A DNA stretch of 63,700 nucleotides, counting the filler. It is 6 parts of 6 records of this genome, joined end to end, with 100 filler letters (N's around TTAATTAATTAA, not from the genome) between each part and the next. Parts side by side here need not be neighbours in the genome. Positions count along the whole stretch, not along the records: positions 43,627 to 50,716 come from SRR31156797_2381; 5 more parts are not named here. One strand, written 5' to 3'. Both the position numbers and the translations under genes were made by a program. Numbering within the stretch: the stretch's first letter is position 1; each line of letters begins with the position of its first letter. The notes beneath the pieces are model-generated. The model was not told the DNA's origin, ran no database searches, and was given only the letters and a program-made list of their open reading frames with translations. Positions 1 through 63,700 of this stretch are shown one piece after another.

Positions 1-805
1 CGCGTTCCTTCAGGTAAGCCAGGGTGCGTTCAAAAGCGGCTGTCATGCCGCCCAGCATTTCGCCGCACAGGGCTACAGTGGCCAGGTCGATTACTTCACC
101 CAGGAGCTTTCCGCCTTCATCTACTTTCCCAAGTATGTTCGACTCCGGAACCTCCACATTTTCCAACTTGATAATGGCTGTGTTTCTTGAATCCACCCGG
201 CTTTGACGAGTTACGGTCATTCCGGGCGCATCCTTGGGAATAAGGAACAGGGTGATCCCGTCGGCGTCTCCGCTTTTGCCCGAAGTTCGGGCCGAGACTA
301 TGACGGCGTCCGCGCCCCAACCGTCGAGCACCTGGGTCTTTTCCCCTGTAATGGAGTATCCCTCCCCTGCCCTTTCAGCGCTTGTATTTATGCGGCAAAG
401 ATCAAAACGCCCGCCTTTTTCCTGGTAGGCCAGGGCCAGCACTTTTTCCGCTTCGATGATGGAATCAAGCCACTCCTCCCGCAAAGCGTCGTTTCCACCG
501 CGAGACAAAGCCTGACCGGCCATCATTACAGATGAGAGAAACGGTTCAGGCGCCAGGCCGGTTCCAAGGGCTTCCATGACCACAATCATGTCGGCCATAC
601 CCAGTCCCATTCCCCCCTGTTCTTCGGGAAAAAGGATGTATGCCCAGCCCAATTCGGCCATTTGCTTGAAGATCGCCTTGTCATATCCAAGCGATTCCTT
701 GTCATCCCTGAGCGCACGCATTCGCGTCACTGGGGATGCATTTTTCATAAAATTCCTGGCTGATTGATCCAGCAGCCTCTGTTCATCATTGAGAATTAGT
801 TCCAT
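1..805 (-). CDS. Acyl-CoA dehydrogenase family protein (3' end runs off the window)
   Basis: Not in the ORF track. Manual translation from ATG at 805 gives MELILNDEQRLLDQSARNF...QMAELGWAYILFPEEQGGMGLG, a typical ACAD N-terminus. It lies directly downstream of a second ACAD. Confidence 0.85.
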   Translation of the reverse strand, partial: MELILNDEQRLLDQSARNFMKNASPVTRMRALRDDKESLGYDKAIFKQMAELGWAYILFPEEQGGMGLGMADMIVVMEALGTGLAPEPFLSSVMMAGQALSRGGNDALREEWLDSIIEAEKVLALAYQEKGGRFDLCRINTSAERAGEGYSITGEKTQVLDGWGADAVIVSARTSGKSGDADGITLFLIPKDAPGMTVTRQSRVDSRNTAIIKLENVEVPESNILGKVDEGGKLLGEVIDLATVALCGEMLGGMTAAFERTLAYLKER

Positions 806-855
806 TTTTCAACTCCCGCTAAGTCTTTGGTCACGATTAAGGGTTCATTTCCGTA

Positions 856-2055
856 TTAATCCGGAAGTCCCAACACCAGCTTGGCCATGATGTTAAGCTG
901 GATCTCTGAAGTGCCGCCCTCGATGGTGTTTCCGCGGGAGCGCAGCCAGTGTCGGGTAACCAACAGCTCGTCTTCGGTGAAGCCGTCCCCTTCCCAACCC
1001 AGACTTTCGGGACCTAAAATCGACAGCATCAGTTCCAAACGTCTCTGGTTGAGTTCCGTGCCGTAAATTTTGAACATGGATGATTCCGGGCCTGGCCTGT
1101 GGCCGGCTTTCATGTTGTCGATGTTCCGTTGCACGGTTAGTCCAAAACAAGCCTCATCCATCTGAATCTGAGCCATCCGATCCCGGATTATTCCGTCCGC
1201 TATCTTCCCATCGCTCAGGCCGATATAGTGCCTGGCCGCGGCTTCAAGGGTGTTTTCTTCCGATTGGGCTGATGATACTCCGCCAAATACGTCGGCGATC
1301 ATTGTTCGTTCATGGCCTAAAAGCGCCTTGGCCACCGCCCACCCCTTGTTTATTTCGCCCAGGACATGTTTTTTAGAGGCGCGGACATCTTCAAAAAAGA
1401 CTTCGCAAAAAGGACTGTCGCCGCTGATCAATTTAATCGGCCGAACCTCTACTCCGGGTTGATCCATGTCCACCAGTAAAAAGGTGATGCCGGCCTGTTT
1501 TTTCACTTCCGTATCCGTGCGGCCGATCATGAATATCCAGTCGGAAAGGTCGCCGTAGCTGGTCCATATTTTCTGACCGTTGATGACAAATTCATCGCCG
1601 TCGTCTACGAGTCTGGTCTGGACATTGGCCAGGTCGGAACCGGCGTTCGGCTCGGAATAGCCCTGACACCATCGGACTTCTCCCCGGCAGATCTTGGGAA
1701 GGAAGTATTGTTTTTGCTCCTCGGTTCCATATTGAAGAATGGTAGGTCCGATCATGGTGATGCCGAATCCGATCAGTGGACGCGGTAATTTAAGACGATC
1801 CAGTTCCTCGGTCAACACCTTGCCTTCCTTTTTACTGAGACCGCCTCCGCCGTATTCCCCGGGCCAAGTGGGAACAGTCCAGCCCTTTTCCGCCATCATG
1901 TCCATCCAGGTCCTGGATTCGGGAAATGGAGGCGTAGTCTTTTTACCGCCCCAATATTCCTTTAAAGGGTCGCCCATCTTGCCTCTTAAAGACGCAGGAG
2001 CGTTTTCCTCCAGCCAGGTTCTTACAGATGCTCTGAATTCCTCTAATTCGCTCAT
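856..2055 (-). CDS. Acyl-CoA dehydrogenase family protein
   Basis: 399 aa with CQGYSEPNAGSDLA, INGQKIWTS and C-terminal TIEGGTSEIQ ACAD motifs. Confidence 0.93.
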   Translation of the reverse strand: MSELEEFRASVRTWLEENAPASLRGKMGDPLKEYWGGKKTTPPFPESRTWMDMMAEKGWTVPTWPGEYGGGGLSKKEGKVLTEELDRLKLPRPLIGFGITMIGPTILQYGTEEQKQYFLPKICRGEVRWCQGYSEPNAGSDLANVQTRLVDDGDEFVINGQKIWTSYGDLSDWIFMIGRTDTEVKKQAGITFLLVDMDQPGVEVRPIKLISGDSPFCEVFFEDVRASKKHVLGEINKGWAVAKALLGHERTMIADVFGGVSSAQSEENTLEAAARHYIGLSDGKIADGIIRDRMAQIQMDEACFGLTVQRNIDNMKAGHRPGPESSMFKIYGTELNQRRLELMLSILGPESLGWEGDGFTEDELLVTRHWLRSRGNTIEGGTSEIQLNIMAKLVLGLPD

Positions 2056-2321
2056 AAAATATTACCTCTTCGTTTTATTCGCCTTCCATGGGCGGCTTCC
2101 TCGCCGCTTTTCGATTGATAAACAAGCATCGAACCGCGATTAAAGGTCCACGGTTTTTCCTTTAAGCCTATTTTTTTCCTACTTCTTTGAAAATTTTATA
2201 TTTCTTGTTTTTTTTGATAGTAATGCAGACAAAAGGCCTCGGTCAAGCCGAAAGCGGCCTTGTATTGCGAGAGTTGGTAGAAGAATGGAGGGGAAAGTAA
2301 AATAGCGTCCTGTTCAGTTTG

Positions 2322-2879
2322 TTACAGCCCGTTCAGGTCCGCTTTACGATCTTCATATTTGTCGCCCGGCAGATAGGATGAGCCATGATAAAACCAGGCC
2401 CGGCGCCCCAACAACCCGGCCTTGACCGGCCGGCCGGCTGCATCCGCCCGGTCTATTACTATAAATGCCGCTTCCCAGAAATCGGGTTTGTCGATTAAAA
2501 GAATAGTATTTGACAATACGATCTTTTTGCCGCTTCCGACAACTGTCAGTTCCCTCATTCCGGAGCTGTTTCTGATAAGTTTTATTTTGACTACCTGATC
2601 CCACGATAGAACTTTTTCCCGGCCAAACAATCCTATCCGCGCCACACCAGAATCATTAACTACGACTTCCTGGATAAAAAAATCCGCCAACAACACCGCA
2701 GGTACGATGACAAACAAGTTCAGGGCTAAAGAGACCCAGTATGAGCCCATGGGATTTTTGATGAAGCCCATGAATAAAATATATAGTGTAAATCCCAATA
2801 AAGCGTAAGCCAACACCTTTCCAATGCCTCGGCTGTGCACTCGAGTTTCACCGTGAACATTGCTTGTCAAATCAGTCAT
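2322..2879 (-). CDS. Hypothetical membrane protein
   Basis: 185 aa with two N-terminal hydrophobic helices followed by a soluble beta-rich region. Confidence 0.6.
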   Translation of the reverse strand: MTDLTSNVHGETRVHSRGIGKVLAYALLGFTLYILFMGFIKNPMGSYWVSLALNLFVIVPAVLLADFFIQEVVVNDSGVARIGLFGREKVLSWDQVVKIKLIRNSSGMRELTVVGSGKKIVLSNTILLIDKPDFWEAAFIVIDRADAAGRPVKAGLLGRRAWFYHGSSYLPGDKYEDRKADLNGL

Positions 2880-3063
2880 AATGCCGCTTGCCTTTCATGA
2901 AAAACGTTTGATTTCTTATGGTACGCTTAATTTATTATAGCCTGGATATTGCAACTCGCATCGGAAAATTTTGAGTTTTGCGGACGCCGCAAGCCTTCCT
3001 CATAAAAAAAGTCCTCGCCCTTTTCATAACTTGCTGAATTTATAGTAATTTACTTATTTCTGG

Positions 3064-3146
3064 ATTGCTTTTTTGTAATTTTTTGCAGATAAAAATTGCT
3101 TTTTTGCAATATTTTTATTGACAGGGTTACGAAACAGCCATAAAGT
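3064..3146 (+). promoter_or_regulatory. Sigma70 promoter with two upstream palindromic operator-like sites
   Basis: TTGACA (3118-3123), 17 bp, TAAAGT (3141-3146). ATTGC-T6-GTAAT (3064-3079) and ATTGC-T6-GCAAT (3095-3110) lie upstream. Confidence 0.6.
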
Positions 3147-3155
3147 GGCTACATA

Positions 3156-3695
3156 ATGACTACAAGTGAAAAGGTTAAGCTCGGGCGCCGCATCCGTGCG
3201 TTGCGCAAGGAGCGAGGTCTTAGCATGACCCAACTGGCTGAGGCTGCCGGGGTGAATTACGCAACTATTCACCGTGTTGAAACCGGCAAGGTCAGCCCCT
3301 CGGTTGTGCTTCTCTCGGAGATCGCCCATTGTCTAGGCCATTCCATTGTGAGCCTGCTGGAAGAAGATCGCGCCCGGATAACGGTCATTCGGGCCGAGGA
3401 GCAGCCTGAGGTCGAATCGGACCTGTTACGAATCCGTCTGCTTGTTCCCAAGGGTCTGATTAACGACAAAATGTCAATCAGCCTTGGCCGGGGCAAGGTT
3501 GGCGAAATCGTGAGTAGGCATAAGACAGAGGGTTACGAGCTGGCTTATATTTTAGAAGGATCTTGTTTGTTCAACCACGGCGGACAGGATCATAAACTGG
3601 AGGAAGGCGACCTGGTTTATTTTGACGGCCGCGCCTGGCATTCGGTTGAGGCGTTGGAGCCGTTAGTGTTTTTGGCCATATATTTCAGGGATTGA
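3156..3695 (+). CDS. XRE-family HTH regulator with C-terminal cupin domain
   Basis: LGRRIRALRKERGLSMTQLAEAAGV HTH; cupin motifs ELAYILEG and GDLVYFDG..WH. Confidence 0.9.
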   Translation: MTTSEKVKLGRRIRALRKERGLSMTQLAEAAGVNYATIHRVETGKVSPSVVLLSEIAHCLGHSIVSLLEEDRARITVIRAEEQPEVESDLLRIRLLVPKGLINDKMSISLGRGKVGEIVSRHKTEGYELAYILEGSCLFNHGGQDHKLEEGDLVYFDGRAWHSVEALEPLVFLAIYFRD

Positions 3696-3726
3696 AAACG
3701 AAACCATTTATCGAGGAGGGAGAAAG

Positions 3727-4980
3727 ATGCGCGGATTAGGTCCCAAAATTCTTGTTATCCTGTTCCTGTCGGTATTCCTGACGGCCCCGGTCGTCTCGAA
3801 CGCGGGTGGAGAGCCGATCGTAGTGGGGGTTCCCAGTTCCTTAAAAACGCTAGAATCCAGTGAAGCTTTGAACGCCATCATCATGGCCGCCGAAGAGATC
3901 AACGCCAAAGGCGGTGTCAAGGTGGGCGACCAGATGAGGCCTTTAAAGATCGAGTCGATCGACACCAGGGGCGGCGAACCGGGCGTTCCCATATCCGACG
4001 CTTTGCTGGCTATTGAAAAGCTGTTTCTGGAAAAGAAACCGGACGCGGTGGTTCTGGGGCCGTTCCGTTCCGAGGTTTTACTTGCGGCCATGGACGTTTA
4101 CGCCAAGTACAACATGGTCGGCATCAATGTGGCCATGACGCCCAAATTCGTTTCAAAATACAAGGGCGACACGGACAAGTACAAGCACAGCTTCAGAATG
4201 CTCAACGCCAAGTATGTGGTTGGGTATTTAATGAAGACCTTCAGCAAGATTAAAAAAGATTTCGGGTATAACAAAGTTTATATCGTGGTGCAGGATGTGC
4301 TCTGGGCTGAGGCCATCGGCAAGGGCATGCAGGGCTGGTTCAAAAAGCAAGGTTGGGAAGTGGTCGGTTTTGACAAATACCCGACAGGCGCCAGTGATTT
4401 TTCCACGACCATGATCAAGGCCCAGAGTTCCGGCGCGCAGCTTTTGATGCCGATTTTCGATATGGCTTCCAGCGGCAACCTGGTGATCCAGTGGAAGGAT
4501 ATGCAGGTCCCGGCATTGCCGGTGGGATTCATTTCTCCACTGATGGGGTCCAATGCGGCAAAGACGTTCGGCGATGCCGTGGACGGGGTCATCAACATAG
4601 TGTTCCAGGCCGGTAATATTCCGCTCGCCAAATGGGAGCCGGCCGAACGTTTTTATAACGCCTACGCCAAACGATGGGGCAAGGAATTGCAAGCCGGTCA
4701 CATGCCGGCGGAAGCATATGATTCAGTATTTATTCTGGCCGACGCCATAACCCGAGCCGGCGGCCTGGACCCGGACAAGCTCATCAAGGCTGTTGAAGAG
4801 ACGGATTATTCCGGCGTGATTGGACGGATCCGGTTCAAGGACCACGAGATTGTATTTGGAGAAGACCCCAAGGAGAATGCCCTGCTGACCGTGTACCAGT
4901 GGCAGAACAAGAAGCGCGTTCCTGTTTTCCCGGACAGCATTGCCGAGGGCGCCATACAAAAGCCCGCCTGGATGAAATAG
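3727..4980 (+). CDS. Liv/HAAT-family ABC transporter substrate-binding protein
   Basis: Signal peptide, AAEEINAKGGV motif, first gene of a Liv-type operon. Confidence 0.88.
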   Translation: MRGLGPKILVILFLSVFLTAPVVSNAGGEPIVVGVPSSLKTLESSEALNAIIMAAEEINAKGGVKVGDQMRPLKIESIDTRGGEPGVPISDALLAIEKLFLEKKPDAVVLGPFRSEVLLAAMDVYAKYNMVGINVAMTPKFVSKYKGDTDKYKHSFRMLNAKYVVGYLMKTFSKIKKDFGYNKVYIVVQDVLWAEAIGKGMQGWFKKQGWEVVGFDKYPTGASDFSTTMIKAQSSGAQLLMPIFDMASSGNLVIQWKDMQVPALPVGFISPLMGSNAAKTFGDAVDGVINIVFQAGNIPLAKWEPAERFYNAYAKRWGKELQAGHMPAEAYDSVFILADAITRAGGLDPDKLIKAVEETDYSGVIGRIRFKDHEIVFGEDPKENALLTVYQWQNKKRVPVFPDSIAEGAIQKPAWMK

Positions 4981-5138
4981 CATATCGCGGGACGTCTTAT
5001 AGTGCGGCGTCCCGCTTCATTATAACCATTTAACGTAATGTTATTGTTGCTCCAACCGACAACTCGTTGCATCGGCGCGGTATGGCGCGCCCTTTTCGGG
5101 AAGAGAACTTATCCCCTTCCCCAATGTGAGAAAACAAC

Positions 5139-5999
5139 ATGCTGGTTTATGGATTTATCAACTCAATTATCCTGGCCCTGATCGCCCTTGGTTTCAGCAT
5201 AACCTTCGGCATAAGCCGGGTTGCCAATTTCGCCCATGGCTCCTTCTACGTGCTGGGGGGAGTATTAACCTGGCTGTTTTTGACCAAGGCGGGGCTGCCG
5301 TATTTCCTGGCCGTTATTCTGGCGGTTTTGATCGTGGGAATCCTCGGGGCTTTGATGTACCGATTTATATTGATCCGCCTGAGGGGACTGGAACTGTCAG
5401 AAGTCATTTCCACTTTCGCCATCGGCCTTATTATTCTCGAGATGATGCGCAGCCTTGGAGTAATGGGTTTTGAATATCGGATTCCGCCTATTGTAAAGGG
5501 TTCGGTTAAAGTCCTGGGCACTTATGTGGGCATTCAGAGGCTTATCATAGTGGGAGTGGGCGTCCTTTTACTGATCCTGCTTTACTTTTTTGTGCATCAT
5601 ACAAAAATCGGTCTCGCCTTCCGCGGCGTGGCCCAGGACACCCATACGGCCTACACGGTAGGGATCAATCCGGACAGGGTTTCCATGCTCAGCCTGATGC
5701 TAGGGTCAATGCTCTGCTCATTTGCAGCGGTTCTGATTCTGCCGCTGGGCACTATTTCAGTGGACGAGGGGTACGATATTCTGCTCAAGTCGCTAGCGGT
5801 CTGCATAATCGGAGGTCTTGAAAGCACGGGCGGCGTGATTGCGGCCTGTTTCATCATCGGTTACGCGGAAATTCTGACGTCCATGTACATCTCATCATCG
5901 CTGAGCATGGTGGTTCCGCTTTTGTGCATGCTTTTAATTCTTCTGATTAGGCCCTCCGGGTTGTTCGGCAAACATAAGGAACTGGAAGAACGGATATGA
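5139..5999 (+). CDS. Liv-type ABC permease (LivH-like)
   Basis: ALIALGFSITFG..NFAHG motif; C-terminal RPSGLFG. Confidence 0.9.
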   Translation: MLVYGFINSIILALIALGFSITFGISRVANFAHGSFYVLGGVLTWLFLTKAGLPYFLAVILAVLIVGILGALMYRFILIRLRGLELSEVISTFAIGLIILEMMRSLGVMGFEYRIPPIVKGSVKVLGTYVGIQRLIIVGVGVLLLILLYFFVHHTKIGLAFRGVAQDTHTAYTVGINPDRVSMLSLMLGSMLCSFAAVLILPLGTISVDEGYDILLKSLAVCIIGGLESTGGVIAACFIIGYAEILTSMYISSSLSMVVPLLCMLLILLIRPSGLFGKHKELEERI

Positions 6000-7000
6000 C
6001 TGAGAAGAGACGCAAAGAAAGAATTGACCGGGGCATAAAGGCCTGCACGGATGATATTTACTGCCTATCGTCATTTCGGGAAATGGCCTATCTTATCCTG
6101 CCAAGGGCTCTGCCGATCCTGGCCGTGCTCTTGCTGGTCCTGATCGTGCCTCTATATTGGAAAAAGGTTTTTGTCATCACCTTTACCATGGCCATCATGG
6201 CCATAAGCTGGGATTTCATGGCTTCCTGCGGGCTGGTTTCCCTGGGCCAGGCTCTCTTTTTCGCCGTCGGGGCTTATACCGCCGCCGGATTGAACCACTA
6301 CCTCGGGCTGCCCATATACCTGACTATTCCCTTGGCTTCGCTTTTAGGCGGAGTGATTTCCACCATGTTGATTTTTCCGGCCCTGCGGCTGAGGGGCATG
6401 TATTTTTCCATGGTTACATTAATCATTCCCCTGATGCTGATGAGGATCGTGGAAGCGACAAAGATTCTTGGCGGCACGGAGGGCCTTAGCGGCCTGAGTT
6501 CCCTGCCAGGCCTGGCTTTCAGCGTAGGCTTGAGCATGATTGCGGTTTGGTTGTCGCTCTTTTTACTGAGGCGTCTTTTCGCATCCGACTACGGAATGGT
6601 TTTTATCGCCCTGATGGACAACGACCGGGCTGTTGAAGCTTCGGGATTGAACGTTCTCTGGTTCAGGGTTCAGGCCGTTTACATCGGCAGCGGCATCTGC
6701 GCATTTTGCGGCGCCTTTATGACCCATTACCACATGAGCGCCGGCATGTCGGGTTTTGCGCTTGACCTGTCCATATTCCCAATTGCCTCATGCGTGGTGG
6801 GCGGCATTGGCACATTGGCCGGCCCGCTTTTAGGGGCGATGATTCTCGGGCCGCTTTCCGAAGCTCTTCGTAGCTTTGGAACGTTTCGGGTTGTCATTTA
6901 CTCGGCCCTGCTGGTGCTGTTTATTGTCGGCGTGCCGGAAGGAATTTTTCCGTTTTTAAAACGCAAATATGAACAGACCGAACGATGGGTCAAGGGGTAA
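5996..7000 (+). CDS. Liv-type ABC permease (LivM-like)
   Basis: GLVSLGQALFF, LRLRGMYF and PEGI motifs; overlaps the upstream stop codon. Confidence 0.88.
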   Translation: MTEKRRKERIDRGIKACTDDIYCLSSFREMAYLILPRALPILAVLLLVLIVPLYWKKVFVITFTMAIMAISWDFMASCGLVSLGQALFFAVGAYTAAGLNHYLGLPIYLTIPLASLLGGVISTMLIFPALRLRGMYFSMVTLIIPLMLMRIVEATKILGGTEGLSGLSSLPGLAFSVGLSMIAVWLSLFLLRRLFASDYGMVFIALMDNDRAVEASGLNVLWFRVQAVYIGSGICAFCGAFMTHYHMSAGMSGFALDLSIFPIASCVVGGIGTLAGPLLGAMILGPLSEALRSFGTFRVVIYSALLVLFIVGVPEGIFPFLKRKYEQTERWVKG

Positions 7001-7752
7001 TGGGCGTGGCTTTATTACAAGTTGAAGGTCTGGTGAAGAATTTCGGCGGGGTGACGGCCCTGAACCGGGTGAGTTTTGAAGTTGAGGAAGGAACCCTGTT
7101 GGGCATTATCGGGCCGAACGGCTGCGGCAAGACAACCCTGGTGAACTGTATAACCGGGTTTATAAAACCAAATTCGGGATCGGTCCAATACAGGGGCCGG
7201 GACATCACCGGCATGCGGCCGTCCCGGATAACCAACCTCGGAGTCGGGCGGACGTTCCAGATGGTCAAGCCGTTTTACCGGCTGCCTGCTTTCAAAAACC
7301 TGATTATCGCCCTTTCCTCGCCCAAGGTGAAAAAGACGGGCGGCCATTACGGCGACAAGGATTCCATGGCCCTGGATATATTGGAGGAGATCGGATTTGA
7401 AAGAGATTCGGCCATTCCCTTTCAAATGGCCAACGTCTTGCCTCACGGGTATCTCAAGAGGCTGGAGATGGGCCGGGTAATAGCTTTGCAAAGCGATCTG
7501 ATTATTTTTGACGAGCTTTATTCAGGCCTCAGCCTGGCTGAAGTGTCCAGCATGACGCCGCTGATCGACAAACTGCTAAAGGCGGGCAAGACCTTGATTA
7601 TGGTCGAACACCGGCTCAAGGAACTGTTTCGGATCGCGGACAAGGTTTTGGTTATGGACCAGGGCGGAGTTATAGCCCAGGGAACCAGCGGGGAAATAAT
7701 GAAAAATGAAGAAGTCCAGAAAGCTTACCTGGGCGTGGAACTGAAAAAATGA
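7000..7752 (+). CDS. Liv-type ABC ATPase (LivG-like)
   Basis: Walker A GPNGCGKTT, GRTFQ, VEH switch. Start placed at ATG 7000 (TAATG overlap). Confidence 0.88.
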   Translation: MGVALLQVEGLVKNFGGVTALNRVSFEVEEGTLLGIIGPNGCGKTTLVNCITGFIKPNSGSVQYRGRDITGMRPSRITNLGVGRTFQMVKPFYRLPAFKNLIIALSSPKVKKTGGHYGDKDSMALDILEEIGFERDSAIPFQMANVLPHGYLKRLEMGRVIALQSDLIIFDELYSGLSLAEVSSMTPLIDKLLKAGKTLIMVEHRLKELFRIADKVLVMDQGGVIAQGTSGEIMKNEEVQKAYLGVELKK

Positions 7753-8504
7753 TGAACATCGATAAACTGACGGTGTTTTACGAGAACGCTATCGCGGTCA
7801 ATGAACTGACCCTGAGCGTTAAACAGGGTGAAATCGTCGGCGTAATAGGCCCGAACAGCGCCGGGAAAACAACGCTGATGAACACGATCGCCGGCCTGAT
7901 TCTGGACACCAAGAAGATTGAAGACCGGAAGGGCGGCACACGGATTACCATATTCGGCGACATAAGTTTTCTCGGTGAAAACATAAATGCGGTCTGGCCC
8001 GACGACAGGGTTAAACTGGGAATCGTTCTGTGCCGGGAGCGCCATCCGGTTTTCCGGGAAAGCAGCGTGGATGAAAACCTAAAAATATCGGGTTATCTGC
8101 GCACTCGCGCCGACATGAAAAAGGAGAAGTCATTCATTTATGAAATGTTTCCCAGGCTGGCCGAGATGAAGAAAAGGAAAGCTGGTTTAATGAGCGGCGG
8201 AGAACAGCAGATGCTGGCCATCGGCATCGCCCTTATGGCCAACCCCAGGATATTGCTACTGGATGAACCTCTCCTGGGCCTAAGCCCGTTGATACAGCTT
8301 AACCTGGTTGAATCCGTGGAAGTCATCAATAAGGAAAAGAAGCTCACGGTTGTGATCGCCGAACAGTTCGCCAGGCCGCTGATTCCGATCATTGACAAGG
8401 GATACATTCTTGAAAACGGGATGCTCGCGTTTGAAGGCGTGCGGGAAGAATTATACGACAACCCGGACGTGAGAAGCGCCTATTTCGGAGTCGATTATGA
8501 GTAA
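7749..8504 (+). CDS. Liv-type ABC ATPase (LivF-like)
   Basis: GPNSAGKTT, MSGGEQQMLAI and LLLDEP motifs. Confidence 0.9.
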   Translation: MMNIDKLTVFYENAIAVNELTLSVKQGEIVGVIGPNSAGKTTLMNTIAGLILDTKKIEDRKGGTRITIFGDISFLGENINAVWPDDRVKLGIVLCRERHPVFRESSVDENLKISGYLRTRADMKKEKSFIYEMFPRLAEMKKRKAGLMSGGEQQMLAIGIALMANPRILLLDEPLLGLSPLIQLNLVESVEVINKEKKLTVVIAEQFARPLIPIIDKGYILENGMLAFEGVREELYDNPDVRSAYFGVDYE

Positions 8505-10125
8505 CGGTAAATCGATTTACCAGGTCTTTGAGGAAACGGCTAATAAAAATCCGAACAAAACAGCCCTGATCTTTTTAGGAGAAAAATATTCCTACAGGTT
8601 TCTGAAAGAGGCTGCTGAAACCATGGCCGGCGCGTTCAAGGACCTGGGGCTTAATAAAGGCGAGCGGGCGATTATTTACATCCCGAATTGTCCACAATGG
8701 GTGGTCGCCTGGTTGGGGCTGCAGAGACTTGGCGCCGTTCCTGTTCCGGTCAGCCCGATTTACACGGTTCACGACCTTCATTATATTGCTTCCGACTCCG
8801 GGGCCAGGCTCATTTTGTGCGGCGACACAAATTTTGGATACGCCAAGACAGTCAGGGAAATGGGCGTTCTTGATAAAATCATTGTCACCAATATCGCGGA
8901 CATGCTGCCCTGGTGGAAAAGGTTGATCGGTTTCGGGTTTGACCGCATTCCCGAAGGCAAGGTGGAATCGGAAAACATACTCCGTTTCAAAGACCTGATT
9001 CGCGGTAAAAAGGATGCATCCCCGCCTGCCGGTTGTGATGAAGATGAATACCTGGAAATTCTATACACCGGCGGCACGACCAAGTTCCCCAAGGGTGTGC
9101 CGATCTGCCATAAAGTGTATTGCGAATCCTTTCTGGCCCAATTGGAGGTCAGCGATCCCCTGGTTCCCTTGAATGAAAATATAATCGTCCAGGGAGCGCC
9201 CCTTTTTCACGTGCTGGGACAGCTTTTCGGGTTAGGCCCCATTTGCATGACCGGCGCCACGGTCATCCTTATGCCGAAAGTCAACCTGGACGCCATGATG
9301 CTCTATGTGCAGCGATACAAGGCCAAGACTCTTTTCGGCGTGCCCACATTGTATAGAATGCTGCTTGAGCACGATCGCCGGGATTATTACGACCTTTCAT
9401 CTCTTCAATACTGTTTCACCGGGGGCGACGTATTGCCCATGGAGGTGCTTAAGAGATGGAGGGAACATTACGGGACGAGAATTTACCAGGGATACGGGGC
9501 CACAGAGACCTGCGGCGGCGTGACCATGGTTCCGGTCACCGGCGATCCTCCTGATGATTCCATCGGAACGGTCATGCCTCAAAAGAGAATAAAAATCGTG
9601 GACCCGGAAACAATGGCGGAAGTTCATGAAGGCGAATCCGGCGAACTAATTGCGACATCGGATAATATGATCACCGAGTATTGGAACAAGGATGAGGAAA
9701 CACTCGAGTGTTTCGTGGAGATAGACGGGGAGCTTTGGTACAAGACCGGCGACCTGGTCAGGCTGGACGAAAACGGACACATGTATTTTGTCGACCGCAC
9801 CGCCGACATTATCAAGCACAAGGGTTACCGCATTTCCGCTTCCGAAATCGAGGCGGCCATCAAAGACCATCCCGCTGCCATATCAGCCTGCGTGGTGGGG
9901 ATTCCCGACAAGCGAGTGGGTGAGAGAATCAAGGCCTTTGTCGTTTTAAAGGAGGATTCCCAGGGCATGACCGGGGCTGAAATGATCAAATGGTGCAAAA
10001 CCAAACTGACTTCATACAAGGTCCCGGACTACATCGAGTTCAGGGACATGCTGCCCAAGTCGAAAGTCGGCAAGTATTTAAGGAGGGAACTCAGGCGGGA
10101 AGAGCGTGAGAAAGCAACGATGTAA
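8497..10125 (+). CDS. AMP-forming acyl-CoA synthetase (ANL superfamily)
   Basis: YTGGTTKFPKG, GYGATE, KTGD and LPKSKVGK motifs. Confidence 0.92.
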   Translation: MSNGKSIYQVFEETANKNPNKTALIFLGEKYSYRFLKEAAETMAGAFKDLGLNKGERAIIYIPNCPQWVVAWLGLQRLGAVPVPVSPIYTVHDLHYIASDSGARLILCGDTNFGYAKTVREMGVLDKIIVTNIADMLPWWKRLIGFGFDRIPEGKVESENILRFKDLIRGKKDASPPAGCDEDEYLEILYTGGTTKFPKGVPICHKVYCESFLAQLEVSDPLVPLNENIIVQGAPLFHVLGQLFGLGPICMTGATVILMPKVNLDAMMLYVQRYKAKTLFGVPTLYRMLLEHDRRDYYDLSSLQYCFTGGDVLPMEVLKRWREHYGTRIYQGYGATETCGGVTMVPVTGDPPDDSIGTVMPQKRIKIVDPETMAEVHEGESGELIATSDNMITEYWNKDEETLECFVEIDGELWYKTGDLVRLDENGHMYFVDRTADIIKHKGYRISASEIEAAIKDHPAAISACVVGIPDKRVGERIKAFVVLKEDSQGMTGAEMIKWCKTKLTSYKVPDYIEFRDMLPKSKVGKYLRRELRREEREKATM

Positions 10126-10143
10126 TAACGATTATTGAGAAAT

Positions 10144-10243
10144 NNNNNNNNNNNNNNNNNNNNNNNNNNNNNNNNNNNNNNNNNNNNTTAATTAATTAAN
10201 NNNNNNNNNNNNNNNNNNNNNNNNNNNNNNNNNNNNNNNNNNN
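10144..10243. other. Artificial contig spacer
   Basis: 100-nt N run containing TTAATTAATTAA. Confidence 0.98.
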
Positions 10244-10789
10244 TATGTTCCCCAGGCCTATAAATTTGTTTTTCCGTATTCTGTGGAAGAAACCGTTATG
10301 ATGGGCCTTGCCGGAAAAATCGGTTTGTTTTCAACACCGGCAAAAAAAGATAAGCAGCGGGTTGATGCGATTCTGGCCGATCTGGGATTGTTTCATCTTA
10401 AAAAGCGATTGTGTTCCCAGCTGAGCGGGGGCCAGCTTCAATTGGTCTTTATGGCAAGGGGGCTGGTAAAGGACCCCGAACTGATGATACTGGACGAACC
10501 AGAGTCCCATCTGGACTATAAAAATCAAATCCGAATTCTCAGAATGCTTGAAAAGCTGGCAAAGGAACGGGGTATCTCCTGTATTATAAATACCCATTAT
10601 CCGGATCATGCCCTGAGGATTTCCGATGCAACCCTGATGCTGGGTGCTGAAAATACCTATGTATACGGGTCCAGCAATGAGATTATAACCGAAGAAAACA
10701 TTCAGTCTTTTTTCGGGGTCGAATCCAGAATCATTCACATAGAAAAACCCGATAAAACCATATTCAAAACAGTGGTGGTAACAGAATAA
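10244..10789 (+). CDS. Iron-chelate/cobalamin-type ABC ATPase (5'-truncated)
   Basis: Frame is open from the contig edge (YVPQ...); LSGGQLQ, MILDEPESHLD and H-loop NTH. Confidence 0.85.
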   Translation, partial: YVPQAYKFVFPYSVEETVMMGLAGKIGLFSTPAKKDKQRVDAILADLGLFHLKKRLCSQLSGGQLQLVFMARGLVKDPELMILDEPESHLDYKNQIRILRMLEKLAKERGISCIINTHYPDHALRISDATLMLGAENTYVYGSSNEIITEENIQSFFGVESRIIHIEKPDKTIFKTVVVTE

Positions 10790-10849
10790 ACGCCGCTGCA
10801 GCCCGGCGGCTAGATGGAAAAGGGGGACCTAAATACCATAATTTAAACC

Positions 10850-11032
10850 CAAATGTCAGGTGCGATACGCCTTAATAGGGAACTTCGTGAAATTCGAAGG
10901 CGAGCCCGTCGCTGTAATCACCGCCGGATGAGATAAGATGCCGGCAACTCCCGCACTCAGGATGGCCACTGTTTATCGATAAACGGGAAGGCGGAATGCC
11001 GGAGGGTGAAAGCCAGAAGACCTGCCTGACTC
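10850..11032 (+). ncRNA. Cobalamin (B12) riboswitch
   Basis: P1 GTCAGG (10855-10860) pairs with CCTGAC (11025-11030). Conserved AGGTG, AATAGGGAA, GCTGTAA, GCCACTG..CGGGAAGGC and B12 box AGCCAGAAGACCTGCC. Sits upstream of a TonB receptor. Confidence 0.92.
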
Positions 11033-11095
11033 AATATCAGGACATGCCCACGGGGTTTGGGCATCCTGAAAGGTCTGTGGATAAAAAGGGACTTC

Positions 11096-11128
11096 AGGGA
11101 CTGAATGACTTCAGTCCCTTTTTATTTA
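11096..11128 (+). terminator. Intrinsic terminator in the riboswitch expression platform
   Basis: AGGGACTGAA-TGAC-TTCAGTCCCT hairpin followed by a T-rich tail. Confidence 0.8.
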
Positions 11129-11198
11129 TGGCATGTCAGGGGCTCGTTGCTGAATCTGGAGTTGAGTGAAAACGACAATTGCTTAAGGGAGGTAGGAC

Positions 11199-13223
11199 AT
11201 GCACAATGCAGAAAAAAAACAAGTATGGACTAAAGGATCGGTATGCTGGTTTGCCTGTATCATTCTGATCACCGGATTTTTTGGCCCCCATGTGTGGGCA
11301 GCCGATGGTAAAACGGACAAACAAACAACCCTTATCGGAGAGATCACCGTTACCGCGACCAAGATGTCCACCCAGGTGGATAAAATGCCCACCAATATCA
11401 GCGTCATCTCCCGGGAAGAAATAGAAAAGTATCCCGGGCATTACAATGCCATATCCCTGCTGCGGGACCTGAATATACCGGGAATGTATTTTTCCGGTAC
11501 GGACAGGGGGTCTGGCAGCGGTGATGTCTCCATGAGCTCCCGGGGCGGGGAAGTGTCCAACTGGGCCATGAAGGTGATGATCAACGGAATCGAGTTCAAC
11601 CCGGGAATCGGCTATATAAGAACCGGCAGGCTGGCCGTGCATGACATAGAGCGCATCGAGATCACCAAAACCCCTTCGGCCGTGTATGGCGACCAGGCCA
11701 TCGGCGGGGTGATCAATATCATCACCCGGGTGGCGGAAAAACCCATTGAGGCCAAAACCGGTGTTGCCTTTTCCGGTCTGGGAGGGGGCAATGGCTATGG
11801 GGTAATCAACGGGGTATCTGAAAAATGGGAATACTACCTGGATGCATCTGTCATGCGGGAGGATTCCTACCAGGACGGCGGCTATCTGGACGGTGACAAT
11901 GTCTATACCAAGCTGAGGTACGCCCTCAGCGATACTGCCGATGTGACCGTCCACGGATCATATAAGGATTCAAAGGGGGTTTATACGGAAAGCCTTACCC
12001 GGGAGCAGTTTGACCAGGACCCGTCCCAGAATCCGAATACCGGGGCACCGTATCACAATGAATCCCGGGGAAGCCTGGGTGCCTTTGTCTATGAGCAGAG
12101 GCTGGGGCGCCATGATCTCATGTGCAAAATGGAGCTGCAGTCTACAGACTACCAGCTGTATATGAACCGGTTTTTTGAACAGGAAGGCTGGCAGGCGCAT
12201 CCGGAAGCAAACATGACCTTTCACCATGATATCGGGGGCATGGGAAATAAACTGGTACTGGGCGGGGAATACCGGTATCACGATATGACGGCAAAACGGT
12301 TTAATGCCTCAAGTTTCTATGACCTGGGCACCATGACCCGCCATTTTTCACGCAGAGACATCAGCTATGCGGCCTATATCCAGGATGAGCTTCAGATCTC
12401 CCATGCCCTCACGGTAACCGCCGGCATCCGCTATGACTACTTTGATCTGGCACAATTTGCCAATATCGCAAGCAGTAAGTCCTGGGCCCAGGAGCAAAGC
12501 GCCTTCAGCCCCAAGATCGGCCTGACCTACCAGCTGTCTGAGCAGGTAAATTTGTTTGCCGGATTTAACAGCGGCATAAAAAGTCCGGTAAGACTGCCCA
12601 TGTGGTTTACCAATGGCCAACTGGATCCGGAAAAGCTGCATGCCTATGAAGTGGGTATCCGGGGTAATATCTCAGGGTGGCTGGATTACAATATGGCCGT
12701 TTATTGGCAGAAGGTAACCGATAAATTTGTCAGGCCCGGCGTGGGCTGGACCTCGGATTTTGAAAATGCCGGGGAAACCAGTTCAAAGGGTGTGGAAGTG
12801 GGAGCCAACGCCATATTTCCCCATGGTTTCTATGCAGGAGCCAGTTTTACCTGTCAAAAATCAGAGTTTGATGAATTTATCAGCCAGGGGGTTGATTATT
12901 CGGGCAACCGCCTTCCCGGGGTGCCGGGTGTGATGTTTGCCTTTAAACTGGGCCATCACCATGATCTTTGGGGTGATTTTTCCGTAAATCCTGTGTATAC
13001 GGGCAAGCGCTATTTCAACTACGCCAATACCAATAAGGAAGACGGATTCTGGATGGTCAATGCCCGCTATGCCAAAAAAATAGGAAAGCTTGAGCTGTAT
13101 ATTGCGGCACAAAATATTTTTGATAAAAAGGCGATCGGCACCGGCAGCGGTGACCCGGGCAATGAATCATTCTACCCGGTATCCGGGTTTAATACGATTA
13201 TCGGCTTGAATCTGGCCTTGTAG
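11199..13223 (+). CDS. TonB-dependent outer-membrane receptor, probably corrinoid or cobalt uptake
   Basis: Signal peptide, TonB-box-like EITVTAT, plug motif IERIEITK..SAVYG..AIGGVINIIT, preceded by a B12 riboswitch. Confidence 0.9.
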   Translation: MHNAEKKQVWTKGSVCWFACIILITGFFGPHVWAADGKTDKQTTLIGEITVTATKMSTQVDKMPTNISVISREEIEKYPGHYNAISLLRDLNIPGMYFSGTDRGSGSGDVSMSSRGGEVSNWAMKVMINGIEFNPGIGYIRTGRLAVHDIERIEITKTPSAVYGDQAIGGVINIITRVAEKPIEAKTGVAFSGLGGGNGYGVINGVSEKWEYYLDASVMREDSYQDGGYLDGDNVYTKLRYALSDTADVTVHGSYKDSKGVYTESLTREQFDQDPSQNPNTGAPYHNESRGSLGAFVYEQRLGRHDLMCKMELQSTDYQLYMNRFFEQEGWQAHPEANMTFHHDIGGMGNKLVLGGEYRYHDMTAKRFNASSFYDLGTMTRHFSRRDISYAAYIQDELQISHALTVTAGIRYDYFDLAQFANIASSKSWAQEQSAFSPKIGLTYQLSEQVNLFAGFNSGIKSPVRLPMWFTNGQLDPEKLHAYEVGIRGNISGWLDYNMAVYWQKVTDKFVRPGVGWTSDFENAGETSSKGVEVGANAIFPHGFYAGASFTCQKSEFDEFISQGVDYSGNRLPGVPGVMFAFKLGHHHDLWGDFSVNPVYTGKRYFNYANTNKEDGFWMVNARYAKKIGKLELYIAAQNIFDKKAIGTGSGDPGNESFYPVSGFNTIIGLNLAL

Positions 13224-13444
13224 TTAAAAATACGGGAACTCAAGGAGGGTATACCCCTGCCTGATTATTCGGCAAGAGGCAACCCAACCCGTGTCCCTGA
13301 AAAAACAGGTTTCTATCCCATCCCTGTAGGGCCATATTTCAAGTCAATCGAGCCGGCCTTGCTTGGGAAAACTGGAAATTCCATTAGAAATCCCTCCGGG
13401 GCAGAGCTGGAAGACTTTGCCTTGGAGTTTTTTTTAGTTTTTAC

Positions 13445-13475
13445 TTGACCTTGACACCGTGTTAGCCTTTAAGAT
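13445..13475 (+). promoter_or_regulatory. MerR-type promoter (19-bp spacer with internal dyad)
   Basis: TTGACC (13445-13450), 19 bp containing TGACAC-C-GTGTTA, TAAGAT (13470-13475). Lies upstream of the MerR gene. Confidence 0.7.
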
Positions 13476-13541
13476 CCCTTTCACCGTGGTCGGAATCGTC
13501 AATGCAAAGCCGTGTGCCAAATGAAAGATTGAACCTGGAAG

Positions 13542-14396
13542 GTGGTCTCCATGTATAAAATAAGTCGTTTTTCAAAACAGACCAAATTATCCCCAAGGAT
13601 GCTCAGGCATTATGACAGCATTGGGTTATTGCAGCCAATGCATGTGGATGGGGTGACCGGATACCGGTACTATGCAGATTCCCAGTTCCAGGATGCCATG
13701 GAAATCATTCGGTTGAAACGCTATGGTTTTTCCCTGGAACAGATAAAACAGATTCTTGGGAACCATGATCCGGATCAGTTTCGGAATCTCTTACAAAACC
13801 AGATTCAATCATTCGATAAACACCTTAGGGAAAGAAGTTCGGTCATTGACGAGATGGAGCAGCTTCTTGGTGAAGATGAGGCTATCTTTAATAAGCTGTC
13901 CCGGAATGAGACTTACGGTATTTATACGGGGATCGAACCGGAACGGCATGTTATCCGAAAACGGGCCGTGATGACTGAAAAGGACATGGACCGGAGTGCT
14001 GAACGCCTGTATGAAGAGGCAAAAAGCAGGGGGCTTTTTCCGTATAACCTGGCCGGAGCGGTTTTTCATGATCAAGACCATAAGGGTGACGCTGTTGATG
14101 TGGAGGTGTTCGTCCCGGTGAGAGAATCGGCGGAGAGGAATGAAAAATCGCAAGAGGGCAACGGTTCAGATCATCAGGTCGCGGTCATTCCCGCCCACAG
14201 GGTTGTTACAACACTCCATACAGGCCGGTATGATGAGATCGGATTTGCCTGGCATGAAATCGAAAAATGGATTGACCAGTCGGATTATCACCAATCCGGC
14301 TCTACCTATGAAGTGTATCTCAGGTCTTCTGAATCCGCGGTTCCGGAGCATGACTATATTACCCGGGTATGTTACCCCGTTGAAAAAACAGTATAG
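13542..14396 (+). CDS. MerR-family regulator with GyrI-like effector domain
   Basis: LRHYDSIGLL.P...GYRYY MerR HTH; C-terminal HTGRYDEIG and YEVYL. Start may be ATG 13551. Confidence 0.9.
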   Translation: MVSMYKISRFSKQTKLSPRMLRHYDSIGLLQPMHVDGVTGYRYYADSQFQDAMEIIRLKRYGFSLEQIKQILGNHDPDQFRNLLQNQIQSFDKHLRERSSVIDEMEQLLGEDEAIFNKLSRNETYGIYTGIEPERHVIRKRAVMTEKDMDRSAERLYEEAKSRGLFPYNLAGAVFHDQDHKGDAVDVEVFVPVRESAERNEKSQEGNGSDHQVAVIPAHRVVTTLHTGRYDEIGFAWHEIEKWIDQSDYHQSGSTYEVYLRSSESAVPEHDYITRVCYPVEKTV

Positions 14397-14522
14397 ATAC
14401 GGTCAAAAATCAATCCGGCCGGCAGACTGAATAGAGATAACGACCGACGACACCCTCTTTGGCCGTGGTTTCAGGAGCCTGTTGCCGGTTTATTGTCAGA
14501 TCAGACCCCCAAAGGAGAAATT

Positions 14523-15656
14523 ATGATGCTGTCAAGACGCACCCTTTTAAAAATGAGTATCATGCTCGGAGGAAGTGCCCTTTTTCCGGCTTTTACGACA
14601 AAGGCTTCAAATTCACTCGATTACAATGGATGGTTTATGCCGGATGAAAGCGAGCCCCATGAGCGTACCTGGATGTCCTTTATTGCCAGTTACGACATCT
14701 GGGAAGAACGGCAGGTGCCTGAAGTTCAACGTAACCTGGCGACCATCGCTAAAACCATTGCCAAGTATGAGCCGGTTTCCCTGCTTGTAAGAAACCAGGA
14801 TATCAGTATTGCCCATGAACTTCTTGGCGGGCTGAATCACCACCCTTTTCCAATTGAACTGGTTGAGTTCAAAATGAATGATCTATGGATGCGGGATACC
14901 GCCCCCATATTTGTCCTCAATGGAAAAGGGCAAAAATCTGCCGTCAACTTTAACTTTAACGGCTGGGGAGAAGATCAGGAATATGATCTGGATGCAAAAA
15001 TTGCTGACTTTGTCGCAAAAAAAGCAGGTGTAAACACGATTAAGTCCTCTTTGATTTTGGAGGGCGGGTGTTTTGAGGTCGACGGTCATGGAACGGCTAT
15101 TATGACGGAAAGCTGCATACTTAATGACAACCGCAACCCTGGCAAAGGTAAAAGAGAAGTTGAGGGGGAGTTAAAAGCATTGCTGGGATTGGATAAGATT
15201 ATATGGTTAAAAGGAATCAAGGGCAAAGATATTACAGACGGCCATACTGATTTTTATGCCCGCTTTGTCAGGCCCGGTGTAGTTGTGGTGAGTCGCGATT
15301 CCGACAAATCATCCTATGATTACAGGGTAACACGTGAGAATATAGACATTCTTAAATCATCAACAGATGCCAGCGGCAACTTTTTGGATATGATGATTCT
15401 TGATACACCGTGGGATATCAATACCCGGTACGGTACAAAAAATTTTGCAGCAGGCTATGTCGGGTATTATGTCTGTAATGGCGGGATCATCATGCAGAAG
15501 TTCGGGGATAAAAAGGCGGACCTCATTGCCGGGCAGAAACTGGCAAAGGCCTTTCCCAATCACCGGATTGAGCAAATTGCCATTGATGGTATTGCCAGCG
15601 GCGGCGGAAGCATCCACTGTGCAACCCAGCAAGAGCCCAGGGTCAGGCCGGCCTGA
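14523..15656 (+). CDS. Agmatine deiminase / peptidyl-arginine deiminase family protein with Tat signal
   Basis: RBS AAGGAG; twin-arginine SRRTLLK; WMRD, EGG, TDGHTD and GGSIHCATQQ catalytic motifs. Confidence 0.9.
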   Translation: MMLSRRTLLKMSIMLGGSALFPAFTTKASNSLDYNGWFMPDESEPHERTWMSFIASYDIWEERQVPEVQRNLATIAKTIAKYEPVSLLVRNQDISIAHELLGGLNHHPFPIELVEFKMNDLWMRDTAPIFVLNGKGQKSAVNFNFNGWGEDQEYDLDAKIADFVAKKAGVNTIKSSLILEGGCFEVDGHGTAIMTESCILNDNRNPGKGKREVEGELKALLGLDKIIWLKGIKGKDITDGHTDFYARFVRPGVVVVSRDSDKSSYDYRVTRENIDILKSSTDASGNFLDMMILDTPWDINTRYGTKNFAAGYVGYYVCNGGIIMQKFGDKKADLIAGQKLAKAFPNHRIEQIAIDGIASGGGSIHCATQQEPRVRPA

Positions 15657-15783
15657 TCATTTTTAATTTGGCAAGGATGTGACACACTCCCCGCGTGAGT
15701 GTTGGCGGCATGCCCTATCGGATCGGTGTAATCGTCAAATGTATCCGAAAAGGAGTATAACCCTAAGCTCCTTTGCAGCAGGC

Positions 15784-16370
15784 CTACCAGCCAATGGTAA
15801 TGCCGACCCTGGCTGCGGTTTTTTCCCGGTCAAAGGCCGTGGAAACACCGGCATTGGCCACCACCCGGTCGCTCAGATAATGAAATACGCCCATGGCAAC
15901 GGCCTGGGAGGATTCATAGCTGCCGAACCCCAGGGACAACTGGGTGCTGCCTGCTGTCTGGGGCAGGGGAACCAGGGCGGAAAAGGCCGAGGCAAGGGCC
16001 CCCACATCGCCGATATGCTTGTCCAGCCGGCTCACGGCCTGATTCATCTGGGAGAGGTTTACGGCATCGTTGGGATCCACGGCATCCGCCACATTGGTGA
16101 TCCGGCGTTTTTGGGTGCTGCTGCCCACAGATACGGTGTTGGCCTGGTCTGCCACTGAGTTCTGCCCGATGGCCACACTGCCCGGGGCATTGCTTGCGAC
16201 CCTGGCATTCTGCCCAATGGCGGTTCCCCCTGAAGATCCGGTACCGACACGGGCATCCGCCCCCAGGGCCACGCTGTTGGTCGAATTTACCACGGTATTG
16301 GCCCCCACAGCCACACTGCCGTCCGCCGTGACCGTGGACTGGTATCCGATGGCCGTATCCCTGTCCCGTG
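15784..16370 (-). CDS. YadA-like trimeric autotransporter adhesin, C-terminal part (5'-truncated)
   Basis: Head repeats (SVALG, TAIG, SVAIG), neck/stalk [14 protein letters not shown], beta-barrel anchor ending in W. Confidence 0.88.
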
Positions 16371-16470
16371 NNNNNNNNNNNNNNNNNNNNNNNNNNNNNN
16401 NNNNNNNNNNNNNNTTAATTAATTAANNNNNNNNNNNNNNNNNNNNNNNNNNNNNNNNNNNNNNNNNNNN
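16371..16470. other. Artificial contig spacer
   Basis: N run containing TTAATTAATTAA. Confidence 0.98.
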
Positions 16471-16836
16471 TATCCGAACGACACTGCCTTCAAGGCGCCT
16501 TGTTGAGCCTGATGCTCCAGGTGAAACCGGAATATTTCCCCGATCGAACAGGTCCCCGCCAAAGGGCAGGTGAGCCTGCCCAGCGGAAATCCAACCGGGA
16601 TTTTTCTCACGGACGGTTGTCCAACGTTGGGGGCGGGTCGAAATAGGGTTCCTTTTCCGACCAACTGCCACATCCCGAAGCGAACAAGGTAAAAGAAACA
16701 AAAGCAGTCAAAAAAGATCAACTTTGCTCTTGTTCGGATCGGTTTTGCCCTAGTATCAGAAATGAGGCTGGGGCGGTCCGGCTTCCCGCCACCCGCAGGG
16801 TGCGTCTTTCAAACATTAAGAATAGGATTCGAAACC

Positions 16837-17133
16837 ATGAGCCGTAAAGCTCTGATTGCTGAGTTTCATTGCAAGCCCGAACGTGCTGAGGAATTCATTG
16901 CCTTTGCGACCGAGCACGGTCAGCGGGTTCGAGACAATGAACCCGGTTGCACCTTTTTCGATGTCAGCATCTACGACGACGATCCGACCACCGTATTTCT
17001 TTATGAGGTCTATGCCGACGAGGCCGCGCTTTAGACCCACACACAACAGCCTTACATGCCGGGGTTCGTCGATGGCTTCCAGTCCATGGTCAAGGACCGG
17101 ACCCGCAGGCTCGTGACCGTCGCCAACGATTGA
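16837..17133 (+). pseudogene. ABM/LsrG-like putative quinol monooxygenase interrupted by an in-frame TAG
   Basis: MSRKALIAEF...EPGC..FDV...FLYEVYADEAAL*THTQQPY...: family-like sequence continues past TAG at 17032-17034 to TGA at 17133. Confidence 0.75.
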
Positions 17134-17224
17134 CGTCTGCCAATGAAAAACCGCCGGCTGCCATTGCACTCCGGCAGCTTTCGTTCATCCGGAACGGATC
17201 GGTTCTACCCAACCGAAAAGTGCC

Positions 17225-18103
17225 CTATCGACCGGGAACCACCTCGTCAAAGGGGTAACGCGTTTCCAGGATGCCGTTGAAGACATAGACGTCCAGGGCG
17301 GCCTCGTAGGATTCCCTGGAAATCCAGGGGCTTTCCGACCAGCACCCCATTGCCTGGTAGGTCGCAAGCGTGTGCACGAGGACATCGGAGTCGGTGTCCG
17401 GGAAGAAGTCGGCTTCGATCCGCGCGATTTGCGTGGCTGGTATCGCGAGGACCCAGGCGCGGGCCTTGCGGTACGCCCGCATGAAGGCGGCATGGGCCGG
17501 TGTGCCGATCCAGTCCCGCCGGGCCACCAGGCTGCTGAAGGCGACGGGGCCGATCGCCTCACCGACCGATGCGACGACATGCCCGATGCCCTCCTTTTCC
17601 AGTTGCTGCGGGGCGGGGCCCTGCTGGTGCACATAATCGGCCACGCCGTCGCGGAAGGCGGCGTCGATGGCGTCCGTGTCGCTGGCGTCGATCACTTCCA
17701 ACGACCCGAAATTCACCCCCATCTTGTGGCAGGCGTATTTGAACATGGCGAGCGGTTGGTCGCCGTAGTCGACAAGAACCTGGCGGCCGACCAGCTTCGA
17801 CCAGCTGAAATCCGGATCGTCCTGACGCCCGGCGATGAAGAAGCCATCGCGCTCGTTGATCTGCGCAAAATGGACCATGTCGGGCGTTTCGCCTTTTTTC
17901 AGCGACATCCAATGGTTCCGAATCGCCGACTGGCCGACATCGACGCTGCCATCCTACAGGCCGCTCAGGACCGTCGCGCTTGGGGTTTGGGACGAATAGC
18001 GCGCTTCCAGGCCTTCTTCGGCCAGAAAACCGGCCGCGATGCTGGCGATCAGCGGCGTGTAGAACGCGGAATGTCTGGAAACCATGATATTGAGGGGTGC
18101 CAA
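17225..18103 (-). pseudogene. NMT1/THI5-like substrate-binding protein interrupted by an in-frame TAG
   Basis: GGAGA RBS then TTG at 18103. RHSAFYTPL...SGL*DGSVDVGQSA continues in frame into the 227-aa ORF; TAG at 17954-17956. Confidence 0.75.
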
Positions 18104-18280
18104 GACGGAATCTCCGGAAGCTCAGGAATGGGGGACCGCACCGGGATGCAGTCCGGGCCGCAAACCAGGCCGGCGAGCGCCAGGAATGAGCCGCGACCTT
18201 TGTTCTAAGTACCATGGGTGGCCGACGGCCTTTAACCAAGTTGATCGAAATTGACCGAACTTCGTTCTATTCGGATCGAT

Positions 18281-19138
18281 TCAGTCGCCTTCGGGTGTAT
18301 CGACGACTGTCGTGACGACATCCATGGCCTGAAGCTTGGCCCGCTCCTTCTGCGGCAGGCTCGAAGCCACGATCACCTCGTCGATATCCTCGATCGGTGC
18401 CACGTCACAAAAGGCGGCGCTGCCGAAGCTCCAGGTATCGGCCAGGATGATGGTCTTGCGTGCCGCGGCGATCATCGCCTGGAGCATGCTCGAGACCTCG
18501 ACGGAATTGGTCGTGATCGTGCCGCTGGACACGCTTTTCGCCGTGATCAAGGCAATGTCCACGTGCAGGCGCTCCAGAAAGCTCTGCCCCGGTTCGCCGA
18601 CCATGGTGAAGGACCCGTGCCGCATGGTGCCTCCCAGCACGACCAACCGGGCGTGTTGCGACTGGCCGATGATATAAGCGATCTTCAGGTTGTTGGTGAC
18701 GACGGTCACCCGGCGTCCGCGTTCGACGACGATCTTCGCAATCTCCTCGATGATCGGGCTGGAGGTCATGATCACGCTGAGCCCGTCTTCGATCCGCGCG
18801 GCCGCTTCCGCGGCCATGGCCCGTTTGGTATCAGCGGAGGCACCCAAAAGGCCGTCATCGTTGATGTCAATCTTCGTCGGCACGACGTTGGCGCCGCCGG
18901 GCAGGGTGGCGCCGCCGCGCGTCCGCACGATCACCCCGTTCTTGGCGAGTTGGTCCAGGTCACGGCGAATGGTCGAAAAGGACGCCCCGACCCGGTACGA
19001 CAGTTCCTGGACCGAGGCAATGCCGCTGTCCCTCAGGATGTCCATGATGAGGGCGTAGCGCTGCGCCGAGATCATCCGGTTGTTGTTCTTGTTGCCCAAC
19101 CCGTCTTTCCGTGATGCCGGCATCCGATGCTCCTTCAT
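18281..19138 (-). CDS. DeoR/GlpR-family transcriptional regulator
   Basis: SFSTIRRDLDQL...RTRGGA HTH plus DeoR sensor domain (VVTNN, LGG). True start may be ATG 19075. Confidence 0.9.
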   Translation of the reverse strand: MKEHRMPASRKDGLGNKNNNRMISAQRYALIMDILRDSGIASVQELSYRVGASFSTIRRDLDQLAKNGVIVRTRGGATLPGGANVVPTKIDINDDGLLGASADTKRAMAAEAAARIEDGLSVIMTSSPIIEEIAKIVVERGRRVTVVTNNLKIAYIIGQSQHARLVVLGGTMRHGSFTMVGEPGQSFLERLHVDIALITAKSVSSGTITTNSVEVSSMLQAMIAAARKTIILADTWSFGSAAFCDVAPIEDIDEVIVASSLPQKERAKLQAMDVVTTVVDTPEGD

Positions 19139-19409
19139 GTTGCCAACTCCAGGCGGGGTTCGCCACGAACCGGCATGTGCCGTTATCCGGTTCCATCGGG
19201 CACTTATATCTAAATTCCGCTCGATTTGAACCGAATTCCTTCAATCGCCACGATCCCCAGGGCGTCATCCGATCCGTTTCCGGGGTACGGTTCGTGGCCG
19301 GCCATATCGGCCGACCTCGTTATTACAATATTATAACGTTTGACGCGCCAAGCGAAAATGATTAAATATGACGCGTTTTGTTTGTTTTTGACTAAGAAAG
19401 GGAGCGGCC

Positions 19410-20561
19410 GTGAAAATCGTCGACGTCACGCTGAAGATATTCAACTACAAGAGTCGCATTGCTCGTGACAAGGCCGGCCATGCCCATCCCGGCAAGGAAA
19501 TCGATGCGCAGTACGGTCTTTTGACGATTACCGCCGATAACGGCAGCCAGGGGCATTGTCTCTATCTTCCGGAGGTAATGCGTTCTTATGTCGTCAATCG
19601 TTTCTTCAAGACAGTCCTGATCGGTCAGGACCCCTTCGACCGTGAACGGATCTGGCAGGATCTCTTCATCTGGCAGCGGGGCGGCGGGGCGCAACTGACC
19701 GACCGGGCCATGGCTGTGGTCGACATCGCCCTATGGGACCTGGCCGGCCGCGCGTTGGGGGTGCCCTGCTACAAGCTGATCGGCGCCTATCGGGACAAGG
19801 TGCCGGCCTATGCGAGCACCATGGTCGGCGACGACATCAAGGGCGGGCTGTCCTGCCCCGACGACTATGCCCGCTTCGCCGAAAAGCTCGTTGACGAGGG
19901 CTACCGGGCCATCAAGATTCATACTTGGATGCCCGAGGTCATCGGCGGCTATCCCGACCCGAAACGTGACCTGCAGGCCTGCGCGGCGGTGCGCGAGGCC
20001 GTCGGGCCCGACATCGTGCTGATGCTCGATGCCTATCACTGGTATACGCGCTCGGACGCGCTGTGGCTCGGCAAGGAGCTCGGCAAGCTCAATTACGCCT
20101 GGTACGAAGAGCCGATGGAGGAAGCCAGCATGTCGTCCTACATCTGGCTTACCGACAATCTGGAAATCCCGATCCTCGGCCCCGAGATGGCGAAGGGAAA
20201 ATACAATATCCGCGCCGAATGGGCCAAGTTCGGCGCCTGCGACATCCTGCGTACCGGCGTCTACGACGTGGGGGGCATCAGCCCCAGCATGAAGGTCGCA
20301 CACCTGGCCGAATCCTTCGGCATGAATTGCGAGGTCCACGGCAGCGGCGCCGCCAACCTGACCGTCGTTCTGGCCATTAAGAACGGCTGCTATTACGAAC
20401 GGGGCCTGATGCATCCGATGTACAACTTCGAAACCCCGCCGGCCTATCTGAAAAGCCTGTCCGATCCGGTCGACGCCGAGGGATTCGTGCATGCGAACGG
20501 CCGGCCTGGAATCGGCGAGGAAATCGACTTTGAGTATATCGATGACAACTTGATCTCCTGA
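19410..20561 (+). CDS. Mandelate racemase / enolase-superfamily dehydratase
   Basis: VDIALWDLAG, KxH (KIH), metal ligands LMLD, WYEEP, GPE, and C-terminal PGIG. Confidence 0.88.
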   Translation: MKIVDVTLKIFNYKSRIARDKAGHAHPGKEIDAQYGLLTITADNGSQGHCLYLPEVMRSYVVNRFFKTVLIGQDPFDRERIWQDLFIWQRGGGAQLTDRAMAVVDIALWDLAGRALGVPCYKLIGAYRDKVPAYASTMVGDDIKGGLSCPDDYARFAEKLVDEGYRAIKIHTWMPEVIGGYPDPKRDLQACAAVREAVGPDIVLMLDAYHWYTRSDALWLGKELGKLNYAWYEEPMEEASMSSYIWLTDNLEIPILGPEMAKGKYNIRAEWAKFGACDILRTGVYDVGGISPSMKVAHLAESFGMNCEVHGSGAANLTVVLAIKNGCYYERGLMHPMYNFETPPAYLKSLSDPVDAEGFVHANGRPGIGEEIDFEYIDDNLIS

Positions 20562-21036
20562 CCCCTCCGCAGACGCAAGGCCCCCTCGGGAGAGGGGCGG
20601 ACCGGATGCCGCCGCGGCCAACGTTTCGGTCCCCAAGGATCGCAACGACGGAAGCGGCAAGATCCGGTTGCCGGCCCGCGGGGCCTTGCGTCGGAATGTC
20701 CCGGAACATATCCCGTGCCCACTCGCCATGGATTGCTCCCTAGTCCATGGCTTTTTTTCGCCCAGGCTCCCGCTGTTCACGAAGGGCGTAAAAGATGGCG
20801 CCCAACGGCCTCTCCCGCATTTTTTGAGAAACGACCGTTTTCTGGGCGATTTGGAGTGCGTATGGAGCCGCGTTTGGCAAGAGAGGCCGGATTAACGTCC
20901 AAAAAAACTACAAAACAATCAAAATCGATCAGAAAAGCTTGACGGCGGAATGTCCAAAGCGTAAAGCTCATAGGGATGGATTTTATCCGTCATTCCGGCG
21001 CGAAGACGCCGCCAACGAATGGGAGGCGAGTGCAAA

Positions 21037-22644
21037 ATGCCTATGAAATTACTACGAACCGCTGCCTTGAGCGCAGTTTTCCTGACGGCATCCTTATCCG
21101 TGACGATGGCCGGAACGCCGGCGGATCAGTTGGTCGTCGGCATGAACATGACCAATTTCATCTCGCTGGATCCGCCCGCCACGAGCGGGCGTCAGGCCTT
21201 CGAGATCACGTCAAACATCTACGACCATTTGCTCGAACTCGATCCAAAAGACCGCAAGATCGTTCGTCCCGCCCTTGCCGAGAGCTGGGAAGTCAGCCCG
21301 GACGGCACCACGATCACGCTTAAGATGCGCAAGGACGCGAAGTTCCATTCGGGAAATCCCGTCACCGCCAACGATTTCGTGTGGTCCCTGACCCGCGCCT
21401 TCAAGCAGAGCCTGACCCAGGCAACGACCTGGAAGAGCTTCGGCTTCAACGCGGACAACGTGGCCGAAACGATCATGGCGCCCGATCCGCAAACCGTCGT
21501 GATCAAGATTCCCAACCCGACGGACCCGGTCCTGGTGGTCAACACGATTGCCATCATCCCGTCGTCGCTGGTGATCGACAGCAAGCTGGCCATGGAGCAC
21601 GAAAAGGACGGCGATATGGGCAGCGCGTGGCTGGCGGCCAACGATGCCGGATCCGGACCGTTCATTCTGAAGTCCTGGCAGACCAACAACCTGGTCATGC
21701 TCGAGCGCTTCGACGACCATTGGAGCGGCCCGGCCAAGATGAAGCGGGTCATCTATCGTCATATGCCGGAGCCGCAGTCGCAGCGCTTGGCGATCGAAAA
21801 GGGCGACATCGACGTTGCCTCGGGCATGGCGGGGCCGGATATCAAGGCGCTTGCCAACGACCCGAACATCAAGCTCGACGAGGTCCAGAGCGGTAACATC
21901 TACTATCTGGGCATGAGCCTGAAGCACGAGAAGTACCAGAACCCGAAGGTTCGCGCCGCCGTCCGCCTGTTGATCGACTATGAGGGCATCAACACCGCGA
22001 TCATGCCGTACTTCGGCTTCCCGCACCAACGCCCGATCCAGCACGGGTCGATGGGCGACCTGCCGGATCCGGGCTTCAAGCTCGACGTCGAGGGTGCGAA
22101 AAAGCTGCTGGCCGAGGCCGGCTATCCCGACGGCTTCGAGGCGACCATCCGCGTTCTGCCGGACTCGCCGTTCATCAATATCGCCACCTCGATCCAGGCG
22201 ACCCTGGCGCAGGGCGGCATCAAGGCCGAGATCCTGCCGGGCAGCGGCGATCAGGTGTATGGCTCCATGCGCAAGCGCGACTTCGACATGATCGTCGGTC
22301 GCGGCGGCGGCGGTCGCGATCCGCATCCGCACGGGAACATGCGCTCGCAGATCTACAATCCCGACAACCGTGACGAGGCGAAGCTGACCTCGTTCCAGGG
22401 GTGGCGCTCGTCCTTCCACAACGAGGAACTCAACAAGATGATCTTGGCCGCGTTGCTGGAGCGGAACAAAGCCAAGCAGGAGCAGATGTACAAGGACATC
22501 CAGAACAAGGTGGCCGAGGTGGTGCAGTCGCTGCTGCCGATCTCGCAGGCCGTCGACACCATCGTCTACCGGGCCGATGTCCAGAACTACGTCTACCATC
22601 CGTGTTGGACGACCTATCTGAAGGGCGTCTACAAGCAACGCTAG
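21037..22644 (+). CDS. Dpp/Opp (family 5) ABC substrate-binding protein
   Basis: Signal peptide, SLDP, LAESWEVS.DG, KFHSGNPVTA.D and GSGPF motifs. Confidence 0.92.
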   Translation: MPMKLLRTAALSAVFLTASLSVTMAGTPADQLVVGMNMTNFISLDPPATSGRQAFEITSNIYDHLLELDPKDRKIVRPALAESWEVSPDGTTITLKMRKDAKFHSGNPVTANDFVWSLTRAFKQSLTQATTWKSFGFNADNVAETIMAPDPQTVVIKIPNPTDPVLVVNTIAIIPSSLVIDSKLAMEHEKDGDMGSAWLAANDAGSGPFILKSWQTNNLVMLERFDDHWSGPAKMKRVIYRHMPEPQSQRLAIEKGDIDVASGMAGPDIKALANDPNIKLDEVQSGNIYYLGMSLKHEKYQNPKVRAAVRLLIDYEGINTAIMPYFGFPHQRPIQHGSMGDLPDPGFKLDVEGAKKLLAEAGYPDGFEATIRVLPDSPFINIATSIQATLAQGGIKAEILPGSGDQVYGSMRKRDFDMIVGRGGGGRDPHPHGNMRSQIYNPDNRDEAKLTSFQGWRSSFHNEELNKMILAALLERNKAKQEQMYKDIQNKVAEVVQSLLPISQAVDTIVYRADVQNYVYHPCWTTYLKGVYKQR

Positions 22645-22759
22645 TACCATCGGATAGGTGAAGTTAAGCTGCCATGACACCCGCCACCGTCATTCTCAAA
22701 CGGCGGTGGTGGGTGGACGGCGCCCACCCGGTGCCGCCGGCGCCACTCCATATGGTTGA

Positions 22760-23812
22760 ATGACGATGTCCTCTTTCCTTAAGGGTCTGCCGAGCTTTTT
22801 TCAGCGGCGCGGAATTTCGATTGCGAAGCACGCTGTTTCGATCCTGTTGACCCTGGTCGGCCTGATGGTGCTGACCTTTTTCATCGGCCGCGTCATGCCC
22901 ATCGATCCGGTGGGTCGGATCGTCGGCAACGAGGCCGATGCCGACGCCTACCAGGCGGCCTACGAACGATTAGGCTTTGACCAACCCCTGTACGTCCAGT
23001 TCTACCGCTATGTCGAACAGATGCTGAGCGGCGACTTCGGTGTCGCGTTGCTGACCGGCAACAGCATCGTCGGCGACATCGTCCGGGCTTTTCCGGCCAC
23101 CGTTGAACTGGCGACCTTCGCTCTGCTGGTCGGCGTCGGTATCGGCGTACCTCTCGGTATCATCGCGGCGGTCTACCGCAACCGGCCCGTCGACCACATC
23201 CTGCGCATCATCACCCTGCTGGGCCACTCCAGCCCGATCTTCTGGATCGGCATGATCAGCCTGATCATCTTTTACGCCAAGCTTGGCTGGGTCGGCGGTT
23301 CGGGGCGGGTCGACATCTACTACGAAGGTATAGTCCCGAGCTATTCCGGGATGATCCTGATCGATTCGCTGATCGCTGGGGAAACCGACGTCTTCTTCAG
23401 CGCCGTGCGACATATCATCCTGCCGGCTTCGGTGCTCGGTTTTTCGTCGATGGCGTATCTGACGCGCATGACCCGAAGTTTCATGCTCGAACAACTCCTG
23501 CAGGAATACATCATCGCCGCGCGGGTGAAGGGCCTTTCGCCCTTCGACGTGATCTGGCGCCACGCCTTCCGAAACATCCGCGTTCAGCTGGTGACGATCA
23601 TCGCGCTGACCTACGGCCATCTGCTGGAAGGTGCCGTGCTGATCGAGACCGTGTTCGCCTGGCCGGGCTTCGGACAGTACCTGACCAACAACCTGCTGCT
23701 CGGCGACATGAACGCGGTGATTGTCTGCGTTTTGCTGATCGGCTTCATTTTCATGGGCCTGAATCTGGCCTGTGACCTGCTTTACCGAGTCTTTGACCCG
23801 AGGACCCGATGA
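22760..23812 (+). CDS. Dpp/Opp-type ABC permease (DppB-like)
   Basis: LGFDQPLYVQF, FPATVELA, ARVKGL and IETVFAWPG motifs. Confidence 0.92.
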   Translation: MTMSSFLKGLPSFFQRRGISIAKHAVSILLTLVGLMVLTFFIGRVMPIDPVGRIVGNEADADAYQAAYERLGFDQPLYVQFYRYVEQMLSGDFGVALLTGNSIVGDIVRAFPATVELATFALLVGVGIGVPLGIIAAVYRNRPVDHILRIITLLGHSSPIFWIGMISLIIFYAKLGWVGGSGRVDIYYEGIVPSYSGMILIDSLIAGETDVFFSAVRHIILPASVLGFSSMAYLTRMTRSFMLEQLLQEYIIAARVKGLSPFDVIWRHAFRNIRVQLVTIIALTYGHLLEGAVLIETVFAWPGFGQYLTNNLLLGDMNAVIVCVLLIGFIFMGLNLACDLLYRVFDPRTR

Positions 23813-24702
23813 CCCCCCGGCAATTCCTGTTCGAACACAACGCCACCTCGCCGCTGGAAGCCCACCTGCAACAGGCCGGGCTCGGGTTCCTGCGATTCCT
23901 CACAAATCCGTTGGCCGTCGCCGGCGCCTCGGTGATCCTGCTTCTGATCCTGACCGCCGCCTTCGCTCCCTGGCTGGCGACCCACGACCCGAACATCCAG
24001 GACCTGACCAACACGCTTCAGCCGCCGAACGCGGAACACTGGGCGGGGACCGACGAATACGGCCGCGACATCTACAGCCGCATCGTCTACGGCGCGCGGG
24101 TGTCGCTCTACATCATCGCCCTGGTGACGCTGGTGGTCGGCCCCGTGGGCCTGGTCATCGGAACCGTCGCGGGCTATTTCGGCGGTACCGTCGATCTTGC
24201 CCTGATGCGGCTGACCGACCTGTTCCTGTCGTTTCCCAGCCTGATTCTGACTCTGGCGGTGGTGGCCGCCCTGGGGCCGAGCCTGGACAACGCCATCGTC
24301 GCCATCGGCCTGACTGCCTGGCCGCCCATCGCCCGGCTGGCCAGGGCCGAGTCCCTGATCCACCGCTCCAGTGACTTTGTGGCGGCGGCGCAATTGCAGG
24401 GGGCGTCGTCCGCCCATGTGATCCTGCGCCACATCGTGCCCATGTGCATGTCGTCGGTAATCATCCGGCTGACCTTCAACATGGCGGGCGTGCTGCTGAC
24501 GGCGGCGGGATTGGGTTTCCTGGGCCTCGGTGCACAGCCGCCAACCCCGGAATGGGGGGCCATGACCTCGGCCGGCCGCCGTTACATGCTGGAAAGCTGG
24601 TGGCTGGTGACCTTCCCGGGCATGGCCATTCTGGCCGTCAGCCTCGCCTTCAACCTGTTCGGCGACGGCTTGCGCGACATTCTCGATCCAAAGCAGGACT
24701 GA
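23809..24702 (+). CDS. Dpp/Opp-type ABC permease (DppC-like)
   Basis: GTDEYGRDI, PPTPEWG and FNLFGDGLRD motifs. Confidence 0.92.
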   Translation: MTPRQFLFEHNATSPLEAHLQQAGLGFLRFLTNPLAVAGASVILLLILTAAFAPWLATHDPNIQDLTNTLQPPNAEHWAGTDEYGRDIYSRIVYGARVSLYIIALVTLVVGPVGLVIGTVAGYFGGTVDLALMRLTDLFLSFPSLILTLAVVAALGPSLDNAIVAIGLTAWPPIARLARAESLIHRSSDFVAAAQLQGASSAHVILRHIVPMCMSSVIIRLTFNMAGVLLTAAGLGFLGLGAQPPTPEWGAMTSAGRRYMLESWWLVTFPGMAILAVSLAFNLFGDGLRDILDPKQD

Positions 24703-24703
24703 C

Positions 24704-25570
24704 ATGGACGACCAACACGCATCCTTGCTGACCGTTGACGACCTGTGGGTCAGCTTCGCCTCTCGCCGGGGAATGGTCGACGCGGTGCGCGGGGTATCAT
24801 TCTCGCTGGGCCGCGAGAAGGTCGGCATCGTCGGCGAATCCGGTTCGGGTAAGTCGACGGTCGGCCGGTCGATCCTGAAGCTCCATCCGCGTTCGGCGGA
24901 GGTTCGGGCCAAGGCGCTCACGTTCCGCGATACCGACCTGATGCAAGCGACCGACCGCGAGATGCGCCGGATTCGTGGCCGACGGATCTCGATGATCATG
25001 CAGGACCCGAAAATCTCGTTGGATCCGGTGGTGACGGTCGGCGAACAGATCGCCGAGGCGTACCGCATCCACCACCGCTCCGATGCCCGGACCGCCAGGG
25101 AACGCAGCCTCGAGATGCTGCGGGCGGTCAAGATCCGCGATCCCGAACTGGTCTACGACCAGTATCCGCATCAGGTATCGGGCGGTATGGGCCAGCGCGT
25201 GATGATCGCCATGATGATGATTCCCGAACCCGACATCATCATCGCCGACGAACCGACCTCGGCCCTGGACGTGACCGTCCGCCTGCAGGTCCTGTCGATC
25301 CTGGACGATCTGGTCGACCGCAAGGGCCTGGGGCTGATCTTCATCAGCCACGACCTCAATCTGGTGCGGTCCTTCTGTGACCGGGTGCTGATCATGTATA
25401 GCGGCCTGATTGTCGAATCGATCGCCGCGGCGGATCTGAACCAGGCCCAGCATCCCTACACGCAGGGCCTGTTGGCCGCCTTGCCGACGCTGGGGGCGCG
25501 GCGCGACATGCTGCCGGCGCTGGACCGTGATCCGTCGTGGCTCGACATTTCAACGGAGGGCGCGGCGTGA
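24704..25570 (+). CDS. Dpp/Opp-type ABC ATPase (DppD-like)
   Basis: GESGSGKS, YPHQVSGGMGQR and ADEPTSALD motifs. Confidence 0.92.
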   Translation: MDDQHASLLTVDDLWVSFASRRGMVDAVRGVSFSLGREKVGIVGESGSGKSTVGRSILKLHPRSAEVRAKALTFRDTDLMQATDREMRRIRGRRISMIMQDPKISLDPVVTVGEQIAEAYRIHHRSDARTARERSLEMLRAVKIRDPELVYDQYPHQVSGGMGQRVMIAMMMIPEPDIIIADEPTSALDVTVRLQVLSILDDLVDRKGLGLIFISHDLNLVRSFCDRVLIMYSGLIVESIAAADLNQAQHPYTQGLLAALPTLGARRDMLPALDRDPSWLDISTEGAA

Positions 25571-26394
25571 TTGTGGATGCCATCAACATCACCGACCTGA
25601 ACCTGTCCTTTCCCGGCAAGAAGGGCGACCTCCATATCCTGAAGGACATCGACCTGCGGGTGGCGGAAGGGGAGGTGTTCGGTCTCGTCGGCGAGTCCGG
25701 ATCGGGCAAGTCGACAGTGCTGCGCTGCATCTGCAGCCTCTACGATCGCTGGACCGGCTCCATCCTGATCGACGGCAAGGACATGGACAAGTCGGCCCGC
25801 GTACGCAGCCGCGTGGTCCAGATGGTGTTCCAGGATCCCTACTCGTCGCTGCACCCCAAGCACACCATCAACACGACCCTGATGGAACCGCTGACCATTC
25901 ATGGCATCAAGGATGCCAGCGGGCGGGTCGACACCGTGCTGCACGACGTCGGGCTCGGTCCCAGCTTCCGGTTCCGTTATCCGCACCAGCTATCCGGGGG
26001 GCAGCGTCAACGTGTCGCCATCGCCCGGGCGTTGATGCTGGAACCGCGTATCCTGCTGCTGGACGAACCGACCTCGGCGCTGGATGTTTCGGTCCAGGCG
26101 GAGATTTTGAACCTGCTGAAATCCATCCAGCGACGGAACAATCTGACCTGCGTCCTGGTCAGCCACGATCTGGCCGTTATCGACCATATGTGCGACCGCC
26201 TGGCGGTGATGCGCGAAGGCAGGATCATGGACGAATTCCCGCGCGAGAACCTGGATCGGCCCGATACGTTGCATCCCTATACGCAAGCACTGATCGCCAG
26301 CAGCCGCGATTTCGACCGCGATTTCGCCCGCCAACTGGCTGTACAGGAAGAAACCGCCGTCGGTACCGACAAACTGCGTCCCGGCGGCGGCTAA
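25567..26394 (+). CDS. Dpp/Opp-type ABC ATPase (DppF-like)
   Basis: GESGSGKS, LSGGQRQR and LDEPTSALD motifs; GTG start overlaps the upstream stop. Confidence 0.92.
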   Translation: MIVDAINITDLNLSFPGKKGDLHILKDIDLRVAEGEVFGLVGESGSGKSTVLRCICSLYDRWTGSILIDGKDMDKSARVRSRVVQMVFQDPYSSLHPKHTINTTLMEPLTIHGIKDASGRVDTVLHDVGLGPSFRFRYPHQLSGGQRQRVAIARALMLEPRILLLDEPTSALDVSVQAEILNLLKSIQRRNNLTCVLVSHDLAVIDHMCDRLAVMREGRIMDEFPRENLDRPDTLHPYTQALIASSRDFDRDFARQLAVQEETAVGTDKLRPGGG

Positions 26395-26430
26395 GTTGTC
26401 GAAGCCCCGAAAGGACGAGAGAGGAATTCG

Positions 26431-27114
26431 CTAGTCCTTCGCGGACCAGTTGCCCTGCCCGGTCCGGGCGAGGATCGGCGTGTCGAAGACGCCGACGACT
26501 TTGACGGCACTGCCCGGCACCTTGTCCTTGAGAAGGTCGCGCCAGCGTTGCGTCTGGACCATCGCCACACCGAGAACGACCGGCTCGATCCCGCAGGTGG
26601 CGAACAGGTGCAGGCCGGCCAGCATCGAGGCGCCGCTCGAGATGACGTCGTCGATCAGCGCCACGCGCTTGCCTTCGAGAAGCGGCAGCATGCGCGGATC
26701 GACATAAAGCCGCTTGCGTTGTTCGGGAGACGTGATCGAGGACAGGGAGACGGATTTCTCGTCCTGGTACCAGAACTTCCGCGACGTACCGAGGGGAACG
26801 TAGCGGCCGTGGCCGAGTTCGCGGGCAACCGCGCTGGCCAGGGTCAGGCCCAGCGTCGGCAGGCCGACGACAATCTCGGGCTCGAAATCCTTGAGCTTCC
26901 CGGCGAGTGCCTTGGCCAGGGCATCCTGTACGACGAAGCTCGCCTGATTGATGATCAGCGAGGCAAGCGCGTGTTCGCCATCCGGTAGGGGCCGGATGGG
27001 CAGCTTGATCTGGTGGCCGTCGTCGAGTTCGGCCGGGAAAAAGCCGCTGTGGCTGTCAGCGGACCCGAGGGTCCCGGGCGCATGGATTTCCTGCCAGAAG
27101 TCATGGGGCTGCAT
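26431..27114 (-). CDS. Type I phosphoribosyltransferase (purine PRT-like)
   Basis: PRPP-binding loop VALIDDVISSGAS. Confidence 0.85.
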   Translation of the reverse strand: MQPHDFWQEIHAPGTLGSADSHSGFFPAELDDGHQIKLPIRPLPDGEHALASLIINQASFVVQDALAKALAGKLKDFEPEIVVGLPTLGLTLASAVARELGHGRYVPLGTSRKFWYQDEKSVSLSSITSPEQRKRLYVDPRMLPLLEGKRVALIDDVISSGASMLAGLHLFATCGIEPVVLGVAMVQTQRWRDLLKDKVPGSAVKVVGVFDTPILARTGQGNWSAKD

Positions 27115-27223
27115 TCGTGTTCGGTCCTTTTCCTGGTTTTCCGCCGAAGCGGTTCATATTTCTTGATTTTTCGGATATGTCAGTAGCGGCCACGGCAAAT
27201 GCCGCCTCCGTTTCTTCACCGTC

Positions 27224-28417
27224 ATGAAAGGTGCCGCCAAACCGATGAACGTCCCCAACAAGGTTTCCGACGATCTGCCTTTTCTCACGACACTGCGTCG
27301 CGACCTGCATGCCCATCCGGAACTCGGATTCGAGGAGACGAGGACAAGCGATATCGTCGCCCGGCATCTCGAGGAGGCGGGGATAAGCGTCCATCGCGGT
27401 CTTGCCGGGACCGGCGTCGTCGGCACGCTCAAGGTCGGCGAAGGCAAGCGTGCCATCGGCCTGCGCGCCGATATGGATGCGCTGGCCATGCCGGAAACGG
27501 CGGAGCGCCCTTACAAATCCACCGTCGAGGGCAAGATGCACGCCTGCGGTCACGACGGGCATACGGTGATGCTGCTTGGGGCGGCCCGTCACCTCGCCCG
27601 GACGCGGGCGTTTTCCGGCACCGTCCACTTCATCTTCCAGCCGGCCGAGGAAGGGCGTGGCGGGGCGCAGAAGATGATGGACGACGGACTGTTCCGTCTT
27701 TTCCGCTGCGATGCGGTGTACGGACTTCACAACATGCCGGGGCTCGACGTCGACGAGATGGCGGTCGTCGATGGGCCACAACTGGCCTCGTCCGACTCTT
27801 GGCGCGTCACCTTCCGCGGCACCGGCACCCACGGCGGCAAGCCGCACCTCGGCCGCGATCCGATTACCGCCATGGCCAGTTTCCTTGGCGCCCTGCAGAC
27901 GATCGTCGGCCGGGTAGTCGATCCCCTGCAGCCGGCCGTCGTCAGCGCCTGTTCGGTCCAGGCTGGAAATTCCGACGCGCTTAACGTCATTCCCGATTTC
28001 GCCGATGTCGGCGGCACGGCACGGGCCTATTCGCCTGCCGTTCGCGACCAGCTGGACGAGGAGATCGGCCGGCTGGCGCGGGGAACCGCGGAAATGTTCG
28101 GGATCACCGCCGAGTATGCGTTCGACCGCCGCATCCCGCCGACCATCAACGACGCCGAGGCGACGCGCCGGGCCAGCGAGGCCGCCGCAAGCGTCTTCGG
28201 GGAAAAGGTCCGCAGCGTCTTCCCGCCGACCACGGCGGGGGACGACTTCGCATTTTTCCAACAGCAGGTGCCGGGCTGTTACGTCTGGCTCGGCAACGGC
28301 CCGGCCGTCGAAGGTGCGCTCCACCACAATACCGCCTACGATTTCAACGATGCCGCCATCCCCCACGGTGTCGCCTTCTGGTCGGCCCTTGTCGAGCGAG
28401 AACTGGCCTCCGGTTAA
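27224..28417 (+). CDS. M20 family amidohydrolase (hippurate-hydrolase-like)
   Basis: HPELGFEE, LRADMDAL, MHACGHDGH and FQPAEEG motifs. Confidence 0.92.
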   Translation: MKGAAKPMNVPNKVSDDLPFLTTLRRDLHAHPELGFEETRTSDIVARHLEEAGISVHRGLAGTGVVGTLKVGEGKRAIGLRADMDALAMPETAERPYKSTVEGKMHACGHDGHTVMLLGAARHLARTRAFSGTVHFIFQPAEEGRGGAQKMMDDGLFRLFRCDAVYGLHNMPGLDVDEMAVVDGPQLASSDSWRVTFRGTGTHGGKPHLGRDPITAMASFLGALQTIVGRVVDPLQPAVVSACSVQAGNSDALNVIPDFADVGGTARAYSPAVRDQLDEEIGRLARGTAEMFGITAEYAFDRRIPPTINDAEATRRASEAAASVFGEKVRSVFPPTTAGDDFAFFQQQVPGCYVWLGNGPAVEGALHHNTAYDFNDAAIPHGVAFWSALVERELASG

Positions 28418-29217
28418 AGAATTTCCAGTATCGGGCTGTCGAGAACCTTTCCGCTGTCGCCATCGGCGATGCCGCGATCGGTCAGGTGCGGACCCGTATT
28501 GCAGGCAAGCGTCGCCCCGAAACAGGCCTTGAAGACCAGATAGGGCGGTTGCCACTCGACCAGCCGGCCGACCGCGTTGCGGACCGCCTTGAAGCCCTCG
28601 GCAACGTCATCAAGCGGCGTATCCGAAAGGATTCCGGCCAGCGGCAGCGGCAGTATGGCGTCGACCTTGCCGTCCGATGCCGCGGCCATGCCGCCGCCGG
28701 CTTCGATCACCGCATTGGCGGCGATTGCCATGTCGCGCCGATTGCCGCCGAACACCGTCAGGTTGTGGCTGTCGTGGGAAACCGTCGTCGCGAAGGCGCC
28801 GCGCCAGGTGCCCCAGCCGGTCAGGAATCCGAGGCGCGGCCGGCCGTCGGCGCGGCCGTGCCGGTGGACTACCGCCATCAGCGTCGCATCCGGCGGTGCC
28901 TCGACGAAGCCGTCGCGGATATCCGTCGTTCGTTCGCCCCAGCGGGTAAAGCGCGGCTTGTCGATGGTGCAGACGCGGGCCTTTTCGCCCTCGGCCGGGA
29001 CGCGGAAATCCGTCTCGGTCAGCGGCTCGACCTTGACCGTTCCGAGCAGACGGGCGGTATTGGCCCGGGCCATCGGCGCCACCGATGAACCGCCGCGGGT
29101 CAGCACGGCACCGTTGGCGACAACGGTGTCGGCGTGAAATTCCTTAAGCGAATCGAAGACGACGATGTCGGCGCGGCGGCCGGGAGCGATCAGGCCGAGG
29201 TCGTCGCGGCCGAGGCG
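28414..29217 (-). CDS. ade: Adenine deaminase, C-terminal part (5'-truncated)
   Basis: Frame is open to the contig edge; GLIAPGRRADIV, ATTVSHDSHNL and LPLPLAGILS motifs. Confidence 0.8.
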   Translation of the reverse strand, partial: RLGRDDLGLIAPGRRADIVVFDSLKEFHADTVVANGAVLTRGGSSVAPMARANTARLLGTVKVEPLTETDFRVPAEGEKARVCTIDKPRFTRWGERTTDIRDGFVEAPPDATLMAVVHRHGRADGRPRLGFLTGWGTWRGAFATTVSHDSHNLTVFGGNRRDMAIAANAVIEAGGGMAAASDGKVDAILPLPLAGILSDTPLDDVAEGFKAVRNAVGRLVEWQPPYLVFKACFGATLACNTGPHLTDRGIADGDSGKVLDSPILEIL

Positions 29218-29317
29218 NNNNNNNNNNNNNNNNNNNNNNNNNNNNNNNNNNNNNNNNNNNNTTAATTAATTAANNNNNNNNNNNNNNNNNNNNNNNNNNN
29301 NNNNNNNNNNNNNNNNN
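29218..29317. other. Artificial contig spacer
   Basis: N run containing TTAATTAATTAA. Confidence 0.98.
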
Positions 29318-29349
29318 TTTGTTAGGCATTCCTCTCAAAACGGACGGCT

Positions 29350-29520
29350 ATTTTAGCTAGTTAAGTTTCAGTGTCAAACACTTTTTTTAAACTTTTTCAT
29401 CGTTAATTGATGCTAGTTAATAAACCGGCTAACTGGTTACATTTCTTAAGAACTGTTCCCGTGTCAGCGAGGCGGCATTATAGGGAGATGATTTGAATTG
29501 GCAATAGTTTTTTTTAATTT
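29350..29520 (-). promoter_or_regulatory. Tandem rRNA-operon P1/P2 promoters (rRNA genes lie beyond the contig end)
   Basis: P1: TTGCCA (29504-29499), 16 bp, TATAAT (29482-29477), GC-rich discriminator and A-rich UP element. P2: TTGACA (29377-29372), 16 bp, TAAAAT (29355-29350). Downstream of hemG, as for E. coli rrnA. Confidence 0.8.
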
Positions 29521-29583
29521 TCTGCTCGTTTTTTACTGTTCGAATAAAAAAGAGCCAATAAGGCTCTTAATTAACTATTTTCT

Positions 29584-30114
29584 CTACAACTGCTCGAATT
29601 TTTTAGCGAATAAAGTGACTTTTTTCCAATCTGTATATTCTACTTCTTTCGTTGTGTCTGTTTCACCGCCGGTTAACTTCATAATAAAACGGATCATCAT
29701 TCTGTCTATAGGGCGATAGCGTGGATAATAGAGTGCGCCCGCGAATACGCCGATTAAAGTCGGTTGCCAAGGAGACTTCTTAAGAAAGGTTTTTATATAA
29801 ACACTACCTTCAGGCGTATCTTTTCCTTGATCGGCTTTACGAGCAGTTAAATTAACGCAATAGAAAGCCGACTTAACTTGTTCGAGCTGTTGTTTATGAC
29901 CCTCTATAAACTGATAGAGCTTTTTGTTTAGTTTCCCATAGCGAATAGAAGCACCCACCAGCACTTTGTCATATTGCGCTAACTCTATCTTTTGGCACTG
30001 ATGTAAATCGACAAACTCGCATTCATAACCATCCAACTGCTCGGCTATGTTATGCATGATTTTTTTTGTTTGCCCTTCACGAGTCGAATATAAAAGTAGT
30101 GCTTTCACTTTCAT
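29584..30114 (-). CDS. hemG: Menaquinone-dependent protoporphyrinogen IX dehydrogenase
   Basis: YSTREGQT, GASIRYG, FAGALYYPRY and EVEYTDW motifs; trkH-hemG synteny. Confidence 0.95.
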   Translation of the reverse strand: MKVKALLLYSTREGQTKKIMHNIAEQLDGYECEFVDLHQCQKIELAQYDKVLVGASIRYGKLNKKLYQFIEGHKQQLEQVKSAFYCVNLTARKADQGKDTPEGSVYIKTFLKKSPWQPTLIGVFAGALYYPRYRPIDRMMIRFIMKLTGGETDTTKEVEYTDWKKVTLFAKKFEQL

Positions 30115-30131
30115 TCCCTATTTATTGAACC

Positions 30132-31589
30132 CTAGCTACGCCAGAAAGTTGGTGTTAACAAAATGAGTAAGGTAAATATTTCTAAGCGACCAAACAACAT
30201 CGAAACAATAAGAACCCACTTAGCGCCATCATTAATGTCAGCAAAGTGCACCGCGACTTCACCCAGCCCAGGGCCTAAGTTATTCAATGTAGCCGCCACT
30301 GCTGAGAAGGCACTTAACTCATCCATACCAGTCGCGATGACCGCCAGCATACAAACGACAAAGACTAAAGCGTATGCCGAGAAGAATCCCCACACCGCAT
30401 CAACAACTCGTTGTGATAGCGCACTGTCACCCAACTTGATGGAGTAAATAGCTCTTGGGTGAACCAGACGTTTCATTTCACGAGCGCCTTGTAGTGTCAG
30501 CAAAAACACTCGAATCACTTTCATCCCGCCACCGGTAGAGCCAGCACATCCACCGATGAAGGAAGAGAATAAGAGCAGAACCGGAAGAAACAGTGGCCAC
30601 TCAGAAAAGCCAGTAGTGGTAAAACCTGCGGTTGTTGATATCGAAACCGTTTGGAAGATAGCCTGATCAAAGGCGTCATAATAAGAATCATAAGTATGAT
30701 GTTTCAATAACATCAGGAAGCAAATTCCAAACAGCAGAATCTGGATAACAACAAAAGCGCGAAACTCTGGGTCTTTCCAATAATATTTAGGATGAACACC
30801 ACCCGTAGCCCAAGCAGCATAGTGCAAAGTGTAGTTACACGCTGAAATTAACAAGAAAACGACGGTAATAAGGTTGATGGCGTAACTATCAAAATATCCC
30901 ATACTCGCATCGTGGGTAGAAAAGCCTCCGATTGCGATAGTGGAGAAGCTATGACAAATTGCATCGAATGCTGTCATTCCTGCTAACCAAAATGCAGTGG
31001 CGCAGGCAACGGTTAAGCTAAGATAGATATACCAAAGTGCTTTCGCGGTTTCAGCGATACGAGGCGTCACCTTGTTATCCTTAACCGGCCCCGGAACTTC
31101 AGCTCGATAAAGCTGCATACCACCGATACCCAAAACAGGAAGTATCGCTACCGCTAATACGATGATACCCATACCACCAAACCATTGCAGGAACTGGCGG
31201 TAAAACAAGATCGCTTTTGGCAACTCATCTAAACCAACGATAACCGTCGCCCCGGTAGTTGTGAGTGCCGAAAAAGATTCAAAAAAAGCGTCTGTGACTG
31301 AGACATTCGGGTTATCAGAGAGCAGAAATGGCATCGCCCCTGCACTACCGATTACCGTCCAGAACAACACCACAATCAAAAAGCCATCGCGAGACTTTAA
31401 CTCGTGGCGATGACGACGATTAGGAAACCACAGCAATCCACCAAAAAACAAAAGGGCAAAAAATGTCGAAACAAAAGGTACACCCGCACCGTCGCGATAA
31501 ATTAAAGCGACTAACGCCGGAGCTAACATTGAAACACTAAACAAGGCGAGCAAAAGCCCGACAATTCGAATAATTGAACGAAATTGCAT
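30132..31589 (-). CDS. trkH: Trk potassium uptake membrane protein
   Basis: FESFSALTTTG, GGCAGSTGGG and LFGRLE motifs. Confidence 0.96.
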   Translation of the reverse strand: MQFRSIIRIVGLLLALFSVSMLAPALVALIYRDGAGVPFVSTFFALLFFGGLLWFPNRRHRHELKSRDGFLIVVLFWTVIGSAGAMPFLLSDNPNVSVTDAFFESFSALTTTGATVIVGLDELPKAILFYRQFLQWFGGMGIIVLAVAILPVLGIGGMQLYRAEVPGPVKDNKVTPRIAETAKALWYIYLSLTVACATAFWLAGMTAFDAICHSFSTIAIGGFSTHDASMGYFDSYAINLITVVFLLISACNYTLHYAAWATGGVHPKYYWKDPEFRAFVVIQILLFGICFLMLLKHHTYDSYYDAFDQAIFQTVSISTTAGFTTTGFSEWPLFLPVLLLFSSFIGGCAGSTGGGMKVIRVFLLTLQGAREMKRLVHPRAIYSIKLGDSALSQRVVDAVWGFFSAYALVFVVCMLAVIATGMDELSAFSAVAATLNNLGPGLGEVAVHFADINDGAKWVLIVSMLFGRLEIFTLLILLTPTFWRS

Positions 31590-31623
31590 TGATTAACAAA
31601 AATGAAGCCGAGCTTCCAAGTTC

Positions 31624-32256
31624 CTAATTATTGTTTAAATCGGTGACCACAATTTTGGCACCGCTTCGATTAATGATAGTTTGCGTGAAATCTTCAACAT
31701 GAAGAACTTCGAGCTCTACACTCAACTCCACATTAGAACCGTACTGAGCATCAACTTCTGTCGCATCAAACTGTTTGATTATAGATTGCGCCAATGGGAC
31801 TAAGCCGTAGTCTAAACTTAGGTGTAAAATTGTGGTGATTTTTTTCTCAATAGTTTGAAGCAGCTTAAGAGCTTGTTGCACCCCGCCGCCATATGCCTTG
31901 ACTAACCCACCGGTTCCAAGCCGAATTCCACCATAATAGCGGGTGACCACTGCGGAGATCTCACCCACGCCAGAACCAGACAATTGTGCCAATATCGGTT
32001 TGCCAGCAGTGCCTGAAGGCTCTCCATCATCACTGAACCCCCACAACATCGAATCATTCGGCCGCCCTGCGACAAATCCCCAACAATTATGCCTTGCGTC
32101 AGAATGCCTCTCTTTTATTTGATCGACAAACAGCTTGGCCGCATCACTACTTGGTGTATGAGCTAGATAAGTAATAAAAAGGCTCTTTTTTATCTCTTCT
32201 TCAAAGACAACTGGCGCAGCAGGGATCAAATAAGGCTGAACGTTCATAAATTCCAC
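31624..32256 (-). CDS. yigZ: IMPACT/YigZ family protein
   Basis: SDDGEPSGTAG and RYYGGIRLGTGGLVKAY motifs. Confidence 0.93.
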   Translation of the reverse strand: MEFMNVQPYLIPAAPVVFEEEIKKSLFITYLAHTPSSDAAKLFVDQIKERHSDARHNCWGFVAGRPNDSMLWGFSDDGEPSGTAGKPILAQLSGSGVGEISAVVTRYYGGIRLGTGGLVKAYGGGVQQALKLLQTIEKKITTILHLSLDYGLVPLAQSIIKQFDATEVDAQYGSNVELSVELEVLHVEDFTQTIINRSGAKIVVTDLNNN

Positions 32257-32327
32257 GAAATGACAAAAGTGGCTAAGTGTAACACGAGGTCAAAAACTAT
32301 GCTCAAGATTGGCACCAGCACACAATG

Positions 32328-32344
32328 TTAAACGCTTGTTTGAA
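32328..32344. promoter_or_regulatory. Putative PsrA-type operator upstream of fadBA
   Basis: TTAAACGCTTGTTTGAA resembles the AAAC-N4-GTTT PsrA dyad. Confidence 0.5.
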
Positions 32345-32385
32345 AAATGTATTGAAATTATTAATTCCGCCGTTCAAACTTAAAC

Positions 32386-32402
32386 CACTGGTCACACCAG
32401 AA
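32386..32402. promoter_or_regulatory. FadR operator
   Basis: CACTGGTCACACCAGAA closely resembles the FadR dyad CTGGTCnGACCAG and lies upstream of fadB. Confidence 0.75.
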
Positions 32403-32462
32403 ATCTAATACAACAAAAACTCTCACGCACAATCGTTCGGTTGTATGTCAAGGAGATAGACA

Positions 32463-35823
<3,361 letters not shown>

Positions 35824-35837
35824 TCACACCAAAAAGT

Positions 35838-35864
35838 AAATGCCAGCATATGCTGGCATTTTTT
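35838..35864. terminator. Bidirectional intrinsic terminator
   Basis: AAATGCCAGC-ATAT-GCTGGCATTT with A/T tails, between convergent genes. Confidence 0.8.
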
Positions 35865-36768
35865 ATTTCGCGTCTAGCCAGTCCTGATGGAGCTTTTCAC
35901 TGCTACCTAAGTATTCGACCATCCACTTGATCAAACGATGGTTATCATCTTTACGCCATACTAAACAACACTGACTCGATGGTTGTTCATCTGGCAGGAT
36001 TTTTTCAACCAATAGCCCGTCTTTAAGTAGCGGCATAGCGATATGACGTGGCATATGACCAACCCCTACCCCCAGCTTAAGACACTCGATTGCGCTATAC
36101 CAGTTAGGTAGCAATATTCTCCGTTGTTTCGAGTAATATCCGGTGTGCCTTTTTGGTAAAACATTCGAAGTATCATCAAGACAAACAGCAGGGAACTGGC
36201 TCACAACCTCTTCACTCAAATTAGGAAGTGATGCACAGGGATGGTTCGGTGACATAACAAATGCCCATTTTAACTCTCCCATATTTTTTACCTCAAAATC
36301 CCCTCCCACAGGAACGGCAGAGGTAGCTCCAATTACGATGTCAGCACGTTCTTGAGAAATCGCCTCCCACGAGCCATTAAACACTTCCATATTGATCTGC
36401 AGTTCCGCAAATTCAAATTGTTGATAAAAATCTTCGACCAGAGATTTAAGCTTATCGAGCTTGACGACGTTATCCAAAGTCAGCTTTAACGTTGACTGCC
36501 AACCGTGTGCAGCTCGGCGAGTTTGGGCATTGAGCTCTTCCATCTGTTTTAACAACACTCTTGCTTGAGAAATAAACACTTCGCCTGCTGGTGTCAGTTC
36601 AACTTTACGAGGTAAGCGACGAAACAGTAGCACATCCAGCTCCTGTTCAATCTGACGAACGTTATAACTAATGGCAGAAGGAACCTTGTGTAGCAACTCA
36701 GCCGCGGCAGTGAAACTGCCTAATCGAGCGACGGCATCTAACATTTCTAGTGATGATTTAGAGTACAC
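35863..36768 (-). CDS. punR: LysR-family regulator (PunR/YdhB-like)
   Basis: GSFTAAAELLHKVPSAISY HTH; divergent from a Bcr/CflA MFS gene. Confidence 0.8.
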   Translation of the reverse strand: MYSKSSLEMLDAVARLGSFTAAAELLHKVPSAISYNVRQIEQELDVLLFRRLPRKVELTPAGEVFISQARVLLKQMEELNAQTRRAAHGWQSTLKLTLDNVVKLDKLKSLVEDFYQQFEFAELQINMEVFNGSWEAISQERADIVIGATSAVPVGGDFEVKNMGELKWAFVMSPNHPCASLPNLSEEVVSQFPAVCLDDTSNVLPKRHTGYYSKQRRILLPNWYSAIECLKLGVGVGHMPRHIAMPLLKDGLLVEKILPDEQPSSQCCLVWRKDDNHRLIKWMVEYLGSSEKLHQDWLDAK

Positions 36769-36919
36769 CTACTTACCTTTCAAAAAATTTGATTCATAAC
36801 TGGAAATTTTATCGTTTTATTTTATAGAAATCGAAAAATAGAATAGCAGAGCAAAATAAATAGGGGTTGGCGCCAACTGATACTCACAAAAATTAATTAA
36901 AAAATTTGATTGGTTAATA

Positions 36920-38119
36920 ATGAAAATATCAAAATTACAACTCGTCTATCTTGCTTTACTATCAATGCTAGGTTTTGTCGCGACAGACATGTACTTGCCT
37001 GCTTTCAAAGAGATGGAAGGCTACTTTGCTACAGGCCCGGAACAAATAGCCCTATCTCTAACCATATTTCTGGTTGGAATGGCAGTTGGGCAACTGCTGT
37101 GGGGCTTAGCCTCCGACAAATTTGGCCATCGAAACACGCTTGCCGCGGGGTTAACTCTGTTTACCGTCGCTTCATTTGGACTCGTCTTTGCTGATCAAAT
37201 ATGGCAGTTGCTCACTTTACGCTTTATCCAAGCGATTGGCGTGTGCGCGCCAGCCGTCATTTGGCAAGCAATGGTGATAAAGCGGTACTCGCAGCAAAGC
37301 CAACAAATTTTTGCTTCCATCATGCCGTTAGTCGCGTTATCACCAGCTCTCGCACCTCAGCTAGGAGTGCTACTCGCAGATAGCTTTGGCTGGCACAGTA
37401 TTTTCGTGGTTTTAACCTTAATAGGTATAGCGTTAATAGTAGCCACAATCGCCCAACGTAATGAAAAGACAGAGACTAAACACACCAGTATCTCAAGTGA
37501 TATTAAGACACTACTCGCGTCAAAAGCGTATCTTGGCAATGTCATTATGTATGCGACAGCATCTGCGGCTTTCTTTGCCTACTTAACTGGCATGCCAGAG
37601 ATCATGGCTCAACTCGGCTATAGCGCAAAAGATATCGGGTTAAGCTTTATTCCACAGACTATCGCTTTTATGGTGGGCGGTTACCTAGGAAAAGTCGCTG
37701 TCAAAAAAGTGGGTGATGAGAAAGTACTTCGCCATTTAATCGGCCTATTTAGTGTCGCGTCACTGCTTATTTTTGTTGCCTCACAATGGCAGTTAGAATC
37801 CATTTGGCCAATTCTGACGCCATTTTGCTTAATCGCTATAGCCAACGGCGCTTTATATCCTGTTGTAGTTAACCGCGCATTAGCCAATGCTAAGCAGTCT
37901 CCCGCCACAGCCGCCGGGTTGCAAAACAGTCTACAGATCTGTGTAAGTAGTCTTTCAAGTGCATTAGTGGCAGCGATGGCAAGCCAAGCTCAGATGGTGA
38001 CAGGTATCGCTATCATTATCTGTATGGTCGGACTTTGGATTGGCTACGTGATTGCCAATCAGCAACTGACTAAGCATTTCACCACACCAGATAACTCTCG
38101 CGTTGTCAGTGATGAATAA
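36920..38119 (+). CDS. punC: Bcr/CflA-family MFS transporter (PunC/YdhC-like)
   Basis: ATDMYLPAF, LRFIQAIG and AAGLQN motifs; multi-TM MFS pattern. Confidence 0.8.
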   Translation: MKISKLQLVYLALLSMLGFVATDMYLPAFKEMEGYFATGPEQIALSLTIFLVGMAVGQLLWGLASDKFGHRNTLAAGLTLFTVASFGLVFADQIWQLLTLRFIQAIGVCAPAVIWQAMVIKRYSQQSQQIFASIMPLVALSPALAPQLGVLLADSFGWHSIFVVLTLIGIALIVATIAQRNEKTETKHTSISSDIKTLLASKAYLGNVIMYATASAAFFAYLTGMPEIMAQLGYSAKDIGLSFIPQTIAFMVGGYLGKVAVKKVGDEKVLRHLIGLFSVASLLIFVASQWQLESIWPILTPFCLIAIANGALYPVVVNRALANAKQSPATAAGLQNSLQICVSSLSSALVAAMASQAQMVTGIAIIICMVGLWIGYVIANQQLTKHFTTPDNSRVVSDE

Positions 38120-38175
38120 TCGGTAAAAAAATAGCCCCCAGAAACTGGGGGCTAACTCATAATATAGTCGTTAAA

Positions 38176-39537
38176 TTACTTTTTCTTAACCGGTCGCTGC
38201 CAGCCAGAGACCTTCTTCTCTTTAGCGCGAGTGATGACTAACTCACCTTCAGCGACATTTTTGGTCAGTGTCGTACCCGCTCCAATTGTTGCACCATCAG
38301 CGATGGTTACCGGAGCCACCAGCTGACTGTCAGAGCCGACGAATACGTCGTTACCAATAATGGTTTTATGCTTGTTTGCACCATCGTAGTTACAAGTAAT
38401 CACCCCAGCGCCAACGTTAACACGTTGACCAATTTCAGCATCACCAATATAAGCTAAATGGTTGGCTTTCGAACCCTCGCCAATACAAGCGTTCTTCACT
38501 TCAACAAAATTACCGACATGTGCATCATTACGTAAATCAGCCCCTGGACGAAGACGAGTAAACGGACCTACCGTACAATCTTCACCAACGGTTGCGCCTT
38601 CAATCACACTGTAAGGACGAATCAATGTATTGTCGTCAATTTCACAATCTTTCAGTATTGAACCAGCACCGATAAATACGTTATCACCAATAGAGACGTT
38701 ACCTTCAATGATAACGTTCACATCAATTTCGACGTCCATACCACATTGAAGCTCACCACGAAGATCAAAACGCGCAGGGTCACGTAGCATAACGCCCTGC
38801 TCTAGAAGTTTGTTTGCTTGACGAGTTTGGAAAGCGCGCTCTAAACGAGCAAGTTGAATACGGTCGTTAACACCTTCAACCTCTATTGAACTCCCCGGAT
38901 GGACCGCTTCAACTGCACGGCCTTCATCATGCGCAGCGGCAATAACGTCCGTAAGGTAATATTCACCTTGAGCGTTATTATTATTTAGGCCAGATAGCCA
39001 GCGCTTTAGATCGCGTCCAGTAGCAACCATCACACCGGTATTAATTTCTTTAATCAGCTTCTGCTCTTCGGTTGCGTCTTTTTGCTCAACGATAGCGACT
39101 ACAGGACCGTTCTTACGCACAATACGTCCATAACCCGTTGGGTTATCCAGAACAACGGTTAATAGCGCAATACCATCATTAGGTTGCGCATCCAGTAAGT
39201 TCTCAATCGTTTCTTCAGAGATCAATGGAACATCACCGTAAAGAACGAGGATCTTCTCATCATCCTGAAAATGAGGGGACGCTTGATCAACTGCGTGACC
39301 GGTACCTAACTGATCCGCCTGCAAAACCCAGTTTACATTTTCTTCTGCTAGAGATTGTTTCATCTGATCACCGCCGTGACCGTAAACCAAATGAATATTC
39401 TGAGCCCCTAGGCTATTGCATGTGTCGATAACATGCTTGGCCATTGGCTTACCCGCAAGCGTATGCAGAACTTTGGGCATATTAGAGTGCATACGAGTAC
39501 CTTTACCCGCAGCAAGAATGACGGCGCTAAATTTCAT
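38176..39537 (-). CDS. glmU: Bifunctional UDP-GlcNAc pyrophosphorylase / glucosamine-1-P acetyltransferase
   Basis: [10 protein letters not shown] motif, hexapeptide repeats, position after atpC. Confidence 0.97.
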
Positions 39538-39633
39538 GTTAAGCCTATATGTTAAATAACCAACTGATTGTATTTTAGCGGCTTACATGAGTGGTGTTAA
39601 TTGTTTGGCGTTAATTTCTGTCAAGAATAAAGC

Positions 39634-39662
39634 AAAAAAGGCGACCTAAGGTCGCCTTTTAT
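39634..39662 (-). terminator. Intrinsic terminator after atpC
   Basis: AAAAGGCGACC-TAA-GGTCGCCTTTT hairpin. Confidence 0.8.
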
Positions 39663-39680
39663 TAAAACGTGTTAACTTAA

Positions 39681-40103
39681 TTAACGACGTTTTTTAGTCA
39701 GCTCAATTACTCGTAGCTGAGCAATGGCTTTAGCCAGTTCACTGGCCGCTTGCGCGAAGTCCATATCACCATGCTGATTCTGAATTTTCTCTTCAGCACG
39801 ACGCTTGGCTTCTTGAGCCTTGGCTGTATCTAGATCTTCACCACGAATTGCAGTATCAGCCAGCACAGTCGCTGTACCAGGCTGAACTTCAACCATACCA
39901 CCAGAAACATAAATAATTTCTTCGTGGCCGTGTTGCTTCACTATACGTACCATACCAGGCTTGATAGCGGTCAGCAGCGGTGTGTGACCATGGAAAATAC
40001 CAAGTTCACCTTCGCTACCGGTCACCTGAAACGTTTCAACACGACCTGAGAAGATTTGCTTCTCTGCGCTCACAACGTCTAGATGAAAGGTTATTGCTGC
40101 CAT
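39681..40103 (-). CDS. atpC: ATP synthase epsilon subunit
   Basis: [17 protein letters not shown] motif. Confidence 0.97.
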
Positions 40104-40121
40104 ATCGCCTCCTAGTTAGCC

Positions 40122-41549
<1,428 letters not shown>

Positions 41550-41559
41550 TTACCTAAGC

Positions 41560-42426
41560 TTAAACCGCTGCTGCACCAGAAACGATTTCTGAAAGTTCTT
41601 GTGTAATCGCAGCCTGACGGGCTTTGTTGTACACAAGTTCTAAATCTTCAATCAAATTGGTTGCATTATCAGTTGCAGCCTTCATTGCAATCATTCGAGC
41701 CGCTTGCTCACAAGCAAGGTTCTCAACCACACCCTGATAAACCTGAGATTCTACGTAACGCACAAGAAGCGTATCCAGTAGAGGTTTTGGCTCAGGCTCA
41801 TAGATGTAGTCCCATGAATGCGGACGCTGCATCTCTTCGCTTTCCGATTTAGGCAAAGGTAGCAATTGATCGATCGTTGGTTGTTGAACCATAGTGTTTA
41901 CAAACTGGTTGTAAACAACATATAAGCGGTCCAATTCACCTTCATCGTATTTTTTCAACATTACGCCAACAGAACCGATCAGATCTTCAAGGCTTGGTGA
42001 ATCACCAAGGCCAGAAACCTGAGCAGCGACTTTTGCGCCACTGTTGTTAAAGAAAGCCGTTGCTTTAGAGCCGATAACTGCTAGCTCAACTTCAGCACCT
42101 TTTGCTTTCCATGCTTGCATATCTGTCACAGCTTTTTTGAACACGTTAATGTTCAAGCCGCCACACAAGCCTCGGTCTGTAGAAACGATGATATAACCAA
42201 CACGCTTAGCTTCACGCTCTGCTAGGTACGGATGACGGTACTCTAGGTTTGCGTTAGCCACATGACCGATCACTTTACGCATTGTTTCAGCATATGGACG
42301 AGAAGCTCCCATTGCGTCTTGAGAACGACGCATTTTTGAAGCTGCTACCATTTCCATCGCTTTCGTAATTTTCTGCGTGCTTTTAACACTACCGATTTTA
42401 TTACGTATCTCTTTTGCGCCGGCCAT
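41560..42426 (-). CDS. atpG: ATP synthase gamma subunit
   Basis: [19 protein letters not shown] and RQAAITQE motifs. Confidence 0.98.
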
Positions 42427-42469
42427 CGTTACTCTCCATTAGTTGGTGGCAGAAACCGCCACCTACTTA

Positions 42470-43526
42470 TTACCAAGTTTGGGTTGCTTTAAAATCGTCA
42501 GCCAGTTTCTTCAACTGAGCTTCAATTTCATCGTTGTAAGCACCCGTCTTGTCGATCTCAGCCGCAAAATCTGCGTACTGAGCGCGAGCATACGATAGTA
42601 GAGCCGCCTCAAAATCTAGAACTTTTTCAAGTTCTACATCATTTAGGTAACCACGCTCTGCAGCAAAGATAGTTAATGACTGGTCAAATACTGACATAGG
42701 AGCGTATTGTTTCTGCTTCATCAGTTCAGTAACTTTTTGACCGTGGTCTAACTGTCTCTTTGTTGCTTCATCAAGATCAGAAGAGAACTGAGCGAAAGCC
42801 GCTAGTTCGCGGTATGCAGCTAGTGCTGTACGGATACCACCTGATAGTTTCTTAATGATTTTCGTTTGCGCAGAACCACCTACACGAGATACTGAGATAC
42901 CTGGGTCAACCGCTGGGCGAACACCCGCGTTGAACAGCTCAGTCTGTAGGAAGATTTGGCCATCGGTAATCGAGATTACGTTTGTTGGTACGAATGCTGA
43001 AACGTCACCAGCTTGTGTTTCGATGATAGGTAATGCAGTTAAAGAACCTGTCTTACCTTTCACTTCACCTTTAGTGAAGTTTTCTACGTATTCTTCGTTA
43101 ACACGAGCAGCACGCTCTAGTAGACGAGAGTGGAGGTAGAAAACGTCGCCAGGGAATGCTTCACGGCCTGGTGGGCGTTTTAGTAGTAGAGAGATCTGAC
43201 GGTAAGCTACCGCTTGTTTAGATAGGTCATCATAAACAATTAGTGCGTCTTCACCGCGATCACGGAAGTATTCACCCATTGCACAACCAGCGTAAGGCGC
43301 TAGGTATTGAAGTGCCGCAGACTCAGATGCAGATGCAACAACAACGATAGTGTTCGCTAGTGCGCCGTGCTCTTCAAGTTTGCGTACTACGTTAGCAATA
43401 GTCGATGCTTTCTGACCGATAGCTACGTAGATAGAGAAAATACCAGAGTTTTTCTGGTTGATGATTGCATCGATCGCCATTGCTGTTTTACCAGTCTGAC
43501 GGTCACCGATGATAAGCTCACGCTGA
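42470..43526 (-). CDS. atpA: ATP synthase alpha subunit (5'-truncated)
   Basis: GDRQTGKT near the contig edge; [23 protein letters not shown]. Confidence 0.97.
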
Positions 43527-43626
43527 NNNNNNNNNNNNNNNNNNNNNNNNNNNNNNNNNNNNNNNNNNNNTTAATTAATTAANNNNNNNNNNNNNNNNNN
43601 NNNNNNNNNNNNNNNNNNNNNNNNNN
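43527..43626. other. Artificial contig spacer
   Basis: N run containing TTAATTAATTAA. Confidence 0.98.
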
Positions 43627-43627
43627 G

Positions 43628-43657
43628 GTTAAAATCAGACCTTAGAGGGATTGAAAC
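43628..43657 (+). CRISPR. Single 30-bp CRISPR direct repeat of methanogen type (no array visible in the contig)
   Basis: GTTAAAATCAGACCTTAGAGGGATTGAAAC. The 5' GTTAAAATCAGACC is typical of methanogen repeats; the 3' ATTGAAAC is the Cas6 handle of I-B/III repeats. One copy only, 1 nt from the contig edge. Confidence 0.75.
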
Positions 43658-43658
43658 C

Positions 43659-43721
43659 TGGCACGAAGTTTGGTCGAGAGTCGTAAAAGATATACCAGAG
43701 TTAGAATATATAAGAAAATAG
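43659..43721 (+). pseudogene. C-terminal fragment of a gene, possibly a viral head-morphogenesis (MuF-like) protein
   Basis: Reads WHEVWSRVVKDIPELEYIRK* and stops 10 nt before the next ATG. The family is inferred from context only. Confidence 0.4.
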
Positions 43722-43731
43722 GGATTGTGAC

Positions 43732-43968
43732 ATGACAGGCGGTATTTTATTGGATGATAGTACGGATTCTGAGATTCTATACAGCCCGGTCTGCACTTTT
43801 TGTAAGCATCTTCGTAGTCCTACCCTGAACCCCAATGGCACGAGTCACAACACATGTGATGCTTTTCCAGATGGGATTTCTGGTGAGATATGGAAAGGTG
43901 ACAACGACCATAGAAAACCTTACCATGGGGATAATGGAATTCAGTTTGAATCGCGTGGTAAACAATGA
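43732..43968 (+). CDS. Small Cys/His-rich protein, copy 1 (virus-associated type)
   Basis: 78 aa; CxxCxH...CDAFPDGI...DHRKPYHGDNGIQFE. Confidence 0.75.
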   Translation: MTGGILLDDSTDSEILYSPVCTFCKHLRSPTLNPNGTSHNTCDAFPDGISGEIWKGDNDHRKPYHGDNGIQFESRGKQ

Positions 43969-44138
43969 CCTTAATAATTCCTCAGTGTGACTATTGCAGT
44001 CACTACCGCGAGCATCAGAAATGTGATGCTTTCCCCGGAGGGATTCCTATGGACATCCTGTTAAATGAAGTAGATCACCATAAGCCATACAACGGTGACA
44101 ATGGAATTCAGTTTGAGAAACGGCTGAATGGTGGTTAA
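43965..44138 (+). CDS. Small Cys/His-rich protein, copy 2 (paralogue; not in the ORF track)
   Basis: 57 aa MTLIIPQCDYCSHYREHQKCDAFPGGIPMDILLNEVDHHKPYNGDNGIQFEKRLNGG; ATGA overlap with copy 1. Confidence 0.8.
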   Translation: MTLIIPQCDYCSHYREHQKCDAFPGGIPMDILLNEVDHHKPYNGDNGIQFEKRLNGG

Positions 44139-44139
44139 T

Positions 44140-44688
44140 ATGGATGCCGACGAGCGAATGCTTAGCGCTCTTCAAATGGAATTGGAGAGAGGGCGGGACA
44201 TCTATGACAAAGTTAAACATGTTTCCACCATTTCTGGTATACTAATTGGATTTATTTTAACTTCGTTGAGTTTATTACAGACACAAACAGAAGTGTTGTC
44301 ATCAATAAAAAATTCCACGCCTTTGTTTATATTGATTTCAGTGATATTGTTTATTGCTGGTCTTAGTGTTTATGTGTACATGGTGGTCGATTTTCAATAT
44401 TTTGTTGTTGAAAAGGAAGTAATCGAACGTATATATAACAACCAAAATACCGACCAGCTTGAGAATATCCAAGGCCAAAACAATAATAGACAACGGTATC
44501 TTGTTATTGGATTTGTAGCCTTCGTCGAAGGGCTTGTAGCATTGTTTGTAAGTATGGCAGGCATAATAGATGTTATGTTTGAGACTCCAAAATGTCTTTT
44601 TAACATCGTTTTTTGGTTAGGAATTATAGTAGGGACGGCTACTCTTTTTCTCGTTTATTTTAAAGTGTATAAGAGAATAGATGGGTAA
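44140..44688 (+). CDS. Hypothetical 4-TM membrane protein
   Basis: Four hydrophobic segments; GGTGG RBS before ATG 44140. Confidence 0.65.
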   Translation: MDADERMLSALQMELERGRDIYDKVKHVSTISGILIGFILTSLSLLQTQTEVLSSIKNSTPLFILISVILFIAGLSVYVYMVVDFQYFVVEKEVIERIYNNQNTDQLENIQGQNNNRQRYLVIGFVAFVEGLVALFVSMAGIIDVMFETPKCLFNIVFWLGIIVGTATLFLVYFKVYKRIDG

Positions 44689-44831
44689 CGCTCAGCAACC
44701 GCCACGGAGGTGGCTGACCTTTGGGTTGTAACCCACGAAATGCCATCATATGCCTTAAGGAACTCGTCGAGCGAGATAAAATCGAAGGTGTCATGAAAGG
44801 CTGAACATGGGGATTCAGGTTAAAAAAATAA
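44689..44831 (+). pseudogene. Degraded small winged-HTH gene
   Basis: SATATEVADL [frameshift] LGCNPRNAIICLKELVERDKIEGVMKG*TWGFRLKK reads as a wHTH with one frameshift and one stop. Confidence 0.55.
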
Positions 44832-44854
44832 ACAAAACCGCTCTGTTATTGCAT

Positions 44855-45721
44855 TTAAAAATATACTTTAACATGGTTTATTACAATTGTGAAAAAAGGC
44901 TTCAAGAACTCATATTTAGTATCAAGTAAAGCAATTATACCAAGCAAACTAAGTAAGTGGGCCAACATCCCATCTTTTACAGACACAAGCGTATCTTCAA
45001 AAAAACTGGGTTTTGAGTAGTGCTCTTCGACATGATTTTTTGTTTCAGCATACAATGCTTCATCAAAATTTTTGACAACAAGATTGATTTCGTTGCTGAA
45101 ATCTTTTAATTGTGTTACATTTAACTGTTTTTTAGTAGCAAATATATTTGTATCTAATTCTTTTAAAAAGTCACAAACCAAAAAGAGATTGAAATTGTCT
45201 TTCTGTATCAATTTCAATGTGAAATCGGAGAATAAATCTACATTTTTGTTTGTTTGTTTTCGTTCTTCGTCTATTGAGATACAAGCTGAATCGACCTTTT
45301 TAACGTGTCTTTTGAGATGGAGCATTAATGACAGATATGTTCTTTGAAAATTTCTTAATGCATTTTTTTTGTGATATTGATTAGTAGATAAATGATAGCT
45401 TAGGATGTTTGAAATCGTTAATTTGTAAGTAATATAAAATGAAATGTCCTTTAGAATGGGATAAGCTACTACAAATACTAAGAACAGTAACAAAATCGTG
45501 CTGGTGGCATAACTAAAGTTTATAATTGATACCTTAAAGTCAGATGCAAAAATCACATATAATGTGACTACAGATAATGAAAAACGCGAAATGTGCTTAT
45601 CTATGATTAAAAAATAATACCAAGCATGGTGATTTTTAAGAATCGATGAGAAATATTTGTAATAGTAATTATAAAAATGATTCCTATAAGGAGATTTTTT
45701 ATCCCTCATCAAATCCACCAC
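44855..45721 (-). CDS. Hypothetical membrane-anchored protein (possibly extends to ATG 45826 across an in-frame TGA)
   Basis: 288-aa AT-rich ORF with hydrophobic segments; 34 further in-frame codons lie upstream of TGA 45722-45724. Confidence 0.6.
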   Translation of the reverse strand: MVDLMRDKKSPYRNHFYNYYYKYFSSILKNHHAWYYFLIIDKHISRFSLSVVTLYVIFASDFKVSIINFSYATSTILLLFLVFVVAYPILKDISFYITYKLTISNILSYHLSTNQYHKKNALRNFQRTYLSLMLHLKRHVKKVDSACISIDEERKQTNKNVDLFSDFTLKLIQKDNFNLFLVCDFLKELDTNIFATKKQLNVTQLKDFSNEINLVVKNFDEALYAETKNHVEEHYSKPSFFEDTLVSVKDGMLAHLLSLLGIIALLDTKYEFLKPFFTIVINHVKVYF

Positions 45722-46068
45722 TCACAGAAGTCCAGTCTCTACTAATGCCTCGTAAATTTTGATTAAAATATAAATTAACAGCGCAATTTTTAAAACATCG
45801 GTCAAGTTGTTGTAGAGGGAAAGCATATGAAGCACATTATTTTTTATTCTTAATTAAGGTAACTTGATATATAAAGTCATCAGAATTTCCACTGCACAGT
45901 GTCAGAGATTCAGACAAAAAAAATCCACATAATAACATCTTTATACTGTGCAAGACTATCAAATATTTAACTCATATCTAGAGGGGTTTAACTTCGTAAA
46001 CTGATATGTATATACATACGCATAGCGAACCGGACAAATCCCACACTATAGATCAGGTGGAATGACAC

Positions 46069-46974
46069 ATGTCTAAATTTTATGTTGATTTTTTACAAGA
46101 CTATCCCCTATACAGAAAACACGAAGTTGAAGATTCAAACATTTTTGACGAATTTAAAAATACTGCAATTTATGTGTATTGCAAAGAATGTGGATCTGAA
46201 CAGTCTTTTGTTCATTATGACACATTACATGGAGCAAAAGTTCGCGATTTTCTTAGCTCCCCAGCACCTCCTATAACAGGTGGCAAAGCAATGATAGCTA
46301 TGCCAAACCCAGTATCGTTCAAATCAAAGTTGAAAAATGTGGATGAGTTTGTCATACATCTGGATTTTATATGCAAAGGTTGTGGTAAATCCCATAGATA
46401 TTTTTCGATTAAAATTATAGATGATTTTTCTTTAATTAAAATAGGTCAATATCCTCCTTATGATATCTCAGTACCATCAAACATTTCGAAAGCATTGGAT
46501 GAGAAAAATACCGAGTTATTCAAAAAGGGGATAATTTGCGAATCACAAGGATATGGCATTGCAGCATATGCTTACTATCGTCGTATTGTAGAATTGATTA
46601 TAGATGATTTGCTCAATGATATTTCAGAACTAATCGAAAACAGCGATAACAAACAAAAGTACGAAGAAACACTGGAAAAAACAAAAAGAACGACGGTCAC
46701 CCAAGAGAAAATTGAACTTGTAAAAGATTTACTTCCATCGAGTTTAAGACCGGGTGGATTAAATCCTTTGGGTATTTTGCATAGCACTTTGAGCGAAGGT
46801 TTGCACTCATTATCAGACGAGACATGTATCGATGTTGCAGAGGAAATCAAAACTTCTTTGGTGTACCTAGTCAGCGAAGTGCTTAGACACCAACAAGAAT
46901 CAAAGATATTTTCGGCAAGTATGGGTAAGATACTGGATAAGAAGTCCAAAAGAAAAAAAGAAGGTGACCAATGA
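46069..46974 (+). CDS. Zn-ribbon protein with helical C-terminal domain (DUF4145/HEPN-like, tentative)
   Basis: CKEC...CKGC pair, KIGQYPP, AYYRRIVE and LSEGLH; AGGTGG RBS. Confidence 0.7.
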   Translation: MSKFYVDFLQDYPLYRKHEVEDSNIFDEFKNTAIYVYCKECGSEQSFVHYDTLHGAKVRDFLSSPAPPITGGKAMIAMPNPVSFKSKLKNVDEFVIHLDFICKGCGKSHRYFSIKIIDDFSLIKIGQYPPYDISVPSNISKALDEKNTELFKKGIICESQGYGIAAYAYYRRIVELIIDDLLNDISELIENSDNKQKYEETLEKTKRTTVTQEKIELVKDLLPSSLRPGGLNPLGILHSTLSEGLHSLSDETCIDVAEEIKTSLVYLVSEVLRHQQESKIFSASMGKILDKKSKRKKEGDQ

Positions 46975-47339
46975 AAGAATCAGCAATTCTCAAGCTATCA
47001 GAAGCTCAAATTGAAAAAATAGAGCGGGTTAATGAATCAATTGAGCGTAAGGAAAATGCAATTGCTAGAAAAGAATCGCAGATGAAACTTCGGATTCTTT
47101 TTGAACGTGCTGCTCATGAGACGTTGCCATTCATTGTTTATGTCATCTACATGGGATGTATGGGGCTGTTTGTTTTATTCAAAGTACTTGATTATGAAGG
47201 AGAAAAACTATACATAGCATCGTTTTTACTGTTTGCTATAATGATAATCCCATTGTTTGTGCTGCCCATACACGCTTGGCAAGGATTGAAAAACTGGTTT
47301 AAAAGTAAAATAGGAAAACAATCCGAGGAAGTTAAATGA
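46971..47339 (+). CDS. Hypothetical protein, coiled-coil plus 2 TM
   Basis: ATGA overlap with the upstream gene; charged helical N-terminus, then two hydrophobic helices. Confidence 0.6.
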   Translation: MKESAILKLSEAQIEKIERVNESIERKENAIARKESQMKLRILFERAAHETLPFIVYVIYMGCMGLFVLFKVLDYEGEKLYIASFLLFAIMIIPLFVLPIHAWQGLKNWFKSKIGKQSEEVK

Positions 47340-47809
47340 TTCCTGATGATGTAGTGGGATCACCTGTTAACCTACTTGCAACAGTGTGTGCTATCTCATT
47401 ATTGATGCTTTATTACACCACACTGTCGGTTTATCAAGTGTTTACGTGGGCAATATTAACATTTCCTATGATGCTTCTCTGGAATGACAAAGATAAGGCG
47501 GTAATGTGTTCCGTTTTGTTATTTGTGGCTGAAATATGCCCCAAAACTAATCTTTTTACTATAACTCTCAACATTCAAATAAAAAGCTCACCGCCCGCGG
47601 ATAAGTGGTGCAGCTGGTTGGTATGCAAAAAGGGTGGTTTTTTGAATACTTGTGGGTTGTAGCTGCACCATTTAGACACAAAAACTAGTATCATATAAAA
47701 TTTTTTGATTTTGTTCTGTTTCAACTTTCCTTTTAATACCCTTTTGTTAAACTTAATAGGATGAAGTTAAATCGATAAATTGATAATTTTGCAATGTATT
47801 GTTGAATAC

Positions 47810-48490
47810 ATGAGTGAAATTGAGGAAACTTCAAAAGCTATTGCGGAAACTGCAAAATTTGGAACAAAGGCTCTTGATACTGGTGACAAGTTAGGCGGCT
47901 TTCTATCAAAAGTATTGGGATACCCTACTGAAGAAGCAATTGGAATAGTTGGAGACGCGTTGAAGTATAAGCGTTGGCAACGCCAAGTCAGAATGATTGA
48001 TAAGGTTAATGATGATCTTGAAAAGAGAGGGGTTGAAAGTGTTAGACCAATTCCTCCAAAACTTGCAATTCCCATGATTGAAAATGCAAGTTTGGAAGAA
48101 GATGATGACTTGCAAGATATTTGGTGCAGACTTATTGCGAATAGTTTAGACCCGAGCTTTCGTTTAGATATCAGGTATGCATACATTGAAGTCATTAAAA
48201 GCCTCTCATCCCTTGATGCGAGGATTTTAAGTATGCTCTACAAGAACTCTCAACAACCGTTTTTAAGATCGAAACATCTTTTTACTGATGAGATATTCAA
48301 GAGAGTTTTACGATTAAAGTATACAGGAATGGATTATGATATTTCTTTACTAAATTTACAAAGATTGATGTGCATAGAACATGTACTTGTTAAAAGGGCA
48401 TACGCCGATGCAACACAAGAAATCAGAGACCATCGTCAATATTCACTTACTATCTTCGGCATGTTTTTCGTTAAAACTTGTATGGAATAG
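47810..48490 (+). CDS. Abi-alpha (DUF4393)-like protein
   Basis: RPIPPKLAIPMIENASLEEDDDLQDIWCRLIAN, YIEVIKSLSSLDARIL, SLLNLQRL and LTIFGMFFVKTC match the pattern of this family. Confidence 0.7.
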   Translation: MSEIEETSKAIAETAKFGTKALDTGDKLGGFLSKVLGYPTEEAIGIVGDALKYKRWQRQVRMIDKVNDDLEKRGVESVRPIPPKLAIPMIENASLEEDDDLQDIWCRLIANSLDPSFRLDIRYAYIEVIKSLSSLDARILSMLYKNSQQPFLRSKHLFTDEIFKRVLRLKYTGMDYDISLLNLQRLMCIEHVLVKRAYADATQEIRDHRQYSLTIFGMFFVKTCME

Positions 48491-48554
48491 AATGTGTCCA
48501 ATACAAGCACGTTTTTTAACACAATCTTTTTATATTTTTAACATACATTCTCGA

Positions 48555-48581
48555 TTATCTAATGATATTTGCATTAGATAA
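48555..48581. promoter_or_regulatory. Perfect 10-bp inverted repeat (operator-like)
   Basis: TTATCTAATG-N7-CATTAGATAA upstream of ORF 48639. Confidence 0.4.
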
Positions 48582-48638
48582 ACTCTGTATTTTTTGCCAT
48601 AAAACTTTTATACCGTTGCCATACACCCTAAATCGCTA

Positions 48639-48962
48639 ATGGTAATTATTTCAGGAACAGCATTTCCATTAGACGAACTCAATTCAAGTGGATGGTGTGT
48701 CCCATCATCAGAGGCAGACAATGCCATCTCTTCTCTCAAAAATGCTGTTATCCGAGTATGTCCCAGGTTTTCTCCCCACGGATGTGACCTTTCTGAAGAC
48801 CCAAAGGCCGAGATAGGCAGGGTACTTGATGCCTGGAAAAAAGGCAACGAGATCAAAGCCAAGGGCGATATCACTGATCAAGTAGCTTCTGCGAAGATCC
48901 AGGACAGAACATGGCCAAGGGCTTGGCAAGACCTGCAATATGGATTCCACTTGAAGATGTAA
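48639..48962 (+). pseudogene. Truncated prohead-protease-like viral gene
   Basis: ISGTAFPLDELN..GW, H...EIGRVLDAW and IKAKGDI resemble the N-terminal half of caudoviral prohead proteases. The ORF ends abruptly and no capsid gene follows. Confidence 0.5.
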
Positions 48963-49087
48963 AGGGGCTTAAGACACTGGTTGGTGAAGGTTTAAACCAG
49001 CAGCAGATAGCAGACTATTATACGGAAAGAGGTATTGAGGTAACGCGGTCTACGGTATCCCGTAAAATGAAAGAGTGGAATCTCTAA
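48911..49087 (+). CDS. Small HTH protein or HTH-domain remnant (not in the ORF track)
   Basis: 58 aa ...ARPAIWIP...GLNQQQIADYYTERGIEVTRSTVSRKMKE, an HTH pattern. Confidence 0.55.
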   Translation: MAKGLARPAIWIPLEDVKGLKTLVGEGLNQQQIADYYTERGIEVTRSTVSRKMKEWNL

Positions 49088-49199
49088 ATCTCGGGGATTA
49101 TGCAGCATAAATAGTCCGGATTGTTCTGGAGTAATTATGATGAGTCAACATCAAAGTTACTTTTAATAAAAAAATAGAAATTTAAAAGTTCCTTCGCTT

Positions 49200-50375
49200 T
49201 CACAATCCATCCACAAATGTCCCAATTCTCTCCAGGGCTTTTTCGATTTCCTCGAGGGATGTCGCATAGGAGCATCTCAAAAAGCCAGTACCTGCTTCAC
49301 CGAACACGTTGCCGGGGATCGTGACAACTCTTTGTTCGTTCATCAGGCGTTCTGCGAAGTCCTCGGAGCTTAGGCCTGTGCTCTCTACGGATGGGAAGGC
49401 GTAGAATGCGCCTTTTGGTTCGAAGCATTCAAGGCCGATCTTGTTCAGGCCGTTGACGATCAGGTGGCGGCGGCGGTCGTAGCTGCGGACCATGCGCTGC
49501 ATTTCGTGCTTGCCGTTTTTGAGGGCTTCGATGGCGCCTATCTGGGCTGTGATGGGGGCACAGAGCATAGAGTACTGGTGTATCAGCATCATGGCGCTGA
49601 TAATTTCAGGGGATGCCATTGCATAGGCCAGTCTGAAACCTGTCATTGCGTATGCTTTGGAAAAGCCGTTTAGCAGGATAGTCCTGTCCCGCATGCCTTC
49701 AAGGGCTGCAAAACATGCATGTCCACCGTTATAGGTCAGGCAGTCGTAGACCTCATCGGAAATAACCATGATATCATGTTCGCAGACCACATCTGCAATA
49801 GCCTCAAGCTCTTCCCTGTTCATAGTAGCCCCTGTGGGGTTGTTCGGGAAGTTGATCATGACTGCTTTTGTCTTTGGTGTGATCGCAGCTTCAAGTTCTT
49901 CAGCTGTCAGCTTGAAATTATTCTCAATTTTTGTTGAGATAATAACAGGAACTCCGCCTGCAAACATCACGGAAGGCACATATGCCACATATGATGGCTG
50001 CACGACAATAATCTCGTCACCTGGATTAGTGATAGCTCTTATAGCTACATCCAGTGCTTCACTGACTCCTGAAGTAACAAGGACCTCGGAATCGGGATTG
50101 TATTGCACACCGTACTTCATGGAGAAATGTCTGGCCAGCTCTTCCCTGAGCTCAATAAGGCCGTAATTAGATGTATATGAGGTTTCGCCACATTCCAGTG
50201 AATGAATGCACGCTTCCCTGATGTGCCAGGGAGTAACATAATCCGGCTCACCTACACCAAGGGAGATAACATCCTCCAGACCTGATGCAAGATCAAAATA
50301 GCGGCGTATGCCCGACGGGGGAACCCTGTCCATTACATCCGCTACGAATTTTGAAGGCATGCATGCTTTTCTCAT
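49200..50375 (-). CDS. Class I/II PLP-dependent aminotransferase
   Basis: LGVGEPD, NNPTG, ISDEVY and GFSKAYAMTGFRL motifs. Confidence 0.93.
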   Translation of the reverse strand: MRKACMPSKFVADVMDRVPPSGIRRYFDLASGLEDVISLGVGEPDYVTPWHIREACIHSLECGETSYTSNYGLIELREELARHFSMKYGVQYNPDSEVLVTSGVSEALDVAIRAITNPGDEIIVVQPSYVAYVPSVMFAGGVPVIISTKIENNFKLTAEELEAAITPKTKAVMINFPNNPTGATMNREELEAIADVVCEHDIMVISDEVYDCLTYNGGHACFAALEGMRDRTILLNGFSKAYAMTGFRLAYAMASPEIISAMMLIHQYSMLCAPITAQIGAIEALKNGKHEMQRMVRSYDRRRHLIVNGLNKIGLECFEPKGAFYAFPSVESTGLSSEDFAERLMNEQRVVTIPGNVFGEAGTGFLRCSYATSLEEIEKALERIGTFVDGL

Positions 50376-50401
50376 ATATTATACATCCTGTAATGTGACT
50401 C

Positions 50402-50716
50402 TTACGGAGTCACCGGTAAACGTGTAACATGGTCCTGCTCGTGGAGGATAACGCCATCCTCTTTGTAGGTCTTCAGGACAAAATGTGTTGAAGTGTGTTG
50501 TACCTGTTCAAGGGTGGATATCTTCTCAGCAACAAAAAAGGCAACTTCCTTCATTGTCTTGCCGGAAACAGTAAGTGAAAGGTCGTATTGTCCGGACAGG
50601 AGTCTGACAGAACGTACTTCCGGGAATTTGTACAGGCGCTCAACAAGGGGCTGGTATCCAATTGTTCTTTCAAGGCTTACCTTAAGCTCAATAATTGCAT
50701 AGACGTTTTCATCACC
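50402..50716 (-). CDS. Lrp/AsnC-family regulator, C-terminal part (5'-truncated)
   Basis: Manual translation ...LYKFPEVRSVRLLSGQYDL...TSTHFVLKTYKEDG...; the common Lrp plus aminotransferase pairing. Confidence 0.85.
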   Translation of the reverse strand, partial: GDENVYAIIELKVSLERTIGYQPLVERLYKFPEVRSVRLLSGQYDLSLTVSGKTMKEVAFFVAEKISTLEQVQHTSTHFVLKTYKEDGVILHEQDHVTRLPVTP

Positions 50717-50816
50717 NNNNNNNNNNNNNNNNNNNNNNNNNNNNNNNNNNNNNNNNNNNNTTAATTAATTAANNNNNNNNNNNNNNNNNNNNNNNNNNNN
50801 NNNNNNNNNNNNNNNN
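50717..50816. other. Artificial contig spacer
   Basis: N run containing TTAATTAATTAA. Confidence 0.98.
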
Positions 50817-51437
50817 AACTGTTTTATGAGAAGTATGAATGGGAAACGTCCTATTATAGATACAGATGCTAGTGTTGCGATTGCTGCATATATTACTTGG
50901 CTTTCTGAGGGGATCCCTATGAAGATGAACCATAAAGGTCCTTGGAGTGAGCATAATACAAAACTCTATCCAAAAAATGTAAAAAAATTCAACGCGATCC
51001 AAAAAAAAGCAACTCATGCAAACTATGTAAATGGTGAAAAGATCTATGCATCAAAATGTGCCTCATGTCATGGAGCAAATGGTGAAGGTATCACTGGAGC
51101 ATTTCCACCACTTTGGGGTAAAAATAATAAAGGTGAATGGCTTGCTTACAATACTGGAGCGGGTATGAGTAAAATCGATAAAGCTGCTGCTTGGGTTCAA
51201 TCAAATATGCCATTACATCAAGGTGGAACAATGAGCGATCAAGAAACTGCAGATGTAGTACTTTATATGAATGCTCAAGAGAGAGCTGATTTTGATCTTC
51301 AAAAAATGTTATTACCAGAAGATAAAATGGGATACTATAACTCAAAAGTTTTAGAAGAGAAACATACAGTTAGAAGTAACTTTAAAGCATTGGGACTTAA
51401 TATCGATGAAATTCGTGGAGACACAAAAATCAAATAA
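50817..51437 (+). CDS. tsdA: Thiosulfate dehydrogenase / tetrathionate reductase cytochrome c (5'-truncated)
   Basis: NCFMRSMNG, heme motif CASCH, PPLWG, NTGAGM and NMP. Confidence 0.8.
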   Translation, partial: NCFMRSMNGKRPIIDTDASVAIAAYITWLSEGIPMKMNHKGPWSEHNTKLYPKNVKKFNAIQKKATHANYVNGEKIYASKCASCHGANGEGITGAFPPLWGKNNKGEWLAYNTGAGMSKIDKAAAWVQSNMPLHQGGTMSDQETADVVLYMNAQERADFDLQKMLLPEDKMGYYNSKVLEEKHTVRSNFKALGLNIDEIRGDTKIK

Positions 51438-51441
51438 TGAA

Positions 51442-51469
51442 ATAAAACAAGGATTAATCCTTGTTTTAT
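51442..51469. terminator. Hairpin after tsdA
   Basis: ATAAAACAAGGAT-TA-ATCCTTGTTTTAT. Confidence 0.6.
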
Positions 51470-51492
51470 AGATTTTTTTGCTAAAATTTTTT

Positions 51493-52431
51493 ATGTTAAA
51501 AACTTATAAAAGCATTATTTTACTCTTTATCATAGTAATTCTAACTTTACTCTTTTTTTTAAAAAAATATAATGATATCCTTGCTCAAGATCAAATTGAT
51601 ATTTTAGTTTCTAAAAATGTCGAAATCATAACTAATGAGATATCTAATCAAAAAAAACATGCCTTATCACTTGCTATTTTATTATCACAAAATCAAGATA
51701 TAATCACTTTACTTCAAAACAATCAAAGAAAAAAACTAAAAAAAGAACTCAATACCATCTTACAAACTATCTCAAGCTATACAGATATTAAAAATATCCA
51801 GATACAAGTCCATACAAAAGGATTAAAAGTCTTTGTTAGAAACTGGGAAGACAAAGATACAGGACTTGAACTAAGCTCTTTTAGAAAAGGATTAGTAAAA
51901 GTGGTACAAACCAAACAACCCTACGTATCTAATGAACTTGGAAAACGTCTTAATATAAAAGCGATTGCTCCAATCTTTGATCAAAATAAAAACTACATAG
52001 GATCAATTGAAGTGATCACAGATTATAAAGAGCTAAAAAAACGTTTAGGGCTTATCGATATACAGATCTTTCCTATCCTTGATGGGAAGTTTTTAGATAT
52101 TGCAAAATATCACCAAAACAATAAAAAACTTCATCAATTTGTTGTCATAGAAAAAAAGTATGATCAAAAGCTTTATGACCTTTTATACAACAATCCAAAG
52201 CTCCTCTCAACAAAAGAGTTTTATCATCAAGTGGATAATACTATTATAACCCTTATACCTATTGGGGAATTTAATGGGACAAATGCAGGATATATCATAG
52301 CAGTATTTCACAAGGACAATCAAAACTTTACATACCTACCCAAATATGAATATGTGGGAGAGATCAATACAAATATTGAGCAAAAAGAGTTTCCTCCAAA
52401 TATACAAAAAAGAGATATAATTATCAAATAA
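51493..52431 (+). CDS. Membrane-anchored Cache-like sensory-domain protein
   Basis: One N-terminal TM; IQVHT, FVRNW, LSSFR, IKAIAPI and YIGSIEV, typical of Campylobacterota Cache domains. Confidence 0.7.
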   Translation: MLKTYKSIILLFIIVILTLLFFLKKYNDILAQDQIDILVSKNVEIITNEISNQKKHALSLAILLSQNQDIITLLQNNQRKKLKKELNTILQTISSYTDIKNIQIQVHTKGLKVFVRNWEDKDTGLELSSFRKGLVKVVQTKQPYVSNELGKRLNIKAIAPIFDQNKNYIGSIEVITDYKELKKRLGLIDIQIFPILDGKFLDIAKYHQNNKKLHQFVVIEKKYDQKLYDLLYNNPKLLSTKEFYHQVDNTIITLIPIGEFNGTNAGYIIAVFHKDNQNFTYLPKYEYVGEINTNIEQKEFPPNIQKRDIIIK

Positions 52432-52443
52432 GAAGATGTCCAG

Positions 52444-53103
52444 ATGAAAATTTTACTTTTAGAAGATGATTACCTTTACAAAATATCAGTCAAAGAATTT
52501 TTAGAAGAGATCGATTTTAGTGTTGATGACTTTGAAAATGGTGATGATGCTTTAGATGCAGTATTTGAGAATAGCTATGATCTTCTTCTTTTAGATATCA
52601 GAGTTCCAGGGATGGATGGGTTTGAACTTGTTAAAACTCTTCGAGAAAACTCTATACGAACCCCTGTCATTATTCTTACATCTTTAACTGATATTGATGA
52701 TCTTAGCCGAGGGTATGAGCTTGGATGTAATGATTACTTGCGAAAACCCTTTGATCTGATTGAACTGAAATATAGAATAGAACAAATTGTTAAAAGTCAA
52801 TGTTTTAAAAGTACTGAAAACATGATAGAGCTTTATAATAAATACTCTTTTGATATTAAAGAAAATATTTTGTATCAAGAGGATCAAATTATTGATCTCA
52901 CACAAAAAGAAAAAGAGGTGGTCTCACTTCTTATTCAAAATAGAGGTATTTATATTCCCATCGAAACTTTACATGAAGTAATTTGGGAAAATAGAGAAAT
53001 ACAATATGCTGATATACGTATGTGTATTAAACGTATAAGAACTAAAACAGATAAAGAGTTTATAAAAAACAAACGTTTTGTAGGGTATAAAATTGATAAA
53101 TAA
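52444..53103 (+). CDS. OmpR-family response regulator
   Basis: LLLEDD, LLDIRVP and DYLRKPF motifs plus wHTH. Confidence 0.92.
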   Translation: MKILLLEDDYLYKISVKEFLEEIDFSVDDFENGDDALDAVFENSYDLLLLDIRVPGMDGFELVKTLRENSIRTPVIILTSLTDIDDLSRGYELGCNDYLRKPFDLIELKYRIEQIVKSQCFKSTENMIELYNKYSFDIKENILYQEDQIIDLTQKEKEVVSLLIQNRGIYIPIETLHEVIWENREIQYADIRMCIKRIRTKTDKEFIKNKRFVGYKIDK

Positions 53104-54253
53104 AAGTAGTGATATAAAATATATTATCCTCCAAGGATTTCTTACTCTTTGTATCGCTTTTATTCCTATATATTTTTATATTGATGCTACTATAGAAAAT
53201 CAAATAATAAAAGATAAGATGAAGCTAAAAAACTATACAGCTTCAATCTTAACAAAAATGGAAGCTGTAAAATATGAAAGTAGCGATATTTTTTATTATC
53301 CAAGGTCTAATATCTTTCGCTCCGCTTTATATGATGAAAATGATAAAACAATCTTCTCACTTTTAAAAAAAGACATCCCTTTAGGATTTACTTCAGAATA
53401 CTATCAAGATAATACAGACATATGTTATAAACAATATCTTCAAAAAAACATCTTTGATGCAAAATATATCATCGCGTGTAAACCTATCAATAACTCCCAA
53501 ATGATCTTTAATGTCCTTATTTTACTTTTAACGATCACTTGTTTGATGTTCTTATCCTCTTTTATTACTATCAAACAAAGTATAGAACCTTATAAAAAAC
53601 TAAATCACTATCTAGATAACTTTTTAAAAGATGCGATGCATGAGCTTAAAACTCCTATTGGCGTTGCAAGGGTCAATATTGATATGCTTCAAATGAAGCT
53701 ACAAAACAATAAACATCTTATTCGGATAAAATCAGCGCTAAAAAACATGACTGTAGTATATGAAGATCTTGAATATTATATGCAAAGACACAGTGTAAAA
53801 AATGATAAAAAACGAATCAACTTTTCAGAGTTTTTACAAAAAAGAGTTGAATTTTTTAGTGACCTTGCCATAGCTAAGAATATAGAGTTTTCAATCAATA
53901 TTGAAGATAATATTTTTATAGAGTTTAATGATATTGCACTCTATCGTATCATCGATAATAACCTTTCAAATGCCATAAAATATTCAAAAGATCAATCTTT
54001 GATACAAATTAGTTTAGAAAAACACCATAATTGTATTACTCTTATTTTTGAAGATAATGGTATAGGGATCAAAGATATCTCAAAAATATTTGATAGATAT
54101 TATCGTGGAGATAAGATCAGCGGCGGCTTTGGAATAGGACTAAGTATTGTAAAAAGAATTTGTGATACAAATAATATCATTATCGAAGTGGATTCAAAAG
54201 TAGGAGTGGGAACAAAGTTTCTTTATCAGTTTGAAACTGAAGCTAAAACCTAA
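53093..54253 (+). CDS. Sensor histidine kinase
   Basis: HELKTP, NNLSNAIKY, DNGIG and GFGIGL motifs. Confidence 0.92.
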   Translation: MINKSSDIKYIILQGFLTLCIAFIPIYFYIDATIENQIIKDKMKLKNYTASILTKMEAVKYESSDIFYYPRSNIFRSALYDENDKTIFSLLKKDIPLGFTSEYYQDNTDICYKQYLQKNIFDAKYIIACKPINNSQMIFNVLILLLTITCLMFLSSFITIKQSIEPYKKLNHYLDNFLKDAMHELKTPIGVARVNIDMLQMKLQNNKHLIRIKSALKNMTVVYEDLEYYMQRHSVKNDKKRINFSEFLQKRVEFFSDLAIAKNIEFSINIEDNIFIEFNDIALYRIIDNNLSNAIKYSKDQSLIQISLEKHHNCITLIFEDNGIGIKDISKIFDRYYRGDKISGGFGIGLSIVKRICDTNNIIIEVDSKVGVGTKFLYQFETEAKT

Positions 54254-54313
54254 ATTTTATACAAATAAAGATAAAATAGTCCAATTTTAACAAAAAGAAC
54301 TAGAGGATTTTAA

Positions 54314-55057
54314 ATGAAATTTACAGGTACAAATGTATTAGTAACAGGCGCTAGTAAAGGGATCGGTGCTGAAATTGCAAAAGTATTAGCTGGGTATGGA
54401 TTAAAAGTTTGGATCAACTATAGAAGTAAACCAGAACTTGCTGATGCAGTTAAAGAGGAGATTGAAAAAGCTGGTGGAACTGCTGCTGTTATCAAAGGAG
54501 ATGTGTCGATTGAAGCTGATTGGTCTGAGATGATCAAAACAATTGTAGATAGTGATGGGAAAATGGATTACCTTGTAAATAATGCAGGGATTACAAAAGA
54601 TAAACTAGCTATTAGAATGTCTCTACAAGATTTTGATGATGTAATTGATGCAAATCTAAAATCAACTTTCATTGGATGCAGAGATGGACTAAAAATTATG
54701 TCTAAAAAGAAATTTGGTGCTGTTGTAAATATTTCATCAATCGTTGGAGAGATGGGAAATCCTGGACAAACAAACTACTCTGCAAGTAAAGGTGGAGTAA
54801 ACACTATGACAAAAGCTTTTGCAAAAGAAGGAAGTGCTAGAGCAATTCGATTCAACGCTGTAACTCCAGGATTCATTAGAACTGATATGACTGATGAACT
54901 TAAAGAGGAAGTAAAAGAGACTTATGAAAAGAATATTCCACTAAGCCGATTTGGAGAGGCAAGTGAAGTAGCTGATGCTGTAGCATTTCTTTTAAGTGAT
55001 CACTCAAGTTATATCACTGGAGAGATACTAAAAGTAAATGGTGGACTATACGTTTAA
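54314..55057 (+). CDS. fabG: 3-oxoacyl-ACP reductase
   Basis: TGASKGIG, NNAGIT and YSASK motifs; precedes acpP. Confidence 0.95.
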   Translation: MKFTGTNVLVTGASKGIGAEIAKVLAGYGLKVWINYRSKPELADAVKEEIEKAGGTAAVIKGDVSIEADWSEMIKTIVDSDGKMDYLVNNAGITKDKLAIRMSLQDFDDVIDANLKSTFIGCRDGLKIMSKKKFGAVVNISSIVGEMGNPGQTNYSASKGGVNTMTKAFAKEGSARAIRFNAVTPGFIRTDMTDELKEEVKETYEKNIPLSRFGEASEVADAVAFLLSDHSSYITGEILKVNGGLYV

Positions 55058-55134
55058 GACAAAATGAGAAAAAAAGATTTTTTTCAAAAATTTTATGATA
55101 TAATTGGCCTAAATTTTAAGTAAAAGGAATTTTA

Positions 55135-55359
55135 ATGTTAGAAAAAGTAAAAGAAGTTGTAGTTGAACAACTAGATTGTAACGCGGACGAAATTAAAGAA
55201 GAATCAAGATTTATCGAAGATCTTGGAGCGGACTCTTTAGATGTAGTAGAGCTTGTAATGGCTTTAGAAGAAGAGTTTGATATCGAAATTCCTGATGAAG
55301 ACGCAGAAAAAATCTTAACTGTTGGTGATGCAATCAAATATATTGAAGACCACAAGTAA
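55135..55359 (+). CDS. acpP: Acyl carrier protein
   Basis: [12 protein letters not shown] motif. Confidence 0.97.
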
Positions 55360-55373
55360 GACTTATTTTACTC

Positions 55374-55416
55374 AAAGTACAAGTATTTGGTCTTCAAATA
55401 CTTGTACTTTTTTTAT
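55374..55416 (+). terminator. Intrinsic terminator after acpP
   Basis: AAAGTACAAGTATTTG-GTCTT-CAAATACTTGTACTTT plus T tract. Confidence 0.8.
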
Positions 55417-55490
55417 AGGTTAAATAGAGTTTAAAATAGTTAGATTCTATTTAGCTTAAACTATACACTACAAAACAAATTGGAGAATAT

Positions 55491-56750
55491 ATGCAGACAC
55501 AAAGAGTTGTTGTAACAGGACTAGGGATGATCAATGCATTGGGACACAATGTAGCTGATTCATTTGAAGCGATAAAAGCAGGGAAAACTGGTGTAGATAA
55601 GATCTCACTATTTGATGCTTCTGAGTTTCCAGTTCAAATAGCTGCAGAAGTTAAAGATTTTGATCAAAATGCAATCTTAGGAAAAAAAGAAGCAAAAAAA
55701 GCAGATAGATTTATCCATCTTGGTATCCATGCTGCACAAGAAGCGATGGAAGATGCTGGACTTGTAACAGATAATAAAGTAGATGATTCTATCAGCGAAC
55801 GATTTGGTATCGTATCAGCTTCAGGTATTGGAGGACTTACAAATATTGAAAAAAACTCACTTATTTGTGGAACAAGGGGACCTGGGAAAATCTCACCATT
55901 TTTTATCCCATCATCTTTAGTAAATATGCTTGGTGGATTTATCACTATCCAACACAATCTAAAAGGGCCAAACCTTTCAGTGGTAACTGCATGTGCAGCA
56001 GGAACTCACGCAGTTGCAGATGCAGCAAAAGTTCTTATGCTAGGTGGCGCTGATAAGATGCTAGTAGTTGGTGCTGAATCTGCAGTTTGTGGTGCTGGTG
56101 TTGGTGGATTTGCTTCTATGAAAGCTTTAAGTACTAGAAATGATGATCCAGCAACTGCATCAAGACCATTTGATAGTGGAAGAGATGGATTTGTAATGGG
56201 TGAAGGTTCAGGGGCTTTAGTATTAGAGACTTTAGAATCTGCTGAAGCTAGAGGAGCTAAAATCTACGCTGAAGTAATTGGATTTGGTGAAAGTGGTGAT
56301 GCAAACCATATCACAACTCCAACACAAGATGGACCACTACGTGCTATGAAAGCAGCTTATGAGATGGCAAAGAAAAACAATGGTGGAGAGATAAAAATAG
56401 ACTATGTAAATGCACATGGTACAAGTACACCAATTAATGATAAAAATGAAACAGCAGCACTAAAAGATCTTTTTGCTGGAAAACAAGAGTGTCCACCAGT
56501 TAGTTCAACAAAAGGACAAACTGGACACTGTTTAGGAGCAGCTGGAGCTATTGAAGCTATCCTTTCAATTAAAGCTATGGAAGAGGGAATTATCCCTCCA
56601 ACGATCAATCAAATCGAAGCAGATGAGAATTGTGATCTTGATTATGTTCCAAATAGTGCTAGAGAGGCTGAACTTGATATAGTTATGAGTAACTCTTTTG
56701 GGTTTGGTGGAACAAATGGTGTTATAATATTAAAAAAATATACAAAGTAG
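55491..56750 (+). CDS. fabF: Beta-ketoacyl-ACP synthase II
   Basis: TACAAG, NAHGTST, GHCLG and NSFGFGG motifs. Confidence 0.95.
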   Translation: MQTQRVVVTGLGMINALGHNVADSFEAIKAGKTGVDKISLFDASEFPVQIAAEVKDFDQNAILGKKEAKKADRFIHLGIHAAQEAMEDAGLVTDNKVDDSISERFGIVSASGIGGLTNIEKNSLICGTRGPGKISPFFIPSSLVNMLGGFITIQHNLKGPNLSVVTACAAGTHAVADAAKVLMLGGADKMLVVGAESAVCGAGVGGFASMKALSTRNDDPATASRPFDSGRDGFVMGEGSGALVLETLESAEARGAKIYAEVIGFGESGDANHITTPTQDGPLRAMKAAYEMAKKNNGGEIKIDYVNAHGTSTPINDKNETAALKDLFAGKQECPPVSSTKGQTGHCLGAAGAIEAILSIKAMEEGIIPPTINQIEADENCDLDYVPNSAREAELDIVMSNSFGFGGTNGVIILKKYTK

Positions 56751-56759
56751 GTAAATGAT

Positions 56760-57692
56760 ATGGCTACATACTTAGATTTTGAAGAAAGCTTAAAAAAAAT
56801 CGAAGAGGATATTATCGTAGCTAAAACAAAAGCCGATGAATATGCTGTTTCTATTTTAGAGAAAAAACTTGAAAAAGAGGTTGAAAAAACATATTCAAAC
56901 CTCTCTGATTTTCAAAAACTTAAACTCGCACGTCACGTTGATAGACCATATGCGATGGACTATATCAAAGGTCTTATGAGAGATTCATATGAGATTCATG
57001 GAGATAGACATCTTGCAGATGATCAAGCAATCGTTTGTTTTATGGGATATATCGGTGATAAAAAATGTGTAGTTATTGGTGAGCAAAAAGGACGAGGTGT
57101 AAAAAACAAGATCAAAAGAAATTTTGGTATGCCAAATCCTGAAGGGTATAGAAAAGCACTTCGAGCTGCAAAACTAGCAGAAAAATTCAATCTACCAATC
57201 CTATTTTTAGTAGACACTCCAGGTGCATATCCGGGGATCGGTGCGGAAGAGCGAAGTCAAAGTGAAGCGATCGCTAGAAACCTCTTTGAACTTAGTGATA
57301 TGAAAACAATAATCGTATCAGTAGTTATAGGTGAAGGTGGTTCAGGTGGAGCTTTAGCGATCTCAATTGGTGATAAACTAGCGATGATGAGATATAGTGT
57401 ATACTCTGTAATTTCACCAGAAGGGTGTGCAAGTATCCTTTGGAAAGATCAAGCTATGGTGGAAACTGCTACAAATGCTCTAAAGATCACATCAACTGAT
57501 CTTAAAAAATATGACCTAGTAGATGATGTTATCAATGAACCACTTATTGGTGCTCATAGAGATAGAGAAAATGCTGTAAAAGCACTTGGTGATTATTTTA
57601 TCGACTCTGTTGATGAACTTGAAAAATTATCAACTGAAGAAAGATTAGAGAAAAGATATAATAGACTTCTTAGTCTTGGAAGCTTCGCTTAA
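56760..57692 (+). CDS. accA: Acetyl-CoA carboxylase carboxyltransferase alpha
   Basis: [20 protein letters not shown] and GEGGSGGA motifs. Confidence 0.96.
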
Positions 57693-57733
57693 CTTAATAT
57701 AATAATCTATAGTTTTGATATTAACTTAATCAA

Positions 57734-57765
57734 ATTTATTGAATAATATTAATTATTCAATAAAT
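57734..57765. repeat. Perfect 14-bp inverted repeat (terminator- or operator-like)
   Basis: ATTTATTGAATAAT-ATTA-ATTATTCAATAAAT. Confidence 0.5.
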
Positions 57766-58140
57766 AGGAAATGCTATTGTTTACAAAACTTCATCAATCA
57801 CACTTAAAATTACTTTCTAAAATATCTATTTATCAATCTAATTATACAAAGCAAGTTAATAAAAAAATAGATTTTATTATGGGAAATCAATTTAATAATG
57901 TCATTGCTCTTTTCTTTTTATTATTTTGGATATTATTTAGTTTAGAAGTCGCACTCAACTTTATATTATTTGGAATATTGATATATAGTATAAAAAGAGT
58001 AGTATCTTATATATACTTTAGCCTTTTTATCCATTTTATTTATTCAATACTAAGTTACAGAAAAGTTTTTATCAAACTTTTAAGATTAGAATTATTTTTA
58101 ATAAAAAAATTCACTACTTAAAAACTTACTTATCAAAATT

Positions 58141-59028
58141 TTATTTTTCTAGTAACTCATACATAGCTTTAATCTCTTGATCCCAAATGGTTTCATCGAT
58201 TGTTTCTAATACTAATGGAATATCATCCATTCTAGGATCATTCATAATATATTTAAATGCATCCCAACCAATCTCACCCTCACCCAAAGAATGGTGTCTA
58301 TCTACTCTACTTCCTAAAGCTGGTTTAGAATCATTGATGTGCATTCCCATTAAAAACTCTCGTCCTACTATTTTATCAAAATCGCTCCAAGTTTTATCAT
58401 AGGCTTCTTTTGTTCTTATATCATATCCAGCAGTAAACATATGGCAAGTATCTATACAAACTCCGACCCTACTTTTATCTTCAACTCTATCGATGATATA
58501 TTCAAGATGTTCAAACTTATATCCTAAGTTTGTCCCTTGACCAGCAGTATTTTCAATCACTGCTTTTACGTTTTTTGTACGATCTAGTGCTATATTTATT
58601 GAATCAGCTATTACATCAAGACATTCTAGTTCTGCATAATGGATCTTTTCATTATATTCAGGATCTCTTTTTCCTATTTTTACAAGATGGCTTCCTGGGT
58701 GAAAATTTAATCTATCTAGTCCTAAGATATCACACCGCTCCATCTCATCAATAAATGCTGCTCTACTTTTTTCAAGTTTCTCTTCCTCTGGATGTCCAAG
58801 ATTAATTAGGTAGCTATCATGAGGTAAGATATGTTTTGGTAGTATTCCACTCTCTTCAAGGTTTTTAAACCATGCGTCTAAAGTTTTTGTATCAAATGGT
58901 TTAGCATCCCACCTTTTTTGATTTTTAGTAAATAAAGCAAATGCTTTTGCTCCTATTGCCATAGCATTTAAAGGTGCATTTTGCACCCCACCTGTTGCAC
59001 TTACATGAGCTCCTACAAATTTATTCAT
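58141..59028 (-). CDS. nfo: Endonuclease IV
   Basis: GAHVS, HDSYLIN, FHPGS, ENTAGQG, DTCH and HINDS motifs. Confidence 0.95.
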
Positions 59029-59042
59029 TCTTTTCCTTTAAA

Positions 59043-59414
59043 TTATTTTACTTTTATTAAGATACCGTTTGTTTTATCTTTATGGTATATATTTTTTTGA
59101 GAAAAAAGATTATACAAAAAGTCCTCTTTATATGAAGTATGGAGATACTGTTTATTAAAAGCATCTCCACTTATACATTCGATTGTGCTTTTACATACTC
59201 TATTTTTATAAATTGTAAGATCAAGTACCACATGTCCCACTTCAAATATCTGAAGATGTATATGGTCATCAAAATAGTTGATAAATCCTTTATCATAAAA
59301 CTTCATCGTTGGGGTTTTAAAAATGATCACGGAACTTTTTGAAACTATAGGCTGCTTTAATGAACATCCAACAAAAAGTATACTTATGATGATAGCGATT
59401 ATATATTTATACAT
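59043..59414 (-). CDS. Putative lipoprotein
   Basis: Lipobox FVGC after a hydrophobic signal. Confidence 0.75.
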   Translation of the reverse strand: MYKYIIAIIISILFVGCSLKQPIVSKSSVIIFKTPTMKFYDKGFINYFDDHIHLQIFEVGHVVLDLTIYKNRVCKSTIECISGDAFNKQYLHTSYKEDFLYNLFSQKNIYHKDKTNGILIKVK

Positions 59415-59533
59415 ACTCTTATTATATAACTATTATGCTATAAAACCCTTAATCACTCCATCTCACATACAAGTACACACTCACTACACGTAAAATCATT
59501 ATAATCTCTCAAATCAATAAAAAAGGAACGACC

Positions 59534-60004
59534 ATGATGGAACAAAGAGGAATCCTGTTTGCAGGTAAAAAACTACTTATTTCACTTCTAATGCTTTCAA
59601 CACTAGCATTTAGTGCAGGTTTTTATGATAAAGGGACAACAAAAGGGATCGAAGTAGAGATCAAATCAGAGAAAACTCTTGTAGAAGGGAATAATGATAT
59701 TGAGATCAAACTTACAAAAGAGGGAAAAGCGATTACAAATGCAAAAGTAAGAGCAAAGTTTTTTATGCCTGAGATGCCAGGGATGCCTTATATGGACTAT
59801 ATAGGAAATGCTACACTTGATGGTGATGTATATAAAACTATGATCAACTTCTCTATGGGTGGTACGTGGCAGTATCATGTACAGTTTAAACTTGATGGGA
59901 AAAAATATAGATATAGAGGAAGTGTAAACCTTGGACAATCAAGTGATGGAATGAAGTGTGGCGCAGGGAAATGTGGTGCTGGAAAATGTGGAGGAGGGAA
60001 ATAA
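59534..60004 (+). CDS. YtkA/FixH-like periplasmic metal-associated protein with KCG-repeat tail
   Basis: Signal peptide, MPEMPGMPYM, FSMGGTW and C-terminal MKCGAGKCGAGKCGGGK. Confidence 0.8.
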   Translation: MMEQRGILFAGKKLLISLLMLSTLAFSAGFYDKGTTKGIEVEIKSEKTLVEGNNDIEIKLTKEGKAITNAKVRAKFFMPEMPGMPYMDYIGNATLDGDVYKTMINFSMGGTWQYHVQFKLDGKKYRYRGSVNLGQSSDGMKCGAGKCGAGKCGGGK

Positions 60005-60007
60005 GCC

Positions 60008-61195
60008 GTGAAAGCTTTACTCCTTCTACTTATCTGTTTCAGTCTCTATGCTGAGAGCTTAAATGATTTGATACAAAAAGTATATAATAACAATCCAACA
60101 ATACTAAAACTATCATCTCAGATAGAGGTGAGTGATTATGATATTGCTAATAGTACACTTTATAAAAACCCTATACTTACTGTAGGACTCAATGATATCA
60201 ACTTTGATGATCCAAGCAAAAGAGACCTTGAAGCGATGCAAGCTGAATATATCACTATCTCTCAAGAGTTTACAGGTTCTGATAAACTTGATATCAAAAA
60301 ACAGATTGAGACTACCAACAAAAAAATATCTATTTTACTCTTAGAAGAACAAAAAGATAGAATCATCAAAACCTTATATCAATACTACTTTACCTATGAA
60401 CAACTTATAAAAAAAATAGAACTCAACAAACAAAAAATAGCCAATATTGAAAAAATAAGTGAATACCATACAAACCATATGCAACATAAAAAAGCATTCC
60501 AAGAGATTTTAAATAATGACCTTAACATCGATAAGCTGAACCTTCAAATTATTTTTGATAAAGAGAAACAAAAACAGATACTAATAAATATAAGTGAGCT
60601 TGTAGGAGAAACTATTAGAACAATAGAGCCACTCAATAAAAAGCTTACACCAACACAAACTGTTAAGTTAGAAGAGCATAAACTTCTTTTAATAGAAAAA
60701 GAAAATATCCAAAAGAGACTCCAAACAAAAGAGTTAGCTAAAGAGAACCAATCTAGTGATTATACTTTAAGTGCTGGATATTTCCATAGAGATCAATTTG
60801 ATGACTATATGAATGTAGCTATAAAGTTTCCCCTTAATATCTATGGAAAAGAGAAAAATAATCTTCTTAAAGCCCGCAAAAAAATAGATATAGCTCATAG
60901 TAAATATACTGAAGTAAAAAACTCTTTGAAAAAAAGATATGAGATGGAGCTTTCAAAAAGAGAACTAAACTTGCGATCTTTAGAATATATCCATAAAATA
61001 AACCAACACCTTGAAAAAGAGAAAGAGCTTATTTTAAATAAAAATAATATCGACTCACTGATTGAGGTTTTGATGATCGATAATAAACTCATAGAAAATA
61101 TGATTCTTAAAACAAACTATAATAAAGAGCTTCAAATAGCAAATATACAACTGCACTATCTAAGCTCAAACCTTCAAAGGATACGTTATGAATAA
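60008..61195 (+). CDS. TolC-family outer membrane efflux protein
   Basis: Signal peptide, NNP, helical repeats and KFPLNIY; upstream of a membrane fusion protein. Confidence 0.8.
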   Translation: MKALLLLLICFSLYAESLNDLIQKVYNNNPTILKLSSQIEVSDYDIANSTLYKNPILTVGLNDINFDDPSKRDLEAMQAEYITISQEFTGSDKLDIKKQIETTNKKISILLLEEQKDRIIKTLYQYYFTYEQLIKKIELNKQKIANIEKISEYHTNHMQHKKAFQEILNNDLNIDKLNLQIIFDKEKQKQILINISELVGETIRTIEPLNKKLTPTQTVKLEEHKLLLIEKENIQKRLQTKELAKENQSSDYTLSAGYFHRDQFDDYMNVAIKFPLNIYGKEKNNLLKARKKIDIAHSKYTEVKNSLKKRYEMELSKRELNLRSLEYIHKINQHLEKEKELILNKNNIDSLIEVLMIDNKLIENMILKTNYNKELQIANIQLHYLSSNLQRIRYE

Positions 61196-62144
61196 ACTTC
61201 TCATTATACTCTTAATCTCTTTTAGTATCTTAAATGCTTTTAAAATAGAACAAGAATTTAATATAAAAACAATAGAAGTACAAACAAAAGATATCTCAAT
61301 TTATAAAGAGTTTTATGGAAAAGTTGTCCCAGATAATGGAAAAGTTCACAATCTCTCTATGAGATTTGATGGATTTATTACTAAACTTTATATTCCCGAA
61401 GAGTTCTCATATATAAAAAAAGGAGATAAGCTTTTTGATATCTACTCAGAGAGTATTTATAATCTTTATGACGAACTAGCTATTTCTAAAAATAGATCAC
61501 AATCTTTATACAAATCAGTTCAAAAAAAGTTTGATCTTTTTGGGATAGATCCTAAAAATAAAAAAGGGGATGATACTCTTATCACAAGTCCATACACAGG
61601 ATATATAACAAAACATACGATCAATGAGGGAAGCTATATCAAAAAAGGACAAACAGTTTTTGAAGTAACTGATCTAAGCTCTGTTTGGGTTTTAGTAAAT
61701 ATCTATCAAAAGGATTCTCAGTTTGTAAACCTTGGGATGGATGTAGAGCTTAGCTTTGATGGACTAAACCAAAAGTTTACAGGCAAAATTGAAAAGATAT
61801 ATCCGTCACTAAATCCAAAAGATCAAACAATAAGTGCTAGAGTATCACTTAAAAATGAAGATCTAAAACTTCTTCCAAATATGTTTGCTAAGGCAAAAGT
61901 ATTTGAAAAAGCAGATACAGTTATCATCGTACCTAAAAATGCAGTAGTTCAAAGAGATGGGAAACAGTATGTGTTCTTTAAAGATGGAACATATTTCACA
62001 CCAAGTGAAGTAGTAGCTACTCGTATTCCTGAGGGATATAAGATTACTGAGGGATTAAGTGTAGGAGATACTATTGTGACTAATGCTTTATTCTTACTTG
62101 ATAGTGATGCTATTACAAATGGGCTTTATAGTGATGATTGGTAA
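61188..62144 (+). CDS. CusB-like RND efflux periplasmic adaptor
   Basis: RFDGFITKL, DLSSVWV, LLPNMFA, VPKNAV and ALFLLDSD motifs. Confidence 0.85.
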   Translation: MNKLLIILLISFSILNAFKIEQEFNIKTIEVQTKDISIYKEFYGKVVPDNGKVHNLSMRFDGFITKLYIPEEFSYIKKGDKLFDIYSESIYNLYDELAISKNRSQSLYKSVQKKFDLFGIDPKNKKGDDTLITSPYTGYITKHTINEGSYIKKGQTVFEVTDLSSVWVLVNIYQKDSQFVNLGMDVELSFDGLNQKFTGKIEKIYPSLNPKDQTISARVSLKNEDLKLLPNMFAKAKVFEKADTVIIVPKNAVVQRDGKQYVFFKDGTYFTPSEVVATRIPEGYKITEGLSVGDTIVTNALFLLDSDAITNGLYSDDW

Positions 62145-62400
62145 TAGAATTTTATTTACTATATTATTTTTTAATCTAGCTACACTTTATGATACATAGA
62201 ATGCTCCACTCTAGCTCTGAAAGTGCCAAAATAAAGTTTCTCGATAACAATATTCATGTAAAAGAGATTTTGAGTAATATGGACATTTACCCTATTAATA
62301 TCAATAATTCTTAAAAGCTACAAAGAAGTAAACTAGAAATACTATCTCCTAAAACGGCAAATCATATTCTTTCATTCTTAGATCTTTTGATAGTAATGAT

Positions 62401-62700
62401 ATCACTAAAGAACTATATAAATGAGTAAACACTATTGAAAAACTTAAAAAACTCAAAATAGATAATAAAAGAGAACAATATCTAAATACTGATGAAATAA
62501 GAATATTGATCGATATAATAGGAGATAAAGAATTCTTTATATCTTTTGTTACTTGCACTTTCAACTGGAGCAAGTGTAAGCTTTAATATAATGATTAAAA
62601 GAATAGAGTTGTAAGCCGCATATCAACACATCAATATGACTTTAAGAAGATATGCTAGGTTAGCTCCTGATAATGATAGACATATGGTTAATACTATTAT
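62401..62700 (+). pseudogene. Tyrosine integrase relic
   Basis: Fragments KLKIDNKREQYL..EI..L, frameshifted LYLLLLALSTGA(S) (box I-like) and INMTLRRYARLAPDN (catalytic Tyr region), with stops and a large internal deletion. Confidence 0.65.
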
Positions 62701-62718
62701 ATGCAGAATTTATTAAAA

Positions 62719-63423
62719 TTATGATATTACATGTGCAATTTTTGAAAAACGTTTAATTATATATGACTTCTTATTTTCATATGAACCTATATCAGAAGCT
62801 TCCTTTGATCTAGTATCAATGTAATAATCATAAATTGTTTTATCACCTAAAGATTTATAAATTTGAGTATCTGCCCTAATTAAATCTTTATTTGCATGAA
62901 TAACTTCTTTATAAGAATCTAAAATTCCTCTATGTAAATGAGAAATTGCACGTTTTTTATTCACTTCTAAATTTTCATGACTCTGACATGTTGTAATTAG
63001 ATGAGATAATGCATTGTTAAACTCAACTAATAAATCTTGTATTTTTCTACTTGTATGATCAATCTTTAGTTTTGTTGATACAAAATCATATGAGTATATA
63101 AATCTGGCTAAATACCACACAATTTCATCGTCCATAATGCGACTTAATTGATCTACCCATCTAATACCATCATGACAATTTACTATATTAATACCATTTA
63201 AATAACTTCTATGTTTTTCAATTGCTAATGCTAAATTATCTAATGATTTTTTTGTTGCAGTGAAAGTTGTAGTATCACTAATTAATAAAGCTAAGTTTAC
63301 TTTAAATAAGTCGATTAAGGAGAAAGTTCTACCCTCAATCAAAGCTTCTTCTAAATCTGATTGCCAAAACTTACAATATGATTCAAAAAATTTTTTAATC
63401 AATATTGGTGAAGCATCAGACAC
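62719..63423 (-). CDS. Hypothetical helical protein
   Basis: 234 aa; EFNNALSHL...AISHLHRGILDSYK; GTG start with AAGGA RBS. Confidence 0.7.
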   Translation of the reverse strand: MSDASPILIKKFFESYCKFWQSDLEEALIEGRTFSLIDLFKVNLALLISDTTTFTATKKSLDNLALAIEKHRSYLNGINIVNCHDGIRWVDQLSRIMDDEIVWYLARFIYSYDFVSTKLKIDHTSRKIQDLLVEFNNALSHLITTCQSHENLEVNKKRAISHLHRGILDSYKEVIHANKDLIRADTQIYKSLGDKTIYDYYIDTRSKEASDIGSYENKKSYIIKRFSKIAHVIS

Positions 63424-63425
63424 TG

Positions 63426-63593
63426 CTAGTTTCCTTTAGCAGCTTCTCTTGCTGCACTATATGCTTGTTCGATAAGACTTTGTAATGATGTTGGATGAAG
63501 TTCATCAGATAATGTATCAGAAACTGATCCTTTTCCTGTACGACTAAGTCTTACAGTACCTTTTCCTGGTGTTGCTTCACAAATTGTTGGCAT
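63426..63593 (-). CDS. Small hypothetical protein (55 aa; not in the ORF track)
   Basis: MPTICEATPGKG...AYSAAREAAKGN*; its stop lies 2 nt before the next GTG and its 3' end contains that gene's RBS. Confidence 0.5.
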   Translation of the reverse strand: MPTICEATPGKGTVRLSRTGKGSVSDTLSDELHPTSLQSLIEQAYSAAREAAKGN

Positions 63594-63700
63594 TTTTTGT
63601 ATATCAAATGATATACGTTTTAAACCAAATTCTGAATCTACCTTTAAGTTTTTGAGATCTTCTAACTCTACTAGTCTAATCTATTAAAAACTCTTAATTA

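Follow-up and report, generated by a model that had tools for sequence, protein, structure and literature searches.

A lone CRISPR repeat joined to the 3' end of a viral minor head gene in a Methanolobus-like contig: a possible scar of spacer-protospacer recombination

The contig and its provirus relic

The window, i.e., the whole stretch of 63,700 nucleotides that was analyzed, is made up of six unrelated contigs with N-linkers between them; their GC contents are 51, 50, 62, 45, 38.5, and 31%. The contig of interest is the fifth in the window (43627-50716; 7,090 bp; 38.5% GC). The following features were assigned to it.

43627..43627, + strand: G, the contig's first base, which precedes the repeat (from the sequence)
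43628..43657, + strand: intact 30-nt CRISPR repeat GTTAAAATCAGACCTTAGAGGGATTGAAAC, Methanosarcinales type I-B family (exact in 29 public loci)
43658..43694, + strand: putative former spacer/protospacer, about 36-37 nt (from the spacer length mode and the homology break)
43659..43721, + strand: 3' stump of a phage minor head/head-morphogenesis gene, last 19-20 codons and stop (tblastn)
43732..43968, + strand: 78-aa small Cys-rich protein (phrog_33375, 3e-08), directly 3' of the minor head gene in relatives
43965..44138, + strand: 57-aa paralog of the 78-aa protein (common motif CDAFP.GI...H.KPY.GDNGIQFE; no family match)
44128..44688, + strand: 186-aa predicted membrane protein (phrog_8552, 2.5e-05)
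44855..45721, - strand: 288-aa ORF, cargo (no significant family match)
46069..46974, + strand: 301-aa protein, cargo, of viral family phrog_25239 (4.9e-39)
46971..47339, + strand: 122-aa ORF, cargo (weak phrog_29862 match, 0.0033)
47780..48490, + strand: Abi_alpha-domain protein, abortive-infection-like defence candidate (PF14337; PADLOC PDC-S47)
48591..48962, + strand: conserved promoter-like element and 5' fragment of a prohead protease/scaffold gene (73-80% nucleotide identity to G080, G074, G072, and G001)
48911..49087, + strand: 58-aa helix-turn-helix protein at the border of relic and host (Arg_repressor DNA-binding domain, 1.3e-05, below the Pfam cutoff)
49200..50375, - strand: class I/II aminotransferase, host (PF00155, 1.8e-73; 89% amino acid identity to M. 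vulcani)
50402..50716, - strand: conserved host gene beside the aminotransferase gene, incomplete at the contig end (94% amino acid identity to M. vulcani, tblastx)

Comparison of the right end of the contig (49198-50716), which carries the aminotransferase gene and its neighbour, with M. vulcani revealed 81% identity at the DNA level and 89% at the protein level, and the top DNA identity of this end among 177 family genomes was 85%. Judged from these identities, the host is a Methanolobus-like archaeon that represents an undescribed species of the Methanolobus group. A gene encoding 163 to 172 aa occupies the position of the neighbour gene in all four closest relatives, and synteny with the host genomes reaches as far as 49200, beyond which the relic side begins. 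On the side facing the aminotransferase gene, each of these four relatives carries a different gene (4/4). Because the four closest relatives have four different neighbours there, the locus beside the aminotransferase gene can be regarded as a variable hotspot. The contig yielded neither a tRNA nor an att site. No array was found near the aminotransferase gene in the relatives, and the arrays of M. vulcani are located on a contig separate from that gene.

The first reading frame after the repeat had been described in an earlier note, made from the sequence alone, as the end of a protein. The tblastn analysis bears this out and names the protein: WHEVWSRVVKDIPELEYIRK, followed by the stop codon, corresponds to residues 458 to 476 of a 477-aa phage minor head protein, with 95% identity. 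The full-length homolog in G080 matched the family phrog_115 (minor head protein) with an E value of 1.9e-15. Where the minor head gene is intact (G080, G074, L067), it encodes 463 to 477 aa and is preceded by the portal gene. The relatives are head-tailed proviruses. In G074, the genes for terminase, portal, minor head protein, small proteins, protease/scaffold, capsid, and connector follow one another, and G080 has these genes from portal onward. The 78-aa Cys-rich protein has a 77-aa homolog at the same position in G074.

At the other end of the relic, the protease fragment (48639-48959) covers residues 1 to 105 of 327 with 65% identity, and the 37-nt element upstream of the protease gene is repeated in G080. 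The two viral gene fragments, i.e., the tail of the minor head gene and the start of the protease gene, flank an accessory block of 4.9 kb. The 301-aa gene in this block has 77% nucleotide identity to a gene located within the interrupted minor head gene of G072. The Abi_alpha protein matched PF14337 with an E value of 1.8e-26 (93.8 bits; cutoff, 29) and PADLOC PDC-S47 with 1.1e-15, and the 58-aa helix-turn-helix protein has 68% amino acid identity to the product of a G077 gene. Of the portal and capsid genes, the contig retains no fragment, so a Caudoviricetes-like structural module is missing from it. The element is a provirus relic, namely, an accessory region from which both structural flanks have been deleted. 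The "kilobases of provirus-like genes" that the earlier note had seen after the repeat are thus real with respect to the two viral gene fragments and overstated in the rest, which is an accessory block followed by host genes from 49200 on.

The repeat and the start of viral homology

As had been noted from the sequence, an intact repeat is located 1 nt from the contig edge. In the window, GTTAAAATCAGACCTTAGAGGGATTGAAAC is the sole copy at up to 3 mismatches, and 0/100 shuffles matched. An exact-match scan over one genome per prokaryotic species revealed 29 loci with this 30-mer, including arrays of up to 112 copies. These loci belong mostly to Methanosarcina, Methanolobus, Methanoperedens, and unclassified Methanosarcinales; two are in MAGs labelled Thermoplasmata and Bacilli. 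The spacers in the arrays are 32 to 46 nt long (mode, 36 to 37 nt), which corresponds to a period of about 66 to 67 nt. In M. vulcani, the array adjoins genes for Cas3, Cas4, and a type I-B Cas1b (TIGR03641, 479 bits; cutoff, 304). A search of Rfam with the 30-mer gave CRISPR-DR2 as the best family (24.6 bits, E = 0.033), below the gathering score of 37. The 30-mer is a genuine CRISPR repeat, as its occurrence in arrays shows, and the chance similarity that the earlier note had proposed to check for is dismissed by the exact matches in 29 loci.

In agreement with the earlier note, neither a second copy of the repeat nor a cas gene was found in the contig. An array in the usual sense (at least two repeats with a spacer of 32 to 46 nt) is thus not visible; there is one copy, with the contig edge just upstream. 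The stretch 43700-43731 was considered as a decayed terminal repeat, in which case 43658-43699 would be a 42-nt last spacer. Its score is at chance level (1.4 to 4.7%), being equalled by 27/1,974 segments of the same contig, 58/3,668 segments of contig 6, and 142/3,000 shuffles. The candidate is refuted by the homology of this stretch to the gene end and the intergenic region of the relatives, and no better second repeat was found elsewhere in the contig.

The base before the repeat was compared with the leaders of the repeat family. In all 13 leader-to-repeat junctions (12 distinct arrays, as L021 and L061 represent one array), the first repeat is preceded by G, always as ...CTTG or ...CTTGG. 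Spacers end with G in 154 of 638 cases (24%). The G at 43627 therefore gives a modest likelihood ratio (about 4) in favor of a leader-adjacent repeat. If the repeat was leader adjacent, the array would have been cut to a single copy by an event at its newest spacer.

Homologs of the bases that follow the repeat were found by a DNA search of the family genomes in G080 (82%), G072, G074, and G101, and scans with degenerate patterns added one IMG/VR contig and two metagenome contigs, which makes seven homologous loci. In all seven, the conserved coding sequence continues upstream through the point that matches 43658, and the gene is full length or longer. From 43658 on, the contig agrees with each of the seven relatives at 50 to 55 of 64 nt (78 to 86%). 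Of the 31 nt before 43658, only 7 to 10 are identical to the relatives, which is the chance level, whereas the relatives themselves share 14 to 28 of the 31 nt with one another. The gene is therefore truncated here, and homology breaks exactly between 43657 and 43658, a position that coincides with what would be the boundary of repeat and spacer. A break that is exact to the base at this boundary is what a spacer-protospacer relation predicts. Two readings agree with it: either the two sequences did recombine, or the assembly passed from one to the other by way of a spacer common to both. The repeat has the same orientation as the viral gene, which fits a deletion, since a deletion between them requires direct orientation.

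The bases at the PAM position of the seven relatives are GCA in three, ACA in three, and TCA in one. TTA is the PAM reported in Table 1 of PMC8482600 for one Methanosarcina I-B repeat cluster, which may not be that of GTTAAAATCAGACCTTAGAGGGATTGAAAC, and the same source states that, for repeats ending with A at both -3 and -2, the corresponding PAM bases are in most cases T or C, as would be expected here. Measured against this expectation, only the base at -2 fits generally, a point that may count against recombination.

Searches for the spacer itself were carried out with the public arrays. No spacer corresponding to 43658-43694 was present among the 636 unique public spacers of GTTAAAATCAGACCTTAGAGGGATTGAAAC. 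A comparison of these 636 spacers with the contig and about 250 kb of provirus loci, extended by 185 kb of further loci, gave only chance matches of up to 22 nt. The 112-spacer array of L006 had no match in 50,697 phage records, and the contig itself matched these records only in a 71-nt chance match to Vibrio phages. The junction pattern was found in 0/284 Methanosarcinales genomes.

Origin of the junction

The earlier note had listed four explanations for the junction and chosen none; the right answer is very probably among them. The explanation preferred here is that the junction is a real scar of spacer-protospacer recombination, by which a type I-B array collapsed onto the stump of the provirus that it targeted. 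A probability of roughly 45% was assigned to it. In this scenario, a type I-B array in a Methanolobus-like archaeon would have held a spacer acquired from a head-tailed virus whose family is common in Methanosarcinaceae, namely, from the 3' end of its minor head gene. The identity of about 36 nt between spacer and protospacer would have served as the crossover site. The crossover may have acted in cis and deleted the DNA between the array and a downstream provirus of the same orientation, and such a deletion would plausibly have been selected because it stops self-targeting by Cas3; alternatively, an infecting genome may have crossed over in trans and decayed later. The product would have the order repeat, spacer (identical to the protospacer), remaining virus. 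All that lay between, namely, the subsequent repeats, the trailer, and the viral genes as far as about codon 457 of the head gene, would have been lost. Because the form of the repeat seems to occur in a single context (see below) and is preceded by a leader-type G, the event probably took place at the leader-proximal, i.e., newest, spacer and would have left an array of one repeat. Further decay would then have left the accessory block, with Abi_alpha and others, between the two viral gene stumps. The boundary-exact break, the apparently single-context repeat, and the leader-type G all lend support to this first of the four options. None of the five closest host relatives carries a copy of the 30-nt repeat, so a I-B locus of this host is putative, which counts against recombination.

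Chimeras are a frequent cause of odd contig ends. In an assembly chimera, a k=31 graph would have been walked from the repeat via an ordinary 36- to 37-nt array spacer, identical to the relic or the virus, into a chromosomal relic, and the junction would exist in no molecule. A base-exact start of homology is equally expected in this case, and a spacer of 32 to 46 nt is long enough for common 31-mers. The evidence on the junction consists of the assembled contig and of the k=31 graph contigs obtained from run X1, a possible source, among which none covered 43657-44898. In run X1, 43627-43656 forms the end of a 9,406-nt contig (depth 40) and, with one additional base other than C, the whole of a 31-nt unitig (depth 330). 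The sequence 43627-43656 is thus a 30-nt overlap common to the contig studied here and two X1 contigs, and since 30 nt is k-1 at k=31, the three pieces meet at one graph node. The start of the contig therefore is an overlap node in a high-depth hub repeat, which is in line with a chimera.

The same graph also provides the main argument against a chimera. In a de Bruijn graph, the repeat form ...GAAAC would need one predecessor and one successor for a contig to start a single base upstream of it. An ordinary multicopy ...GAAAC array would break the contig at 43628, and a chimera via an ordinary spacer would branch at both spacer ends and break it (43658). This logic suggests that the ...GAAAC form has a single context in the sample, and the abundant array repeat ends in a base other than C, probably as ...GAAAT, like the repeats in G080 and G074. 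In a chimera, the common spacer would have two graph entries and two exits, and both side branches must be pruned. By what can be expected of the assembler, pruning of the branch upstream of the relic and of the branch from the spacer to the next repeat needs opposite coverage ratios. The spacer would, moreover, have to follow a rare variant repeat, as ...GAAAC seems to be single context and the hub form differs; about 5% of the internal repeats are variants (matches versus exact copies). A single-context ...GAAAC form would thus favor a real junction over a chimera. Together with the leader-type G, it is the reason why a real fusion with a collapsed array is favored, and a chimera, which the graph logic disfavors, is considered unlikely. 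For k=31 graph contigs in which viral sequence follows a repeat at the very start, proof at the level of reads is needed before biological interpretation.

Another way to a real junction is a plain deletion by illegitimate recombination, in which a host array would have ended in a variant copy, namely, the repeat seen here, and a deletion of unrelated cause would have had its end points at the last base of this copy and inside the head gene. In most arrays of the GTTAAAATCAGACCTTAGAGGGATTGAAAC family with a visible end, the terminal repeat deviates from the array consensus in ending with ...GAAAT or ...GAAAA or in having a decayed 3' end. Such deviations at the 3' end would fit a variant copy with a single context. 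In L001, the terminal repeat directly abuts coding sequence, and the hotspot beside the aminotransferase gene, with its four different neighbours in four relatives, would be a suitable place for a deletion. A random end on the exact repeat boundary is improbable, however, and no trailer base is left. The G at 43627 also fits a leader better than a spacer end, although 24% of the spacer ends are G. A plain deletion, which had been the third option, leaves the base-exact junction unexplained and is therefore rated as quite improbable.

The second option had been that the repeat was borne by the virus, as a solitary repeat or mini-array acting as an RNA anti-CRISPR-like decoy or as a weapon between viruses, and was inherited by the relic. 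Virus-borne solitary repeat units (RNA anti-CRISPRs) and mini-arrays do exist according to the parts of PMC10651486 and PMC6858448 that deal with them. In the provirus of G074, the repeat occurs once, between the genes for terminase and portal, and a deletion from a G074-like site to the end of the head gene would reproduce the arrangement found here. This copy is located at the edge of a run of 284 N. Comparison of G074 with G080 revealed that the N-runs are scaffolding artefacts (in one case, 237 N stand for 1 nt) and that the pieces between them measure 203 to 352 nt. As the region was stitched from read-sized pieces, a copy at the edge of a scaffold gap is uninterpretable in support of a virus-borne repeat. 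As a second case in which viral sequence runs into a repeat at the edge of a contig piece, in a region of read-sized pieces, it is in line with a chimera. Neither G080 nor G072 contained DNA homologous to the sequence upstream of the G074 repeat. Among 2.9 million IMG/VR contigs, there were 0 matches to the repeat or to its 28-nt core. No repeat-like sequence (up to 7 mismatches) was present in the 8 IMG/VR relatives that were found with the alignment of the minor head protein or in L065 to L067, and none was present in the proviruses of G080, G072, and G101. Nor is fusion to the coding end of an essential head gene what one would expect of a functional decoy. These results weaken a virus-borne origin to the point of being very improbable.

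Finally, a virus may have integrated site-specifically into a CRISPR repeat, as PhiAP1.1 does, and internal deletions may have followed. Prophages in CRISPR repeats, often with one terminal repeat left, are documented in the part of bioRxiv 10.1101/2020.10.09.333658 on such insertions. Here, the junction enters the virus within a head gene (about codon 458) and not at an att site beside an integrase gene, no integrase was found among the 10 contig ORFs scanned, and the repeat is intact rather than split. Integration is accordingly given hardly any weight.

Comparison with known systems and possible consequences

The system described by Varble in 2019 reportedly concerns staphylococci with type II and III CRISPR in the laboratory, in which crossover via spacer/protospacer identity is said to yield a transducing phage. 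It resembles the fusion proposed here in that the repeat is joined directly to phage sequence that starts at the protospacer. It differs in being a bacterial type II/III laboratory system with a transducing phage as the product, whereas the contig carries an archaeal I-B repeat from a natural sample, joined to a chromosomal relic by what would have been a deletion. That phages and CRISPR loci can recombine through spacers is also stated in a passage of PMC10608574.

Deletions caused by type I self-targeting are described, in the sections drawn on here, for Pectobacterium I-F (PMC3630108) and Haloferax I-B (PMC7521656). As proposed for the present host, chromosomal targeting in these organisms selects survivors in which the target or its PAM is deleted. 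The deletions reported in these sections of PMC3630108 and PMC7521656 end at repeats, IS elements, or microhomologies and not at the spacer, and, unlike in those cases, the array would have been consumed here as well. In PhiAP1.1 of S. pyogenes, the bioRxiv text on this phage (10.1101/2020.10.09.333658) describes an integrase-mediated event with an 8-bp identity of attP and attB inside the repeat. As in the present contig, the provirus lies directly beside a CRISPR repeat, of which often one is left, and the spacers in PhiAP1.1 hosts are deleted as a by-product; unlike there, the repeat here is intact and the viral end lies inside a structural gene. Virus-borne solitary repeats and mini-arrays share with the present case a lone CRISPR repeat that adjoins viral genes, but those treated in the relevant parts of PMC10651486 and PMC6858448 are conserved, intergenic, and located in active viruses. 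The repeat studied here, in contrast, is absent from the interpretable related viruses and fused to a truncated gene in a chromosomal relic. Taken together, the case would seem to resemble recombination of the Varble type and self-targeting deletions in its outcome and to be devoid of the defining features of PhiAP1.1-type integration and of virus-borne elements.

A real junction would provide an example from nature, and from an archaeon, of recombination between an array and its target through a spacer, a process known mainly from bacterial laboratory work. Collapse of the array together with truncation of the provirus would then be one natural way to resolve self-targeting, and it would offer a route by which proviral accessory or defence genes such as Abi_alpha become stranded in a defence hotspot of the host. 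Irrespective of the mechanism, only if the start of homology reflects a spacer would the junction link the widespread head-tailed proviruses of Methanosarcinaceae to the type I-B system of GTTAAAATCAGACCTTAGAGGGATTGAAAC.

A further idea, which is a long shot, is that the fusion works as a self-protected immune module with one guide. Transcription from the leader promoter would continue through the single repeat, which Cas6 would cut so as to leave the ATTGAAAC handle, and Cascade would load the first 36 nt or so of the relic. The predicted RNA would consist of the ATTGAAAC handle followed by CTGGCACG..., with a trimmed 3' end. Immunity against relatives of the virus would be kept, and the host's own copy would be safe because the end of the repeat occupies the PAM position. 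A self-targeting accident would in this way have become a permanent guide, passed on by inheritance and physically joined to the domesticated remnant of its target, beside an Abi gene.

Single copies of the repeat are also known from other loci. In L003, L025, and L010, which come from isolate and long-read assemblies, one intact 30-nt copy is located at the trailer end of a different array with 37-nt repeats. In these loci, unlike in the contig studied here, the copy is preceded by a spacer of the other array and followed by ordinary flanking sequence that has no protospacer-like start. They share with the contig that one intact 30-nt copy survived the loss of an array. This result indicates that collapse to one intact repeat occurs naturally, which counts in favor of the recombination scar.

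An apparent second junction between the repeat and viral sequence

Analysis of the related Methanosarcinales genomes revealed a second instance in which sequence of the window relic's virus family leads into the 30-nt CRISPR repeat. This instance lies in L055, a locus of genome G074.

L055 (G074:C110) 9543-9572, minus strand: 30-nt CRISPR repeat copy, ...GAAAT form

The copy is the sole one within the 2.0-Mb G074 genome. It is positioned exactly at a contig-piece edge, with the terminase on one side and the portal on the other. The N-runs flanking it comprise 203 to 284 N and are equivalent to 0 to 7 nt in the homologous provirus of genome G080 (88 to 95% identical).

The 30-nt repeat at the ends of CRISPR arrays

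The leader ends of arrays with the 30-nt repeat were compared in loci L004, L008, L009, L012, L016, L017, L019, L021, L023, L026, L028, L029, and L061. A conserved motif, ...GGC(T/A)AAAA...(G/C)CTTG, was found immediately 5' of the first repeat in all 13 rows, which represent 12 distinct arrays because L021 and L061 are one array.

In L001 (region 2491-2726), from another MAG, the contig terminates exactly with the 30-nt repeat. The final five codons and the stop codon of a complete 73-aa ORF, putatively HicB-like from its appearance, are provided by the reverse complement of the repeat. Thus, the array end adjoins a gene there, without a trailer.

In three further arrays, which consist of a different, 37-nt repeat (...CACTAAAACAAGGATTGAA.), the trailer end carries a single intact 30-nt repeat.

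L003: Methanosarcina sp. KYL-1
L025: Methanosarcina sp. Z-7115
L010: MAG labelled Bacilli, long-read contig with Methanosarcina-type repeats

All three have the appearance of hybrid arrays or of collapsed ones. For the L010 contig, either misbinning or a transfer may be the explanation.

Composition of the window

The GC content of the six concatenated contigs ranges from 31% to 62%, which indicates that they clearly derive from different organisms. Features on separate contigs are not to be taken as neighbours.

N-linkers: 10144-10243, 16371-16470, 29218-29317, 43527-43626, 50717-50816

Genes of the relic and of related proviruses

Two small paralogous proteins are encoded in tandem after the minor head gene, and an element lies upstream of the protease gene.

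43732-43968: 78-aa protein
43965-44138: 57-aa protein
48591-48638: promoter-like element, about 37 nt long, that contains a TATA-like TTTTATA

The paralogs have a common Cys-rich motif, C..C...CDAFP.GI...H.KPY.GDNGIQFE. The 78-aa protein is a member of phrog_33375 and is kept directly 3' of the minor head gene in relatives.

In L050 (G072:C36) and the metagenome contig L066, the minor head gene is interrupted at about residues 240 to 278 by several kilobases of inserted genes. The G072 insert holds a 77%-identical homolog of the 301-aa phrog_25239 gene of the window (46069-46974). The head gene may harbour a hotspot for insertions here, or the insert may be a mobile cassette.

Inside the G080 provirus (L049, G080:C127), the promoter-like element is present twice, at 2186-2222 and 7007-7043, as a repeat with 100% identity. 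The N-terminal 213 bp of the protease gene (48647-48859) are present in many genomes of the family, often in two copies. The G080 provirus is without a terminase, and its left border is formed by a 519-aa protein (L049 227-1786) with a presumably SIR2-like N-terminus, judging from its appearance. Together, these two features suggest that this provirus may likewise be truncated and situated in a defence context.

Follow-up and report, generated by a model that had tools for sequence, protein, structure and literature searches.

Organisation of the locus

The window, a stretch of 63,700 nucleotides, consists of six contigs separated by artificial linkers of the form N44-TTAATTAATTAA-N44, one of which (43527..43626, no strand) marks the left boundary of the region described here. 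The region has a Methanolobus contig of its own, with a length of 7,090 bp (43627-50716), and the DNA on the other side of the linker is part of another contig with a GC content of 0.45. As the window is made of six joined contigs, the DNA left of position 43627 is unrelated to the provirus remnant. The right end of the contig carries two host genes on the minus strand, a class I/II aminotransferase (49200..50375; PF00155, E 2e-73) and the carboxy-terminal part of an Lrp/AsnC regulator (50402..50716), which the end of the contig truncates. With 92% identity to its counterparts in M. bombayensis and M. profundi, the aminotransferase identifies the host as Methanolobus. This gene pair is syntenic in 14 Methanosarcinaceae genomes, and the island DNA is missing from these 14 loci. 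The downstream side of the aminotransferase differs among Methanolobus genomes.

Between the contig edge and the host genes we found a CRISPR repeat, the 3' end of a gene for the minor head protein MuF, two small Cys-rich genes (sCys), 4.45 kb of cargo, the 5' end of a prohead protease-scaffold gene and a small HTH gene. The elements listed by an initial annotation of this DNA (a gene end, paralogues, transmembrane ORFs, a zinc-ribbon gene, an Abi-alpha-like gene, a protease-like ORF and host genes) are thus all present, some of them in corrected form. Its description of the cargo as AT-rich likewise agrees with the composition count, which gave a GC content of 0.343 for the cargo compared to 0.485 for the host genes. 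The MuF and protease-scaffold gene ends and the two sCys genes are the only viral pieces left on the contig, in total about 116 codons plus the two sCys genes. Matches to capsid, tail, terminase, portal or integrase genes were absent from the contig and the rest of the window, and neither an integrase nor an att site or tRNA was found on the 7,090-bp contig. The locus is a provirus remnant and does not contain a complete, potentially inducible provirus.

The MuF remnant and its small neighbours

The remnant of the long-form MuF gene (43659..43721, plus strand), detected by tblastn, comprises 20 codons and a TAG stop and is 95% identical to residues 458-476 of the 477-aa MuF protein of a related provirus, L084. 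It is followed on the same strand by sCys-1 (43732..43968), encoding 78 residues with three Cys and one His, and its paralogue sCys-2 (43965..44138; 57 aa), both matching phrog_33375 and sharing 48% identity over 60 aa (E 1e-18). The sCys-2 protein lacks the amino-terminal 14 residues that form the predicted MuF-binding segment. An sCys gene follows all nine MuF genes of at least 465 aa and none of the 21 shorter ones, an association that tracks clades and does not consist of independent events. The two paralogues, previously placed in the cargo region, are part of a conserved viral module and not cargo, occurring only with the long form of MuF.

Modelling the complex of sCys with the MuF carboxy-terminal domain yielded an ipSAE of 0.89 versus 0.02 for the best control; the mark applied to this score was reached by 51 of 78 solved complexes and by 2 of 108 mismatched pairs. 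The partner pLDDT was at least 90 and the individual runs shared at least 97% of the contacts. The sCys protein is therefore predicted to bind the carboxy-terminal domain of long-form MuF, where it would engage the carboxy-terminal extension as an inhibitor, an immunity-like partner or a substrate. In the relatives, the MuF domain (PF04233) is amino-terminal, followed by this extension and, directly downstream, by the small ORF. The extension shows an invariant H-N-H-P...S-x-x-D block, which we take to resemble a JAMM motif, and no recognisable toxin domain; searches returned no Pfam match at E≤0.001 and no PDB sequence match better than E 0.5.

This arrangement is reminiscent of the MuF polymorphic toxins, for which a small downstream immunity ORF is described for 89.4% of 191 genes (PMC5576092, in the part of the article available). 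Common to both are a long MuF protein with an extension and a small ORF behind it, here in nine of nine cases and with predicted binding. The present system differs from that available account in its extension, which is devoid of Pfam or PDB matches, in its archaeal origin, archaea being unmentioned in the same part of the article, and in the deletion of the MuF gene of the window, which leaves the small genes on their own (PMC5576092). These findings suggest that MuF and sCys are the archaeal equivalent of the pair formed by a MuF toxin and its small partner.

The truncated protease-scaffold gene

The right edge of the cargo is formed by a conserved region with a TTTTATA-like box (48591..48638, plus strand) directly upstream of the prohead protease-scaffold gene (P327 family), of which the amino-terminal ~96 codons remain (48639..48926, plus strand). 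The ORF 48639-48962 aligns to residues 1-105 of 320-344-aa proteins in 24 relatives; the window copy diverges at about residue 96, with Gln at position 97, and its open frame continues to 48962 in unrelated sequence. Within the family (15 sequences) His47 is invariant and Ser97 nearly so, suggesting from conservation that these are the putative catalytic residues. The remnant retains His47, and Ser97 and everything beyond it are lost.

The protease-scaffold protein gave no sequence-level match in Pfam, NCBIfam or the PDB, and its fold was predicted on the full-length relative from L084, with pLDDT values of 81-93 over most of residues 1-130 and of 58-64 at residues 41-60. Foldseek matched the N-domain of this model to T4 gp21 (5jbl; E 2e-4, probability 1.0, TM 0.51-0.54), followed by the herpesvirus assemblins. 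The predicted gp21/assemblin fold of this relative upholds the earlier designation of the ORF as protease-like. With the T4 gp21, HK97-type and herpesvirus assemblin proteases the protein shares the predicted fold of the N-domain, a spacing of ~50 residues from the putative catalytic His to the Ser, a coiled-coil carboxy-terminal part and a gene location shortly before the genes for decoration and capsid proteins; it departs from them in lacking a sequence match and, for the window copy, in being truncated before Ser97. A capsid protease fused to its scaffold is also represented by P2 gpO.

The protease remnant runs into an HTH gene (48911..49087, plus strand; 58 aa), and a homologue of this gene lies in non-viral surroundings in a second Methanolobus genome (L079). 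What had been described as wHTH debris ahead of the protease is hence an intact gene located after the protease remnant. Rather than the gradual decay of structural genes assumed initially, two clean deletions removed the rest of the virus in this strain. On the left, the CRISPR repeat forms the exact end of the deletion; on the right, approximately codon 96 of the protease is joined to the small HTH gene beside the host aminotransferase.

A variable slot in the head module of related proviruses

Intact relatives show the gene order TerL (PF03237/PF17289), portal, MuF (PF04233, 33.8 bits compared to a cut-off of 29.6), in some cases sCys, the slot, protease-scaffold, decoration protein (phrog_766), major capsid protein with an HK97/encapsulin fold (Linocin_M18, 4e-11) and tail genes, and they also carry a head-tail adaptor, a tail terminator and a major tail protein. 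The protease-scaffold gene is in addition encoded on 26 IMG/VR viral contigs. The MuF remnant, sCys and the protease remnant were collinear with the relatives in each of the first five loci compared, and both flanks occur in the same order in 27 of 43 genomic loci and 10 of 26 IMG/VR contigs. The slot measures 284-7,330 bp in the 27 Methanosarcinaceae genomic loci; the 10 viral contigs with both flanks have gaps of 70-569 bp and up to 3.5 kb. Two viral contigs have an empty slot of 70-100 bp, its ground state, located between MuF/sCys and the conserved region upstream of the protease.

Cataloguing the genes between the two flanks in the 27 genomic loci and 10 IMG/VR contigs revealed unrelated contents. 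Even the proviruses L084 and L085, whose protease, decoration and capsid proteins are 95-99% identical, carry different cargo. The proposal of a variable slot between MuF and the protease of a Methanosarcinaceae provirus is thereby supported, with flanks that do have viral homologues and contents that are not invariant.

Clear matches to defence or toxin-antitoxin families were obtained for 8 of the 25 scanned slots, the remaining 17 having none. They include PDC-S41 (2e-128) together with a Dsr1-like gene (2e-59), PDC-S02 (2e-62) and HepT/MNT, which represents the baseline slot content of one clade. An NYN RNase is likewise found among the cargo. Other slots contain PAS histidine kinases (L088, L098), FilR1- and TrmB-type regulators, a MacB-like ABC transporter with a CARDB protein (L091), IS transposases (L117, L127) and redox genes (L127). 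This mixture indicates a general cargo slot that often holds defence genes.

The slot resembles the hotspots of P2-like phages and P4-like satellites in E. coli, which are described in the available part of the source as fixed sites with exchangeable, largely defensive cargo (PMC9122126). Compared to that description, the slot reported here belongs to an unrelated virus lineage of an archaeal host, lies inside the head-morphogenesis module, from MuF/sCys to the prohead protease, and holds cargo that includes kinases, regulators and transporters, its defence genes being candidates only (PMC9122126). Few antiviral systems have been tested in methanogens, and the genes between MuF/sCys and the prohead protease of Methanosarcinaceae proviruses provide a rule for finding candidates. 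This rule already recovers known and candidate defence families of PADLOC plus many unannotated genes, among them the zinc-ribbon/HEPN-like family described below.

Cargo genes of the locus

The first cargo gene (44128..44688, plus strand) encodes a 186-aa membrane protein with about four transmembrane segments by hydropathy, matching phrog_8552 (E 2.5e-5); a homologue search found none. On the opposite strand lies a gene (44855..45721) for a 288-aa protein with 2-3 transmembrane segments by hydropathy. The chance of such an open frame is 5e-11. The family is very rare: one search gave no match, and screening 1.84 billion representatives yielded 9 matches at E≤1e-3, of which the closest is 46% identical over the full length.

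The 301-aa protein (46069..46974, plus strand) combines an amino-terminal four-Cys zinc ribbon, with four invariant Cys in two CxxC pairs, and a carboxy-terminal helical domain with a HEPN-like predicted fold. It matches phrog_25239 (E 5e-39) and belongs to a large unannotated family of at least 799 members. Foldseek gave no match for this protein. VIA-align related residues 133-280 to the HEPN domains of AF_0298, AbiA, RnlA, LsoA, HepT and Csm6 with Z-scores of 6.5-8.7, in a range (below ~13) that is common for helical bundles. The HEPN motif is R-x(4-6)-H, and this motif was absent from an alignment of 31 family sequences (A5), in which R171, R172 and H246 are invariant and an L-S-E-G-L-H block is conserved. 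The start of the next gene (46971..47339, plus strand; 122 aa, two transmembrane segments by hydropathy) overlaps the stop of the 301-aa gene, and this neighbour is not kept beside the homologues of the latter. It is followed by a 108-aa ORF of uncertain reality (47336..47662, plus strand) with a hydrophobic amino-terminus and no family match.

The last cargo gene (47780..48490, plus strand) encodes a 236-aa protein of the Abi_alpha family, matching PF14337 over profile positions 6-196 of 196 (E 1.8e-26; 93.8 bits versus a gathering cut-off of 29) and PADLOC PDC-S47 (1e-15). The namesake Abi-alpha ef2833 (DUF4393/PF14337) of Enterococcus faecalis V583 prophage 6 causes premature lysis and an Abi phenotype, as stated in the available part of the report (PMC6356687). 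Both are (pro)virus-borne single genes of the same Pfam family; the present one has an archaeal host and 236 compared to 272 residues, and the lysis and abortive infection demonstrated in that part of the report concern the enterococcal protein alone (PMC6356687). The other cargo genes of the window are orphans or members of unannotated families, and no homologue of the window cargo was found in the 26 viral contigs.

Taken together, these data make it very probable that what survives here is the middle part of an HK97-type tailed provirus, integrated in the chromosome of a Methanolobus host, with a swappable cargo slot whose genes are in part candidate antiviral genes. Cargo would enter by recombination in the intergenic spacer, its expression in the lysogen would not depend on the late genes, and part of it would protect host and provirus against other viruses. 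Abi_alpha would act by abortive infection, like the enterococcal protein via premature lysis, and the zinc-ribbon/HEPN-like protein and the membrane proteins are further candidate defence genes. With the packaging and capsid genes gone, the cargo would now be a permanent island of the chromosome, next to a CRISPR array.

The earlier idea of a hotspot for defence genes would agree with the family matches in 8 of the 25 slots and with Abi_alpha; in the window cargo, Abi_alpha is the one ORF of six with a defence-family match. The slot might be a general accessory-gene (moron) site and the window cargo mainly alter host physiology or membranes, the Abi_alpha match being incidental, an alternative that falls short of an even chance and still has to be taken seriously. 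It would account for the kinases, regulators, ABC transporter, IS elements and redox genes of the relatives, as well as for the five window ORFs lacking a defence-family match, three of which encode membrane proteins. It fits less well with the recurrence of PADLOC or toxin-antitoxin families among the scanned slots, with an Abi_alpha score far over the Pfam cut-off and with the HEPN-like predicted fold of the 301-aa protein, which is common to many Abi and toxin proteins.

A CRISPR repeat fused to the MuF remnant

The contig begins with one exact 30-nt CRISPR repeat (43628..43657, plus strand), overlooked by the initial annotation, which is present as a single copy in the window and in none of 100 shuffles. 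It ends in ...ATTGAAAC and would therefore be the last repeat of an array lying leftward. With up to 3 mismatches the repeat was matched in 38 of 151 Methanosarcinaceae genomes, including exact arrays with a period of ~66 bp, and the exact 30-mer was found in arrays of G022, G062, G143, G145, G008 and G118. The Rfam CRISPR-DR2 match was weak (24.6 bits, under the gathering score of 37). Homology of the MuF remnant to the relatives begins directly after the repeat, exactly where a spacer would begin.

This junction was evaluated in X1, the only sequencing run with this DNA. Since X1 is probably the source sample, it does not provide independent support. A single contig of 125,237 bp with a depth of 41.6 spans 43627-50716 with zero differences and ends at the repeat, showing neither a joint nor a loose end at 43658. 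The 31-mer of the repeat has a depth of 330 compared to 41.6 in the flank, corresponding to ~8 copies; another contig, 9,406 bp long, also ends in the repeat. The CRISPR repeat and the MuF remnant are joined with the depth of a single copy, giving a chromosomal junction of repeat and viral gene fragment that is relevant to the inactivation of proviruses.

A repeat of the host type also lies between the terminase and portal genes of the related provirus in G149, where a scaffold gap hides the array. Scans allowing up to 6-7 mismatches found the repeat in none of the other 60 proviral and viral loci, IMG/VR yielded no exact match, and the 486 spacers of 12 arrays built on this repeat gave no match to the retrieved proviral segments. 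Repeats in or at a provirus, as in G149 and in the window, recall the virus-borne mini-CRISPR arrays (PMC6858448) and a haloarchaeal provirus with a nested CRISPR-Cas locus (PMC11705971), as far as the available parts of these reports describe them. In G149 the repeat lies within the provirus, and in the window it abuts the provirus remnant. Both parallels are restricted by the occurrence of the repeat in G149 and not in the 60 other loci (PMC6858448, PMC11705971).

One speculative origin of the junction, which we regard as unlikely, is a CRISPR-mediated domestication of the provirus, in which recombination took place between a spacer matching the MuF 3' end and the corresponding protospacer of the integrated virus. 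Either a host array or, as in G149, a virus-borne array between the terminase and portal genes could have supplied this spacer. The event would have eliminated the portal gene and most of MuF, and possibly the terminase gene as well, leaving a perfect, non-degenerate terminal repeat in register with the last 20 MuF codons and thereby fixing the cargo genes in the chromosome.

Alternatively, the join could be an assembly artefact, with a provirus-identical spacer leading the assembler from an array into the provirus. The contig break at the repeat, the start of MuF homology at the expected spacer position and the dependence on one probably non-independent run would suit this explanation, which is nonetheless quite improbable given the long X1 contig at uniform agreement and without a joint, as a shared spacer would produce a branching point with twice the depth at 43658.

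The preferred reading of the region as the middle of a former provirus also has to be weighed against a host defence island, located next to a CRISPR array, that was never a provirus and acquired viral gene fragments by recombination. This is highly improbable: the neighbouring array, the absence of an integrase or att site, the variable side of the aminotransferase and the non-viral homologue of the HTH gene are compatible with it, but the fragments correspond exactly to the viral head module in their order, orientation and intergenic signals, among them the conserved region upstream of the protease, and decayed proviruses in many genomes likewise show amino-terminal fragments of the protease close to MuF fragments.

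Genomic setting and strain specificity of the remnant

The six contigs of the window are joined by N44-TTAATTAATTAA-N44 linkers (10144–10243, 16371–16470, 29218–29317, 43527–43626 and 50717–50816) and have GC contents of 0.51, 0.50, 0.62, 0.45, 0.385 and 0.31, respectively. By GC, they look like pieces of different organisms, and neighbours across a linker provide no genomic context. The contig of interest spans 43627–50716 (7,090 bp, GC 0.385); the ATP synthase and GlmU genes left of 43627, bacterial-looking in translation, belong to another contig, as do the AT-rich two-component genes right of 50716. A weak tblastn match to the portal protein of L084, a related provirus, at 21667–21861 of the GC-0.62 contig (35% identity, 71 aa, E 0.005) may represent an unrelated phage portal gene of another organism.

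The right part of the contig carries a minus-strand aminotransferase gene (49200–50375; PF00155, E 2e-73), whose product is 92% identical to its counterparts in Methanolobus bombayensis and M. profundi and which, together with an Lrp/AsnC gene, is syntenic in 14 Methanosarcinaceae loci. We consider the 5.5 kb of interest strain-specific by sequence comparison, since DNA similarity to these 14 loci covers only 49170–50716 and ends with the aminotransferase gene, tblastn detected none of the ten ORFs to its left in the 10 kb downstream at any of these loci, and the downstream region differs among Methanolobus genomes. None of the 14 loci has provirus genes downstream of the aminotransferase.

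Viral flanks and the protease-scaffold gene

Searching 43658–49199 as DNA against 177 Methanosarcinaceae genomes returned matches in 50, with two recurrent pieces: the opening 290 bases and the part around the ORF starting at 48639. Homologues of this ORF and of the first of two small Cys-rich paralogues (sCys; 43732–43968) were collinear on one strand, 1.3–5.8 kb apart, in all five contexts first fetched. The best-preserved relative, L084, displays the order portal-sized ORF, MuF, a 77-aa Cys-rich protein (sCys), one cargo gene and a 327-aa protein of the same family as the 48639 ORF (P327), followed by a head decoration protein, a capsid protein of the HK97/encapsulin fold, a head-tail adaptor, a tail terminator and a major tail protein. 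Its MuF protein reaches 33.8 bits against PF04233 (cut-off 29.6) and corresponds to the minor head protein phrog_115, the decoration protein to phrog_766, and the capsid protein matches Linocin_M18 (4e-11); the close relative L085 encodes a large terminase as well (PF03237 and PF17289).

In the window, the viral remainder consists of the last 20 MuF codons (43659–43721, 95% identity to L084 residues 458–476), the two sCys copies and P327 residues 1–105, and nothing more. The P327 homology ends near 48926 (alignment A2) and is followed by an unrelated small HTH gene, an intact homologue of which is found in non-viral surroundings in a second Methanolobus genome (L079). Of the 177 genomes, 34 carry P327, with about 25 copies of full length and many N-terminal fragments like that of the window. 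Among loci L110–L127, what is left of the protease-scaffold gene in many Methanosarcinaceae genomes is an N-terminal fragment of 40–135 residues, frequently with pieces of MuF close by, so that decayed members of this provirus family are common.

Sequence searches with P327 yielded no match in Pfam or NCBIfam, and a P327 profile run against PDB sequences returned coiled-coil or chance matches only. The AlphaFold model of the L084 protein, derived from a 15-sequence alignment (mean pLDDT 73), comprises an N-terminal domain with pLDDT values mostly of 81–93, dropping to 58–64 at residues 41–60, and a long coiled coil thereafter. Its best structural match is T4 gp21, a capsid assembly protease (5jbl; E 2e-4, TM 0.51–0.54), with a series of herpesvirus assemblins ranking next. 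The family alignment shows no variation at His47 and almost none at Ser97. Based on this predicted fold and the two conserved residues, we assign P327 as a putative prohead protease that continues into a scaffold-like coiled coil, which bears out the "protease-like" label that the initial annotation had given to the 48639 ORF. The window copy ends just before Ser97.

A variable cargo slot between MuF and the protease

To the five contexts we added 38 further loci and mapped the markers in all 43. A MuF match and a P327 start were both present in 27 of these, separated by 284 bp (L105) to 7,330 bp (L127). P327 is also encoded on 26 IMG/VR viral contigs, ten of them with both flanks. The empty state is represented by L155 and L162, where only 70 and 99 bp, respectively, lie between sCys and P327, and the slot of L150 measures 3.5 kb. 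The protease, decoration and capsid proteins of L084 and L085 are 95–99% identical, yet their cargo differs, being one 397-aa gene in the former and three small genes in the latter. The variable interval between MuF and protease that had been proposed from the window sequence thus recurs across the relatives. Since homology to the relatives' DNA restarts at 48591, within a TATA-like stretch conserved ahead of P327, the window cargo extends over approximately 44139–48590.

Further variable intervals seem to exist in these proviruses. Upstream of its portal gene, L084 carries a 519-aa SIR2_2 protein and a 127-aa ORF (227–2144), and the portal–MuF gap measures 2.2–3.5 kb in one clade (L105, L107, L158, L160, L162) and about 80 bp in other members. 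MuF itself is partially duplicated around inserted cargo in L086 (6606–13815; residues 13–308 and 223–477), and three MuF fragments surround inserted cargo in L097 (3195–7686), which suggests insertion by recombination inside MuF.

Cargo genes of the window and its relatives

Among the window cargo, the 236-aa Abi_alpha protein has a secure family assignment by profile score (93.8 bits against a cut-off of 29). The available text on the founder of this family, ef2833 of an E. faecalis prophage, describes single-gene abortive infection with premature lysis (PMC6356687). At least 799 proteins, mostly unnamed and around 265 aa long, make up the family of the 301-aa protein, which has an Atlas score of 0.97 to unnamed bacterial clusters and shows four invariant cysteines, arranged as two CxxC pairs, as well as a strongly conserved C-terminal half. 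Its model (pLDDT 84) gave no Foldseek match, the best hit having an E value of 0.017 and a TM score of 0.16. VIA-align comparison of residues 133–280 with HEPN proteins resulted in Z scores of 8.3 (AF_0298), 8.1 (AbiA), 7.3 (RnlA), 6.8 (LsoA), 6.6 (HepT) and 6.5 (Csm6), which are moderate for a helical bundle, and the R-x(4-6)-H motif is not conserved in the family alignment. Homologues in Methanolobus-like genomes occupy two other mobile settings, one within the MuF duplication of L086 and one in L176 next to an integrase, a D5-type primase-helicase and the remnant of an sCys gene; relatives are rare in phage and plasmid collections (one and two records, 32–35% identity). The 301-aa gene is overlapped by the 122-aa gene, which encodes a 2-TM product, and a conserved two-gene system of both is unsupported, as the L086 and L176 homologues lack a 122-aa neighbour.

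For the 186-aa 4-TM protein no homologue was detected; its Atlas leads all scored at most 0.80, and the PycTM entry at 0.76 is probably a chance match. The minus-strand 288-aa ORF has nine matches among 1.84 billion representatives, and with a probability of 5e-11 of being open by chance its frame is far too long for an accident. The 108-aa ORF is doubtful. None of the cargo ORFs matched NCBIfam, and a scan for bacterial-type promoters and terminators was uninformative, since the host is an archaeon.

The Pfam scan covered slot ORFs from the window, L087 and 24 two-flank loci, and the PADLOC scan 60 of these ORFs together with those of the window. Clear defence or toxin-antitoxin families were found in 8 of 25 slots: Abi_alpha/PDC-S47 in the window; MNT (PDC-S09) in L091, L094 and L095, accompanied by HepT in L091 and L095; an NYN RNase in L093; a Schlafen-AlbA_2 protein resembling Argonaute-associated proteins (1e-18) in L098; PDC-S41 (2e-128) and a Dsr1-like protein (2e-59) in L099; and a PDC-S02/YhcG nuclease (2e-62) in L118. 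Outside the family scan, the ORF sizes of L092, L096, L100 and L104 equal those of L091 or L095. As for other content, the slot of L088 holds a PAS histidine kinase and three FilR1-type regulators, and that of L091 a TrmB regulator and a MacB-like ABC transporter accompanied by a CARDB protein. IS transposases occur in L117 and L127, the latter also with redox genes, and further slots hold ORFs without a family match. By these family matches, we regard the slot as a general cargo site often occupied by defence-type genes (8 of the 25 slots scanned).

According to the available texts, antiviral-gene hotspots have already been published for P2/P4 elements (PMC9122126), and so have defence genes carried by head-tailed proviruses of archaea (PMC11705971). 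Neither "Methanosarcin" nor "Methanolobus" nor "MuF" occurs in the available text of the latter, and neither "hotspot" nor "mini-CRISPR" in the 2026 archaeal provirus atlas (PMC13573593). We found no description of a MuF–protease cargo slot in the literature searched. The parts that merit follow-up are the cargo genes of the window and its CRISPR junction.

A CRISPR repeat adjoins the MuF remnant

An exact CRISPR repeat lies on the plus strand at 43628–43657, at single-copy depth, and the MuF homology starts at the base right after it. The repeat is matched with at most three mismatches in 38 of 151 family genomes, several of which contain exact arrays with a period of about 66 bp. In sequencing run X1, one 125-kb contig (depth 41.6) spans all of 43627–50716 without differences and ends at the repeat. 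A 9.4-kb contig (depth 40) likewise ends in the repeat; the 31-mer depth of 330 for the repeat corresponds to about eight copies. Because one X1 contig spans the junction at this depth, with no joint or loose end reported at 43658, the junction looks like real single-copy chromosome, although X1 is probably the source sample, hence same-sample evidence, and contigs drop rare variants. None of the stretch was found in run X2.

The repeat at the remnant may stem from a host array beside the provirus, from a virus-borne array, or from a deletion by spacer–protospacer recombination. It is a perfect copy, in contrast to the degenerate last repeat of the array in genome G062. The related G149 provirus carries a repeat of the same family between its terminase and portal genes (L085 9543–9572), directly adjoining the terminase gene's 3' flank, with a scaffold gap after it; the sequence upstream of this repeat showed no clear homology to aligned host leaders. 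In the closest relative, L084, the terminase–portal interval holds the SIR2_2 gene. Twelve arrays built on this repeat yielded 486 spacers, none of which matched the contig of interest or the roughly 13 kb covered for each of the 43 proviral loci over at least 26 nt, and no provirus genes were present in the 14-kb flanks of 13 other array loci. IMG/VR held no exact match to the repeat, and metagenome scans returned neither a repeat end joined to the MuF motif nor the pre-repeat junction of G149.

sCys accompanies long-form MuF

Across 30 loci with a MuF N-terminus, all nine MuF genes of 465–545 aa are followed by sCys; it is absent after the 18 genes of 281–305 aa and after the three of 430 aa, which are near-identical. 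This tie to long-form MuF, together with the predicted MuF binding described below, led us to reject sCys as defence cargo; it is not cargo. The arrangement matches that of MuF polymorphic toxins followed by a small immunity ORF, a pattern described in a paper whose available text makes no mention of archaea (PMC5576092).

The C-terminal extension of long-form MuF (L084 4775–5308, residues 300–477) contains an invariant T-H-N-H-P...S...S-x-x-D block, which is also present in relatives. We presume that this block resembles the JAMM/JAB metallopeptidase motif; the extension has no Pfam or PDB sequence match to support the likeness, and a MuF C-terminal profile gave chance or coiled-coil matches only against PDB sequences. 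Modelling the L084 extension with its sCys as a complex resulted in an ipSAE of 0.89 in three runs, a mark met by 51 of 78 solved complexes and 2 of 108 mismatched pairs, with the best control at 0.02. The partners have pLDDT values of at least 90 and the runs agree in at least 97% of contacts, so that the model supports a predicted binding of sCys to the MuF extension. In this complex, the N-terminal 24 residues of the L084 sCys sit on the invariant T-H-N-H-P block, and it is this N-terminal segment that the second sCys copy of the window (43965–44138) lacks.
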